Assembly: GCF_037042905.1 (NCBI RefSeq)
Contig: NC_087251.1
Location: 25,298,001-25,362,000 of the forward strand
Source of the DNA: Lytechinus pictus
Taxonomy: Eukaryota
Direction of reading: 5' to 3'
Length of the DNA stretch: 64,000 nt
Made by a program: the position numbers and the translations under genes. Position 1 is the first letter of the stretch; each line of letters opens with the position of its first letter. Positions 1 to 64,000 of this stretch are shown piece by piece. Below the pieces are notes generated by a model. It made no database searches, was not told the DNA's origin, and was given only the letters and a program-made list of their open reading frames with translations.

Positions 1-48
1 TTTTCTCTTTTTATTTAAATCAATTTTTTGTTGGGGTGGACTTGTCCT
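1..48. mobile_element. End of a TTAA-flanked Kolobok-like MITE (family A), cut by window edge
   Basis: GGGGTGGACTTGTCC-TTAA matches ends of the 3480 and 31019 copies. Confidence 0.7.
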
Positions 49-1298
49 TAAAAGGTAGAAAGTGCGTACATGTAGGCTACATTTAGCTAGAGTCTACCTG
101 GTATTGAACCTCCATAATTCTTGATTTGTGTAGTGTAGTATTATGAATAAAGTACATGTATTACTTCTGTATGTAATTAATGTAATATACTAAACTTACA
201 TTAGTATGAGTGTATCAATCATTATTTCCAGCTTCTCAGTTTGTTAAAAAAAATCAGTAGCAAACTTTTCATTACTTCTTAGCAAGCCAATACAAACTAC
301 ATTTACATGAAGCAATAGCACCATGAATTCTCAAATAAATTTCAATAAATGATATTCAATTCAAGTGTTTTATTTTCCACTTTCAATTTTTATATATTGA
401 CAATATTGATACAGCAGAGCGTAATATATTCACATCTAAATTGCATAGTACAATAATACAATTCAAATTAAAATATGAATTGAAAGAGAGGAAGGGCAAA
501 CTCAAAAGCAGAGCTTGTAATGATGTAGGCACCTATGTAAAAAGTAAATGTTATGATAGGAAATAAAGTCAGTTATGGACTATACTGTATTACAAATCAA
601 TTAAAAAAAGAAGGGTAAATATATACAGATACATGAAGGTATACAAATGTCAGTTTCAGCAATTAGTACCACTTTGTTTGGTGAATGAAATAATCAAGTA
701 ACTGTTCAGATGAAATCTTTTAAAGACTTCTTTTGAAAATGACTATTGAATTATATTCAAAGAGCATGTTTTATCCATTATTTTTATAATTCATAGATAT
801 TGTTTATGTCACTTGTAAAATAATTCCATATAGGTATACTCATAAAACAAATGTCTATTGACATTTTTAGCAATAACTTGACTTCATTACTGTCGTACCC
901 CACCACATTCTCTTTTCTTTCTCAGAGAAAGTCATGTAATGGAATTGAATTATAGAAAGGAAAAAACAGTCTTTAGTTGATTGGGAAATGTTGATTATAA
1001 TGCATGTAAGAATCATGTATACTGTATTCTGCAATGTTTTAGAAATGCCAGACTTATTAGAAATTAACTTGAATTATTGTTAATATTAATTTTGTTTTGA
1101 GTACATGGAAATTTTATTTGACCAGGAGGTTTTAGTCATTTTCTGGTAATGTTTTTTTTTTCTTATAAAGAACATTTTATTCATTTAATAAATCAATGAT
1201 ATTCTTTTTAAATACATTAAACAAAATCCTTGAAAATTTTATTATCTTAAAACTTAAATTCTCCCATGACAGGAATTTCCCTTTAAGGAAGATACAAC

Positions 1299-1451
1299 AT
1301 GTCTAAGCCATCCTTTCCTGATGCTAATGCCAGAAAGGTGTGCTGGGGAGCAAGGGATGCATATTTTGATTGCTTATCAGCTAATAATGATGATGAATCA
1401 AAGTGCAAAGAGCTCAAACAAGCATTTGAAGCCAACTGCTCCAAAGCATGG
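1299..1451 (+). CDS. COA6: COA6 coding exon 1
   Basis: ATG at 1299, four Cys, ends W|GTAAGT. Confidence 0.93.
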
Positions 1452-2025
1452 GTAAGTTTTTTTTTAATGTCAGAAGAAATGTTAGTGATGGTTTGACGAA
1501 AATCTATCAAAGATGATAGATGAAAATCTATCAGAGAAAAGTGAGAATTAAAAAATTATTGAAATTTAAATTTGTGACATCCTATCCGAGCAGTTCCCCC
1601 ATATTTTATGATATAAATTTCAATTTTTTATTGAATACATTTTTCTTTCTTATAGAAGGGAGTGAAATGATATGTCTGGTGATATTTCCACTGCACCATT
1701 AAAATAACTTTTAGAGAGAGAGAAAAAATTTCATTTTGAAGAACTTATCTCACTAAAAATTTGGAGAAGCTGTTCATCTTGAGTGTTTTCACAGAAACTG
1801 CTATTACCACAAAACTTCTACCTCTAATTTAGCATCTTTCTGTCTATTTCCATTCTGTTTTATCATCAATCTTCTGTATGATTTTTGTTTGTGTGTGTTA
1901 CTTTGTTCTCATGTTTTCTCCTTGAACTACAGGCCAAATATTTTCTGAGGAGGAGACACTTTCTAAAATACAAAGATGAATTATCAACAGGAGGATTTAT
2001 TCCAACTGAGAATGAGGATTCATAG
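1299..2025 (+). CDS. COA6: Cytochrome c oxidase assembly factor 6, join(1299..1451,1933..2025), 81 aa
   Basis: Spliced product MSKPSFPDANARKVCWGARDAYFDCLSANNDDESKCKELKQAFEANCSKAW|AKYFLRRRHFLKYKDELSTGGFIPTENEDS* has the COA6 CWGARD..C / C-x9-C..C-x10-C / W.KYF.RR pattern. GTAAGT donor at 1452, CAG acceptor at 1932, phase 0. An acceptor at 1272 suggests an upstream non-coding exon that was not located. Confidence 0.93.
1933..2025 (+). CDS. COA6: COA6 coding exon 2
   Basis: Pyrimidine tract + CAG, AKYFLRRRHFLKYK..., TAG stop. Confidence 0.9.
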   Translation, partial: AKYFLRRRHFLKYKDELSTGGFIPTENEDS

Positions 2026-3063
2026 CAGTCTATTGGAAACAAAGAACTATATTTTTATGTGTGTGTTTATGTACTTCTGAATGAGCAAGTTTGAATACTT
2101 TGTTAATGAAATGGAAATAATAATGAAATACTTTATGAATGTGATTCAGATGGAGTTCAGCTTCATGAAGCCATGGGAAAATTAAGCAACATAATTTGAA
2201 TGGACCTTTCATTCATGTGCCTTTTCATTGGAATCAAGAATGTACAATGCAACCCTAAGGATGTAAATTGTACAATGTGTATCAAACAAGTCCCTACTTT
2301 AAGATAATCCAATAAAGTGATATATTTGTAATATCCTGAAGCTTTTCCATTTTTATACATTTTTACAGGCCTGACTGTCAGTGAATATTTCCACTTGAGT
2401 GCCCACCACTTACTTTAAAAAGTTAAAAGAACGATTTGGGCAAAACTTGTAAAAGTTATGTGGATAAAATTTGAAGAGCACATGAAATTTAGCTAAGAAG
2501 ATTGATTGGAAGATATTCTCTACCTTATAACTTGTTTCCTTGCACAAAAGACTCCCTGGAGCGCCAATGCACTCCCCTCCACACACCTATCTGCTTTACA
2601 TGTAGCGTTGATTCATATAAAATGGCTAAGGCTTGATTTCTCTTTTGTTATTCATTGTCATGGTTGGGAAAAGTGAGGTGATTCAAGTATGAAATGAATT
2701 ATGAAATGTAAAGCCCCTTTAACTGACAAAACTTAATGAAAAAAATCCTGGTGATGTCTGGTGTTAACATTAATTTGTTTCATGTTATGTCATCAGATCT
2801 AGCTGGCACAATAAAAAAAAAGGCAAGTTACCGTTAAACGGTTGTGCTTACCATGGGTTAAAATGTTAATTTGGGTAGCAGAGTTGTTTCAAAATTTTTA
2901 ATCTGTTTTATTTCCACTGACTAAAAAAGCCAAAGAAAAGTATTAGAAAAGAATGAGTACTATACTTTATGTTTAGTATACCTTTTGATGAAGCAATTGA
3001 ACATTTATGTGTGTTGAGGTACATACATGTGTATTACAGTGATCATATGCTAATTATCAGATG

Positions 3064-3256
3064 CAGGTAGGTGTTTCATAAAGCTGTTTGTAAGATACGA
3101 GTGACTTTACGAACAACTCACTTAATTACCCTTTCGTAGGCGCTGAATTAACTTCAATGAAAATTTTGTGTATATCACTTATCACAAAAAAAATAATCAC
3201 CAGTCGTTCATAAAATTGCTCGTAACGTACAAACAGCTTTATGAAACACCCACCTG
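3064..3256. mobile_element. Palindromic MITE
   Basis: CAGGTAGGTGTTTCATAAAGCTGTTTGTA.. / ..TACAAACAGCTTTATGAAACACCCACCTG; TSD unclear. Confidence 0.7.
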
Positions 3257-3479
3257 GAATGTTTCCATAAATCTATGTGAACGTGTAGTCATGTACTACA
3301 ATCCCTTTATTTCTTGGCAATATTGTTAAAGAGTGAAATTAATCAATTTGATATATATAAACCCATTTTGTTTCGAACAATCAAATTGTCATGGTAATGA
3401 TGTGGTAATGGTTTAAGATTCATTTGAAGCTACAGAGTGTATTGTATAATCTTGCACTTGACAAGAAAATGATCATTAA

Positions 3480-4082
3480 AGGACAAGTCCACCCCAACAA
3501 ACAATTGATTTGAATAAAAAGAGAAAAATTCAACAAGCATAACACTGAAAATTTCATCAAAATCGGATGTAAAATAAGAAAGTTATGACATTTTAAATTT
3601 TCGCTTCATTTCACAAAACAGTTATATGCACATCTCGGTCGGTATGCAAATGAGGGAGCTGATGACATCACTCACTCACTATTTCTTTTGTATTCTATTA
3701 TATGAAATATGAAATATTTTGATTTTCTCGTCATTGTCATGTGAAATGAAGTTTCATTCCTCACTGAACACGTGGAATTCCATTATTTTAACATTTTGTG
3801 CTTCAGGCAAGGAGGTCCTAATCGTCAAATTCGTAAAAATTGAAATATTGTATCATTCAAACAATAAAAAACAAAAGAAATAGTGAGTGAGTGACATCAT
3901 AGACTCTCTCATTTAGATGTAACTGGCTCGTTCATATAACTATTTTGTTAAAAATAAGCGAAACTTTGAAATGTCATAACTTTCTTATTTTACATCCGAT
4001 TTTGATGAAATTTTTAGCATTGTGCTTGTCTGATTTTGCTCTATTGATTCAAATCAACATTTTTCTGAGGTGGACTTGACCT
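3480..4082. mobile_element. Kolobok-like MITE family A
   Basis: TTAA both sides, TIR AGGACAAGTCCACC / GGTGGACTTGACCT, long internal inverted subterminal repeats. Confidence 0.85.
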
Positions 4083-5893
4083 TTAAACACAGATAAACAA
4101 CCCAAAACATAAACAGCCATACCATGAGGTAGATAAGTCTCTGCTTTATACAATAATTTTACATTATTACAGAGCTAAATATAGTTTAAAGCATAGAGAG
4201 GGGTGGATAGAGAGAGAAAGAGGGAGGGAGAAAGCAATTGTAGACTTGTTACAAAAGTAAAAATTCAACTTACATGCATGTGTCAGAGAAAAATAAGTAT
4301 ATATAAATATACAGGTGCAATGACTGACTATTGTATTGATGTCAACTAGGAAATGTTCTCTGAATCAGTTTGTTTACTCCAGTTATAGGATTTACTTACT
4401 GATGATGATATTTCTTAAGGGTCTAAGGTGATGATGATGCTCAATGATGCTAATGGTAAAGTTTAGATTTAAAGTCAAGAATCTGCAGTCATTATGAGGA
4501 CAACTGCATTTACTTTTGTGTGTTGTTTGTATTTTCAATGTTTAGTATACTATTCTAATGAGCACTCAAGGGAGGTATGAGTTGAAATTTTGAATAGATT
4601 CAGCGGAATTGATTTATTATGCAAATTATTTCCATGATCCCAGAGATCTGATGTGTTGCATATAATTATACTGGTTAAAAGTTGAACACCTAATCTATCA
4701 AAAGTATTTAAGTGCTCTACAATATGTTGAATAATAATGATATAATTGTTTATGATTATATAGCACTTAACATTTACATGTTATCAGAAGTCATACTGCT
4801 AGGCTTGGCAGAACAGCTGTGGTCAACCAAAATGTTTTTAGAATTCTGATAACCAAAATTGATGTAAAAAGTCATTGCAGACGGATAAAGATTAGCAAAT
4901 GGTTAGGATGTAGACCTTGTAAATGCATGTCTGATATTCCTACCTGTCCTATATTGTGTGTCACAGTATTGTATTTAATCATTTATTTTTTTCTATTTCT
5001 ATTTTCGTTCATTTGATTTTATTGTAAATCTGAATTTTGTAAGCTACCTAAATAAAATGTAGGTGATTTCCTCACTTTCACTTACATCCTTCAAATCAAT
5101 GATGATGATGATAATAATCATTTGAATAAATTATTAAATTAATATCAATTTACTTCTTGTGGTTATTTTTTTTGTTCAAAGCATACAACTGAAATCACAA
5201 AAAGCCAAATTATAAGCTTTGGATTTACTCTGCGCCTATTCCAAGCCAACTCCGAACATGTTTTCTTAGTTTAATACAATTTGAGCGAAGTAACCATTTT
5301 CTTGAGTTTTGAATTGAATCCTCTGATTAGATCATCAAAATATATGTTAATTCCTTATCTGAAAATGAATAGTGATCCCTATAGTTTCCCTCTTCTTGTA
5401 TTTATTGAAAGCTACAGCAGATGTATTACCCTTCTTTTCAGATGTCATTATTACCAATAAATTCTGTTTATATGAGTGCTATGATGAATTTTTGTCATTT
5501 TCTCAAAGCAGGAAGTGGTTGCAATGAATATCGGCCTTTATTCAAATTATGAATGGTGAAATTGAAATTATGAATAGGTGGTATTTAAAAATGATCTTGC
5601 CCAAATCATGGATTGTTAGCAGAAAACGTCCGTATACTTTGCCGCCTTTGAATCTGAATTTATAGTGTGTACCCTCACAAAATATTTTGTTCAAACTTTG
5701 CCCCCACCCTGCCCCCCCAAAAAAAAAAATATATATAATCTCAAGATGTTAGTTGCGGAATGTCCTCTTCAGGCGTTTACTTTCGGAATTCAATCTCCTA
5801 TAGAATGGAGAGTCATATGGAAAAGCCGGTCATCAACTTCTTTGTCAATTTTGTTCCTGTAGATGATAGGCCCCATGATAATGCCTACACGTA

Positions 5894-6156
5894 CACTGTA
5901 AAACATATTTGGTAAAATTTTAACCAGCACGAGGGTAATTACATGTATGTGTCCAATACATTTGGGGCAGTATTTTACCCAATGCGGGAAGCATATTGTC
6001 CAGTAAGGTTTAAAAAATAAGCAGCAATTACTTTAGAATGGGCAAAATTTCATCACACTGGATAAATGAAAATGCCCAAAAGAAATGCACAATGTTGGTT
6101 AGACGCATAATTGCCCTCATGGAGCATTTCCGTTTACCCAATATTTTTTTATAGTG
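5894..6156. mobile_element. CACT-ended (EnSpm/CACTA-like) MITE
   Basis: TA|CACTGTAAAA..TTTTATAGTG|TA, degenerate TIRs. Confidence 0.65.
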
Positions 6157-6324
6157 TACAGTCATGGGGAGAAGATAGGCCGCCGACCACACCTTTTAGT
6201 GAAATAAAAGGAAGAAAATAAAGCTATAAGAGTATAGACATGAGAGAGCTATGTCATCATTATAATACTCCCTATAGTTGCGAAAAATAGGCTTCATAAC
6301 AAGATCGTCTGCCCCCCCCCCCCC

Positions 6325-7400
6325 CCCGGGGGGGAGGGGGGCAGTCAAATGTATTGCTGTACACATGCGTGACCAAATTATTTCCAAACATCCCCTAAAC
6401 GTATTTTTCTCTGTGTGCTTAATAACCCCTAAACAAATTTTTCGCAGGCTTTATTTACACATTTTGGCCCCTAAACAAGTTGTCGCCAGAATATGACCCC
6501 TCAACAAGTTTTGTATACAATCGAGAAGAATCCGAACACTTTTCAGAAACGAGGAGGAAAAAGCCCAGGGGGAAAAAACATACCCTGCATGAATCACGTG
6601 ATTGACAATTATTTACCAGTCTAAAACCACCCTTTTTCTTGAAAATCTTTGTTTTTATTACCCTTAAAGGGATGGTCCGGGCTGTAAGTATGTATAGCTT
6701 AATAAATAGAGTATAATTCACTGAGCAAAATGCCGAAAATTTCATCAAAATCGGATAACAAATAACAAAGTTATTGAATTTTAAAGTTTAGCAATATTTT
6801 GTGAAAACAGTCGTCATGAATATTCAATAGGTGGGCTGATGATGTCACATCTCCTCTTGTTCTTTTGTATTTTATTATATGAAATTAGGTTTATTCAAAT
6901 TTTTCCTCCAAGAACTAGAAAAAATGGATTGACAACTGATTTAGTGCATCATATATTTATTGCTGCAACTTATTTCATTATAAGGGAGACATATTATTCA
7001 CACAAGTATGAAATAATGAAAAAAAAAAGATTTTATGTAATAACATAAGAAAACAGAAAGTGGAGATGTGACATCATCAGCCCACCTAATGAATATTCAT
7101 GACGACTGTTTTCACAAAATATTGCTAAACTTTAAACTTCAATAACATGATTATTTGTTATCCGATTTTGATGAAAATTTCGGCATTTTGCTCAGTGAAT
7201 TCTACTTTATGTATTATATAAATATTTTCAGCCCGGACCATCTCTTTAACGAGAGCACGCGCGGCCCGCGTCCAAAAGTGATTGAAATAACAAAATAACA
7301 TGACTTAATAAATACGTCATCCCTATATAACCCAAAGGTGTATATAAAATATTTTCTTGGCCTAAGACAAATGTTTTCAATATCTCTAAAAATAGACAAA
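6325..7400. mobile_element. CCCGGG-ended element remnant interrupted by a family B MITE; right end approximate
   Basis: CCCGGGG..CATGCGTGACC..CCCCTAAAC repeats resemble the 28224 family; sequence resumes after the TTAA at 7246. Confidence 0.5.
6668..7245. mobile_element. Kolobok-like MITE family B
   Basis: TTAA|AGGGATGGTCCGGGCTG..CAGCCCGGACCATCTCT|TTAA; close copy at 55530. Confidence 0.85.
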
Positions 7401-8699
7401 CTAAATTATTCTGCATGATAGAAAGGAAATCCTCTATATATATGTTTGTTATTAAAATGACTTCATTACAAGTATATACCTTTATATTTTTTTATTGTTA
7501 TACAGATCATTGTCTCAAGCCTCTGATTCGATATCCACGCTTTCATAGCTCTAAATAAAATGGCGATAAAGACATTTTTAACTGTCGCCATATCATATTT
7601 GCAAAGGAGAAAAAAGAATTTTCCGGGGAATATTCCTCTGATATGTTGAGTACAATAATAAAAATACAATTTCAGTTTCATTTGTTGATTCCCAATAATA
7701 ATAACTAGTTTGACCCACATGATTCTCTGAACTTTGATAGTCAAGATCAAGACACATCGTAGTTCGCTTGATTAACTGTGCATTTTCCTCTCCATAAAAA
7801 AAAAATCATAGAACAATTTATTAAGTTCCTGACATATCAAATGCGGAATTGAATCATGTGGTCATGTGGACGCTTATAAATATCTGGCTTGTTTGAAAGT
7901 TTTTAACAATAATGTATTTTATCCATTAAGGTTAAGTCTCTTTATATCTCTAGAATTCATACTCTGTTTTACCTGTATGTCTAAGCTAAAAACTACCCCT
8001 AATATTTTTATAAATGGTAAGTTTTTCGTTATAATACCCCCCCCCCCCCCCTTCTCTGGGCCTCTTCCACCGCCCCGAATCCTCGATCCCGACTCTCTCA
8101 TGTTTACAGTGATACGCTAGCGCTCGCCGTACAAGTGCGTCTTTGATGGCACGGAGGTTGGCAGCAGAAAATCTTAGAAACATACACGCATTGACCCAAA
8201 TAGCTCCGCGTGTGCTGCTCGCAGACGTACTCATTGCGCTATTTTTTTACTTTAATTTAAAAAGCGTGTATGCTAAATGCGTGTATACTAAACAATGGCA
8301 TCTTGGAGAAACTCTTAAACGAAAACTTCCGTGAGTATAAATACGGTTCTTGATATCATGTGCATAGAGAAATTAATACTTGTATTACTATGATTGCTTT
8401 CCTACGGATTCCTTTGATTAAAAATCCCAATAATTCACCTAAATCATTTGTAATACATTGTTTTCTCCCTTGCCTTCTCAGCTAGCAGCTCAGTGACGCC
8501 TTGGCTTGACTTTCGTTGGGACATCGCGAACAACCAGCGCTCTGCCCAGGGACGCGACGCCGATGTAGCACTGTAGCAGGCCGGCTCAGCTCACCTGTCC
8601 GTATCCTGCTACTGCTAGATAATCCAATCGAAAACGAAAAACATTTGTTAGGGGTGACATCTTCCCGCTTCTGATTGTAAAATCTCAGCATATTCGAAA

Positions 8700-8798
8700 A
8701 TGTCAGGTGTTGAACTTAAGCCTATCAAAGAAGCAGGTGGAGCAAACATCCTTCTTCCATTAGGGAAAACAAACTTGGGAAGGGGTTCTTTCTTTGAG
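8700..8798 (+). CDS. APLF: APLF exon 1 (FHA start)
   Basis: MSGVELKPIKEAGGANILLPLGKTNLGRGSFFE|GTGAGT. Confidence 0.9.
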
Positions 8799-11700
8799 GT
8801 GAGTTTGACTGTCTACTTCTGTTACTTTTAATGTTACCTAGTCTTAGACTAAAAATTATAATGTTTAAAGCACTGGTGGATCCAGGGGAGCACATCCGGC
8901 CCGTGCCCCCCCCCCTTTGAGAAGCACAATTAAAACTTGTAAAAAATGCTGTTAAAACATACCGGTAAGTGTGCCCTTCAAAAGTGAAGACCTTTTGTTT
9001 TCTTTTTCTTTTTTTGCTTGTCAATTTTTTTCTTGGATGAAATCTACTATTTTTGGTTGAAACCTTTTTTTTTTTTGGTTATCAAATTTTTCCTTGGGAA
9101 AATGTGCCCCCCCCCCTTTCGAAAAATTCTGGATCCGCCCCTGGTTTAAAGTTAGATTTAAAATTAAATTAACAGTTCAGAGCCAGCGGCAGTGCAATTT
9201 TAATCTGAATCTGAAATTAAAATATTTTTTGCAGTTACATCTTATGGAGACTACTTCCCAGTTACCCCCATTCATATTTAGGATTAATCAAAAGAAGATG
9301 TCTGTCTCATCTTATTACCTTTATCAGCTCCAATTCAACTGACCTTTGCTGTAATTTGTATTGAAACTTGTTAATGAAAATAATTGTGAACGTGCAAAAA
9401 GGGATAAGATGGAGGAAAATGGAAATTGAAATAACTCCCCCCCCCCTGCTATGGACATGCCTGCTGTCTATGTGGTATTCTTTGATCCTTTTCCTTTTTC
9501 AAACATTTAATATTCTCCTTTCATTTCTGCTTTTGAAGTTTTATAAAAACAACTTGAGCTTGGTGTCAATAGATTAGACTGAATACTTCAGTGTCTGTTT
9601 CGCGGATTGTTCTGCTCCTTAGGCTGCAGTCATTCTTACACTCTTAACATCGAACCTATGCCCCCAAAAATCATGATTTCATTTTTTAACCATTAATATA
9701 ACATGTTTCATCATAATATAGGTTTATGAAGGATTTAAATTTTGCAAATAATCTTAATCTATTCATCAACACCATCATGTTGCAATTTCATAGAGTTTAA
9801 TATAAGAATCATTAAAATAATCAACACTCCCATTGTGGGGTGAATAATACTTGGGCATTGGTCCCTTACACTGAGCGAGAGCCGAGATGGCTGGCTATCA
9901 TTGTAAGTGGAGAAAACAAAGCAGTAAAAAATGTTTTACAAATCCAAATAGACAGATTTCAGAGTCCAACCTAGGGGTAGATATCCCTTTTTAATGTACT
10001 CCAATATATTTTAGAGAAATTGAGAAGCAATCAAAGTCTAAAATCTATTTCATCTAGTTCAATATTCATTTTAAAATGGAACCCAATGCTACATTCTGTT
10101 TGAGCTCTTGAATAACTTATTGTTATGCCAAACTTTTTTTCTGATTAGAATAACCTGGTAGTGCATATTGCCCTTATAATTTTTAATCTAATAATGCACA
10201 AAGGTTTCACTGTTCTCTGGTATTGACCTTTTACATTTGCAGATCGCTGATAAACGAGTCTCTAGAAATCATGCTGTTCTTGAAGTGGAAGATGGGAAGA
10301 TCAGAGTCATGCCAGTAAGTTGGGGTGTATGATTTTGGGATTGTTAAAGCTTTCAGTTTTAGAGTTAATAATCATCCTGATTGATTAAAAAAAATGTATT
10401 TTGAAGAGAAAATCTGAGTTGCAGTTTGTGGCACTTTGAAAACTTGATGAACATATTTTTTGTCACATGTGAAGTTTCATATTAGAGTTTCATTCTTTAA
10501 ATGGGCAATTCCGTAAACTGATTAACCTTTTTGTACATCCGACCCCCATTTTTCTCCTGTCTTACTTCTCTTCATAACTAACCAAGTCATGATCATTTGA
10601 GAGCATTACAGACTGTCAAAAGAACCAGAAATCAGAAACAGAAAATTTCCTGTTGGTCTCACATATATGGTGTTGGACGTACATATTTTATGGAATTGCC
10701 CAAATGCTTTCAGATTGGAATAATGAGAATTTAGAAATGGCTGTAAGTTTTGTACATTTAGAAAGGTACATCAGGTTCAGTTCTGGATGCAGGATGCCCT
10801 GACTCTTTATGCTGGTATGAGTATGAAGTTGCAGAAGTGGGGAACAATCTGGGTCATATTCAGGGTTAATTTGTGACTTGTATGCATACCCATGTTCTTG
10901 TTTTGTATACAGTGAAATCCCTTTTAAATGGTAAAGTGAATTGATTTATTATTAATTGAATAATGAGACATTCTCACAATCGATATATATTTGTATAAAT
11001 AAAAATTTGCCCAATTGCTTTGAACATTATTTTTCTCCCTGAAAACCACATGATCAGAACTGAATTTCTGAATTTTATTGGAAGTTTAAAAGAATGTCCA
11101 ACTTTTGAGCTTGTTCTTAGGAGATATTTGGCCAAGTTTATATCTTTCTGTATATCTGATTTCAAGAAAACTTACCGGTAGTCTTAGACCTTACAGCAGT
11201 AAATGAATTGTCGAGTCTACAATTATAGGATTACCTGAGCATGTTTGTTAGGGTATCAACAAGATGCTCATTATTAACAACAATCTAAATGTTGTCATGT
11301 GTGTTATTTCTATAGATACATACGAACCCTACATTCTTTGATGGCGCAGGAGGAACTAAATTGGCACCTTTAACTAAAGACGTATGGCGAGACCTCAAAC
11401 ATGGAGACCGTATTGCTCTGACACCCGATGAACACATCTTTGAAGTTGTTATTGATTACAGACCTATTGTGCAAGAAACCCAGAGTCCAAGGTAAGAAAA
11501 CAATTATACAGCACTGTAATGCAACTAAGATTGTTCACAAATTTATAGAATTATGCAATTGGATAACATTCAAATGTCAAATGATTAGGTTTTCTAAATA
11601 ATATGCCTCCTAGTAGTATTTTAACCATTCTTCGACTAAAAGGGAATCTAATCCATATTGAAAGATTTATTAAATGAGAAAGAAAAGTATGAAAAGCAAA

Positions 11701-14700
11701 ATGGTGAAAGTTTGAAGAAAATTCAGGTGAAAACAATAAAAATGTTTGTTGTTATGAGGTTATCACTGTACAGCAATATCTTATATCGTTTTGTACTACT
11801 TCAAGGGAAAAGGTGTTAAAGAAGACAATGGGAGTTTTGTCCTTAAGGCCCCCATTTCCACAGAGGGGATACCTTTGAAGGACCTTTGAAATACCAAAAT
11901 TTGGCTACATGTAGGTCTTACAGCAGTCTCCAAGACCATTGAAATTTGTCATCTCTGTGGAATGGCTCAGAAAGACCCCCCAAAGAACTCTTAAAGACTG
12001 ATGGATATTTCTTTCAATGGTCTTTCAGAGATCTTGTATGCAACAAGTGATCTTTCAGAATTCTTTCCATGGACTTTTCCTTGTCTTTCAATGATCTTTC
12101 ACAGATCTTTCAATGATCTCTCATGAGTCTTACAGTGATCTCCGTAAAAATCTTGAGGGAATGTCGAAAGATCATGGAAAGACTACAGAACTTTGAAAGT
12201 TCTTCGAAAGACCGCTGAAAGACTATTTTGAACCGTTTCAAAAAGTTTTGGGACTCACGAGGACCACGAAGACCATTGACAGATCCATCAGAAATCGTCA
12301 AAGAACTCAGAGATCTTTGAAAGTTCATTGAAGGACCCTTGAAAGATCAAGCAAGTTTCATGATCTTACAGCAGTCTTTCAGAGGTTTTGCTGTATGTGG
12401 AATGGGGGTTTAAGAATCTTCTTATTCTGCTGACAAAGTTTCCAGTTTTTGTCTCGCGTGCGAAGCAGAGTGAGACTATAGGCGCCACTTTTCCGACGGC
12501 GGCAGCGTCAACACCAAATCTTAACCGAAGTTTAAGTTTTTGAAATGACAGCATAACTTAGAAAGTATATGGACCTAGTTCATGATACTTGGCCATAAGG
12601 TTAATAAAGTATTACTAAACATCCTGCTTGAGTTTCAGGTCACATGACCAAGGTCAAAGGTCATTTAGGGTCAATGAACTTAAACCATGTTGGGGGAATA
12701 AACATAAAAATCTTAAAATCTTAACCTGAGGTTAAGTTTTTGAAATGTCATCATAACTTAAAAAGTATATGGACCAAATTCATGAAACTGGGAAATAAGG
12801 TTAATCAAGTATTACTGAACATCCTGCCTGTGTTTCAAGTCACATGACCAAGGTCATTTAGGGTCAATGAACTTTGGCCAAGTTGGGGGTATCTGTTAAA
12901 TTACCATCATAACTTAAAAAGTTTATGGATCTGATTCATGAAACTTGGACAGGAGATTAATCAAGTATCACTGAACATCTTGTGCGAGTTTCAGGTCTCA
13001 TGACTAAGGTCAAAGGTCATTTAAGGTCAATAAACTTTGGACATGTTGGGGATATTTGTTGAATTACCATCATAACTCTGTAAGTGTATTGGTCTACTTT
13101 ATAGAACTTGAACATAAGAGTAATCAAGTATCACTGAACATAAGAGTAATCAACTTTCAGGTCACATGACCAAGGTCAATGGACTTTGGCCATGTTGGGG
13201 TATTTGTTTAATAACCATCATAACTATGAAAGCGTATGGATCTAGTTCATAAAACTTGGACATAAGAGTAATCATGAATAACTGAACATCTCATGCGAGT
13301 TCCAGGTCACATGACCAAAGTCAAAGGTCGTTTAAGGTCATTGAACGTTAGCCATTTTGGAGGTAATTATTAGATTGCTGTCATAACTTTCAAAGTTTAT
13401 AGATATAGTTTATGAAATGTGGAGATAGGGGTAATCAAGTATCACTGACAAATCATAGGTCGCATGATAGAGGCCAAATGTCATTTATTGTCAATGAACG
13501 TAGTATTGTATCATTATATGAATGGTGTTTTTGTGAATAAATTATTGTATAGTAGTTTTCAAAATCAGCAATACTGCTATATTTAATCGCGCGATGCAGG
13601 TGAGACTGCCAGAGGCTCCACTTGTGTTTTCTTTACATAGTCTTAGTGATTTTTCAAAACAGCTGTAACTTTCTTATTGCTCTTGGGATATGCTTTCACT
13701 ATTCTGTGTTTTCCCCTCCATTCACACAAATCATTCAATTACCAAAGCTAGATGATCAATACTTCAGTTCCCCTTTCAGTTGTCATTTTTAGAGGTTAAT
13801 CAATTGTTTTTGTAGCCTATCATAAGTGGTAGGCTCATTGGCATGATTTACCTTTTGAAAGAGTGGAAGTAAAACCTTTCTTTTTTTTTCAGACTATCTG
13901 CTGAAGAATTATCCCCTTTGAAACAGACTTCACCATTTAAGCAGTCTATTACACCTTCACTTCAAAATAATGGAATACAAAATGAGAAGAAAGAAAATGG
14001 TCAAAACAATCAGTCTAAAGGTTTGTCTTTGCTGCATATTCACAATTATATTTTTCTCTAGATAATCTCTTATAAAATAACCATTGTCTTTACTATAAAA
14101 TGAAGTCTTAATATATTGCCACCAGCTTTTTGGTATAAAATTAAAATGCATTAATACATAATCCATGCTTTTGTGAGATTATTATAAAGGAAATGAAATC
14201 ACAAATAATTCTAATAATAATTTTTTAGTACGATATTTAAAGGTATCAAAGTGCATTGATTTGTTGAAATATTGTATTCAATTATTCTTGATTCATGCAT
14301 ATGAATGTGTTCATGCACTGATCTCATTGTGATTGTAAAAAGTTTTGGAATCAGACAAGTGTGTTATTTATTATAGCACAGAGCGCACAAAGAGGTTAAG
14401 GTAAAATAGGGAAACTGTATCTCATCTAGTTGACTTACAGTACTACACGAAGATTAAAAGGCAAGATACAGTATCTCTTAAACTCAATTTAGTGAGCGCT
14501 GGAAGAAAAGATCTTCCCATCTTCACCAAGTCATCTTGACGAGATGCTGGATCATGTATTTTCATCTTTAGAATTATCTTGTTATCTTGGTGTTTTTAAA
14601 AGCTTATATGTTAATTACTGCACTTTATGAATCATTGGTAATATGTTATCATATTGTTATTTGTCTTTGTTGTAATCGAAGATGATGATGATGATAATAA

Positions 14701-17700
14701 TGATCTAAAAGGGAAGTCAATAGAGAAAGAAGAAGAAACTTCACCTGCTACATCAATTGAAGGAGATAACAGCAGAGCATCTACCACAGATGGTAAGAAT
14801 GCTACTGAAGAAGAGGAAGATAGATCCAAGATGGAAGAAACAACGGAACAAGATGGACAAAAGGAAGGGGAAACTAAACCTGAAGATAAATCAACAAAGG
14901 TATTGTGTCTGCTCATTTGGCCTTATAAAGTATTGCTTCTTATTTTTTCTACTTGCACATACATGTATTGTATTTCAAATGCTACTAGTATAATGAAAAA
15001 GTTTTAATTGAATTGAATTTTGCTTCTGCAACAATTGTTTTTGTCTAAATCTCCTCAAGGATATAGCACTAAGATAGGATTATGATTGGATTTTGGTTTG
15101 GAATTAATTAGGGGACATTGTTTGGGTTCATTGGCTTGTTGGCTTTTTTCTAAAGATAGTCAAACAGATAATTTAGAAACCTTCAAACTTACAGTGATCC
15201 AACAGCATACTATACTGAAGACATGGGAAGAGAAATACTTTATGGGCCTCTACTACTTCTTCATGCTGTCAAAATTTGTTTTAAAGTTGAATAAATGACA
15301 CCATTCGTTTGTGGACTGTTCAGAAATTTCACAGAGATTGCACAGTGTGCAGATGTCCCAGTCAGTAGGCAGGTCCTTAAAAAGTGGCTTCTTTCATCCA
15401 AGTGATATTCAGGACTAGAAAGGTTCTGCATATCTAATTAGCTGGATGCGGACCAAAACACCAATTTTAAATTTGTCATTGTTGCTCTATTTGTTGGTCA
15501 ATTTCATGTTTTTGGTATCTTTGTAAAGAAGAATCATTCTTTTAGATCATGCGTTTGAATTTATTGAATTTTTTGTAATGTAGGTGAAACTTTTGATTTA
15601 AAACATGCTAAAAAAATGATTATTTTCACCTGACAAAAGTTGCTGTTTTTACTCTTAATTTTTGTTTGAGCCCAAACGATATTTAGATCATGATGAAGCT
15701 GTCAGTCTATGCTTTAAAATGATCTAGGATTTAAATGAAGATGTGGTTTAATCGGGTCAAGGTCTCACTTTTCATAGGCCAAGTACATTTAGCAGCTTGA
15801 AAACAATACTGCACTCTGATTGGTCTGAGAGACCACACACTCACCCAAACTCCAACAGTTGGTAATCTCTTCAATTTACCCGTGCCAGCTTTTTTAAACC
15901 TTATTCAGCCAATCAGAAGTCTGGATTTTATGTTACTCACAAATTTCAGAAATCTTGTTTTGTATCTTGGTGGGAAAGTGTGATCTTGACCTGATTACAA
16001 GGTGCTACATATTAAGAGTGACATTATGAGAAAGTACAGATTTTTAGCTTTATGATGATATGAATATCATTGAGGCTCAAAATAAAAAGTCTTGCACCAT
16101 TTGCAAGAGAAAACATGGGAAGAAATTTCAGTTTTGAGCCATCTTTTGAAGCCTGAAATTCTCTCATTTATCAAAGTAGTTTATATAAAATAACTGACCA
16201 GTATAATAGAGTAACATTTACTCTTTCTAATGATGCAATAATATTTGATTTCACTGGAGGATAAAGTTGTTAAATACATAGAGAAAGAAAATCTCACAAT
16301 TCACGAGATTTTTTGCAGGAAGGTGAATTCAGCCATGAGAGGGGACCTGCAGTCTAACTGGTCATGCTTGAGTGAACCTTGAACTTAAAACCTTGTTTTT
16401 TATCTATTTTTTGAAGCTCTTGCTGAATTTCTTCTGCTTTCAATCAATTCCCCGTGAGGGTTTAATGTTGATGAATTCTGACAAGTTAGATATTATTTTA
16501 AAGCTTAGGATGTGCCTTTTCAAGCTCAATGAAAAGCTCAAATTTCATTTTGGGTGACTTATTGTATGGTGGCTGGTCATATGATTATAACTCCATTCTT
16601 TGTTTTTAGGGGCCTGGGACAGTGGTGTATGATGATAAAGAGATTGCTCTCCCAGTGCAGAAAGAGAGGGCACTCCCAGCGTGGATGACCAGTCCTCCAA
16701 AACCAAAAGCAGAAGCTAAACGTGCCACGACAGGTACCCCAGCCAAGAATGGTGAGAACAGAACCTGTGCACTATCCTCTGTTCTGTAGTTTTAACCTTT
16801 ACAGCTCAGTTGCTTTTTGATAAGGTTTATCCATGTTGAACAACTTACAGTAATCCTTTCACTTTGTTCTTATTTTAAAAATTCTCATTTTGGTTCCTGA
16901 AAGTGGGCTAAACATGAGGCTTATAGTGTAAAAATACCATCCCCAAAGTTTCAAAGTATCATATCTACAGGAACAAGTTTAAAACCTTGAAAATGTAAAC
17001 CAAAGTTTAAAAATAATTGGGGTTGGTTTAAATGACTATGTGTATACAGTGAATCTGTGCACTACAACAAGTCTAGATGAACACAGCATGACCTACATAC
17101 AGTGTGTACAAGGTATACACTGAATGTACAGTGCAGCTAATAATAGTGTGTGTATACGAGATACACACAGCAGAAGGCAGTCAACACAGCCAACAGACTT
17201 TTTGAACTGGAGAAAACTTGTCATAAGCTGAACCTGTCTACCAGATGGTTCTCAAAATCAGGCTTATAAGTTGCTTCTTGTATCTAAATAAGAGTTTTTC
17301 ATCCTATACTGTGGCCTGCTTCAGGGTTTCTTAGGACAAATACAGGCACTCATACACATGTTTCATCTCAGTTTGAGAATTTTTTAAATCAGCTGCTCAC
17401 AAAGTGAAACGATCCCTTTAACTCCTCCTCCTCTCTAATACTTTTTAAAAGTGGTAGAGGAATATCTATTGTTGAGGTATGAGTATGATGTATGGAAATT
17501 TCTGTGTATGAGAATGGATGCACTTGTACATTTCTAAAGAGGATTTGTGTCTTAGAAATTGAATTTCCATTGTCTTTGGTAAAGCACTCCAGAACAAAGA
17601 CACTGCCACACCTCAGAAGAGAGGTAGAGGAAGGCCTAAATGTGGTGCTAAGGCTACACCTCAAGCCAAGAAAACACCCTCTCAAACCAAAGCAAGGGCA

Positions 17701-20700
17701 AAGAAATACGCCGACGATGACGACGACTATCTTTCCGAAGAGGAGCCTGCTCATAAGAAAAGCAAGACGTCAAGATCTCAGAGGGGAACATCAAAGGTTG
17801 CATCCTACGCTGAGGATGACTATGATGACTTGGATGAGGAATGGGTTGCATCTGATTTTGATGATGAAGATGCGAGTGATTGGGAAATGGAATCGCAGTC
17901 ACAATCCAGTAAAAAGGGCAGGGTAAGAATAAGAAAATTTTATACCCCAATTCATGGTGTATATTTAATTATTATGCCTTATTTAGTTCATTAATTGATA
18001 AAGGTCCAACAATGAACATGCACTTATGTCCCAGGGTGTTAGATCTACTCATGTTTCTTAATCTTTTCCAAATCTTAACCGAAGGTTAAGTTTTTGAAAT
18101 GACAGCATAACTTTGAAAATATATGGACCTAGTTCATGAAACTTGGCCATAAGGTTAATCAAGTATTACTAAACATCCTGCCTGAGTTTCATGTCACATG
18201 ACCAAGGTCAAAGGTCATTTAGGGTCAATGAACTTAGACCATGTTGGGGGAATCAACATCAAAATCTTAACCTAAGGTTAAGTTTTTGAAATGTCATCAT
18301 AACTTAAAAAATATATGGACTTAGTTCATGAAACTCGGACATAAGGTTTATCAAGTATTACTGAACATCCTGCATGAGTTTCACGTCACATGACCAAGGT
18401 CAAAGGTCATGTAGGGTCAATGAACTTTGGCCAAATTGGGGGTATCTGTTGAATTACCATCATAACTTTGAAAGTTTATGGATCTGATTCATGAAACTTG
18501 GACATAATAGTAATCAAGTATCACTGAACATCCTGTGCAAGTGTCAGGTCACATGATTAAGGTCAAAGGTCATTTAGGGTAAATGAACTTTGGCCAAATT
18601 GGGTGTATTTGTTGAATTACCATCATATCTCTGTAAGTGTATTGGTCTAGTTCATAAAACGTGGACATAAGAGTAACCAAGTATCACTGAACTTCTTGTG
18701 CGAGTTTCAGGTCACATGACCAAGGTCAAAGGTCAATGGACATTGGCCATGTTGGGGGTATTTGTTGAATTACCGTTATAACTCTGTAAGTATATTGGTC
18801 TAATTCATAAAACTTGGACATAAGAGTCGTCAAGTATCACTGAACATCTCATGCGAGTTTCAGGTCACATGACCAAAGTCAAAGGTCATTTAAGGTCTTT
18901 GAACTTTGGCCATTTTAGAGGTTATTATTAGATTGCTGTCATAACTTTCAAAGTTTATAGATATAGTGTATAAAATGTGGATATAGGGGTAATCAAGTAT
19001 CACTGACAAGTTTTAGGTCACATGATCAAGGTCAAATATCAATGAACGTAGTATTGTATCATTATATGAATGGTGTTTTTTGTGAACAATTATTTTATAG
19101 TAGTTTTCAAAGTCAGCACTGCTGCTATATTGAATCGCGTGATGCAGGTGAGACCGCCAGAGGCATTCCACTTGTTGAAATTTAGCAACAAGCATGGCTT
19201 AACCTCGTATGACAAAATAATGCTTATGTAAATCTACTTTTTCTCAGAGTATGCAATAGAATCTGCATGACGGATTTGAAACCTCATTTTCAAAGCTACT
19301 TGTGTGAAATTAGGCCATTTGGTTTTTTATTTACATTAGTTGGGTTGGGATTTTGTGCTTTATTTCTCAGGTTCACAGGTTATTTTTTGTCTCACCTGCA
19401 TAGCAGAGTGAGACTATAGGCGCCGCTTTTCCGATGGCGGCGGCGTCAACATCAAATCTTAACCTAAGGTTAATAATGGGGGTATCTGTTGAATTACCAT
19501 CATAACTTTGAAAGTTTATGGATCTGATGCTTTTCAGAGTAGCGCAGGTACGTTGGCTTGAAACTTGGCTTAATCAACTTGCATGGACATCATAGAGAAT
19601 AGTATTAATGCTTTTAAAAAAAAGGTACCCTAGATAAAAGATGTATCATCTTTCTATTTCCTCCCCTTCTCATCATTTTTCTTCTCATTAATTTGGTTTT
19701 ATAATTTATTTCTCATTTTATTCCCAGGGCAAGGGGAAGTCTCCAAGGGGTAAATTTGTCAGTCCAAGAAAGCGAGGGCAACGCAAGAAGTATGCACAAT
19801 CGAGTGATGAAGAAGATTGGAGCGAGGAAGAAGTGTACGTGCCACGCCCTACCAAACGTAGAGCGTCATCCTCCTCCAATTCACAGCCAACTCCACAGAG
19901 AAAGAGAGGAAGGAAAGCACGACAAGAAAGTGATATTAGTGATGAGGAGGAGTATGTGCCGAAACCTACTAAAAGGACTCCTGCAAAAACAAAAACCGAT
20001 TCAGGTGAAAGTAAAAAAGATCACGACGTCAGTGGAGAGGAAGATGATGACGGTGATAAAGCACCACCGAAGAAGAAACCAGAGAAGAAAAAGAAGCTCA
20101 AATCTTGCCAGTTTGGAAAACGATGCTATAGGTATGCATGTGATCAGAGAGAGAGACAGAGTTAAATTACAAATGAATAAGCATCTCGAGTTTTGCCTAG
20201 TTACCAAAATTTAACAGTGTGTATCAGACCTTCTGTTACTTTCAGAGAAATTTCATAATGCTTGGCATATTTCCAGTACTACCTGTGCTTTTAGGCAGAT
20301 AACAACATTGCTCAAGGTAGCACATGAAAGAGATCAAGCATTATGAATGTATACCCTCTGAGTCATTCTATCCAGCATATACACATTTGAGCTCTTTAAT
20401 ACTTTACAGTACTTCAATACTCAAGTATCGAAAGAGGTTTTAATTTGATATTAAAGATTATATGACTTGCATGAAATTGGTAAAGAGTTTGATTGGGCAA
20501 GTTAAAGATGAATGAAAGTAGTTGCAGGAAACACTTATTTCATTAGAAAGTCTGTAAAACCAAGGTTTATTGTCACCATACCATCCTAGATCTAGATCTG
20601 GTATATGAACTGAACTTTGTGAAGTCATGAAATCTAAGCTGAAAATCAATCACACTGAAGTTCGCCAACACAGATAAGCACATGTGGGGCAGTATATTAT

Positions 20701-23217
20701 AACTGCTTGGGATAATAAAATTCATGCATATTTTGCTTATTTCTCGGCAATTACATGATTTCCTCCAGTATCCTTTGCCACATATTTTTTATTCATACAT
20801 ACATAAACTTGGGTGGTCTTTTTATTGGATTCTGCACAAACTCATTTCGAAGTTGTAACCACAACTGACATCTTTAAAGCTCCTTTTTACAGGGTTTGTA
20901 TTTTACACCCACCTTTAAAAAATTAATTCAGCCTGTTGAGGCACTAGTGAGAGTTTCATTTCAGCCTTACCTGTGAAACAGTTTCTCAAGTCAGCAGCAA
21001 AGCACTGATTATTAAGTTAGTCTTTGTATTTTACAAAGTGTTGTTGTATAGTATGTTGATGGAATTTGTTAAATGTTTATTTTTTCCTAGAAAAAATCCA
21101 GTCCACTTTGGAGCATATTGCCACCCTGGAGATCCTGACTATCGCTCAGAAGGAGATGAAGACGAAGAATATGGAACATCTTGTTTAAGGTACGTTGTTG
21201 AAATAAAATTATCACTGAAGTAAATTGAATTGGACAGGTGGAGTATTAAGATTAAAAAAGAATTTGTGAACTGGATAATCTAATTTAATGCAGCCCATTG
21301 CGAAGCATTTCATGCACTCTTGAAACCCATCACACAGTCTGTTCTCCAGGCCTGGAAATATAATGATTATATTGTTTCGATATGAAAAAAAAAGAAGAAT
21401 CATTCAGGCCAATATTTGATATTGTGTTGAAATGCTTCACGAACAACAACAACAATAACAAAGTCAAACAAAAATGTGTATCTACCAATTCTTGCTACCC
21501 CAATTCTCGCTACCCCAAATAGGAACAAAAATCTCATAATGCGCGAGACGAGATAATTTTCACTCCGTCGGGTCGTCATCACCACTTCCGGTTCAGAGTC
21601 ATGCTCGCGCGAGGTTCGCGATACTGAGTTTTCCACCACGCTGAAATCGATGCCAATCAGCGTAATATGTACAGATTATAATACTTTTTATTTAATTTGG
21701 TCAGTTTTGATTCCATTTGAATTACAAAATAAAATAAAAAATATATTTCACGTGAAAATAATTTTTATTCATGTTTTTATTCGGTTATAAAAAAATTAAA
21801 CAAAAAATGAATATCTTAAAATTTTGCATTTAGCGACCGGCCTGACATCACGATCGTATTCGACTAGAAGCTAAATATATATAGCATTCATTCCGTTCAA
21901 TTTTTCGTCGACCACAAAATGGATAAAAAATCAGTTGCGGAACTAAAAAAAATCTTAACTGACAGAGGAATACCGTGCAATGGAAAGCATCGGGCAGAAT
22001 TAGTGACTTTAGCAGAAAAGGCCGTTAAACTGTATCGTGAAAGAGAGGGTTGTGATCACGAACTTTCCGAGCGAAAGCGACGTTGTGTTGTTGTGGATGA
22101 CGGCACTGTTGATCTGAATGGCAAAACAGTGCATTGGACTTCCGAACAGGAAGTTGTAATACCAAAAAGCTATCCCATAATGAAATGCGCGTTACAGGGA
22201 TTTTCCCGGATATCAGCGAAATCGCTATTTGGGGTAGCGAGAATTGAAATGATTAACATCAATTTTGTTTTATTTCTTTTGAAGGAAAAATACAGAACAT
22301 AATGAGAACTATCAGCACACTAAACCGCCAGCCAGACCCAAGCGAGAAGCTGCCCAAAAAGGTATACCATAGTTTTTTATTCATATTATATTTTTCCAAA
22401 TATTTTAGATCATAATGCAAGGAAACTGTAATTAAAGATGTAGAGAATGATTTTCATAAACATTGATGATGAATATGTGATTAACAAAGATATTCTAACT
22501 GCAGTAATAATGTATGTGATATCTATCTCTGAAATGGTGAAGTTGGTTACTTTTATCACTAGTGTACATAAGTGTTTATCAGGTATAACTCTCAAGGGTG
22601 TTTTTCTCTCTTTTTGTTAGTCATTCTGTTGCCCTTTGTTGTGCCATTGGAAAGTTGAGTTTCCCCTTGCTCATTCCTATGATATGTAAACTACTTCATC
22701 AGTCACACCGTGCCACACAGTCAAAGCATCATTCTTCTGAACCCAACTTGGTGTCCGAGCTTGGTTCAGTAGCCTTATCATACTCAACACCATCACCATA
22801 CTTGAAATCACCCATTGCCATTCATAAAAGCTTTTATATTACTGCCAAGTTTGCACCTGGATTTAGGATGAAAATAGGCTCAAATTCAGACAAAATTGAA
22901 CATGTCATTTCTAGAATTTTAGAATCTTTTAAGATGAATAAATCGGGATGAACTTATTCTTTTGTTTATTTCTTATCAATGCCACTCTCCCAGTCTTGAA
23001 GACCACTGGATTCAGTGACGATGAAGACGACGATGAACCCAATACATATGATCACAATGACAGTTTCTTGAATGATGAGGTGTCAGACTCGGCTTCTGTG
23101 CCTGGAAAGCGCTCTGATGATTCAGATTGGGATCCCGAAGAGGACAGTCAAGATGTAAGAAATCTACAGAAAGAAGCAAAGGAATTCACGCGCAACAAGA
23201 AGATGTACAAGACATAG
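8700..23217 (+). CDS. APLF: Aprataxin and PNK-like factor, join(8700..8798,10243..10314,11316..11491,13893..14020,14682..14899,16610..16751,17585..17922,19728..20131,21091..21189,22285..22361,22994..23217), 1977 nt, 658 aa
   Basis: N-terminal FHA (MSGVELKP..LGRG..IADKRVSRNHAVLEV..IHTNP), Ku-binding motif KERALPAWM, PBZ finger CQFGKRCYRKNPVHFGAYCHPGD, acidic C-terminus PNTYDHNDSFLNDE..DSDWDP..LQKEAKEF, in the domain order of vertebrate APLF. All introns GT-AG and phases join into one open frame. Confidence 0.93.
8871..9143. mobile_element. hAT-like MITE in APLF intron 1
   Basis: CACTGGTGGATCCAG / CTGGATCCGCCCCTG ends, perfect 8-bp TSD GTTTAAAG. Confidence 0.85.
10243..10314 (+). CDS. APLF: APLF exon 2 (FHA)
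   Basis: TTGCAG|IADKRVSRNHAVLEVEDGKIRVMP|GTAAGT. Confidence 0.93.
10503..10701. mobile_element. MITE with 4-bp TSD (Sola-like, tentative)
   Basis: AAAT|GGGCAATTCC..GGAATTGCCC|AAAT. Confidence 0.65.
11316..11491 (+). CDS. APLF: APLF exon 3 (FHA end)
   Basis: TATAG|IHTNPTFF..LAPLTKDVWRDLKHGDRIAL..IFEVV..|GTAAG, phase 2. Confidence 0.92.
11847..12410. mobile_element. PIF/Harbinger-like MITE
   Basis: TAA|GGCCCCCATTTCCACA..TGTGGAATGGGGGTT|TAA, internal GATCTTTCA/TGAAAGATC repeats. Confidence 0.6.
12449..13625 (+). mobile_element. Helentron-associated (HINE/DINE-1-like) element with ~160-bp tandem core
   Basis: T-run flanks, 5' subterminal GTCTC..TGC with nearby GTGAGAC, 3' TGCAGGTGAGAC + GCC-AGA-GGC hairpin + CCACTTGT; repeated GGTCACATGACCAAGGTCAAAGGTC cores. 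Confidence 0.8.
13893..14020 (+). CDS. APLF: APLF exon 4
   Basis: Strong pyrimidine tract + CAG, LSAEELSPLKQTSPF..QSK|GTTTGT, phases fit neighbours. Confidence 0.75.
14682..14899 (+). CDS. APLF: APLF exon 5 (acidic linker)
   Basis: DDDDDNNDLKGKSIEKEEE..EDKSTK|GTATTG; AAG acceptor chosen for phase, boundary less certain. Confidence 0.72.
15369..16350. mobile_element. Old TIR-type element, tentative
   Basis: GCAGGTCC / GGACCTGC ends and internal inverted GGTCAAGGTCTCACTTT / AAAGTGTGATCTTGACC. Confidence 0.35.
16610..16751 (+). CDS. APLF: APLF exon 6 (Ku-binding motif)
   Basis: TTTTAG|GPGTVVYDDKEIALPVQKERALPAWMTSPP..|GTGAG. Confidence 0.88.
17585..17922 (+). CDS. APLF: APLF exon 7 (AT-hook-like motif, acidic patches)
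   Basis: LQNKDTATPQKRGRGRPK..DDEDASDWEME..KKGR|GTAAG; acceptor AAG at 17584 chosen for phase. Confidence 0.8.
18068..19176 (+). mobile_element. HINE-like element, 5' truncated
   Basis: Same cores and 3' end TGCAGGTGAGACCGCCAGAGGCATTCCACTTGTT. Confidence 0.8.
19387..19528 (+). mobile_element. HINE-like 5' fragment
   Basis: GTCTCACCTGCATAGCAGAGTGAGACTATAGGCGCCGC head joined to a partial core. Confidence 0.75.
19728..20131 (+). CDS. APLF: APLF exon 8 (basic/acidic region, PBZ1 start)
   Basis: TCCCAG|GKGKSPRGKF..KKLKSCQFGKRCY|GTATG. Confidence 0.9.
21091..21189 (+). CDS. APLF: APLF exon 9 (PBZ1 end, degenerate PBZ2 start)
   Basis: CCTAG|RKNPVHFGAYCHPGDPDYRSEGDEDEEYGTSCL|GTACG. Confidence 0.92.
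21501..22246 (+). mobile_element. TIR element in APLF intron 9 carrying a truncated SAP-like ORF (from 21919)
   Basis: Perfect 22-bp TIR CAATTCTCGCTACCCCAAATAG at 21501-21522 and 22225-22246; extra 15-bp TIR copy at 21486-21500; ORF MDKKSVAELKKILTDRGIPCNGKHRAELVTLAEKA; no clear TSD. Confidence 0.75.
22285..22361 (+). CDS. APLF: APLF exon 10 (PBZ2 end)
   Basis: TTGAAG|RKNTEHNENYQHTKPPARPKREAAQK|GTATA. Confidence 0.85.
22994..23217 (+). CDS. APLF: APLF exon 11 (acidic histone-chaperone tail)
   Basis: CCCAG|VLKTTGFSDDEDDDEPNTYDHNDSFLNDE..DSDWDPEED..KEAKEFTRNKKMYKT*. Confidence 0.92.
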
Positions 23218-24134
23218 ATCCTCAACCGCCTCAAATAAAATTCAATATGTATATTCTCTGTTTGAATAGCACTGACAATCGATGGGAAATAACAGTTTTG
23301 AGACTTTTATCATTTCCTACCTTTCAGTTTAAAACACTGAAATCATAGTCGGACATGACTGGATATGTAGATTGATTATTTGACAAGATTAGTTATACAT
23401 GTAGTTATACATTCACATTCCATAATGAGGGGAAGGGGAAATTGATTCCGATACTGATGGGATGGCCTTTCATTTAATCATTATTTGGTGATCATGCCCA
23501 GTTTGTCAAAATCTGAAAACTGATGTTTCATTGACGGATTAGAATGGAGTAATTGATAAATTTGTATCAAATTTATTTCCTAAATATATCTGCATTACAA
23601 TTTACATACAATTTTGGTGTCTTCTGGAAATTCACTGTAAGTTTTAAGTTCTTGGCAAGTTTTTGATAACTTTATTAGGATCTAGATTCTGCATGTTGCT
23701 AGGTAATGGTGGTAATTAAGATCATGTAACAGTAATTCACTTCTTACCTTAGGCAACATTGTCATCACTGCATTTTCTTTTACATAATGAATTATGAAGG
23801 TATGGAGGAATTTATATCAATAGTATTACAATATATCTACCTTTGTCTGGTCTATGTTAAACATAAGCAGTGACCATTCACAACACTTGCAAGTGCTAAT
23901 CAAGATCATTGTTGCTTGTGTATTTTGTTGAAATGTAATAGTTATTATCTCACATATGCAATTGATCAAAAAAGTTTATGTACTTTTGTCCTTTTTGCAT
24001 ATCGTATGATGAGGTGTAATTTCATAAAGCTGCATATGACTTAAGAACAATTGAACAACTTGTGAGAGTAATTTGCTACATGGATTTTCTAAATAGCCTT
24101 ATCTCTCATAAAAAAAAAAATTCGCATTCCTTAA

Positions 24135-24690
24135 ATTGAGTAAAATTCAGAGAAAAATGGTGAAAATTTCATCAAAATCGGATAACAAATAATAAATTTA
24201 TTGAATTTAAAGTTTATCAATATTTTGTGAAAACAGTTCTATGCACATCGTCACGACTATTCATAAGGTGATGATGTCATATCCCCACTTTACTTTTTCT
24301 TGTGTTATTACATGAAATCATAATTCTTTCATTTTTTCATACATGTGTAAATGATGTGTCTCCATTATGATGAAATAAGTAGCGGCAATAAATAACTAAT
24401 GCACTTAATCAGTTGTCAATCCAATTGTTTGAGTTCTTGATAAAAAAAATTGAATAAACTTCATTTCATATAATAAAATACAAAAGAACAAGTGGGGATA
24501 TGACATCATCAGCCCACCTAATGAATATTCATGAAGACGTGCCTAGAACTGTTTTACCGGAATAAAGCAAATCTTTAAAATTCAATAACTTCATTATTTG
24601 TAATCTGATTTTGATGAAATTTTCAGCATTTTGCTCTGCGAATTTTACTCTTTTTATTGAGATATAAATATCTCCAGCCTGGACCATCCC
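24135..24690. mobile_element. Kolobok-like MITE family B, left end eroded
   Basis: Body matches 6668 copy; ends CAGCCTGGACCATCCC|TTAA. Confidence 0.75.
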
Positions 24691-27600
24691 TTAAGTCAAA
24701 TATATGTCTCTAATGTGAAAATTAGATGCAAAAAGTACAATTTCTTGTCAATTTTTGTTCAACTTACAACTCAATATACCGGTAATGAGATTCATGGCTT
24801 CTGAAGGGGATTTGTCTTTTTAAGTCTGTATTATAGTGAAATGAAATAGAGAAGACCCTTTTCAACATGTAGATTGATGATTCTTGCACGATAGATTGTA
24901 TATATTCTAGATAATATCTTAGTATGTCATTATTTGATAATATTTTAATGTTACTAAGGCTGTCTCTGAAGAGGCGATTCAGCTTTGAAATGAATATTGA
25001 TTTTATTATTTTATTAGAGGTGGTTATTTGATAAATTTTGATAAATTCTGCAATTGCTGTCACTCTTCAATGAAGTGCAATAATGCCAACAAAGAATGCA
25101 GAATCTTAGAATTTTAAATATGATGTGATTTCTAACTAAATCAACTTCCAGTGAAAAGTAAACAAACAGAACCACTCAATTTAATGCCGATTTCAATTGA
25201 AAAATACAGTAAACCTTGTAAATTACATTATTGAAACTGCTTAAAGGAACAAATAAGTCCATTTATGTTAATTGAGAATGAGAATTTGGTGGGAAGGCTA
25301 GAAGATGAAATCAACTGCAAATATTATTAAGATTTTTTTTTTTCATAAACGCCTTGATTTGTTTCATTATGCACCTTTTCATGTAATTCTATTTCATTAA
25401 TTACTGATGATTAACAATCATCTACCGCACCAAGGAAAATGATCTCGGCCAAGACTATATGACAAGTTTTCATGGAAATGGTGCGATAGTGTCCAAGTAC
25501 AATACCATCGTATCTGGCTGTATCTCTGGGTGCTGGTTCCTTGACATCCAGATAGGTTAAGTCATTCTTTAATATTTCTATGTAGCAAATTCAATTGGAC
25601 ATTTACTGACATACAACAAATTCATGGAGATATATACGTATGTATATTCATGGATGTATATTGCGTGATCTTGTACATTATTCTATTTGGTATACACGTG
25701 TAGGTGACATTGTACATTATGGTGATATCATGTTATATTGTACCACACTTCATCAAGATCACATGTATTTTCGACGTTATTTTTCTACATTCTTATTGTA
25801 ATTACATGAATGGAACAGCAGTTGAAAATTGAAATTATGGGTTTGTGTACGGATTGAGGCGATTATCTGATTATGTGACTTTATATATTAACATGTACAA
25901 ATGTTTAGTCTTGTTATTGATTGAATTGTGAAATGTCTGAAATATGCTAATGAATATAGTTGTTTTGGAAAACTTTGCAAGTGGCATTCTTATCTTTCTT
26001 CTTCAACAAACCTCTCTTCCCCAAAATTGATTTCCATGTCTTCTCACATATGTCATATTAATTTTAAATTTCTTAATTGTATATGGGTCTTTTTGAGATA
26101 AAAGTGTATTTTCATCACTTTATCATGTAGGAAGCAATGACAAATGTGAAGAAGAAAAAAAATATATTTTAACATTTGCAATTTAGTTTGTTGGTGTTCT
26201 TTAGTGTTTTTATGTAACAAATTAAATACTGCACCAAATATTCCTCTTTGATAGGAATTATATAATTTAAAAACATGGATAGCCATGTAATATAGATTTT
26301 AATTCTATGTCAAATTTCTATTCATTGTAATGTACTGAAAAGCAAGCATTCGAGTTGATCATGCATCAAATCAACAATTCATTACTAAAACTTTTTCTGC
26401 TATTTATAAAGTTGAAAGAATACTAGGATCATATTTGCAAGGAGTTTTCAATTTTTATGTCGAGTGTAGATAAGTTTTTATATGAAAATAATATGATTCA
26501 GAGTTGATATGAATGTGACTTTTACTGGATCTAAAATGCACAAAGTCAATTTTGTCATAAAATGTCCATTTTAATGAACATTTTATTAATCAGGTGATTT
26601 ACCCTGGTGGAATGAATATTCCTCGAGGGTGATCCATTCAAGCTTTGTATAATGTTATGCATGGCTTCACAACTGACTGAACTACATGAATGGTAGGCAA
26701 ACTAGGTTTATTTTACCACATGTTTTTTAATTTTTAATTGCAAAGTACATGTATGAAAGAAAGAAATATTGCACTATTCAAATGATTGGAAATATTATGT
26801 TCAATTGCAAAAAAAGTAGTATTACTCAAACTTTGTCAGTTTTTTTTATTCACATTGCTTGCAATGCCATGCATAACTTTATATATACTTTATGAAAAAA
26901 TGTGCCCCCTTTAAATATTTTTTCAGCACATTACGTAAGTGTTAACAATAACACTATGTAACTACCAACTCGTGAAATGAGAATAAAAAAAGCAAAAGAT
27001 TTGTGTGTATTATTTATCACCATTTTAATCAGCGTTCTTTGTTTTGTTACATACAATATTTTTATTTACCACGGGTCTGTTGCAGGAAATTGAAACTTGA
27101 TTTAACCAACCAGAAGCATGGACCTGGCCACTAAGGATTATTTATTGTTACTGGGAGTGCTGTGACAAAACCCCAGTAACAATAGAATAATCCTCCGTGG
27201 ACAGGGCCTTGATCAGAAGCTTTAGAGATATCTTTGTGTAACAGGCCCCACAAGAAAAAATAAAGTATTTTACAGAATTTTTCAGTCTACACTGGTCCAT
27301 GGCATCCATGCCATAAAATTTTCAAACCTTTGCATAATGAAAGCATGTACATAACTGGTTTGATACAAGCAATGTTTATATTTTGAGAATAAGGCAAGTT
27401 TCAATGAGAAAACAGATCAACTCATTAGTAATGAATCCAATATCAGAGCACTGTAATAGAGGCCATAAAGGTGTGTGTGTGGGGGGGGGGGGCTTTTAAA
27501 GAAGAACAAAAGCACTTGCAAAGGGTAAGGTGCGTTGCTATATCAGTGCGGAAATTATCTCTTGTTAGGTATACTTGAAGCCCCCAAGTAAGAAATTGCC

Positions 27601-28223
27601 ATAAATACAGTATCCAAAGCGGATTGATCTAGATATACATGTTAAGAAGCATTTAATAGTAAGTTGGTATTGGTCTCATGAATGGTTGTATTTCAAAGCA
27701 TATTTTATTGCCCTTTGAAAATTAGACCATTTCCTGTGAATCCCCAGGGGAGAAGGTAACTGCTATCGCAAGGTGAGCAACATGCTCCTTATGCCTGTAT
27801 TATAACTAAGTAACGCTGCTTACTGTATGTGTGTACTGAAATACTTGCTAATCAAAATGCTTGAATCTCAACCAAACATGTTTTATGACAGACTGGGGGA
27901 TCTCACAGCCTGGAATTTCATGAATGTTTGCATTAGAAACGAGCACTGATTGTTAGTCCCCTTACAAGTAAACATCTTAAATTGAAAGAAGAACATCGAT
28001 TTTAAAAGGAATGGGGAAAATGTTTCCAGAATATTACTTTTGCTTCTTACTTTATATATCCGATTTAGGGCTTCAGTTGAAATGGTATTATGGAACACAT
28101 ACAAATAATGCACGATATGCATCCATAAAAGTTCACATTCATGTTATATACAACAGACAGTAAGTTGTGAAATCATTTTCCAAGGGCTAATAATACATCG
28201 GGACTGATTCCTCTTCTCGACTC

Positions 28224-28884
28224 CCCGGGGGGCCACTTACATTGACGAGTGGATACCATGCGCGACCAAAAAAACACGTAAAAAGGATGTCTTTTTCAAG
28301 ATAGGGCACGTTACGTACGTAACGTGAAAAGGGTGTCAAAAACACAAAAATATTGAAAAAAGGGTATCTATTTCGCTCGGAAAAATATACGTGTTTAGGG
28401 TCAAAATTAATATGCGGGGATGATAAAACAAAATCAAAAATGTTTTATAAAGGATGTCCTTTTGCCCCAACACTACGTGTTTAGAGTCCGATTTGCGCGA
28501 GGTGTGGAAGGTGGGGCCGTACTACACCCCAAAAATGGTATGTAAAGGTAAAACCGACGACCGACGGACCCGTGACATCGCTGTACTAGTTTAGGGGTTC
28601 ATTTCAGGGAATACTTGCCAAGAGTATCGTTTTTTCCAATACTTGTTAAGGGGTGCATTTTCAGAATATGGAAAATACATCGTTGTACTTGTTTAGGGGC
28701 TCAATTCTGGTAATACTTGCCAATAGTATATGTTTCCAATACTTGTTAAGGGTAGGGTTTCACCACACGCCAATACTTGTTAAGGGGTGCATTTTCAAAA
28801 TATGGAAATACGTGTTTAGGTTGCTTTTCAAGACCCCGTGGTCGCGCATGATATCCACTCGTCAATGGAAGTGGCCCCTCCGGG
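28224..28884. mobile_element. CCCGG-ended TIR element with 8-bp TSD, superfamily unassigned
   Basis: ~40-bp TIR CCCGG..GGCCACTT(A/C)CATTGACGAGTGGATAYCATGCGCGACCA, perfect TSD CTCGACTC, internal CCAATACTTGTTAAGGG repeats. Confidence 0.88.
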
Positions 28885-29058
28885 CTCGACTCTAACCATC
28901 TACTCCACAGAATTGATACTTGATGGAAAAATAAATTAGTGTAAAAAGATCTTGACAAAAAGGTAAAGATGATAAAAAATCTCAAAAATTAAAGGTGGAC
29001 AGGTAGCAGAAAACGGTGTATTTATAGTGCCTTATTCTTCAGTACAGATTAAAGATTA

Positions 29059-29266
29059 AGGGGGCTGTCACACAGGCATATTTTAGCCAGCATATACCAA
29101 TATACATATGGCAAGTAATTTACAATTTAAATATATAGGCTACATATTGATATTTAAAAAAATGCCACTTGTTTATCAACAAAATAGATTCGTGATATAA
29201 AGAAAATATGATTTATTATGATAGAACGGCTTGCCTTGGCTAAATATATTGATGTGACAGCCCCCT
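29059..29266. mobile_element. Harbinger-like MITE
   Basis: TTA|AGGGGGCTGTCACA..TGTGACAGCCCCCT|TTA. Confidence 0.75.
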
Positions 29267-29957
29267 TTAATAGAAATCAGTATCGTCACTAGTTGCCTAA
29301 TTTATGATCTTGGTATTATTTTCACAATAGAGGACACTTACTTAAAATGGAACATGAATAGTGATGCTGGACTAGCAAAATAAGTGAAAATAACAATCTG
29401 AACATTTCAACTAACTGCTTAAGCATATTTTCATGAATTTCCACTTGACTTTAAGTTGTTATTTTCAAAATTCTGGTGTTGTTTTGATGTGCAGCAATGA
29501 TGAGACACAGAAGAAAAATTTAAGTTATATCAGACACATTTTCATCATTTTTATGCATAATGGCACAGTAGAACTAACCAAACCTCAACCTCAGTTTGAT
29601 GTGTATAGCTCACATGGATAGCTCTATGATATACAAGGAGTCCGCACCAAATGTGCAAGAGAAAATAGATTTTTTAAAACATGAAGCAAATCATATTCAA
29701 TGACAAACCCTAATATATTTCCTCTGGCATTCATAGTGCTTAAAGGAAATAAGTAGCAGAACAATATCTTACCCCAAATTCAAGTCTTTCATGTTTAGCT
29801 GGGATGTTCCAATTATTGTTGCTTTCACATTCCATTTCAATACACAATGTAGTATTCAATTTTCAGTCCTCGAATACATGTACATTATTTTTTACATTAT
29901 AGTACATTATATTTACAAATATGCCATAGTAAAAAACACAAAAACAAACAATAGCTG

Positions 29958-30020
29958 TCATTCTGTCCAGCGATGGCCACAATTTGGAGCTGTGCAAACG
30001 TAATACAATCGCATTCCCTC
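29958..30020 (-). CDS. POLR2I: POLR2I exon 5
   Basis: [26 protein letters not shown]. Confidence 0.96.
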
Positions 30021-33000
30021 CTGTGCATGGAAAAATGAGAAAACAAAACATATAGTTGGCAATCTTATTGGCAAAACATAAGAGCATCATGCAACAATTC
30101 AGTGAATTAATTCTTATCTCAACATAACTTTCAGGGATTACAATCTTTAAATTTAATTTCATTATATTCTGGCCACCTTGCAAGATCACATGATAATAGG
30201 TGGACCAAACGCATCACAGAATGGAGACCATGGCTAGGATCACAAAATCTGGTTAGACAAAAATTGAGATGGAGTGACGAGCTCACAAAATTCATTGGCA
30301 TAAATTGGATTGCATCAGCACAAAACGAGCACCTTTGGCACCAACTTTAGGAGGCTTTCGCCTTGCAGTGGGCTGAACATGGCTGATATGATGATGATGA
30401 TGATGATATTCTCCTTTGAATATTGAATAAATGTGTGTGACAAAGTGCTGATACAGTACATGTAAAGTGAATATTTTTAATGGAGCATTTTATGTCCAGA
30501 TATATGTAAATATGGAATTCAAATATTGAAATCATTCAATATTCATCATGAGGAAAGTAATTCACAGTATTTCAATTTTGCTTTGTTTTGCCCATCAGCA
30601 GCTGATAATAGGAAACTACATTAAAGAAACCAAAACTGGACTACAATGTCTTGGTCTTGGATTTTGACAAATCAAGTTGGTAGGTCCCTGTGGGACTCGA
30701 ATAGAATTGTTACTCTCACCTCTGCTCTATTTGCTTGTGACTGGAAAAAAACAGATTCTCGATGACCACACATCTCACATGGATGATCTTCAGTCCTCGG
30801 TAATGTAGGGTCAGCAACCACTTCGGCTACAATTTGTGTGAGCTCACTAAAAATAAAAAATAAAAGGTCCGATTCAAAGATATCAAAGATCCTATTGTCA
30901 TTGGAGGCAATAATATATGTACATGTACCATGTAAAAGATTGTCAAAAGACAACAATTGGTACGGGCAGGTTAAATTGAACAAACCATAGCAACTTAAAT
31001 CCATCAGTGAGCCATTAAAGGTCAAGTCCACCCCAGAAAAATGTTGATCTGAATAAATAGAGAAAAATCAAACTACATGTAGCATAACACTGAAAATTTC
31101 ATCAAAATTGGATGTAAAATAAGAAAGTTATGAAATTTTAAAGTTTTGCTATTTTTCCCGAAACAGTGATACGCACAACTCGGTGATATGCAAATGAAAC
31201 AGATGATGATGTCACGCACTCACTGTTTCTTTTGTTTTTTATTAAATGAATTATACAATATTCAATTTTTTATAGATTTGACAATAAGGACCAACTTGAC
31301 TGAACCATATAGTATTAAACAATGCTAATTCCACATGTAAAGGGAGGAATTAACTGTTGTTTCACTTGGCAATGAGGAGAAAATTAGAACATTTCATATT
31401 TCTTATAATAAAATATAAAATAGTGAGTGGATGACATCATCAGTCTCCTCATTTGCATACCAACCAGGATGTGCATATAACTGTTTTGTGAAAATTAAGC
31501 AAAACTTTAAAATGTCATAACTTTCTTTTTTTTACATCCGATTTTGATGAATTTTTCAGTGTTGTGCTTGGATTTTTCTCTTCTTATTCAAATCAACTTT
31601 TTGTTCGGGTGGACTTGTCCTTTAAAGTTTGCTCCTGATTTGTGTTGATTTGGGTAAATAACTATCAGACTATCAAAGTATCATATTTATGTGTAGAACA
31701 AAAGCTGTTTAGCTAGAAGTTTCACTATTCGCATACTGTAAAGAGAGTTTGATGAACTTCACAATGAGGTGTTGATGAAGCATCCCTAATTCAACAACCC
31801 TTGTATGTTGATGAACTATTTCATCTACATGAATACCATCATAATTTTCCCCTAAAATAATAATAACACACAATCAATATTTTCTTAGATCTGTGTTTAT
31901 TTTGAATACCGTACACTTCAGCTAATTATCAGTCTGAAATAAAAAGCAATCATCTATGGGAAAGTTGTCCTTGCCCATTTGTCATAATTTACTTACCCAG
32001 TTGCCAATTTGAAATCTACATAGTAATAGTGATCTCAATTTTAAAGCAGCTATAACTTTCTTATTGCTTGTCCGATTTCTTTCAAACTTTCACCATTCTG
32101 TTTAATTTATTTTTCTCCTTCCCAACGCAACATTTTATGGCCAAGGCTGGATTCCCCTTTAAGATAAATTGTCGAATGCTTTCATATATGACGAACGGCA
32201 ACCGAGAAGTCTTTGTCGAAAATTGGTAAATTAAAAACAGCAGTTATATAAAGTAAAGGCAAGTATTCAGAATGAACTTTCATCAAAATCAATACAGTTT
32301 GAAGATAAATTTATACAGGTATATCAATACAAAGTTACGGTAGCAACTAGAAAGAAAATAAATAAACAACAAAATACTCACTCGACTTCATGGGTGATTT
32401 TATTGACATAGACACATGCATTATCAGCTTCTTGTTGGTAGTCACAATTTCTGCACTGTTAGTGTATAAAGAGAATATTAATAAATTAATATTCCATCAG
32501 GTTGCTTATTGGACACTGACATTAGATGTTGTGTCTTATCATTAGTTATGAATACTTAAAGTTCATGTGACCACTGACCAGCCACCCCCAAAGCAACAAT
32601 AAGTTGCCAAAAATGAATATAAGAATTTTTTTTAGCTTGAAAAGCACTTCCTACATGTAAGCTTTAAAATGTTATATAATTTGTCAAAATTGATCAACAA
32701 TAACCATAACAAGTACTGTACTTGATTGAATGCAGAGGAAATTCAGCGAGTGCTTCACAAAAATGAGAAAAGAAGGTTTGAAGTTTGGGGTTCACCCAAG
32801 CATGAGATGTGCACACTGCACACTGAGTGATTTTGGTTTGTCAACTACTAGTATATACATGTAATTTGGTTTAATTGCCACTGAACCACTTGGTCTAATT
32901 ACACCATTTTCTATCTTTTTGGAAGGAAATACTGTAACATAGTTTCACTTCATTTTCCATTCAAATAAGAAATTTGGTGAAAACTGAAATAAAGTTACAT

Positions 33001-36000
33001 TCATAATTCATTTCAAAGCAGTATGATATGAATTCAGGGAATATTTGGTCAGTTTCAAGGTATTTTATGGTCACTATTTCCCCAAATAGTTCAAACATTT
33101 AGCAAAATTTGTAAATGTTTTTTGTAGTATAAACGGTCGTTTATACATCGGTTAAACACTTTGACTCAAGCCTACATTTATAATTTCAAAACACAATACT
33201 TACAGCATAAAGCAGTATCCTGTTTTCCTTGTCCTCTTTTGGGTACAACATGTTGTTACTGAAAAATATGATAAAAACAGAAACATTCAGTATATATGGT
33301 GCTATAATAAGTCTATGCACTCCCCATTATTTACACAAATATCTACAATGTACATGTACGCATTTCTAATCAAAGAAAACATGCAACAACCATATACTTT
33401 TTCTGGTTTACGAGACAGATATTCATTATAAAATCAGAATCAAAATGGAGAGAATTCATGATGAAATTCATCCTTTTCAGGCATTTCACAAATATGGCCT
33501 AAAAATGATAGCTAAATAAAAAAAAATTAAAAGAAATTAACTGATAACGAATAAAGTATGTGCTCCTATTGGCATCTGTCCCCTGTGAGCTGCCGGGGCT
33601 GAATAAACACTAAAAACTTGAAAAAATATTTTGATACCCCTTCAGAAATTAACTTGGACAGTCTCAGTCCTAGTTCACAAAAAACAAACAATACTCAGCA
33701 CAAGCAGTAATTATAAATGAGTCTCACTCAACATCATTAGAAATTGAAACCATTAGTCAAGCTCGGAAAATAAAATAGTTTATTAACTTAACTTTACATG
33801 TAAGTTAAGAAACTGGATGTTTGTTTGTTAATGAAGTAAATGGTCCATATTTTGCTATAGATTCTTTTTTACACTACCAGAAAAAAAATGCATGGGGTGG
33901 CTGCTCACAGACACAAGAGTCATTTTTCTAGATGGGTCTGGTGAGCTGCCACCCTATGTAAAATCTAAGTGCCAACTTAGATTTTTAAAAAAAATACTTG
34001 CGTCGGCCGATAAATATCATGAATCGTAAAATATCATGAAGTGATTTCATGATATTTATTAGCCGATGCAAGTATCTTACATTCCATGATATTTATCGGC
34101 CGACGCAAGTATTTTAAAAAAATCTAAGTTGGCACTGCTCATGCATCCATACACATGCATCTTTACCTCTCAGTCATCTAATCTTAAGATCAATATGGGA
34201 TCTTTAGTGAAATATAATTTCTCCTTTATATCTTTTGTTTCTTTTACTTTACCCCCTCCTGGTTTTCATCTCTTTATTTTTTTTGCCTTTCTTTCTGTCC
34301 CTGCTCATTTCGCCCCTTTTGCCTCTTTTCCAGTTTCCTATATCTTTCTTGCACATTATGAATATATCTGGGGCGTATACGCGTGGGTAATATAGCACCA
34401 AAAAGGAGAAATAGAAAGAGGAAGGGGAGGGAGAGAAAAATAGAAAAAATATACGAGAAAATGTGGAGGAAATAATAGTAATACATTAGAACTTCGTAAT
34501 TCAAGAATTTCATTTGCAGTGATCATTATTTATACAAATTTATACAAATACTGATTTTAATTATCGAAACTGCCATTGTTTGTCTTTATTTAATACTCTG
34601 TATTAATCTTAATTGATGCATATTGTGCCCAATTTATCCCCAAAATTGTGATAACTGATAAGGAATTTTCATACTGCAATAAATTAATAGGTATAAAATA
34701 AATTAACAAATGCATGTTATTTGATTACAAGCATTATCATATCTTGGGGTAAATTCTTTGTACATGTATACTAGTAGTAGTAGTGCAGTAGACATTGAAA
34801 GTTGAATGAAGACTAAATGTGGACTATTTTAAGACCCAGACCAGACCCCAAAAGTTGACAAATCAGTCAAATCGAAAGCTATTAATTCAAACTAAAAACA
34901 GAAATGCAAGTTTTATGCAGTCATCGCTTATATACAGCTGAATATTTTGCTTAAGAATAACTCCAATTATCGGGTTTCGAAAATATACTTTCTTGTAAAT
35001 ATGCTTTCACCGGCCTCGCACCGAGAACGTGACGTCATGTAGTGTTAGAAGTGGTGTAATTCCATAGAGTTGTAACAAGAAAATGGGTTATTTTCCCCTT
35101 TCAGATTACGCATTTTATTTCTTCACTTCTATCAGTATCACATACCGGTAGATAGAGATATCAATTATCATATTCATAAATATCTTTTTCTGCAAAGTGC
35201 AAGCTTTAATTGATGAAATCTACCGCTTTTGACTAGTTTTCTCGTCCCACGTGACGTATGTGAATGAAGGATATCGCGATAGCGCAAGAATGATATCTTT
35301 CGAAGAGAGTGGCCTTTTTTGGTACTGAATCCGCCGGAGTAGAACACGATCCGCCGGCGGATTTGGTGCCTAGAACAGTATCTGCCAGGCGCAGGATCCG
35401 CCGGTACACTAGCCTCTTGTCGAGGCCCTGGCAGCTGCTTCCCGAGCGAAGCGAGGGCTTTCCTAATTCGCGAAGCGAATTAGGCCTGGCGCGAGCCAGG
35501 GCCTCTTGACATCTGAACTGAATTATATATTCATGAGGAACGTCTTCCTAATGAATATACATGAGTCATGATATTACCGGTCACCGAGTAAACCAATGAA
35601 ATGTCAGAGCTGTTTCGTCTTGGGTTCGGAATACTATATAGTAGTACACTATTCTGCAGGGGATTCATTTAATTGCGGGACACTAAAGGGGATATAACCA
35701 GCAAAATGCTACAAGTAGTGGTACTACTACTACTACTACTATTACTACTGGCCGTAACAGACCCATCACCGCCCCGAAACTTCCCGGGAGATACTGCTCA
35801 GCCGCTGGTCAGACTCGAGTCAACTCCCAGCAACTCCACTCCAGCTTCCCTCACTGCACTGCACAGCGGAGATCGATAATCGACGCCCCGGATCGACCGG
35901 TGGAATCGCATGAAATATTACTTTTTTTTCCATATCCTGTGGGTAGATTTACAAAGACATCTCGTCCTTTCAGTGCAGAGTTAATTTCATCGACTTGCAA

Positions 36001-36550
36001 ATCCTTAAATCGGTCAATATTCAGCATTTTAGAGGCATATTCAGTGCTCTTTGATATTTCGTCGTCACTCTTCGCCAAGAATCCAAGGGTCGCCATTCAA
36101 GATGAGCTCATGAATATTTAATATGACGTCATAGCAGCTCGCGCTCTCATTGGATGATTTTCACCGACCAGTTTTTGGTCGGTGAATTGGTAAAAACAAT
36201 AAAAAACAAAAGAAAGTCGGTGAAATTCGGTACAGATGTCCAGAGGCCCTGTCTCGCGGCGCTCTGCTTCGCTCTCTCCCGTGCTTTGCCATGTTCGCTC
36301 GGAAAGCAGCCGACAGGGCCTCGACAAGAGGCTACCGGTACACCGGCCGCCAGAGCTAAGCCTAGGCTAAGGCGGAGCTGCTAGCTACAGCTGATCAATC
36401 ACAATGCACATTCATCACAAAAACTTAGTCGAGCCGGAGAGGCAGTTTAGTTCTACCAAACAATAAAGGAACTTACCATTCCTGGCAAAATCGAATTCCT
36501 ACAAATCCAGGTCCTCGTTGTTTTTCTTGTTCTGGGTGACTTAATTCCAT
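29958..36550 (-). CDS. POLR2I: RNA polymerase II subunit RPB9, complement(join(29958..30020,30720..30846,32382..32455,33204..33258,36477..36550)), 130 aa
   Basis: [130 protein letters not shown]; two zinc ribbons, closely matching animal RPB9; all introns GT-AG and in phase. Confidence 0.97.
30171..30405 (+). mobile_element. 5'-truncated RTE-clade LINE 3' end in POLR2I intron 4
   Basis: [49 protein letters not shown], (GAT)n tail, TSD ATATTCT. Confidence 0.82.
30720..30846 (-). CDS. POLR2I: POLR2I exon 4
   Basis: [47 protein letters not shown]. Confidence 0.96.
31019..31621. mobile_element. Kolobok-like MITE family A, opposite orientation to 3480
   Basis: TTAA|AGGTCAAGTCCACCC..GGGTGGACTTGTCCT|TTAA. 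Confidence 0.85.
32382..32455 (-). CDS. POLR2I: POLR2I exon 3
   Basis: [30 protein letters not shown]. Confidence 0.96.
33204..33258 (-). CDS. POLR2I: POLR2I exon 2
   Basis: [25 protein letters not shown]. Confidence 0.96.
33968..34137. mobile_element. Short palindromic MITE (hAT-like ends)
   Basis: AGTGCCAACTTAGATTTTT..ATACTTGCGTCGGCCGATAAATATCATG and its reverse complement ending GTTGGCACTG. Confidence 0.7.
35410..36334 (-). mobile_element. Internally deleted AcademH-type DNA transposon with a RecQ helicase fragment
   Basis: 41-bp TIRs starting TAGCCTCTTGTCGAGGCCCTG (3 mismatches), perfect 9-bp TSD CCGGTACAC (35401-35409, 36335-36343), internal RecQ motif 0/I. Confidence 0.85.
35851..36096 (-). 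pseudogene. Truncated, frameshifted RecQ-like SF2 helicase N-terminus inside the Academ element
   Basis: [28 protein letters not shown] (motif 0 and Walker A); the expected continuation IFHAIP lies in another frame after an A-run. Confidence 0.8.
36477..36550 (-). CDS. POLR2I: POLR2I exon 1
   Basis: [30 protein letters not shown]. Confidence 0.93.
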
Positions 36551-36633
36551 ATTTTTGCTTAATACCAGAACCAAAATTGAAAAAAAGATCTAACGTGCGT
36601 TATGAATTCACGCAAGACTGCATGCTATGCTAA

Positions 36634-37535
36634 GCTTCTTCTTCTTCAGCTTCTTATGTTGGTTTGAGTGGCGATTAGTCATATTTGACTATTGTCGCCA
36701 TTGACATTATTAATAAAAAATCTCACTTCTCACATAATAATATTATTACCAATATGATGTATACATATATAAAATATTTTTTTTGTATCCTTCTGATATG
36801 AAAGAGGATAATTATGATATGTACAAAAGTTTGCAGTAACTCTTGTCAAAATGGCATATAAACAAAACTTCACCAAAAACAAACCGCTATCTTCAGCTCA
36901 GTTCCAACTAGTTGCGCTTGCCCTGCCCTTTCAAAGATGCAATCATACCGGTCAGCACGGTACATTGTGCCGATTTTTCGGACATAAATGCCTAGGTCAC
37001 CCATGCATAGACGAGGGGGCGCTAGTGTACCTGTGCTTACAGATGGGTTAAACATTAAAATAATTTGTTTCTTTTTTTTTAAACAACAACAACAACAAGG
37101 CGAAAACACTTGTGGGCTTTGTTAGTTATATGTGCAGAATATATCATATTGTATATATTATATCATACATTATTATGTATATATATATATTTTTTCTTCT
37201 TTTCACATTATAGACTTGTACAAGCATATCCATTCATATTTCTTATAGACAATACAATATTAAAATAGTACATCACTCCTTACTAAAACGTTTCGTTCTT
37301 GAAACGAAACGTAGAAATGCTTTCTGTATCCCTGGGTCATCTTTTTTTAAATACTCCATTATTTGTCCTGGCTGTGATTCATTCAATTCTACAAGGAGCA
37401 TTGATCTTTCAATTATATATTTTGGACAATGTAAAAGATAATGTCTGACAGTTTCTACCTCAGGACATCTATCACAAAACCCTGTTGGATGGATCCCTAA
37501 TCTTAGTAGATCTTGGTTAAGACCAGCTAAGGTAG
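36634..37535 (-). mobile_element. 3' remnant of an I/Nimb-type LINE: ORF2 CCHC end (37273-37535), probable 3' UTR and (AAG)n tail
   Basis: GLNQDLLRLGIHPTGFCDRCPEVETVRHYLLHCPKYIIER; on the minus strand TGGCGA..TCGCCA..AAACCAAC..AAGAAGAAG tail near 36634-36700; joining the tail to the ORF is inferred. Confidence 0.65.
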
Positions 37536-37677
37536 GTGTCCGCTGATTAAGGTGTCTCCTACTTTGCAAAATCATGGAGAATTACGAACCCCCATCCTTG
37601 TCTCGCCCCTATAATTGCCACACAGACAGGAAAGGTTGAAAAACGTTGACTTTACACGTTACTAGTATCTGCGATAT

Positions 37678-37935
37678 CAATAATAATAATAATAATGATA
37701 ATAAATTAGTCTTATATAGCGCTTTTCATGAAATCCATATCAAAGCGCTTTACAATGTAGAACATACGAAATATACAAACAAAAGTGAAATTAGAAATCA
37801 TATAACTAAAAATTAATATCAAGGACACTAAAATGGGGCTATATGTTGAATAGGCTTTCTTCATGATGTACGTCTTTAAATTGGATCGAAACGATGTGAT
37901 ATTTGGGATACAACGGAGGGAAGCTGGAAGAATGA
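37678..37935 (-). mobile_element. L2-clade LINE 3' end
   Basis: ILPASLRCIPNITSFRSNLKTYIMKKAY followed by TGTAAAGCGCTTTG..AAGCGCTATATAA and a (TAT)n tail. Confidence 0.75.
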
Positions 37936-38740
37936 TTTTTTTTTTAAGGACAACTAAATGACACTTGGAAATCAGGTCGTGGACCCTTTGTAGTTAGAGC
38001 ATGTAAGCCAAATGAAGAGATCCAAATTGAACCTTTTTGGTCATATGAAATACCCAATATATCTTACTATATCCATAAGATTAACAATAAACAACGTAAC
38101 TTAGTACAAGATATGAAATACTGTGTCTCAGAAAGGATACATACATCAAAACAAGACAAGAGAACCGGCTCTGCTTTTATACCAGAACTGGATATTAAAA
38201 ATTCTATAGATTAAATCCAGGGATTAAATTCTGTAAGTATAATGAGAGCCGAATTAACAGCAATGGTAATGGCACTTGATTGGCTAGGAGATAACAGAGG
38301 TATGTCCGTGGTAATTTTTACAGATTCGTTGTCGGCTCTTCAAGCACTCGAAAGCAATCGAATACAAAACAATCTTATTGTTGATATCTTGTATAAAATC
38401 AAAGTTTTACAATCATCAGATATTTATGTCAATTTTGAATGGATCTCATCCCATTGTGGTATTCACGGGAACGAAGTGGCAGACCTTTAAGCAAAAAAGG
38501 AGCATCAAAAGAACAATTTGAATTAAACATTCCATATATCAAAGAGGAATGGAAAAACCACATGTCTTTGATTTATAAAGATATCTGGCAGGCTCAATGG
38601 GAATCCTCATCTAAAGGAAGGCATTTATTTAGCATCCAACCCAACGTGGCAGATACCCGGGGGGCCACTTCCATTGACGAGTGGATATATACCATGCGCG
38701 ACCAAGGGGTCTCGAAAAGCACCCTAAACACGTATTTTCT

Positions 38741-40297
38741 GGTGCCAGGTAAAAATGGCAGAGGTAATAATGGCAAAGGTAATAATGGCAGAGGTAAAAA
38801 TGGCAGAGGTAAAAATGGCAGAGGTAATAATGGCAGAGGTAAAAATGGCAGAGGTAATAATGGCAAAGGCAAAAATGACAGAGGTAAAGATCATGACATG
38901 CTAGATCAGCAAAGAAAAGATAGAGCCTTTCCAGTCATAATCACTAGCGTACCTACGGGGGGCAGAGGGGGCAGACTGCCCCCCTGACGAGTCACAACCC
39001 ATGCAAGGGACATATCCCTGCCCCCCCCTGACGGGTCTTGAAGACCTGTTTTTTTGCTTGTCAAATTTTTCTGGTACGAAATCCTTTATTTGTGGTTGAA
39101 GACCTTTTATTTATTTATTTTATTTTTTTTGTCAAATTTTTTTCTGGTACGAAATCCTTTATTTGTGGTTGAAGACCTTTTTTTTTTTTTTTGCTTGTCA
39201 ATTTTTTGGCGGATGAATTTGCCCCCCTGTGGAAAATCCTAGGTACGCCACTGGTCATAATTATTGACCTTGAATGGACTCCTATCGACAAAATGAGTAA
39301 TATTAACTGATGAGATATTATTTTGATTTTTTTCATCATTTTAGGTCTATACTTTATCGTTAATATGATTAAACTTAAACATTTTCATGCCAAAATGATT
39401 TCAATTAGTGAGTGATGAAAGGATTTATCTTGGCCAGTTCGTATTGTAGAACAGCACTTCATCACATACATGCCAAACGAATTGTAATGTAAACACCAAT
39501 GTGCGCTACCATTAACACACTGAAATATAGACGAGTTCGGGATATCTTTGAACCACTTGCATAACAGAAAAATAACAAAACGTTCTGTATATAATAAAAG
39601 TAATTTTTCATATTTCTACATCATAATGGATCCGAATAGATATTGATACGATACGTATATAGTTTAATGTAAATGATATAATAATAGCAACTATAGTGTT
39701 CATTTTTTCAGAGTAATACCTCATTGCAGCTAGTCCAAGTGGATATCAGTTTCCTTAACTAGTTTCTATGGTGTATGTTAATATACTTCAGGTACAATTA
39801 AAACCATTTTCTTTTTTTTTTTTAATGACATTTCATTGATATTTTTTTATTACACCATATATGGGCAAATGACGTCCACACTAACACGTAAAATTTTAAT
39901 AGCTTTTTAAATCTTTGATGGATTCCCTAAAACCCTCACCAATATCATTTTAATAAACTTTATGTCAGTGTGAATTTCCCCTGTAATTAATTAAGTACAA
40001 TATTTGGAATCCAAAGTGTTTTTCAAATTTGAATATTATAGAAAAGCGATTTCACTTGAGAAGGTCGTGTATGTAAGTCCAGGAAAAAAATAAGAAATAC
40101 CAACTCAAGTGTTATCATTTTTACCTCAGCCATTTTTACCTCTGACATTATTACCTCTGCCATTATTACCGCTGCTATTCATTCCTCTGCCATTTTTACC
40201 TTTGCCATTTTTACCTCTGCCATTTTTACCTCTGCCATTTTTACCTTTGCCATTTTTACCTCTGCCATTTTCACCTCTGCCATTTTTACACCGAGCC
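38741..40297. mobile_element. Foldback/MULE-like element with 15-bp tandem-repeat arms
   Basis: GG termini, (GGTAAAAATGGCAGA)n left arm and its reverse complement right arm, TSD TATTTTCT / TATTTTCC. Confidence 0.82.
38942..39253. mobile_element. hAT-like MITE family E
   Basis: CACTAGCGTACCTA / TAGGTACGCCACTG ends, perfect TSD GTCATAAT. Confidence 0.87.
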
Positions 40298-41054
40298 TAT
40301 TTTCCATCATATTCTGAAAATGCACCCCTCAACATTAAGTATTGGCGTGTGAAGCCCCACCCTTATTTTTATTGTTATATGTCACGGACGTCGGTCGTCG
40401 GTTTTACCTTTACCAAATTGGGTTTAGTACAGCCCTTTGGTACAGCCCCATCTCCCACATTTCGCGCAAATCGTACTCTAAATACGTATATAATGTTGAC
40501 TCTTGGGGCAAAAAGTACATCCTTTATAAAACTTTTAGGCTTGATTTTTAACACCCTCGCAAATTTGACCCGAAACACGTAGCTTTTCTAGCGAAAATAG
40601 ATACCTTTTTTCATTATTTTAGTGTTTTTGACACCCTTATTATGTTACGTACGTAACGTGCCCGGCTATCTTAAAAAAGACATCCTTTTTACGTGTTTTT
40701 TTGGTCGCGCATGGTATCCACTCGTCAATGTAAGTGGCCCCTCCGGGGGCAGATGCAATTAGTTATCAAGGTCTCATTCGGTTTGAAGAGACTATGATAC
40801 ACCGGTTAAGACTTAGAAAATGTAAATTTAATTATTATCTGTGTAAATGTAATCAACATGAAAATGGTCTATGTTCCCATTGTTAGGTTCCTGAGACAAG
40901 AACTTTTCTACTACAATGTAAGAAATATGAAAGAGAAAGGAAGAATTATGCAAAGAAGCCTGATATCAAACAAGCCAATATCAGATCTAGCAACATTATT
41001 GGGAAGAAATGCAGATTATAAAGTCATCCTGAATTATGTGGAAAAAACAAAAAG

Positions 41055-41902
41055 ATTCGAATAAGAATATTCCACTGATCTCTCTCCATCTCTCTTCCTT
41101 TTGTTCTGATGATTAGTGATGTAATAATTCGTAGACTACTAAAATTGAGCTTCAACCTAGCTTCTTATATAAGTTTGCATTCTATGAAGAACAAAAAACG
41201 CACAATTTAATGGTGGAGGTAACTGATCATAATATTGCACCTCGCTATATGACAGGTCAGACTAGTCTAACGTAGGGTCCTGGGAACGATTTTTTTCAGT
41301 GGGGGTGCTGAAATCTCTCTCCTCAAAGGTGGGGGGGGGGGGACACAATTGAGTTTTCCATTGTTCTTTTATGCACACACTCACACATATATATATGTGT
41401 ACATATATATATATATTTGGAAATTTCATGTATTTTGTCCTGAAAATTTAACATTTTGAGCAATGTTTGTGGTCCTGAACAAGATGCGTATGTAACAAAT
41501 AATAACTGCGAGCGCGATCAGATATTTTTATTAAATACGCTCTGGCGTGATCGAAAGGGGCCTGTCATAAGGACTGTTTGCAGTTACCAATGAAGACGAA
41601 ACATCAAGTAATGCGAGCGCGAGCTTGAAAAATTTGACATTCCGACCTAGATACTTGACATTCTAAGCACTTTTTGTAATCATGAACAGCATTTCATTTC
41701 CGCTCGCGCTTCGCGCTCGAATCAATTGTATATATACCTATCCTTTTCATGATTAGAAAAGCGCTTAGATAGTCTCGTTTTTAGGTCCGAAATCTCAATT
41801 TTGTTTCCGCTCGTGCTTCGCGCTCGCATCAATTGTATACACTAGCGTACCTACGGGGGGGGCAGGGGGGGCACTCTGCCCCCCCTGACGAGATTTTGAA
41901 GA

Positions 41903-41949
<47 letters not shown>

Positions 41950-41996
41950 TGTCAAATTTTTTCTGGTACGAAAATCTTTATTTTGTATTGATGACC

Positions 41997-42037
<41 letters not shown>

Positions 42038-43046
42038 TGTCAAATTTTTTCTGGTACGAAAATCTTTATTTTGTATTGATGACCCCTTTTTTTTTTTTTT
42101 TTTTTTTTTTTTGCTTGTCAAATTTTTTCTGGTACGAAAATCTTTATTTTGTATTGATGACCCCTTTTTTTTTTTTTTTTTTTTTTTTTTGCTTGTCAAA
42201 TTCGAATAAGAATATTCCACTGATCTCTCTCCATCTCTCTTCCTTTTGTTCTGATGATTAGTGATGTAATAATTCGTAGACTACTAAAATTGAGCTTCAA
42301 CCTAGCTTCTTATATAAGTTTGCATTCTATGAAGAACAAAAAACGCACAATTTAATGGTGGAGGTAACTGATCATAATATTGCACCTCGCTATATGACAG
42401 GTCAGACTAGTCTAACGTAGGGTCCTGGGAACGATTTTTTTCAGTGGGGGTGCTGAAATCTCTCTCCTCAAAGGTGGGGGGGGGGGACACAATTGAGTTT
42501 TCCATTGTTCTTTTATGCACACACTCACACATATATATATGTGTACATATATATATATATTTGGAAATTTCATGTATTTTGTCCTGAAAATTTAACATTT
42601 TGAGCAATGTTTGTGGTCCTGAACAAGATGCGTATGTAACAAATAATAACTGCGAGCGCGATCAGATATTTTTATTAAATACGCTCTGGCGTGATCGAAA
42701 GGGGCCTGTCATAAGGACTGTTTGCAGTTACCAATGAAGACGAAACATCAAGTAATGCGAGCGCGAGCTTGAAAAATTTGACATTCCGACCTAGATACTT
42801 GACATTCTAAGCACTTTTTGTAATCATGAACAGCATTTCATTTCCGCTCGCGCTTCGCGCTCGAATCAATTGTATATATACCTATCCTTTTCATGATTAG
42901 AAAAGCGCTTAGATAGTCTCGTTTTTAGGTCCGAAATCTCAATTTTGTTTCCGCTCGTGCTTCGCGCTCGCATCAATTGTATACACTAGCGTACCTACGG
43001 GGGGGGCAGGGGGGGCACTCTGCCCCCCCTGACGAGATTTTGAAGA

Positions 43047-43094
<48 letters not shown>

Positions 43095-43141
43095 TGTCAA
43101 ATTTTTTCTGGTACGAAAATCTTTATTTTGTATTGATGACC

Positions 43142-43182
<41 letters not shown>

Positions 43183-43344
43183 TGTCAAATTTTTTCTGGT
43201 ACGAAAATCTTTATTTTGTATTGATGACCCCTTTTTTTTTTTTTTTTTTTTTTTTTTGCTTGTCAAATTTTTTCTGGTACGAAAATCTTTATTTTGTATT
43301 GATGACCCCTTTTTTTTTTTTTTTTTTTTTTTTTTGCTTGTCAA
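41055..43344 (+). repeat. ~1145-bp tandem duplication (41055-42199 and 42200-~43344)
   Basis: Copies look identical by eye except homopolymer lengths; junction GTCAAATT|CGAATAAG with ATT microhomology. Confidence 0.9.
41840..42202. mobile_element. hAT-like MITE family E copy truncated by the duplication junction
   Basis: Same left end and flank as the 42984 copy. Confidence 0.8.
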
Positions 43345-43398
43345 ATTTTTGGGCGGCCAATTTTGCCCCCCCTGTGAAAAATCCTAGGTACGCCACTG
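42984..43398. mobile_element. hAT-like MITE family E with internal poly-T minisatellite
   Basis: Same termini as 38942, perfect TSD ATTGTATA. Confidence 0.87.
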
Positions 43399-44254
43399 AT
43401 TGTATAGTTATATACCTATCCTGTTCATGATTACAAAAGTGCTTAGAATGTCCAGTATTTTGGTCGGAATGTCAATTTTTCAGCTCGCGCTCGCATATTT
43501 TGATGTATCGTCTTCATGGGTAACTGCAAACAGTCCTTATGACAGGCCCCTTTCGATCAGGCCAGAGCGTATTTAATAAAAATATCTGATCGCGCTCGCA
43601 GTTATTATTTGTTACATACGCATCTTGTTCAGGACCACAAACATTGCTCAAAATGTTAAGTTTTCAGGACAAAATACGTGATATATATATATATATATAT
43701 AAATCAAGAAAATTATGGGTAATTGGATATCTTCCTACATTAATAATATGAGCGCGAAGCGCGAGCTTAAAAATTTGACATTCCGACCTTAATACTGGAC
43801 ATTCTAAGCATTTTTTTAATTATGAATTTTTAAAAGTATATAACTATACAATTGATGCGGGCGCGAAGCGCGAGCGGAAACAAAATTGAGATTTCAGACC
43901 TAAAATTAGACATTCTAAGCACTTTTCTAATCATGAACAGGATAGGTATATAACTATACAAGAGATGCGAGCGCGAAGCGTGAGCGGAAATAAAAATGAG
44001 ATTTCAGACCTAAAAACGGGACATCTTAAGCACTTTTCTAATCATGAACAGGATAGGTATATAACTATACAATTTGCGCGAGCGGAAACAAAATTGAGAT
44101 TCAGACCTAAAAACGGGACATTCTATTCATGTTTTGTAAATCAAGAAAATGACGGGTAATTGGATATCTTCCTACATTAATAATGTGAGCGCGATGCGCG
44201 AGCAGAAGATTTTTTATATTCTGATCTGAAAATTTATAATTTGAGCACGTTTAA

Positions 44255-44835
44255 CGGGGTACTCCACACTGAATGTAATATGGTTTTAACAGATAAAGAA
44301 AAATCAGACGAACAAAAGAATGAAGATTTGGTCAAAATCAGATAAGGAATATCGAAGTTATTGCATTTTAAAGGTTAGCATTATTCCAGTGATGCAGTTT
44401 TAAGCATGTCTTCATTAATATTCAATGAGCAAACTGATGATGTCATATCCCCACATGTTCTTTTGTATTTTATTATATAAAATTAGTTTTATTCATTATT
44501 TTCCCTTTAAGAACCAAAAGAATTGAATTGACAACTGATTTAGTCCATTAGATATTCTTTGCTGCAACTTTTTTCATTATAAGGGATACATATCATTCAC
44601 ACTGGTATGAAAAAAAATAAAACAATTTTGATTCCATGTAATATCATAAGAAAAAGGATAGTGGGGATGTGACATCATCAAACCACCTATTAATATTCAT
44701 GACGACATGCATATTACCGTTTTCACAAAATATTGCTAAACTTTAAAATTAAATAACTTAACTCTTTGCTATCAGATTAAATTTGTTTATTTTGATAAAA
44801 TGTATAAAGATATTTTCAGCCCGGAATACTCCCCC
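44255..44835. mobile_element. Diverged Kolobok-like MITE related to family B
   Basis: TTAA|CGGGGTACTCC..CAGCCCGGAATACTCCCC; body shares GATGATGTCATATCCCCAC motifs. Confidence 0.65.
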
Positions 44836-44871
44836 CCAAAAAAAAGCTGCGTATGTGAATAAACATGCGTG

Positions 44872-45836
44872 TATGGCGCGCCATTTGTTTCATAAAGGCG
44901 ATAAACTCAGTTTATCGCCGAAAAACCTAGTTTATCAATCGAAAAACCTAGTTTTTCAATTGAAAAACTAAGTTTTTCGCCGATAAACTTAGTTTTTCGC
45001 CGATAAACTAAGTTTATCACTTGAAAAACTAAGATTATCAAGAAAAACTAAGTTTATCGCCGAAAAACTTAGTTTTTCGATTGAAAAACTAGGTTTTTCT
45101 TGATAAACTTAGTTTTTCAATTGAAAAACTAAGTTTATCGTCGAAAAACTAAGTTTTTCACTGATAAACTAAGTTTTTCAATGAAAAACTAGGTTTTTCA
45201 ATGAAAAACTAGGTTTTTCAAGTGAAAAACTTAGTTTTTCTCGATAAACTTAGTTTTTCAAGCGATAAACTCAGTTTTTCATTTGATAAACAGAGTTATT
45301 TGATAAACTAAGTTTTTCAAGTGATAAACTAAGTTTTTCGAATTGAAAAACCTAGTTTATCGAATTGAAAAACCTAGTTTATCGAAATTGAAAAACCTAG
45401 TTTATCACTTGAAAAACCTAGTTTATCGCCGATAAACTAAGTTTTTCAAATCTGATAAACTAGGTTTTTCAATTTCGATAAACTAGGTTTTTCAATTCGA
45501 TAAACTAGGTTTATCGCCTTTATGGGACAATTGGCGTCCCATAAGGACGCCATTTGTCCCATAAAGGCGATAAACTCAGTTTATCGCCGAAAAACCTAGT
45601 TTATCGAAATTGAAAAACTAGGTTTTTCGATTCGATAAACTAGGTTTTTCGATTTGAAAAACTAGGTTTTTCAAGTGATAAACTAGGTTTTTCGATTTTG
45701 ATAAACTAGGTTTTTCGATTCGAAAAACTAGGTTTTTCGATTCGATAAACTAGGTTTTTCGATTCGATAAACTAAGTTTTTCGATTCGATAAACTAAGTT
45801 TTTCGATTCGATAAACTAGGTTTTTCAATTTCGATA
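44872..45836. repeat. Array of ~17-bp palindromes GA(A/T)AAAC-NNN-GTTT(A/T)TC with short variable spacers, within TA-ended TIRs (44872-45543) plus a second partial unit
   Basis: TATGGCGCGCCATTTGTTTCATAAAGGCGATAAAC / GTTTATCGCCTTTATGGGACAATTGGCGTCCCATA. Confidence 0.85.
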
Positions 45837-47206
45837 ATCAGGGTTATTCACTGTAAGCCAGTAGTGGGCGCCATTCGACCCTGGACATGGAGAATATTGG
45901 AAGGCTCTAAGTTTGATTTTGAGTTTTTCCCCCCTTTTTACCGGACCGGAGAACAAGATATGATTCTGTATATTTAATAGAAAAGATTATGAGCAAGATT
46001 CAAGAAATTAGCCAGCGACCTTATTTGTTGAGGGATAGGAATCCTAACGTTAACCCAATCTTCGTCGGTGACTCGAGCCGGTGCAATGAACAATACGTGT
46101 GAGTGGGTCATACGGTACCAGCGCCTGAGCAGAGCAGCCCGGGGCGTCGTCGGGCGAAAGTTCGGTCGAAAACGTTGCTACAGCTACTGTCGGTGAGCCG
46201 AAACAGCCAAGCCGGAGTCCGCAGAATTGGTAAAGCCTATGGATAAGATTATAGAAAAACTAGACCTACGGTACTGAATACTATATCACTACCATGAGAA
46301 AGGGTATGGCCATGGATGAATTTCGTTAGTCATTGACTGCAAGGGCAATGCTCGCCAAAAAAAGCTTTGCCTTAACTTAAGTTAAGACAGATCTGACACA
46401 AATAATTCTGGATCTATAAGTATAACTTAGAGTTTCACGATAGAAAAATGAGCTTGCTCATATATGGCGTTGAGAAAAAAAAAATGAGAAAGTGCTACAG
46501 CTAGGTGGTGAGAAATGCGATTCAAGAGTTGGGTTTCTCAGAGCATTGACCTGTCAAAGGAAGAGTCAGAGACAGAGAAAATGTTCAAATACTAATGCCC
46601 ACACGGCCACAGGTTGCCAAGCCCAAGAAGATCTACATGTACACATGGTCATGGAAGTGAGCAGAATGTCGGCCGTGGTCACGACCCAATCATAATGCAT
46701 TTTGGGGCCATGATGGATTGAGATCGTGTTTTGACCTCATAGTCATATCAGCAATAAAGCATGTTTACATTCAACGACCCGTGATTGTGAAGGCCAGACA
46801 GCCCCTCGTCATAGCGTCCATTTTGTTACGGATCTGCCAGCATCGCTCAAAAAGCGCTTCTTGTTCGAGCAACAGGTATATCGTTTGAGGAAAAGTGAGA
46901 ACAAATCTACGAGCATCAGGCTTATTGGTACAAATCTCCAGCTACATAGTACATGTAGAGTACAAAGAGAAGGGATCATCTTCACCATGGCATGCAGTGA
47001 TTAATTGAGATAATTGGTCGATATTATCAGAATAATTCCATAACAAAGGATTACGAGAAAGTTTGACAGTGAAGTCTGCGATTCTCAAATTATTTATTAT
47101 TTCACTCGTGTTCCTGTGATGAGAAAGAAAAGGAATCCACTTATTCATCTACAAAGTTATTTTACAAGAATAATCATCAAAATCATCAATACATTGTGTT
47201 TATCAA

Positions 47207-49704
47207 TAGGAGTGTGCCATAAATGGGTGACTTTTGGTTTTACTGTGCCAACAGTTTTTGTCTCGCCTGCATAGAAAACGAGACTATAGGCGCCGTTTTC
47301 CGATGGCGTCGGCGTCAACATCAAATCTTAACCCAAGGTTAAGTTTTTGAAATGACATAACTTCAAAAAGTATATGGACCTAGTTCATGAAACTTGGACA
47401 TAAGGTTAATCAAGTATTACTGAACATCCTGCCTGAGTATCAGGTCACATGACCAAGGTCAAAGGTCATTTAGGGTCAATGAACTTTGGCAGGTTGGGGA
47501 TATTTGTTGAATTACCATCATAACTTTGAAAATTTATGGATCTACAATGTAGTTCATGAAACTTGGGCATTAGGTTAATCAAGTACCACCAAATATCCTG
47601 TGCGAGTTTCAGGTCACATGAACATGGTCAAAGGTCATTTAAGGCCAATGAACTTTGGCCGTGTTGGGGGGTATTTGTTGAATTACCATCCTAGCTCTGA
47701 AAGTTTATGGATCTAGTTCATAAAACTTGGGATATAAGAGTAATCAAGTATCACTGAACATCCCCTGTGAGTTTCAGGACACAAAACTAAGGTCAAAAGT
47801 CAGTTTAAGGTCAATAAACTTAGGCCATGTTGGGGTAATTGTTGAATTGCCATCATTACTTTGAAAGCTTATGGATAGAGTGAATGAAATGTGGACATGG
47901 GTGTAGTTGACAAGTTTTATTCACCGTCCAAATGTCATTTATAGTCAATGAACGTGGTATAATGTCATTATATGAATGGTGTTTTTGTGAAATATTATTT
48001 TATAGTAGTTTTCAAAGTTAGCACTGCTGCTATATTAAATCGCGTAATGCAGGCTAGACTGCCAGAAGCACTCCACTTGTTTCGTATTCCTTTAACCTTA
48101 TCTCAACATGAAATGACAATATTATTTGTCTCTGGTCAAGGTGGTCCGAGAAAAAAGTGTGCCGGGCCCAAATCTAAAGTGGCCGCCAAAATCCCCCCAA
48201 ATCACAGTTTTGGCCACAACTTCTTTCTTGGTGGTCATTTTATCTGGTTTTGGTGTCTATTCATGTTTTTTGGGGGGGCAGGCAATTTGTTTTTCCTAAA
48301 ATTAGTTCTTTTAAACCATTATTTGTAAAGTTAAGAGGTGATTTAACTTAAATTTGCAAATTTTTAGACCCTTTTTTAAGCAAAATTAGGTTCCATCGTC
48401 TTGTGGTTCTTGGATATTAGATGACACCAGTTGACCAGTAGTAAGCAGCTTCATATAGCTATATTGCTTTTATTCCTCTAAATTGAGTTTAAGACGGATA
48501 TTTGCGAAATACATCTTATCAAATGAAAAAATGTAATTTACGGTATCCATAGGGGTGGCACGGTGTACAATATATGGTACATACTGTACACTGCATACAT
48601 ATCCATGCATTGACCACCATGGCATACAACTAGGACTTTATATATATACCAGTGGCATGCATGTAGTAGTGAGCTTCTGATGTTTAGAATTAGATTGTGA
48701 CTTGTGAATTTGATTGCTTGTTAGCTGATGAACATGATGTAACCCGATGATGAACATGAATTGCATGTAAACATCATGTAGTGTACGTACATACATGTAC
48801 ATCATATTTTCAGCCACATCTTCATTTGGCAGCTTGTTTTTACCTGGTATTCTAATCCTATATTATGGAGTCAGGTAATGTGGTAATGCTGGTCAATGGC
48901 TTTCAGGATTCCATGCAAGTTACCATTGGATGGCAAAGTTACCATAATCAGAAAGCCAGTGTAAGTGCCATAATAGGGGGGGGGTGACTTTAATCCATTG
49001 TTAAAGATATTTTCCTCCCCCCCCCCCTGAATGAGCATAATTGAAAAAAATATGTCTTCAATCTGAGACAAAACATACAGTATCTTCAATTTCTCAATAA
49101 ATCATTTAGTATCACACTATAGTTTATATACAGACCTTGTCATGATGGTCAATGCATGAATATACATGAATGCAGTGTAGTATGTACAATACAATGTATA
49201 CTGTATAGCCCCTATGGATAATACAATTTTTTTTTTCAATAATATATTTTTCGCAAATATCCGTAAAAACCAAAGTAGAAGAATAAGAGCAAATAGCTAT
49301 TTGAAATTATTTGCTATTATGGAACTGGTATCGTCCAATATCCAAGAACCACAAGAAACCTAATTTGGGGCTGAAAAGGGTATTGTATGTGTAAATGTAG
49401 GTAAAATCACCTTTTAACTCCAAAATTAATGGTTTTTAAGTAATCATTTCAGGTTAAACAAATTGCCTGCTCCCCCCCCAAAAAAAAAACCCAACATATT
49501 ATATGTGGGCAAAACTTTGATTGGGGGGGGGGGGGGGGGGTTGGCAGCCATTTTGGATTTTGGCCTGGCACACTTTTTTCTCGGACCCGAGGCAAAAAAT
49601 ATTTGTCATTTCATGTTGAGATACATTACAAGGAATAGATCAAAACTGTTGCCATATTAAAATGTCATAAAAAGTATTTTTGATCCATGTATAGCCCACT
49701 CCTA
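47207..49704. mobile_element. TAGG-ended long-TIR (hAT-like/foldback) element with a HINE inserted in its left arm
   Basis: TAGGAGTGTGCCATA / TATAGCCCACTCCTA ends; inverted arms about 48090-48600 vs 49140-49640. Confidence 0.7.
47258..48081 (+). mobile_element. HINE-like element
   Basis: Same head, cores and CCACTTGT 3' end, in a T-run. Confidence 0.8.
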
Positions 49705-51271
49705 TGATCAAAGGGGTTTTGCTACTGAAGATTTTAAAGGCAAAGTTTTAAATGTTAAAGGAAACTTAGATGATGAAAAATTGTCTGAGATTTTCTTATT
49801 TTTATGTCACGACCTGTCCTTTGGTAAATAGGAATTGTGTTGATATCTCAACATGTCTCTCTTTCGTTTAAGTTGAAACTGATAACTGACAATTTATATT
49901 TCATACATATTATTTAATTTTTGGTTTCTTACAAGAAACAAAAAATAAGGTATTGTTTTATGACTTTCATATGAAAGATCTGCCATTATCATAATATTAC
50001 TACACATGTATTTGTTATTTACACGACTGTTTCCAAGTTGTTGGGGCTCCTGGCTGGTTCCATTATCAATTGGCCTCATGAAGATGAAAGTGGTTAGGGT
50101 ATTTAAATGAAAATACATATAAATCAAGGATTTTGACAGGATACACTTTTCCAATAATTTTATGGTGCATATTATTTATGTAGACATATGGTGCTATTCA
50201 TTGAGCGGCTTAAACATGTACCATCGTTATCCTTGAGAAATTATGTTCAATGGAATACAAATTTTTCTCTTTTTTGCTTTTGTTATTGTTTCTGTGTTTC
50301 TCAGAGTAGTCAGGATAGTGATGTATGTCTTAAACAAATCCCCGAAGGATTGATGAAAAAAAAGCTGTACTTTACAATACATTTTTGTTTGTAAAAGCAT
50401 CATCCTTTTTGTAAGAACTCATACATCTGGTGTAAGGAAACATTAAGAGCTATAGCTTGATGTATGTAGCCACTTCTTCAATTATTTTGTTTGTGTTTAT
50501 ACTTTGATAATAACTAATCTATTCCAAGTCCATTGTGAATTGAACATCTTGGCCTATAGGGTATTATAGAGCTCAATACTGCCCTGGTTACTGTACATGA
50601 TTGTATATTGTCTTTGTAGACGTTTTTTGATAAATACTAGGAAAAGCTATTAGGAGACTAGGAGTGGTTTTTTCTTTTGTTTTTGTTGTAAAGTTGTACT
50701 TTGTTATGTTTTCTTTCACAATTCATTGAATGCGAAGTTTTTGATGGAAAGTATGTGATTGGTCAGGATCAACACTTCAAGAAAAAATCTATAGGTTTTT
50801 AATTATCTATTGAGATACATGTTGGGTTCGTTTTATAACCATTGATTTGTAAAGATGTTCAGACAGAACTTAGAAAGTTTACAGAGAATTCATTTTAAAA
50901 CCACTCCATGCTTTATTATCATTATTGTGGTTTTTTTTTTCAGAGTGTGACTTGTTACTTATGGCAATGTTGTTTTTGTAAAACAAAAGAACAATTTGTT
51001 CTCTCATTTAAGTATTTTTTTAAGGAACAAAGCTAAAATAGAAGCTTGATATTATTTATCTTTTCTGTATAATGACTCGTTGCATTAATTTACACCTGGC
51101 ATAAGAAGTAAATTTGAGATAATTTTGTCTCCACAGTGTCTTTTTTAATTCTCTATCTCTATCCTTAACTTGAGTTTTTTTAATACTGCCATGTATGCTT
51201 GTAGTGGCAATGTATATGTAGCTTCTAGTAAAACCTTTCAACATGTAACTTTTTGTGACTGAAAGTGATTT

Positions 51272-52318
51272 TTGTCTCACCTGCGAAGCATAGTGAGACC
51301 TTATGCGCCGCTTTTCCGACGGCGTCAACACCAAATCTTAACCGAAGGTTAAGTTTTTTAAATGACAGTATAATGTAGAAAGTATAAGGACCTAGTTCAT
51401 TAAACTTTGCCATAAAGTTAATCAAGTATTGCTGAACATCCTGCTTGAATTTTGAGTCACATGACCAAGGTCAAAGGTCATTTAGGGTCAATAAACTTTG
51501 GCCAAATTGGGGGTATTTGTTGAATTACCATCATAACTTTAAAAGTTTATGGATCTGATTCATGAAACTTGGACATAAGAGTAATCTTGTGCCACTACAC
51601 ATCCTGTGTGAATTTCAGGTCACATGATCAAGGTCAAAGGTCATTTAAGGTCAATGAACTTTGGCCAAATTGGGGTATTTGTTGAATTACCATCATAACT
51701 TTGAATGTTTATTGGTCTGGTTCATAAAACTTGGACATAAGAGTAATCAAGTATCACTGAACATCCTGTGCAAATTTCAGGTCACATGACCAAGTTCAAA
51801 GGTTAATGAACTTAGGCCATAATCTATTGAATTACCATAACTTCTGAAGTTTTTGGATCTGTTTCAAGAAACTTAGACATAAGAGTAATCATGTACCACT
51901 ACACATCATGTGCGAATTTCACGTCACATGACCAAAGTCAAAGGTCATTTAGAGTCAATGAACTTTGGCCATATGGGGGTATCTGTTGAATTACCATCAT
52001 AACTTTGAGAGCTTTATGGATCTGATTCATGAAACTTGGACATACATGTAAGAGTAACCAAATATCACTGAATGTCTTGTGTGAGGTACAGGTCACATGA
52101 CCTCTCAAAGTTTATAGATATAGTGTATAAAATGTGGATATAGGGGTAATCAAGTTTCTCTGACAAGTTTTAGATCACATGATCAAGGTCAAATGTCAAT
52201 GAACGTAGTATTGTATCATTATACATGAATGGTGTTTTTGTGAATAATTATTTCATAGTATGTTTCAGAGTGTGAATCGTTTGATGCGAGTGAGACTGTC
52301 AGAGGCGCTCCACTTGTT
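51272..52318 (+). mobile_element. HINE-like element
   Basis: GTCTCACCTGCGAAGCATAGTGAGAC head, ~160-bp cores, GTGAGACTGTCAGAGGCGCTCCACTTGTT end. Confidence 0.8.
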
Positions 52319-52908
52319 TTTTCATGGAATGATAACCAAGATATTGACTGATTATGTTGATTTATTAATAATTTATTGAAAAATATGAATGTTTGATTGA
52401 TCACATTACACATTGATTATGAGTAGACTTATTGATAAATTGTTTAATAAATGATTGATATGTAAAACTTGATGCACCACTCCCGATTTTCATTATTTAT
52501 CATTAAATCAACATTGTGCTCTTGACTTTCTTACGCACATGTAATAGCAATCTGTCTGTCAACAGGAGGGGAGGGAGGGGGCTAAATGTTCTCTTAACCC
52601 TTATTCCATCAACCTAATTCTCCCACTAAGTGCCATCTCACTCCCTATTATCCCGACCCCCATGAAGATCCACATGATAAAAGTTAAAATGCTGCCCAGA
52701 AAAGTACAATTTGTGTTCACTCATGCATTGAAGTTCAATTTAATAATTTATGAAATTTACTTGAACAACCAAACTGGTCATGATTGATCATTAATTCATC
52801 ACAACACCCTTAATTTTTCAGGTTTCAATTAAAGGATTTGCCTCTCAGAACTGGCAGAAATTGTAAGGCTAATTCATGCCCAGCCTTATTTTCATACCCT
52901 TTCTTTAA

Positions 52909-53472
52909 AGAACAAGTCCATCCCAACAAATAGTGGATTGAATAAAAAGAGAAATATCAAACAAGTATAACACTGAAAATTTCATCAAAATCGGATGTAA
53001 AAAAAGAAAGTTTTGACATTTTAAATCTTTGCTTAATTTCACAAAACAGTTATGCACATGCTGGTCAGTATGCAAATGAGGAGACTGATGACATAATCCA
53101 CTCACTATTTCTTTTGTATTTTATTATGTGAAATATGGAATATTCTATTTTTCTCCTCTTTGTCAAGTGAAACAACGATTAATTCCTCCCTGAACATGTA
53201 GAATTAGCATTATTTAATACTATATTGTTCAGACATGTTGGTCCTTATTGTCAAATCTATAAAAAAAAAAAATATTGTATAATTCAAACAATATAAAACA
53301 AAAGAAATAGTGAGGGGCATCATCGGCCGTCTCATTTGAGTTGTGCATAACACTGTGTTGTGAAAAATAAGCAAAACTTTAAAATGTCATAACTTTCTTA
53401 TTTTACATCCGATTTTGATGAAATCTTCAGCGTTTAGCAAGTTTGATTTTTCTCTATTTACTCAAATCAACA
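52909..53472. mobile_element. Kolobok-like MITE family A, right end lost
   Basis: TTAA|AGAACAAGTCCATCCCAACAAA and body matching 3480/31019. Confidence 0.75.
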
Positions 53473-54204
53473 TAGTGGGGAGTGCTCGCTAAACACTTAT
53501 GGGTGTCTTTGAAGGTTGACTTTATTGGCTTTCCCCCCCCCCCCCCAAAGTGATATATTTTTTTGTTTGGCAGCCATTTCAAAAGTGTATAGTTTTTTTG
53601 GACGCACTGACTGTATAGGAGCTTCCATCAAATAGATATTACTATTGTATCAATGTCAGGGTCGTATGTAGGGGGTGCAAAAAGGGAAAAGGGGTGCGGA
53701 TAAAGAAATTGAAAAAAATGAAAAGGTAAAAGAATAACAGTGCTGAAAAGGGATACCTCTTGTTATTACCATGGTAATGCAGTTTCCAACACATTTAGAA
53801 AATTAATCTTGCATGTCTTTATGCAGGGATGAATATTCATGCCACTTTTTGATTGATGTTAATCATACTAATTCTCTAAAAATTCCAACAAACAGAAATA
53901 TTCCTTTTTTAACGCAAATCTTGCTGCCGGTTTGCATTTTGATATTTTACTTTTCATTAATTCTCACAAATAGTTCTGAAATACATTATTCTCTGGTTCT
54001 ATTGTCAAAGCTTTTCAATACGCGCTGATTTGATAAGGGAGATATAAATCATCTTCATAGATTTCTACTAGTAATCATTGAAATGTCCTTTTTGGGTGAG
54101 AATATAATATAAAGTCAAGTCATATAAAGTATAATCTCAAGCATGGTAAAAAATAATGTGACATATACTTAGTACTACATGTAGTTTCTATGTATGAAAT
54201 CACA

Positions 54205-55130
54205 GATGAAATAATCGTGAAGATGATGATCAAGATGTGGTGATGAGGATAATGATGTGGGTGAAGATGATAATTATAGACTGGTGATGGTGATGAGGTG
54301 GGTGGTGATGATGAGGATAGTGATAGTAATGGTGTCGATGATGGTGATGATGAAGCCAGTGGTGTTGACGGGTATTTTGATGATAGTGATGATGAAATTG
54401 GTGATGATGGTGGGGGTGAGGTCTTGGGGGAAAGAGCCCCCCCCCCCTCCCCCGAAAAAAATGATAATAAAATACAAAACATAAATAATAAGAGAAAGAA
54501 AAGAGAGAAGATTTTCAGTATTATGTCAGAATCTATCAAAACGTAAAATTATGTAATAAAAATATAGAAAAGTTTGCTTGCTCACAATTAAAAAAAAAAA
54601 ATACTGGCACAATCTGCCATATCTTGTCCCTCTCAAAATCTTTGGCTCATTACGCCAATGATAATTTATTTGGTGGTGATAATGAAAGTAATTATATTAA
54701 TAATGATGGTGATTATGATGGTCATGATAGTGACGATGATCATGATGGTGTGGTGATGGCAATGATATTGATGAAGTTGATGATGATCACTCCCTTTTCA
54801 TCTCCAACCATTTTCACATCTCCAGCTTTCATCTCAATCCTTCCTCTCATCTCTAACCTCTCCTCATGTCAACCCTTCCACATCGTTTCCATCCACCTCA
54901 TCTCCCTGCTCGTCTCTTGTAACCCACTCATCTCTAAACTTTATCATCTCCATCCCTCCCACATCATCTCCATCCATCCTTGCATCATCCCCATTCCTCC
55001 TCTCATCATCTCCATCCACTCGTCGTCCCCACCCTTAACTCCATCACTCATCATCATGGCCATCCCACCTTTCATCATCTCCACCACCCCCCCCCCATTT
55101 AATCTTCATCTCTCCAATCATTTCCATCTG
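54205..55130. repeat. Degenerate (GAT/GGT)n and (CAT/CCAT)n low-complexity tracts
   Basis: GATGAT-rich 54205-54420 and 54660-54790; CATCTC/CATCC-rich 54790-55130. Confidence 0.7.
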
Positions 55131-55137
55131 ATTACCA

Positions 55138-55299
55138 GGTGACCCAACATTTGCTCCTGCGATAATTGCCCCAGGATTAATTCTGTCTTCGAGGGTCAGG
55201 GTTGCAATAGGGTTTCATGGTAGGTTTAGGGGTTGAAGCTGAATAGTGTGTGGAATTTACAGCGGAGCAATTGTCGCCAGAGCAAATGTCATGGAACTC
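55138..55299. mobile_element. Short MITE with 7-8 bp TSD
   Basis: ACATTTGCTCCTGCGATAATTGC / GCAATTGTCGCCAGAGCAAATGT inverted ends, ATTACCA on both flanks. Confidence 0.7.
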
Positions 55300-55529
55300 A
55301 TTACCACATCTCTCATTAAAGGTTGAATATTAAGCGGGATAAAGAATACTTCATAGTGAAATAACCCAATATTCAAAATACTTCTTTGGAGTAAAGTGGT
55401 TTTATTAAGTAACAATAAGATAAACTTAATCAGATGTACAGTTACATTGTAACACATATTGAACTGAGGTGTATATAAAATACATGTATATTATATCCCA
55501 CAAAAATCAAATCCTGGTTCAAAACTTAA

Positions 55530-56106
55530 AGGGATGGTCCGGGCTGAAAATATTTACATCTTAATACATAGAGTATAATTCACTGAGCAAAATGCCGAAA
55601 ATTTCATCAAAATCGGATAACAAATAATAAAGTTATTGAAGTTTAAAGTTTAGCAATATTTTGTGAAAAAAGTTGTCATGAATATTCATTAGGTGGGCTG
55701 ATGATGTCACATCTCCACTTTCTGTTGTCTTATGTTATTACATAAAATCATATTTTTTTCATTATTTCATACTTGTCTGAATGTCCCCCTTATAATGAAA
55801 TAAGTTGCAGCAATAAATATTTAATGCACTATTCAGTTGACAATCCAATTTTTCTAGTTCTTGGAGGAAAAAAAATTGAATAAACCTAATTTCATATAAT
55901 AAAATACAAAAGAACAAGTGGAGATGTAACATCATCAGCCCACCTAATGAATATTCATGACGACTGTTTTCACAAAATATTGCTAAACTTCAAAATTCAA
56001 TAACTTTGTTATTTGTTATCCGATTTTGATGAAATTTTCTGCATTTTGCTCAGTGAATTCTACTCTATTTATTAAGCTACACATACTTTCAGCCCAGACC
56101 ATCCCC
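55530..56106. mobile_element. Kolobok-like MITE family B
   Basis: TTAA|AGGGATGGTCCGGGCTG..CAGCCCAGACCATCCCC|TTAG. Confidence 0.85.
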
Positions 56107-57175
56107 TTAGATAGCATTACATTACCAGATACATTATTATGATGATAAATATGACAATAGCATAGTAATATCATTATTCCAGTTGGGAACAATATCCTCT
56201 GTTTTGGTGTCTATGTAAAGCTAACAATAAGGACAATCTTAAAATCACAATAGTGGCCAATTCAATTAACATTTATCAAACAATTGCACTTTGTTTCAGG
56301 AATATACATCCTGTTATAAATTACTAAATTCATATTTGGTTACCATGTCAATTACATAAACCCCAACTTACCTGGAGGGATTTTCAGCCATCCCTCATCA
56401 TTGTTTGCCATAAACAAAAACTGGCCATACAGGGTTTGCGATTCAGGCGGCCTCAAAATAGTTGGAATGATAAGAATGATATAGAGTACTGACAATATTA
56501 TAGCGATATCAAATATTTTGAAGCTCTGCAGTCTGCACCTCTTTTGCTACTGAAACAAATCAAACCATTTCAATCTTCACTTTGTCTTCAATTTAGAAGC
56601 AAATAATTTTTTTAAATATATTAAAGTTAAGATAATTGCAACTCATTCAATCTTAACATGAAAGTTCACTTGGACAAAACAAGTCTGCTATGCAGGTGAG
56701 ACAAAAAAATTGGTGAAGGTTTGAGGAAAATCTGTTAAATATTAAAAAAATTATTAGAATTCTAAGCTTAGCCTTTGGATTTGTGGCGTCACACACACGA
56801 GCAGCTGCCAAATAAAGTTATGTAATATAAAATGCATGAATTTCATTTTTTAATGGTTCCAGAGGACATATTTTTGTTATTTTGTGTTTGGGTGTAAAAT
56901 GATTGGTCCTTTGATATAGAAAAGGTATAGAAAAAAAAAATTCATTATGTAGAAATGCTGCCCGAATATGACGTTACAACTCAAATAATTGAAATTCAAA
57001 TAACTTTTTAATTCTTTGATGGATTTTCCTCAAAACTTAGGCAATATTTTTATTTTTTTTTTCTTCTGTTTTAACAATAAACTTTTTGTCAGCGTGAACT
57101 TCCCCTTTAAACCCACTTGAACGATACTTGGTATCATTTGGAAGATTTATAAAACAGATATTACACATGAATTAA

Positions 57176-57768
57176 ACCTAAATAGACTGGGCTATTTCGA
57201 TGCCTAAGAAGACTGTGGGGGGGGGGGCTGATTCAGCCCCCCTCCTTATGATCTCGGCCGTTGATCGCGACGAAACTTGGCACCCGCGTTACCAATGGCA
57301 TAATATACAAAACTACAGGATCAAACTCTGTGAAAAATCTCATTGCTAATTAATTATGCTAATTTATGCATGAAATCAGAATTTTGCTTTAATTAACTAA
57401 ATAATGCCCCTAAAATGCTAATTTTTGGTACACAGACACTTTATATTAATCTGTTCAAATGTACTAACAAAAAATTTCAAAATCACATTAATTTTTTCAT
57501 GTATTTAACTGTTTTCAAAATTTCTTATGTATTTCTTTGTTTTTGGACTTTATGTTTTTATTGTTTTTTCAATGGAAATTGTCGGGGACTTTATTTGGAC
57601 CATAAATAAGATGGAATTAATTGATTTCAATCAGTAAATGGAAAAATTATACATTTATGAATTTCGGCTAAAAACTCTATTTGCATTGGATTTGTACACA
57701 AATTTACGTTTTTGTGCAATTTTGGGTCTGCATGCACTTATGAAATGATGCGTAATTTTGGAACCCCC
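57176..57768. mobile_element. piggyBac-like MITE, one end only
   Basis: TTAA followed by ACCTAAATAGACTGGG..GGGGGGCTGATTCAGCCCCCC; truncated by the next element. Confidence 0.5.
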
Positions 57769-58067
57769 CGTATCCAAAATATCCGTGAGTAGATGTCTGG
57801 GGGGGGGGGGTAAATGTCCAGGGGGTAGATGTCCGGGGGGTAGATGTCCGGGGGGGTAAATGTCCGGGGGGGTAAATGTCCGGGGGTAAATGTCCGGGGG
57901 TAGATGTCCGGGGGTAATTGTCCGGGGGGTAGATGTCCGGGGGGTAAATGTTCAGGGGTAGATGTCCTAGGGGGTAGATGTCCTAAGGGGGTGGATGTCC
58001 GGGGGGTGGATGTCCGGGTGGTGGATGTCCGGGGGGTGGATGCCCAGGGGGTAGATGTTCGGATACG
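57769..58067. repeat. ~15-bp tandem array (GGGGGTAGATGTCCG)n, probable foldback/MULE arm
   Basis: Tandem units bounded by CGTATCC / GGATACG. Confidence 0.75.
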
Positions 58068-59258
58068 ATACAATATATATATCAAAAAAGTTAATTTTTC
58101 ATTCAATTCGATTGTTCTTTCTTTCTTTTAAAGAATTTGGAAATACATGTACCAAAAATAAGAGTTGAACTTTGATATACCTGCATGAACTGCATAAAAA
58201 ATTATTTATTGTATCTATGAAGCTGTATTACCTCATCGATCAAAGGACTGCCCAAGTCATTGGAATTCGGTACTCTTTATTTTAATGAAAGAAATGGAAA
58301 ATCCGTCTTGTTGAATATGAAACCTCTTCTCGTCCATGGTGTAGGTTGGTACCAGCCCAAGTGCTTGTATCCTCCAGGAGACCCGTTGTTTACAACTTTT
58401 AAATGGAAGTTTCATTAAAGCTGCGACAGTAACAAGTAAACAAATGAGAGACGTGTTTTTTATATCGAAAAGCAAGTTTTTAGATTTTGATAAGGCAAGT
58501 TAAGTTTTTCAATTTTAGTAGAATACATTTCTTTTTTCAATGACATATTCTTTCATATTGAGAAACTAAGTGTTTCAATTTTGATTATAATCATGATTAC
58601 ATTCTATGTCAGTTGTGCATCCCCATCCTGCTCCTACAAACTTAGAAAACACTAAAAATTTGTAATTATGTATACGAACAAAAATAAACAATGAAGACAA
58701 TTTCCTACAAAACTGTAAACTTCATCATGATAACGTCAATACTGAGAATTGTTCACCCCTGTGCATTTTGTGTATTTTTTGTAGCCTTGCACAATTTGCA
58801 GATATGACCCATATGCCCCTATAAAACATACCTTTGTTAAGTCAGGTGGCTTGTTGACGAAAAGGAACTATTACGGATGGCAAATTCCTCTTGGGATTGT
58901 ATAAGTACAACAATCAACTGAGCTGGCCTCCGAAGAACCAATGTAACTGTGTTTATTCAATCTAGGAGGTTAAAAGAAAAAGAGGGAAAAAACATCCTCA
59001 GTTTCATGACCATAAATATATCACTGAAATTGTAGTTTACATAACTTTCTATATCATCATGAACCTACATGTAATGCATATTTGACTCTACAGTCTGAAT
59101 TAAATGGACTTGACAAATAAATTGAATATTGTTGGTAAAAATAATCTTCTATGTCTGAACAGGTGTCTGCAGCAGTTAAAAAATGATGCATATTTGTTGC
59201 ATTTAACTCTGCCAAAGACAAATCTAAACGTCTGAAAGAAGACTAATGTTTGCATTTC

Positions 59259-59447
59259 AACTGGGCGTTGTGGCGTGCGCCTGTAATCCAAGCTACGTGG
59301 GGAAGTTACAATTTGATGCAGAAGTTCGAGGTTCGAATCCTGGTCACGTCTTTCGGATGGTGACGTTAAAGGTCGGTCCCAGACGTAAATAATCATATCT
59401 GATTGATACACGTCTGACAAAACTCAAATACACACACACACACACAC
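59259..59447 (+). mobile_element. SINE-like unit 1: 7SL Alu-domain head, tRNA-type B box, Deu/Nin-like core, (CA)n tail
   Basis: Head ACTGGGCGTTGTGGCGTGCGCCTGTAATCCAAGCTAC matches the recalled human 7SL 5' end at 29/37 ungapped positions; GGTTCGAATCC at 59330-59340; GTCTTTCGGATG-GTGACGTTAAA core; CA tail. Confidence 0.75.
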
Positions 59448-59448
59448 T

Positions 59449-59635
59449 AACTGGGCGTTGTGGCGTGCGCCTGTAATCCAAGCTATGTGAGGAAGTTACA
59501 AATTGATGCAGAGGTTCGAGGTTCGAGCCCTGGTCACGTCTTTTGGATGGTGATGTTAAAGGTCGGTCCCAGACGTAAATAATCATATCTGATTGATACA
59601 CGTCTGACAAAAACTCAAATACACACACACACACA
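59449..59635 (+). mobile_element. SINE-like unit 2, head-to-tail copy of unit 1
   Basis: Starts 190 bp after unit 1; about 8 substitutions and 1 indel, several at CpG; same CA tail. Confidence 0.75.
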
Positions 59636-59804
59636 TTCTGTGCAGTTTCCACATATAAAAACAAAACATTCTAATGCTAGGTGCATAATTTATCCTTTTT
59701 CTGAAATAATTGTTTTTCCTAATTTTGGAAATCCTTTTCTCTCACAAAACCTTACTTTTGGTTAAAACAATATCTGCTATCAAAAATATCAACTAATTCA
59801 AATA

Positions 59805-60913
59805 GTCACTCTCAATGGGACGGTTCGCCGATGAATATTCATTAGATTGTGGTCGTGTGCACGTGTGTGTGTACAATACCGAGTGTAAAAAACAAAGAAA
59901 GTTTTCAAATGGTGTGTGTGTGTATAACACAACGCAGGAGTTTATTTTACAGAGAATGAGTAGTATAGTGCAGAAAATTAAAGTGTACAATGAAGTTTTA
60001 CAGAGGAGGAAATAATATAAATACATATGGAAGACAATGCAAGATGAGGTGAGGCAAGTACAGTGATTTTTTTTTCTCAAAAGTATTAGTAGTAGAGGAA
60101 ATCATGGGGAAAAAATATATTATAGAGGACAATGTAACATGAGATGAGGCAAGTCTGCAATGAGGTTTTTTTTTCAAAGGAGGAGATAATACAAATATAT
60201 ATCTAGAGGACAATGTAAGATGAGATGAGGCAATTAAGTGTACAGTGAGGTTTTAACAAAGAATGTATAACTAGGATAAGATAAAAAGAGGACAATGTAA
60301 GATGAGCTGTGGTAAGTGTACAGTGAGGTTTTTTCAAAAGAGGAGATGATAAAAAAATACCGGTATGTAGAGGACAATGTAAGATGAGGCACGTGTACAT
60401 TGAGGTTTTATCAAATAATGTATAATGATGATGTAGACTGTAGAGGACAATGTAAGATGAGCTCTCACTGTACACTTGCCTTGAGCCCTTGATCATCTCA
60501 TCTTACATTGTCCTCCATATTTGTATTATCTCCTCTTGAAAAAACCCTCACTGCACACAAGTTTGCCTTATCTCATCTTACATTGTCCTCAATAATATAT
60601 TTGTATTATTTCCTCTACTAATACTTTTGAAAAAACAACATCACTGTACTTGCCTTACCTCATCTTGCACTGTCCTCCATATATTTATATTATTTCCTCT
60701 TCTGTAAAACTTCATTGTACGCTTTTATTTTCTGCACTATACTACTCATTCTCTGTTAAATAAACTCCTATCCCTACGTTGTTTTATACACACTCACCAT
60801 TTGAAAACTCTCGTTATTTACACTCGGTATAGTACCGGTATACACACACACACACACACCCATGCACGTGATCCAATGAATATTCATCGGCGAACCGTCC
60901 CATTGAGAGTGAC
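59805..60913. repeat. ~1.1-kb imperfect inverted repeat with internal ~60-bp tandem units
   Basis: GTCACTCTCAATGGGACGGTTCGCCGATGAATATTCATT at 59805, reverse complement ending 60913; GAGGACAATGTAAGATGAG units flip near 60460-60495. Confidence 0.85.
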
Positions 60914-62762
60914 GTAGGAGCTGGACATTTCATCGCCCTTTGTTGTCATCAAAAGTGGCTACCAGAAAATACAAGCATTGAACCTAGCCGCTTGTAATGG
61001 GCACTTAATACATGCGTTAAAACTTTCACTTGACTCGTGCACTTTCCGTTCCAAATTTTCACATTTGTATGTTACATATATATAGATCCTATTTATCTCA
61101 TACTTTACTCACTTTCTTGGTGGAAAGTACCATGACTCAGAAAGTCAGGAATGAAACATAATGGTGTAATTTGCCTGAAAAACTACAGCGAAACAGCTAA
61201 AATCATGCCTGCTGCACATGCCTGCTGGCCTGAAGCAGGCCTGGACCCAGGAGTCCAAAGTGCATTTAAACATAGACTAGGGACTAGGGTAGATTGTGGT
61301 CTCAATAACTTGGAAAGAAAATTGTGAAAACAGAAATTATGCACTTACCATGATTATATGGATGAAGCCAGGTCAATCGTGTGGCAGTATCCTGACATCG
61401 AGGTACAGACTGGAATCTCAAAAAAACGAAAAGTTATCTCCTGCTACCCCAGTCTCGATCAGCCATTTTGTTATGAATTTTGAAAAAAATTAGGAGATGT
61501 ATCACGAGGTATTCTGTCCCGTGAGTATGGGTAAATACACGGTGAGCTCTGACCTGGGACTCACTGGGAGAACTTCTTGTTTTTTTGAGGTTCCAACTTC
61601 CAGTCCGTGCCTCGATGTCAGTACATGTACCACTCGATAGACCTTCATCCATCGTGGTAAGTGCATAATTTCTGTTTTCACAATTTATCTTGCTAGATTA
61701 ATAGATATAGCGAACATAATCTACCCTTGTCCTGTGAGTATGGGTAAATACACGGTGAGCTCCTGGGCGCCGGCCCGCGAAGCATGCCGGCGCTCCCGGG
61801 CCTGGGTATGACCACTCATTCAATGAACAAGGTTATGATATAACCTTGTTCTCAGTTACATCTCCATGTGTGGCAAAATAAGGTTGCAATGTTTGACTTA
61901 TTTTCTCTTTTTCTTTTGGACAAATGCTTGATTTTTTTACACTGTCAGTTTCCATTACAGCTTTTCACTATATAACTTGGGTCTTAAATAAATTTGATTC
62001 TTTAAATTATTTTTTCTTTATTAAAAATAGAGCTTAAAAAATGAAAATTTTCTTGCCATATTACTTTCCACCAATAGAGGGCGTACAAAAAAAATATGCC
62101 CAAAATTCAAGTTTTTAAGCGCTCTGGTCAATACAAAAATTATTCTATGTTACTAATGAAAATTGAATTGCAACTGTATGGAAATTAATAATTTTGGTCA
62201 CAAAAGTGATATTTTAATGATTTTTTAAAGTGTGTGCTCTGTACAGCATTGGCATGCCATAGTCCTACCTGTAGATTCCCCACAGGCAGGATGGTTGCAG
62301 TGAACAAGTGGGTATGACCAATGATACTTTCAGTGTTGAAAATGAAATACATCTTCCGTGCTTTTTTCTTCTTGCTGTGCTGGATAACCTCATGGTAACA
62401 CTTAACAGGCACTCGCGCTCATGCCTAAGTAAGTTACAACATTAGCATCGAGTCACCATGGACAAAAGTTCTTCTTACTTAGGTCTTAGCTATCAATATC
62501 ATACTCAAAGCAGCAGAATCGTAATCGTACCCAGGCAGCAGGGAGAATCCACACCGCGGCCGGGCAGCTTCGCGGGTGTGGGCTCTCTGCCTCTGGGTTA
62601 GCAACCAAGCGGCACGGAAAGCATCGAACCATCATCTTCTCCGTTGTTCTCCCCCGATATTCGGGGCAGGGATCAGCGGTATCCGCTGCTCAGGTTGGGG
62701 TGTCAGGTTTGTTAACAATAACACCATGAAAGCCGACAACCATGGCTGCCGTTGTATTATAA

Positions 62763-64000
62763 AAAAATATATAATTGGAACTTACCTTGGCTTTAGTTTC
62801 AGTTATCCAGCAGTACAGTTGGCGTTGATGAATTTGACGTCCAAAACTAACTTCAGACGTGGTAAAATACTGTGTTTCTTGTAATATAATACTAGTCGCA
62901 ATGGCAGCTTTGTTTGCCGTGTAAATGCATGCAGTACGTGTATGGCGCGCCATCTGTTTCATAAAGGCGATAAACTCAGTTTATCGCCGAAAAACCTAGT
63001 TTATCAATCGAAAAACCTAGTTTTTCAATTGAAAAACTAAGTTTTTCGCCGATAAACTTAGTTTTTCGCCGATAAACTAAGTTTATCACTTGAAAAACTA
63101 AGTTTATCAAGAAAAACTAAGTTTATCGCCGAAAAACTTAGTTTTTCAATTGAAAAACTAGGTTTTTTTGATAAACCTAGTTTATCAATTGAAAAACTAA
63201 GTTTATCGGCGAAAAACTAAGTTTTTCACCGATAAACTAAGTTTTTCAATGAAAAACTAAGTTTTTCAATGAAAAACTAGGTTTTTCAAGTGAAAAGCAG
63301 AGTTTCTTGAAAAACTTAGTTTTTCGACTGATAAACTGAGTTTTTCTAGATAAACTGAGTTTTTCAAGTGATAAACTTAGTTTATCGGCGAAAAACTAGG
63401 TTTTTCAAGTGATAAACTTAGTTTTTCAATTCTGATAAACTAAGTTTTTCGAATCTGATAAACTGAGTTTTTCTAAGAACGCCATTTGTCCCATAAAGGC
63501 GATAAACTAGGTTTTTCAAGTGATAAACTTAGTTTTTCTAAGAACGCCATTTGTCCCATAAAGGCGATAAACTAGGTTTTTCGCCGATAAACTAGGTTTT
63601 TCAATTTCGATAAACTAAGTTTTTCAATTCGAAAAACTCAGTTTATCGAAATCGAAAAACTAAGTTTATCGAATCGAAAAACCTAGTTTATCGCCGATAA
63701 ACTTAGTTTTTCGCCGATAAACTAGGTTTTTCGATTTCGATAAACTAAGTTTTTCGAATTGAAAAACCTAGTTTATCGAAATTGAAAAACTCAGTTTATC
63801 GAATTTGTGTGCGGGCGCGCGCACGTACTGCATGCATTTACACGGCAAACAAAGCTGCCATTGCGATTATTACAAGAAACACAGTATTTTACCACTTTTA
63901 CCACGTCTGAAGTTAGTTTTGGACGTCAAATTCCTCAACGCCAACTGTACTGCTGGATAACTGAAACTAAAGCCAAGGTAAGTTCCAATTATATATTTTT
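62763..64000. repeat. ~180-bp inverted repeat arms (62763-62940 / 63822-64000) enclosing the array; may extend past window end
   Basis: ACTTACCTTGGCTTTAGTTTCAGTTATCCAGCAG.. vs ..CTGCTGGATAACTGAAACTAAAGCCAAGGTAAGT. Confidence 0.85.
62941..63805. repeat. Second palindrome array, same family and orientation as 44872
   Basis: First ~350 bp follow the 44872 array unit by unit; internal CGCCATTTGTCCCATAAAGGCG restarts near 63480 and 63545. Confidence 0.85.

Follow-up and report, generated by a model that had tools for sequence, protein, structure and literature searches.

The window, the 64,000-nucleotide stretch of DNA analyzed here, contains two copies of a SINE that very probably belongs to a family of the host genome and is a mosaic of 7SL, tRNA-type, and Nin-DC-like sequences. 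The same account holds that the two copies came together by a second insertion and were then copied passively as a pair. A sequence-only reading of the window had proposed a SINE of chimeric make-up, in which a 7SL head is followed by a B box, a core resembling Deu/Nin elements, a stem-loop, and finally a CA tail. This proposal is supported by a match to the SRP model, by the dispersal of the element, and by a by-eye comparison of its core.

The two units lie on the forward strand at 59259-59448 and 59449-59635 (190 and 187 nt). They are 95% identical in a pairwise alignment, and TRF calls the pair as a tandem repeat of period 190 with 2.0 copies and 95% matches, which bears out the two head-to-tail units of ∼190 bp noticed at first sight. 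Unit 1 is a full-length copy of a minor subfamily with a (CA)9 tail ending in CT, as judged from the alignment, TRF, and the genome search. Unit 2 belongs to the main subfamily and carries three private changes, according to the alignment and the comparison of copies. One of these, a C to T change, gives four T residues in a row (TTTT, 59541-59544), at which Pol III might stop, making unit 2 unlikely to be a source copy. The consensus of the SINE has no run of four T residues, so its transcripts would end in the flanking DNA. The stability of the predicted fold of a whole unit was no better than that of shuffled sequences (z = -0.23).

Unit 1 can be divided into several parts, all on the forward strand. 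The 7SL-derived head occupies 59260..59306 (59450-59496 in unit 2), starts at the 7SL +1 position, and corresponds to the 5' part of the SRP Alu domain with helices 2-4 and the UGUAAU turn. An A-box-like segment within it (59269..59279) is a putative promoter element. The B box GGTTCGAATCC follows at 59330..59340 (unit positions 72-82), preceded by a 7-nt duplication of its own 5' part that is absent in three of six older copies. The A and B boxes of human 7SL lie at positions 6-15 and 76-86, respectively (Kojima 2020, PMC7245038); the A-box-like segment is thus near the place of the human A box, and the B box of the SINE is at 72-82 compared with 76-86. A Nin-DC-like core of 33 nt (59348..59380) is followed by a 3' hairpin at 59381..59415, for which folding predicts an outer stem AGACGT/ACGTCT and an inner stem AATCA/TGATT and which is presumably recognized by the reverse transcriptase of a partner LINE. 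The unit ends with the tail GACAAAACTCAAATA(CA)n (59416..59448), to the end of which unit 2 is joined. The B box, the Nin-like core, the AGACGT/ACGTCT hairpin, and the (CA)n tail were therefore all found as they had been described.

A cmscan search of positions 59200-59700 against Rfam matched Metazoa_SRP in both units, at 59260-59354 (34.3 bits, E 2.5e-7) and at 59450-59544 (31.9 bits, E 1.3e-6). These matches confirm the likeness of the head to the SRP Alu 5' domain. Their well-aligned part covers model positions 1-48, where helices 2, 3, and 4 and the UGUAAU turn lie, in line with the prediction that an SRP covariance match would be limited to the 5' ∼50 nt. An Rfam scan of the window at the gathering threshold gave no match; the gathering score of Metazoa_SRP is 70, and both unit matches fall below it, as expected for a fragment of 47 nt. 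The Alu-derived Rfam family mir-1268 also matches the units (33 and 29 bits).

We then compared the head with the 7SL genes of the host, as the sequence-only reading had suggested. A search with the SRP model revealed seven full-length genes (272-283 bits): contig 10 carries a cluster of three, contig 1 has three more, and contig 12 a single gene. The SINE head shares 28 identical nt with six of these genes and 31 with the seventh, and overall 38/41 or 42/47 columns are identical. The local alignment score is 65, compared with 15.3 ± 2.3 for 500 shuffles. Moreover, the 5' ends of 12 standalone copies lie within 1-2 nt of the 7SL start. The common string includes bases that differ from the metazoan consensus, indicating that the head was copied in the host lineage and does not stem from human contamination. 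Derivation of the SINE head from the host lineage's own 7SL RNA is supported by these comparisons.

Some tRNA-derived SINE heads also start with a 7SL-like GGGC..GGTGGC, for example SINE2-2_SP as printed, which could speak for a tRNA-type head that has converged on 7SL. But the exact identity over 28-31 nt with host 7SL extends through the CCUGUAAUCC turn, which tRNAs lack, and neither ARAGORN nor the Rfam tRNA model (at E ≤ 10) found a tRNA in the units. Contamination by human Alu is contradicted by the host-type bases of the head and by the host-specific flanks of copies on 18 contigs. Convergence and contamination by human Alu, taken together, are extremely improbable explanations of the head.

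The similarity to 7SL ends where the head ends. When aligned locally with the rest of 7SL, nucleotides 49-172 of the SINE score 13-14, no higher than the null of 15, in agreement with the earlier view that the remainder of the unit is not 7SL. A forced colinear alignment of SINE nt 49-96 with 7SL nt 45-90 was marginal (P 0.008-0.10 in four comparisons). Alignments with two host 7SL genes have 46/64 and 47/63 identical columns, nearly all of the identity falling in the first 47 nt; SINEBase asks for at least 60% identity to tRNA, 5S, or 7SL over at least 60 nt, and both values lie above this. As judged from these alignments, the SINE appears to have taken only the 5' domain of 7SL, and the 3' 7SL segment is absent. 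The closing stem of helix 2 had been read as AACU/AGUU and taken for a compensatory change. It is indeed paired, as ACU/AGU with 3 bp in the model alignment, but the same pair is present in the 7SL paralogue on contig 12 (L037), the other six paralogues having ACC/GGU. Both changes therefore came from a host gene, by inheritance or by conversion, and they mark the source or a conversion partner rather than selection within the SINE.

Nucleotides 4-31, which hold helix 3, loop 2, the UGUAAU turn, and one strand of helix 4, are identical to host 7SL in all young subfamilies seen. Variation between subfamilies clusters in the helix-4 loop (nt 31-43), where a 1-nt insertion relative to 7SL and the loss of one loop C occur. 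This pattern is compatible with constraint on the head, in a family that is too young for a test. These observations bear on the question of whether the head has any role beyond transcription. It could provide only a Pol III promoter and a stable 5' end, with mobilization depending wholly on the 3' hairpin and tail and with no part for SRP9/14. Such a role would agree with the retention of the 5' domain alone, lacking the 3' strand of the Alu domain, with a tail of the stringent, LINE-specific kind instead of poly(A), and with the variable helix-4 loop, but the invariance of nt 4-31 speaks against it. Furthermore, the 50-nt 5' domain alone reportedly crystallized with SRP9/14, in work said to be that of Weichenrieder and colleagues from 2000. 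According to Kojima 2020 (PMC7245038), a SINE requires the Alu-domain fold to retropose efficiently, even where its partner is an RTE. We consider a purely promoter-type head a serious alternative, although somewhat less likely than not.

The tRNA likeness of the unit is confined to the B-box/T-arm region. Consequently, of the tRNA-like 3' half with a B box that had been claimed, the B box and T-arm stand, but a tRNA as such was found neither by ARAGORN nor by the Rfam model at E ≤ 10. To characterize the core, we compared the window with the sequences printed in the supplement of Matetovici et al. 2016 (PMC4758252), counting matches by eye. Positions 59348-59380 agree with Nla_Nin, a Nin-DC SINE of Nucella, in 26/33 columns, including an exact run of 12 nt, with Pan_3, a SINE of Potamopyrgus, in 24/33 columns, and with the Lottia_Nin domain in 22/32 columns. 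These matches cover only the 5' part of the printed cores. Within these bounds they are in line with a Deu/Nin-like core; Matetovici et al. 2016 (PMC4758252) place Nin-DC within the Deu domain. The T-arm region upstream of the core agrees with the tRNA-derived head of a Littorina Nin-DC SINE at 20 of 27 ungapped positions, again by eye. A relative in which a tRNA head precedes the same body was not found: each of the six diverged copies that we examined (76-89% identity) keeps the 7SL head or a remnant of it, so the fusion is old relative to the surviving copies. An older tRNA-SINE parent is thus inferred solely from the by-eye likeness to published mollusc sequences.

The DNA around the host 7SL genes has features of its own. 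A B-box-like GGTTCGAGTC motif in a tRNA T-arm-like context lies 19-45 nt past the T-run terminator of six of the seven genes (L031-L036, contigs 10 and 1), the contig-12 gene being the exception. This motif may be a downstream TFIIIC site of the kind present in yeast SNR6. Within the contig 10 cluster, an older SINE copy with 82-91% identity lies upstream of each of the three genes and in the same orientation (L031:1289-1467, L035:1293-1467, L036:1314-1473). They stop 27-33 bp short of the 7SL start, with the -30 region on one side and, on the other, a conserved upstream box that also occurs in two of the contig-1 genes. Evidently, a SINE insertion at the 7SL promoter was duplicated together with the gene. 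The downstream B-box-like element and the SINE in the promoters of the three-gene cluster both bear on 7SL transcription in the host lineage.

The motif past the terminators raises the possibility that the element was born at a 7SL gene, by a deletion that joined the 5' domain to a B-box element in the 3' flank of the gene, with no tRNA-SINE parent in the head. SINE nt ∼55-86 agree with the flank of the contig-10 genes in 25/33 columns (P ≤ 0.001 relative to shuffles), and the 11-nt B-box string of older copies is the same as that of the 7SL flank. But when the B box was held fixed, the sequences around it gave P values of 0.03-0.1 upstream and nothing downstream. The region also matches the T-arm of the published tRNA-derived Nin-DC SINE about equally well (the 20/27 by eye given above), and the Nin-DC core is absent downstream of the 7SL genes. 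The flank comparison is suggestive only, and we regard a birth at the 7SL gene as improbable.

Three genome searches yielded 52, 44, and 40 scored matches, which together represent at least 105 distinct units, spread over 18 contigs. Such counts give only a rough minimum, as common words were skipped in the search and one probe gave only 42 candidates. First-look candidates numbered 1677 and 1395 in two of the searches. Among 30 loci that were fetched, 13 have flanks unrelated to the window and, next to the element, to one another. Copies are 96-100% identical to unit 1, with older ones at 76-91%, and their tails vary from (CA)7 to (CA)17. The SINE family is therefore young and dispersed. Its size (190 nt, compared with the limit of 1 kb in SINEBase) and its interspersed, non-tandem occurrence, with 13/30 unrelated flanks and 18 contigs, are those of a SINE. 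Several copies are clustered within a few hundred kb at 17.47-17.93 Mb of contig 8 and at 26.10-26.42 Mb of contig 6, which may reflect local duplications or a preferred region.

The copies also bear marks of retroposition, namely a defined 5' end, a simple-repeat tail, and flank repeats above controls. The longest flank repeat of the 12 standalone copies averaged 5.0 nt, compared with 3.63 nt in 132 mismatched pairs, and a mean of 5.0 was reached in none of 5000 permutations. Repeats of at least 6 nt were present in 6/12 copies, the other six being without a convincing target-site duplication. Hence, the dispersed copies flanked by target-site duplications that had been anticipated do exist, and the element is not confined to a single locus, although clear duplications are limited to half of the standalone copies. 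The short, variable duplications and the simple-repeat tail fit a non-L1 partner. A BLAST search with the tail against ∼250 kb of genome sequence for a LINE sharing the 3' end gave matches only in SINE copies, and the best 40 candidates scored in genome searches were SINE copies as well. Three loci (L019, L024, and L029) have 9-14 extra nt between the flank repeat and the 5' end of the SINE, which may be untemplated or template-switch additions.

The arrangement of the two units had left three options: an Alu-like dimer, a local duplication, or the entry of another copy into the CA tail. That one unit was duplicated in tandem, or that a dimeric master retroposes as a dimer, would be suggested by the direct head-to-tail abutment, by the occurrence of the same dimer at ten loci, and by further adjacent pairs and an array of three to four units elsewhere. 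But units 1 and 2 differ at ∼9 sites, the same positions by which standalone copies divide into subfamilies, and this does not bear out a local duplication. In addition, the flanks of 17 of the 30 fetched loci match the window over more than 3 kb (96-99%); these loci comprise ten dimers and seven single units. All ten dimers of the window type lie inside the same non-coding repeat of more than 12 kb and have the same flank of more than 3 kb on both sides, indicating that they were copied as DNA within this large repeat. No window-type dimer was found in unrelated flanks among the 30 fetched loci, one independent fetched pair (L022) has a 14-nt spacer, and the junction of the window pair is the CA tail of unit 1 itself and not a linker of its own. 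An Alu-like dimer, whose units here would be of different subfamilies, is likewise not borne out. We consider duplication or a dimeric master very unlikely.

A second insertion fits the data better. Both junctions of the pair read (CA)nCT and then A, as expected if unit 2 integrated at the tail end of unit 1 and duplicated the CA repeat. At the single-unit loci, the body of unit 1 is joined to the five-A tail of unit 2, and these loci are therefore the products of recombination that collapsed the dimer. Two lineages can be told apart among them, and one has a private change in common with a dimer locus. Taken together, the subfamily differences and the junctions indicate that the pair consists of two separate insertions that were carried along on a large repeat. 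Independent adjacent pairs, two of them on contig 8, and the array of three to four units on contig 19 show that insertion beside existing tails recurs. Tandem-like SINE arrays are also known in bivalves, as far as the published accounts consulted extend.

The large non-coding repeat that carries the pair extends over 49075..61814 on the forward strand, with its left end at or beyond 49075, according to a wider comparison of the flanks. It contains no ORF of at least 120 aa except low-complexity frames. A 1.2-kb probe gave 19 matches at 97% or more and nine at 76-77%; the repeat thus has ∼19 copies at 97-99% on many contigs and an older set at 76-77%. A second, inverted copy starts just past the end of the window (L041), and the two copies stand tail to tail around a partly palindromic center rich in tandem repeats (62309-64438, 83% self-complementary). 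The repeat also contains an inverted repeat pair (59805-60228/60493-60913, ∼420 nt, 82% identity) and tandem repeats with periods of 82 and 155 at 60110-60463. It could be a large non-autonomous transposon or a segmental duplication.

Based on these results, we propose the following course of events. Nucleotides 1-47 of the 190-nt element would be a copy of the 5' domain of the host 7SL (SRP) RNA, beginning at the 7SL transcription start. After nt 47, a short linker would lead to a tRNA-type T-arm with the B box, a Nin-DC-like core, the 3' hairpin, and the CAAAACTCAAATA(CA)n tail. An older tRNA-derived Nin-DC SINE most likely exchanged the 5' two-thirds of its head for the 5' domain of 7SL. 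Transcription by Pol III would start at the 7SL +1 site and run into the flank, driven by an A box in the 7SL head and a tRNA-type B box ∼55 nt downstream. A LINE of the stringent type would then recognize the 3' hairpin and the CA-repeat tail and copy the RNA at a nick, so that target-site duplications would be short or absent. In addition, the head may dock the RNA on ribosomes through SRP9/14 binding, as in Alu. At the locus described here, an older copy (unit 1) would have received a copy of the main subfamily (unit 2) at the end of its CA tail. The pair would afterwards have been copied passively by the non-coding repeat of more than 12 kb, and in some copies of this repeat, recombination between the units would later have left a single one.

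Alu, the most thoroughly studied retroposon, belongs to the 7SL-derived SINEs, of which independent origins are regarded as extremely rare. According to articles by the SINEBase and Repbase curators, such SINEs are known only from supraprimates, hagfish, and, as of 2026, a shrew mole (Kojima 2020, PMC7245038; Kosushkin et al. 2026, PMC13023118). The sea-urchin SINEs named in the open-access literature searched are all tRNA-derived, as far as those articles describe them. We found no report of an invertebrate 7SL-derived SINE or of the tail string in the open-access articles to 2026 that were searched. A 7SL-like segment in an amphioxus Deu-SINE, mentioned in the sequence-only reading, was not encountered in the literature searched, where BflSINE1 is listed as a CORE SINE. 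The family described here might represent a further independent birth of a 7SL-headed SINE, the first outside vertebrates, with only the 47-nt SRP 5' domain placed on a tRNA-type B box and a Nin-DC core. We put this forward tentatively, as a possibility that we consider less likely than not. A young, uniform family in a marine invertebrate would add a 7SL-SINE origin in a very distant lineage, and its architecture, with the 5' domain only and a hybrid 7SL/tRNA promoter, is a different one. If the head binds SRP9/14, the minimal 5' domain would be enough for a ribosome-docking advantage, even with a stringent non-L1 LINE partner; and if this domain suffices, the central-deletion architecture of all known 7SL SINEs would not be a requirement. 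The element therefore offers a natural test both of the role of the 7SL part (promoter, SRP9/14 binding, or both) and of whether the central deletion common to the known families is a real constraint.

All known 7SL SINE families are described as having lost ∼183 nt from the middle of 7SL while keeping both of its ends (Kosushkin et al. 2026, PMC13023118). Judged by the features of SINE1, the present element has the 7SL-derived head, as seen from the Rfam match and the identity with host 7SL, but not the complete Alu domain that such a deletion leaves, since nt 49-172 score at the null level. It resembles Alu, B1, and Urop in having the 7SL 5' domain at the 5' end and a similarly placed Pol III promoter (Kosushkin et al. 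2026, PMC13023118). SRP9/14 binding is a possible further likeness, represented here by the sequence identity of nt 4-31 to host 7SL only. Those families have the full Alu domain with 5' and 3' 7SL parts, A-rich tails, and L1 mobilization (PMC13023118), whereas the SINE described here has no 3' 7SL part and instead a tRNA-type SINE body, a hairpin, and a (CA)n tail. Alu and Urop are also true dimers with an A-rich linker (PMC13023118), in contrast to the two separate insertions in the window. A head composed of both 7SL and tRNA parts has a counterpart in a mammalian L1-dependent SINE from the supraprimate 7SL lineage, as far as its published description goes.

The body of the element suggests a link to the Nin-DC/Deu superfamily (Piskurek and Jackson 2011, as cited in Matetovici et al. 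2016, PMC4758252). The 33-nt core resembles the 5' part of the printed cores (the 26/33 columns counted by eye), it directly follows a tRNA-type T-arm, and the tail is a simple repeat, as described for this superfamily (PMC4758252). The members of the superfamily have tRNA heads or, for Deu, also 5S heads (PMC4758252), whereas the SINE described here has a 7SL head, and only the T-arm/B-box part is tRNA-like (20/27 by eye). SINE1-1_EBu of hagfish likewise acquired a 7SL-derived head independently and outside mammals, through fusion with an older tRNA-derived SINE whose body is conserved; it is a young family with a non-L1 partner and a simple-repeat tail (Kojima 2020, PMC7245038). It differs in that it retains both the 5' and the 3' end of a centrally deleted 7SL, compared with only the first ∼47 nt in our element, and in that its partner is known to be an RTE and its tail is (AAC)n instead of (CA)n (PMC7245038). 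Finally, the hagfish is a vertebrate, whereas the host of the family described here is not.
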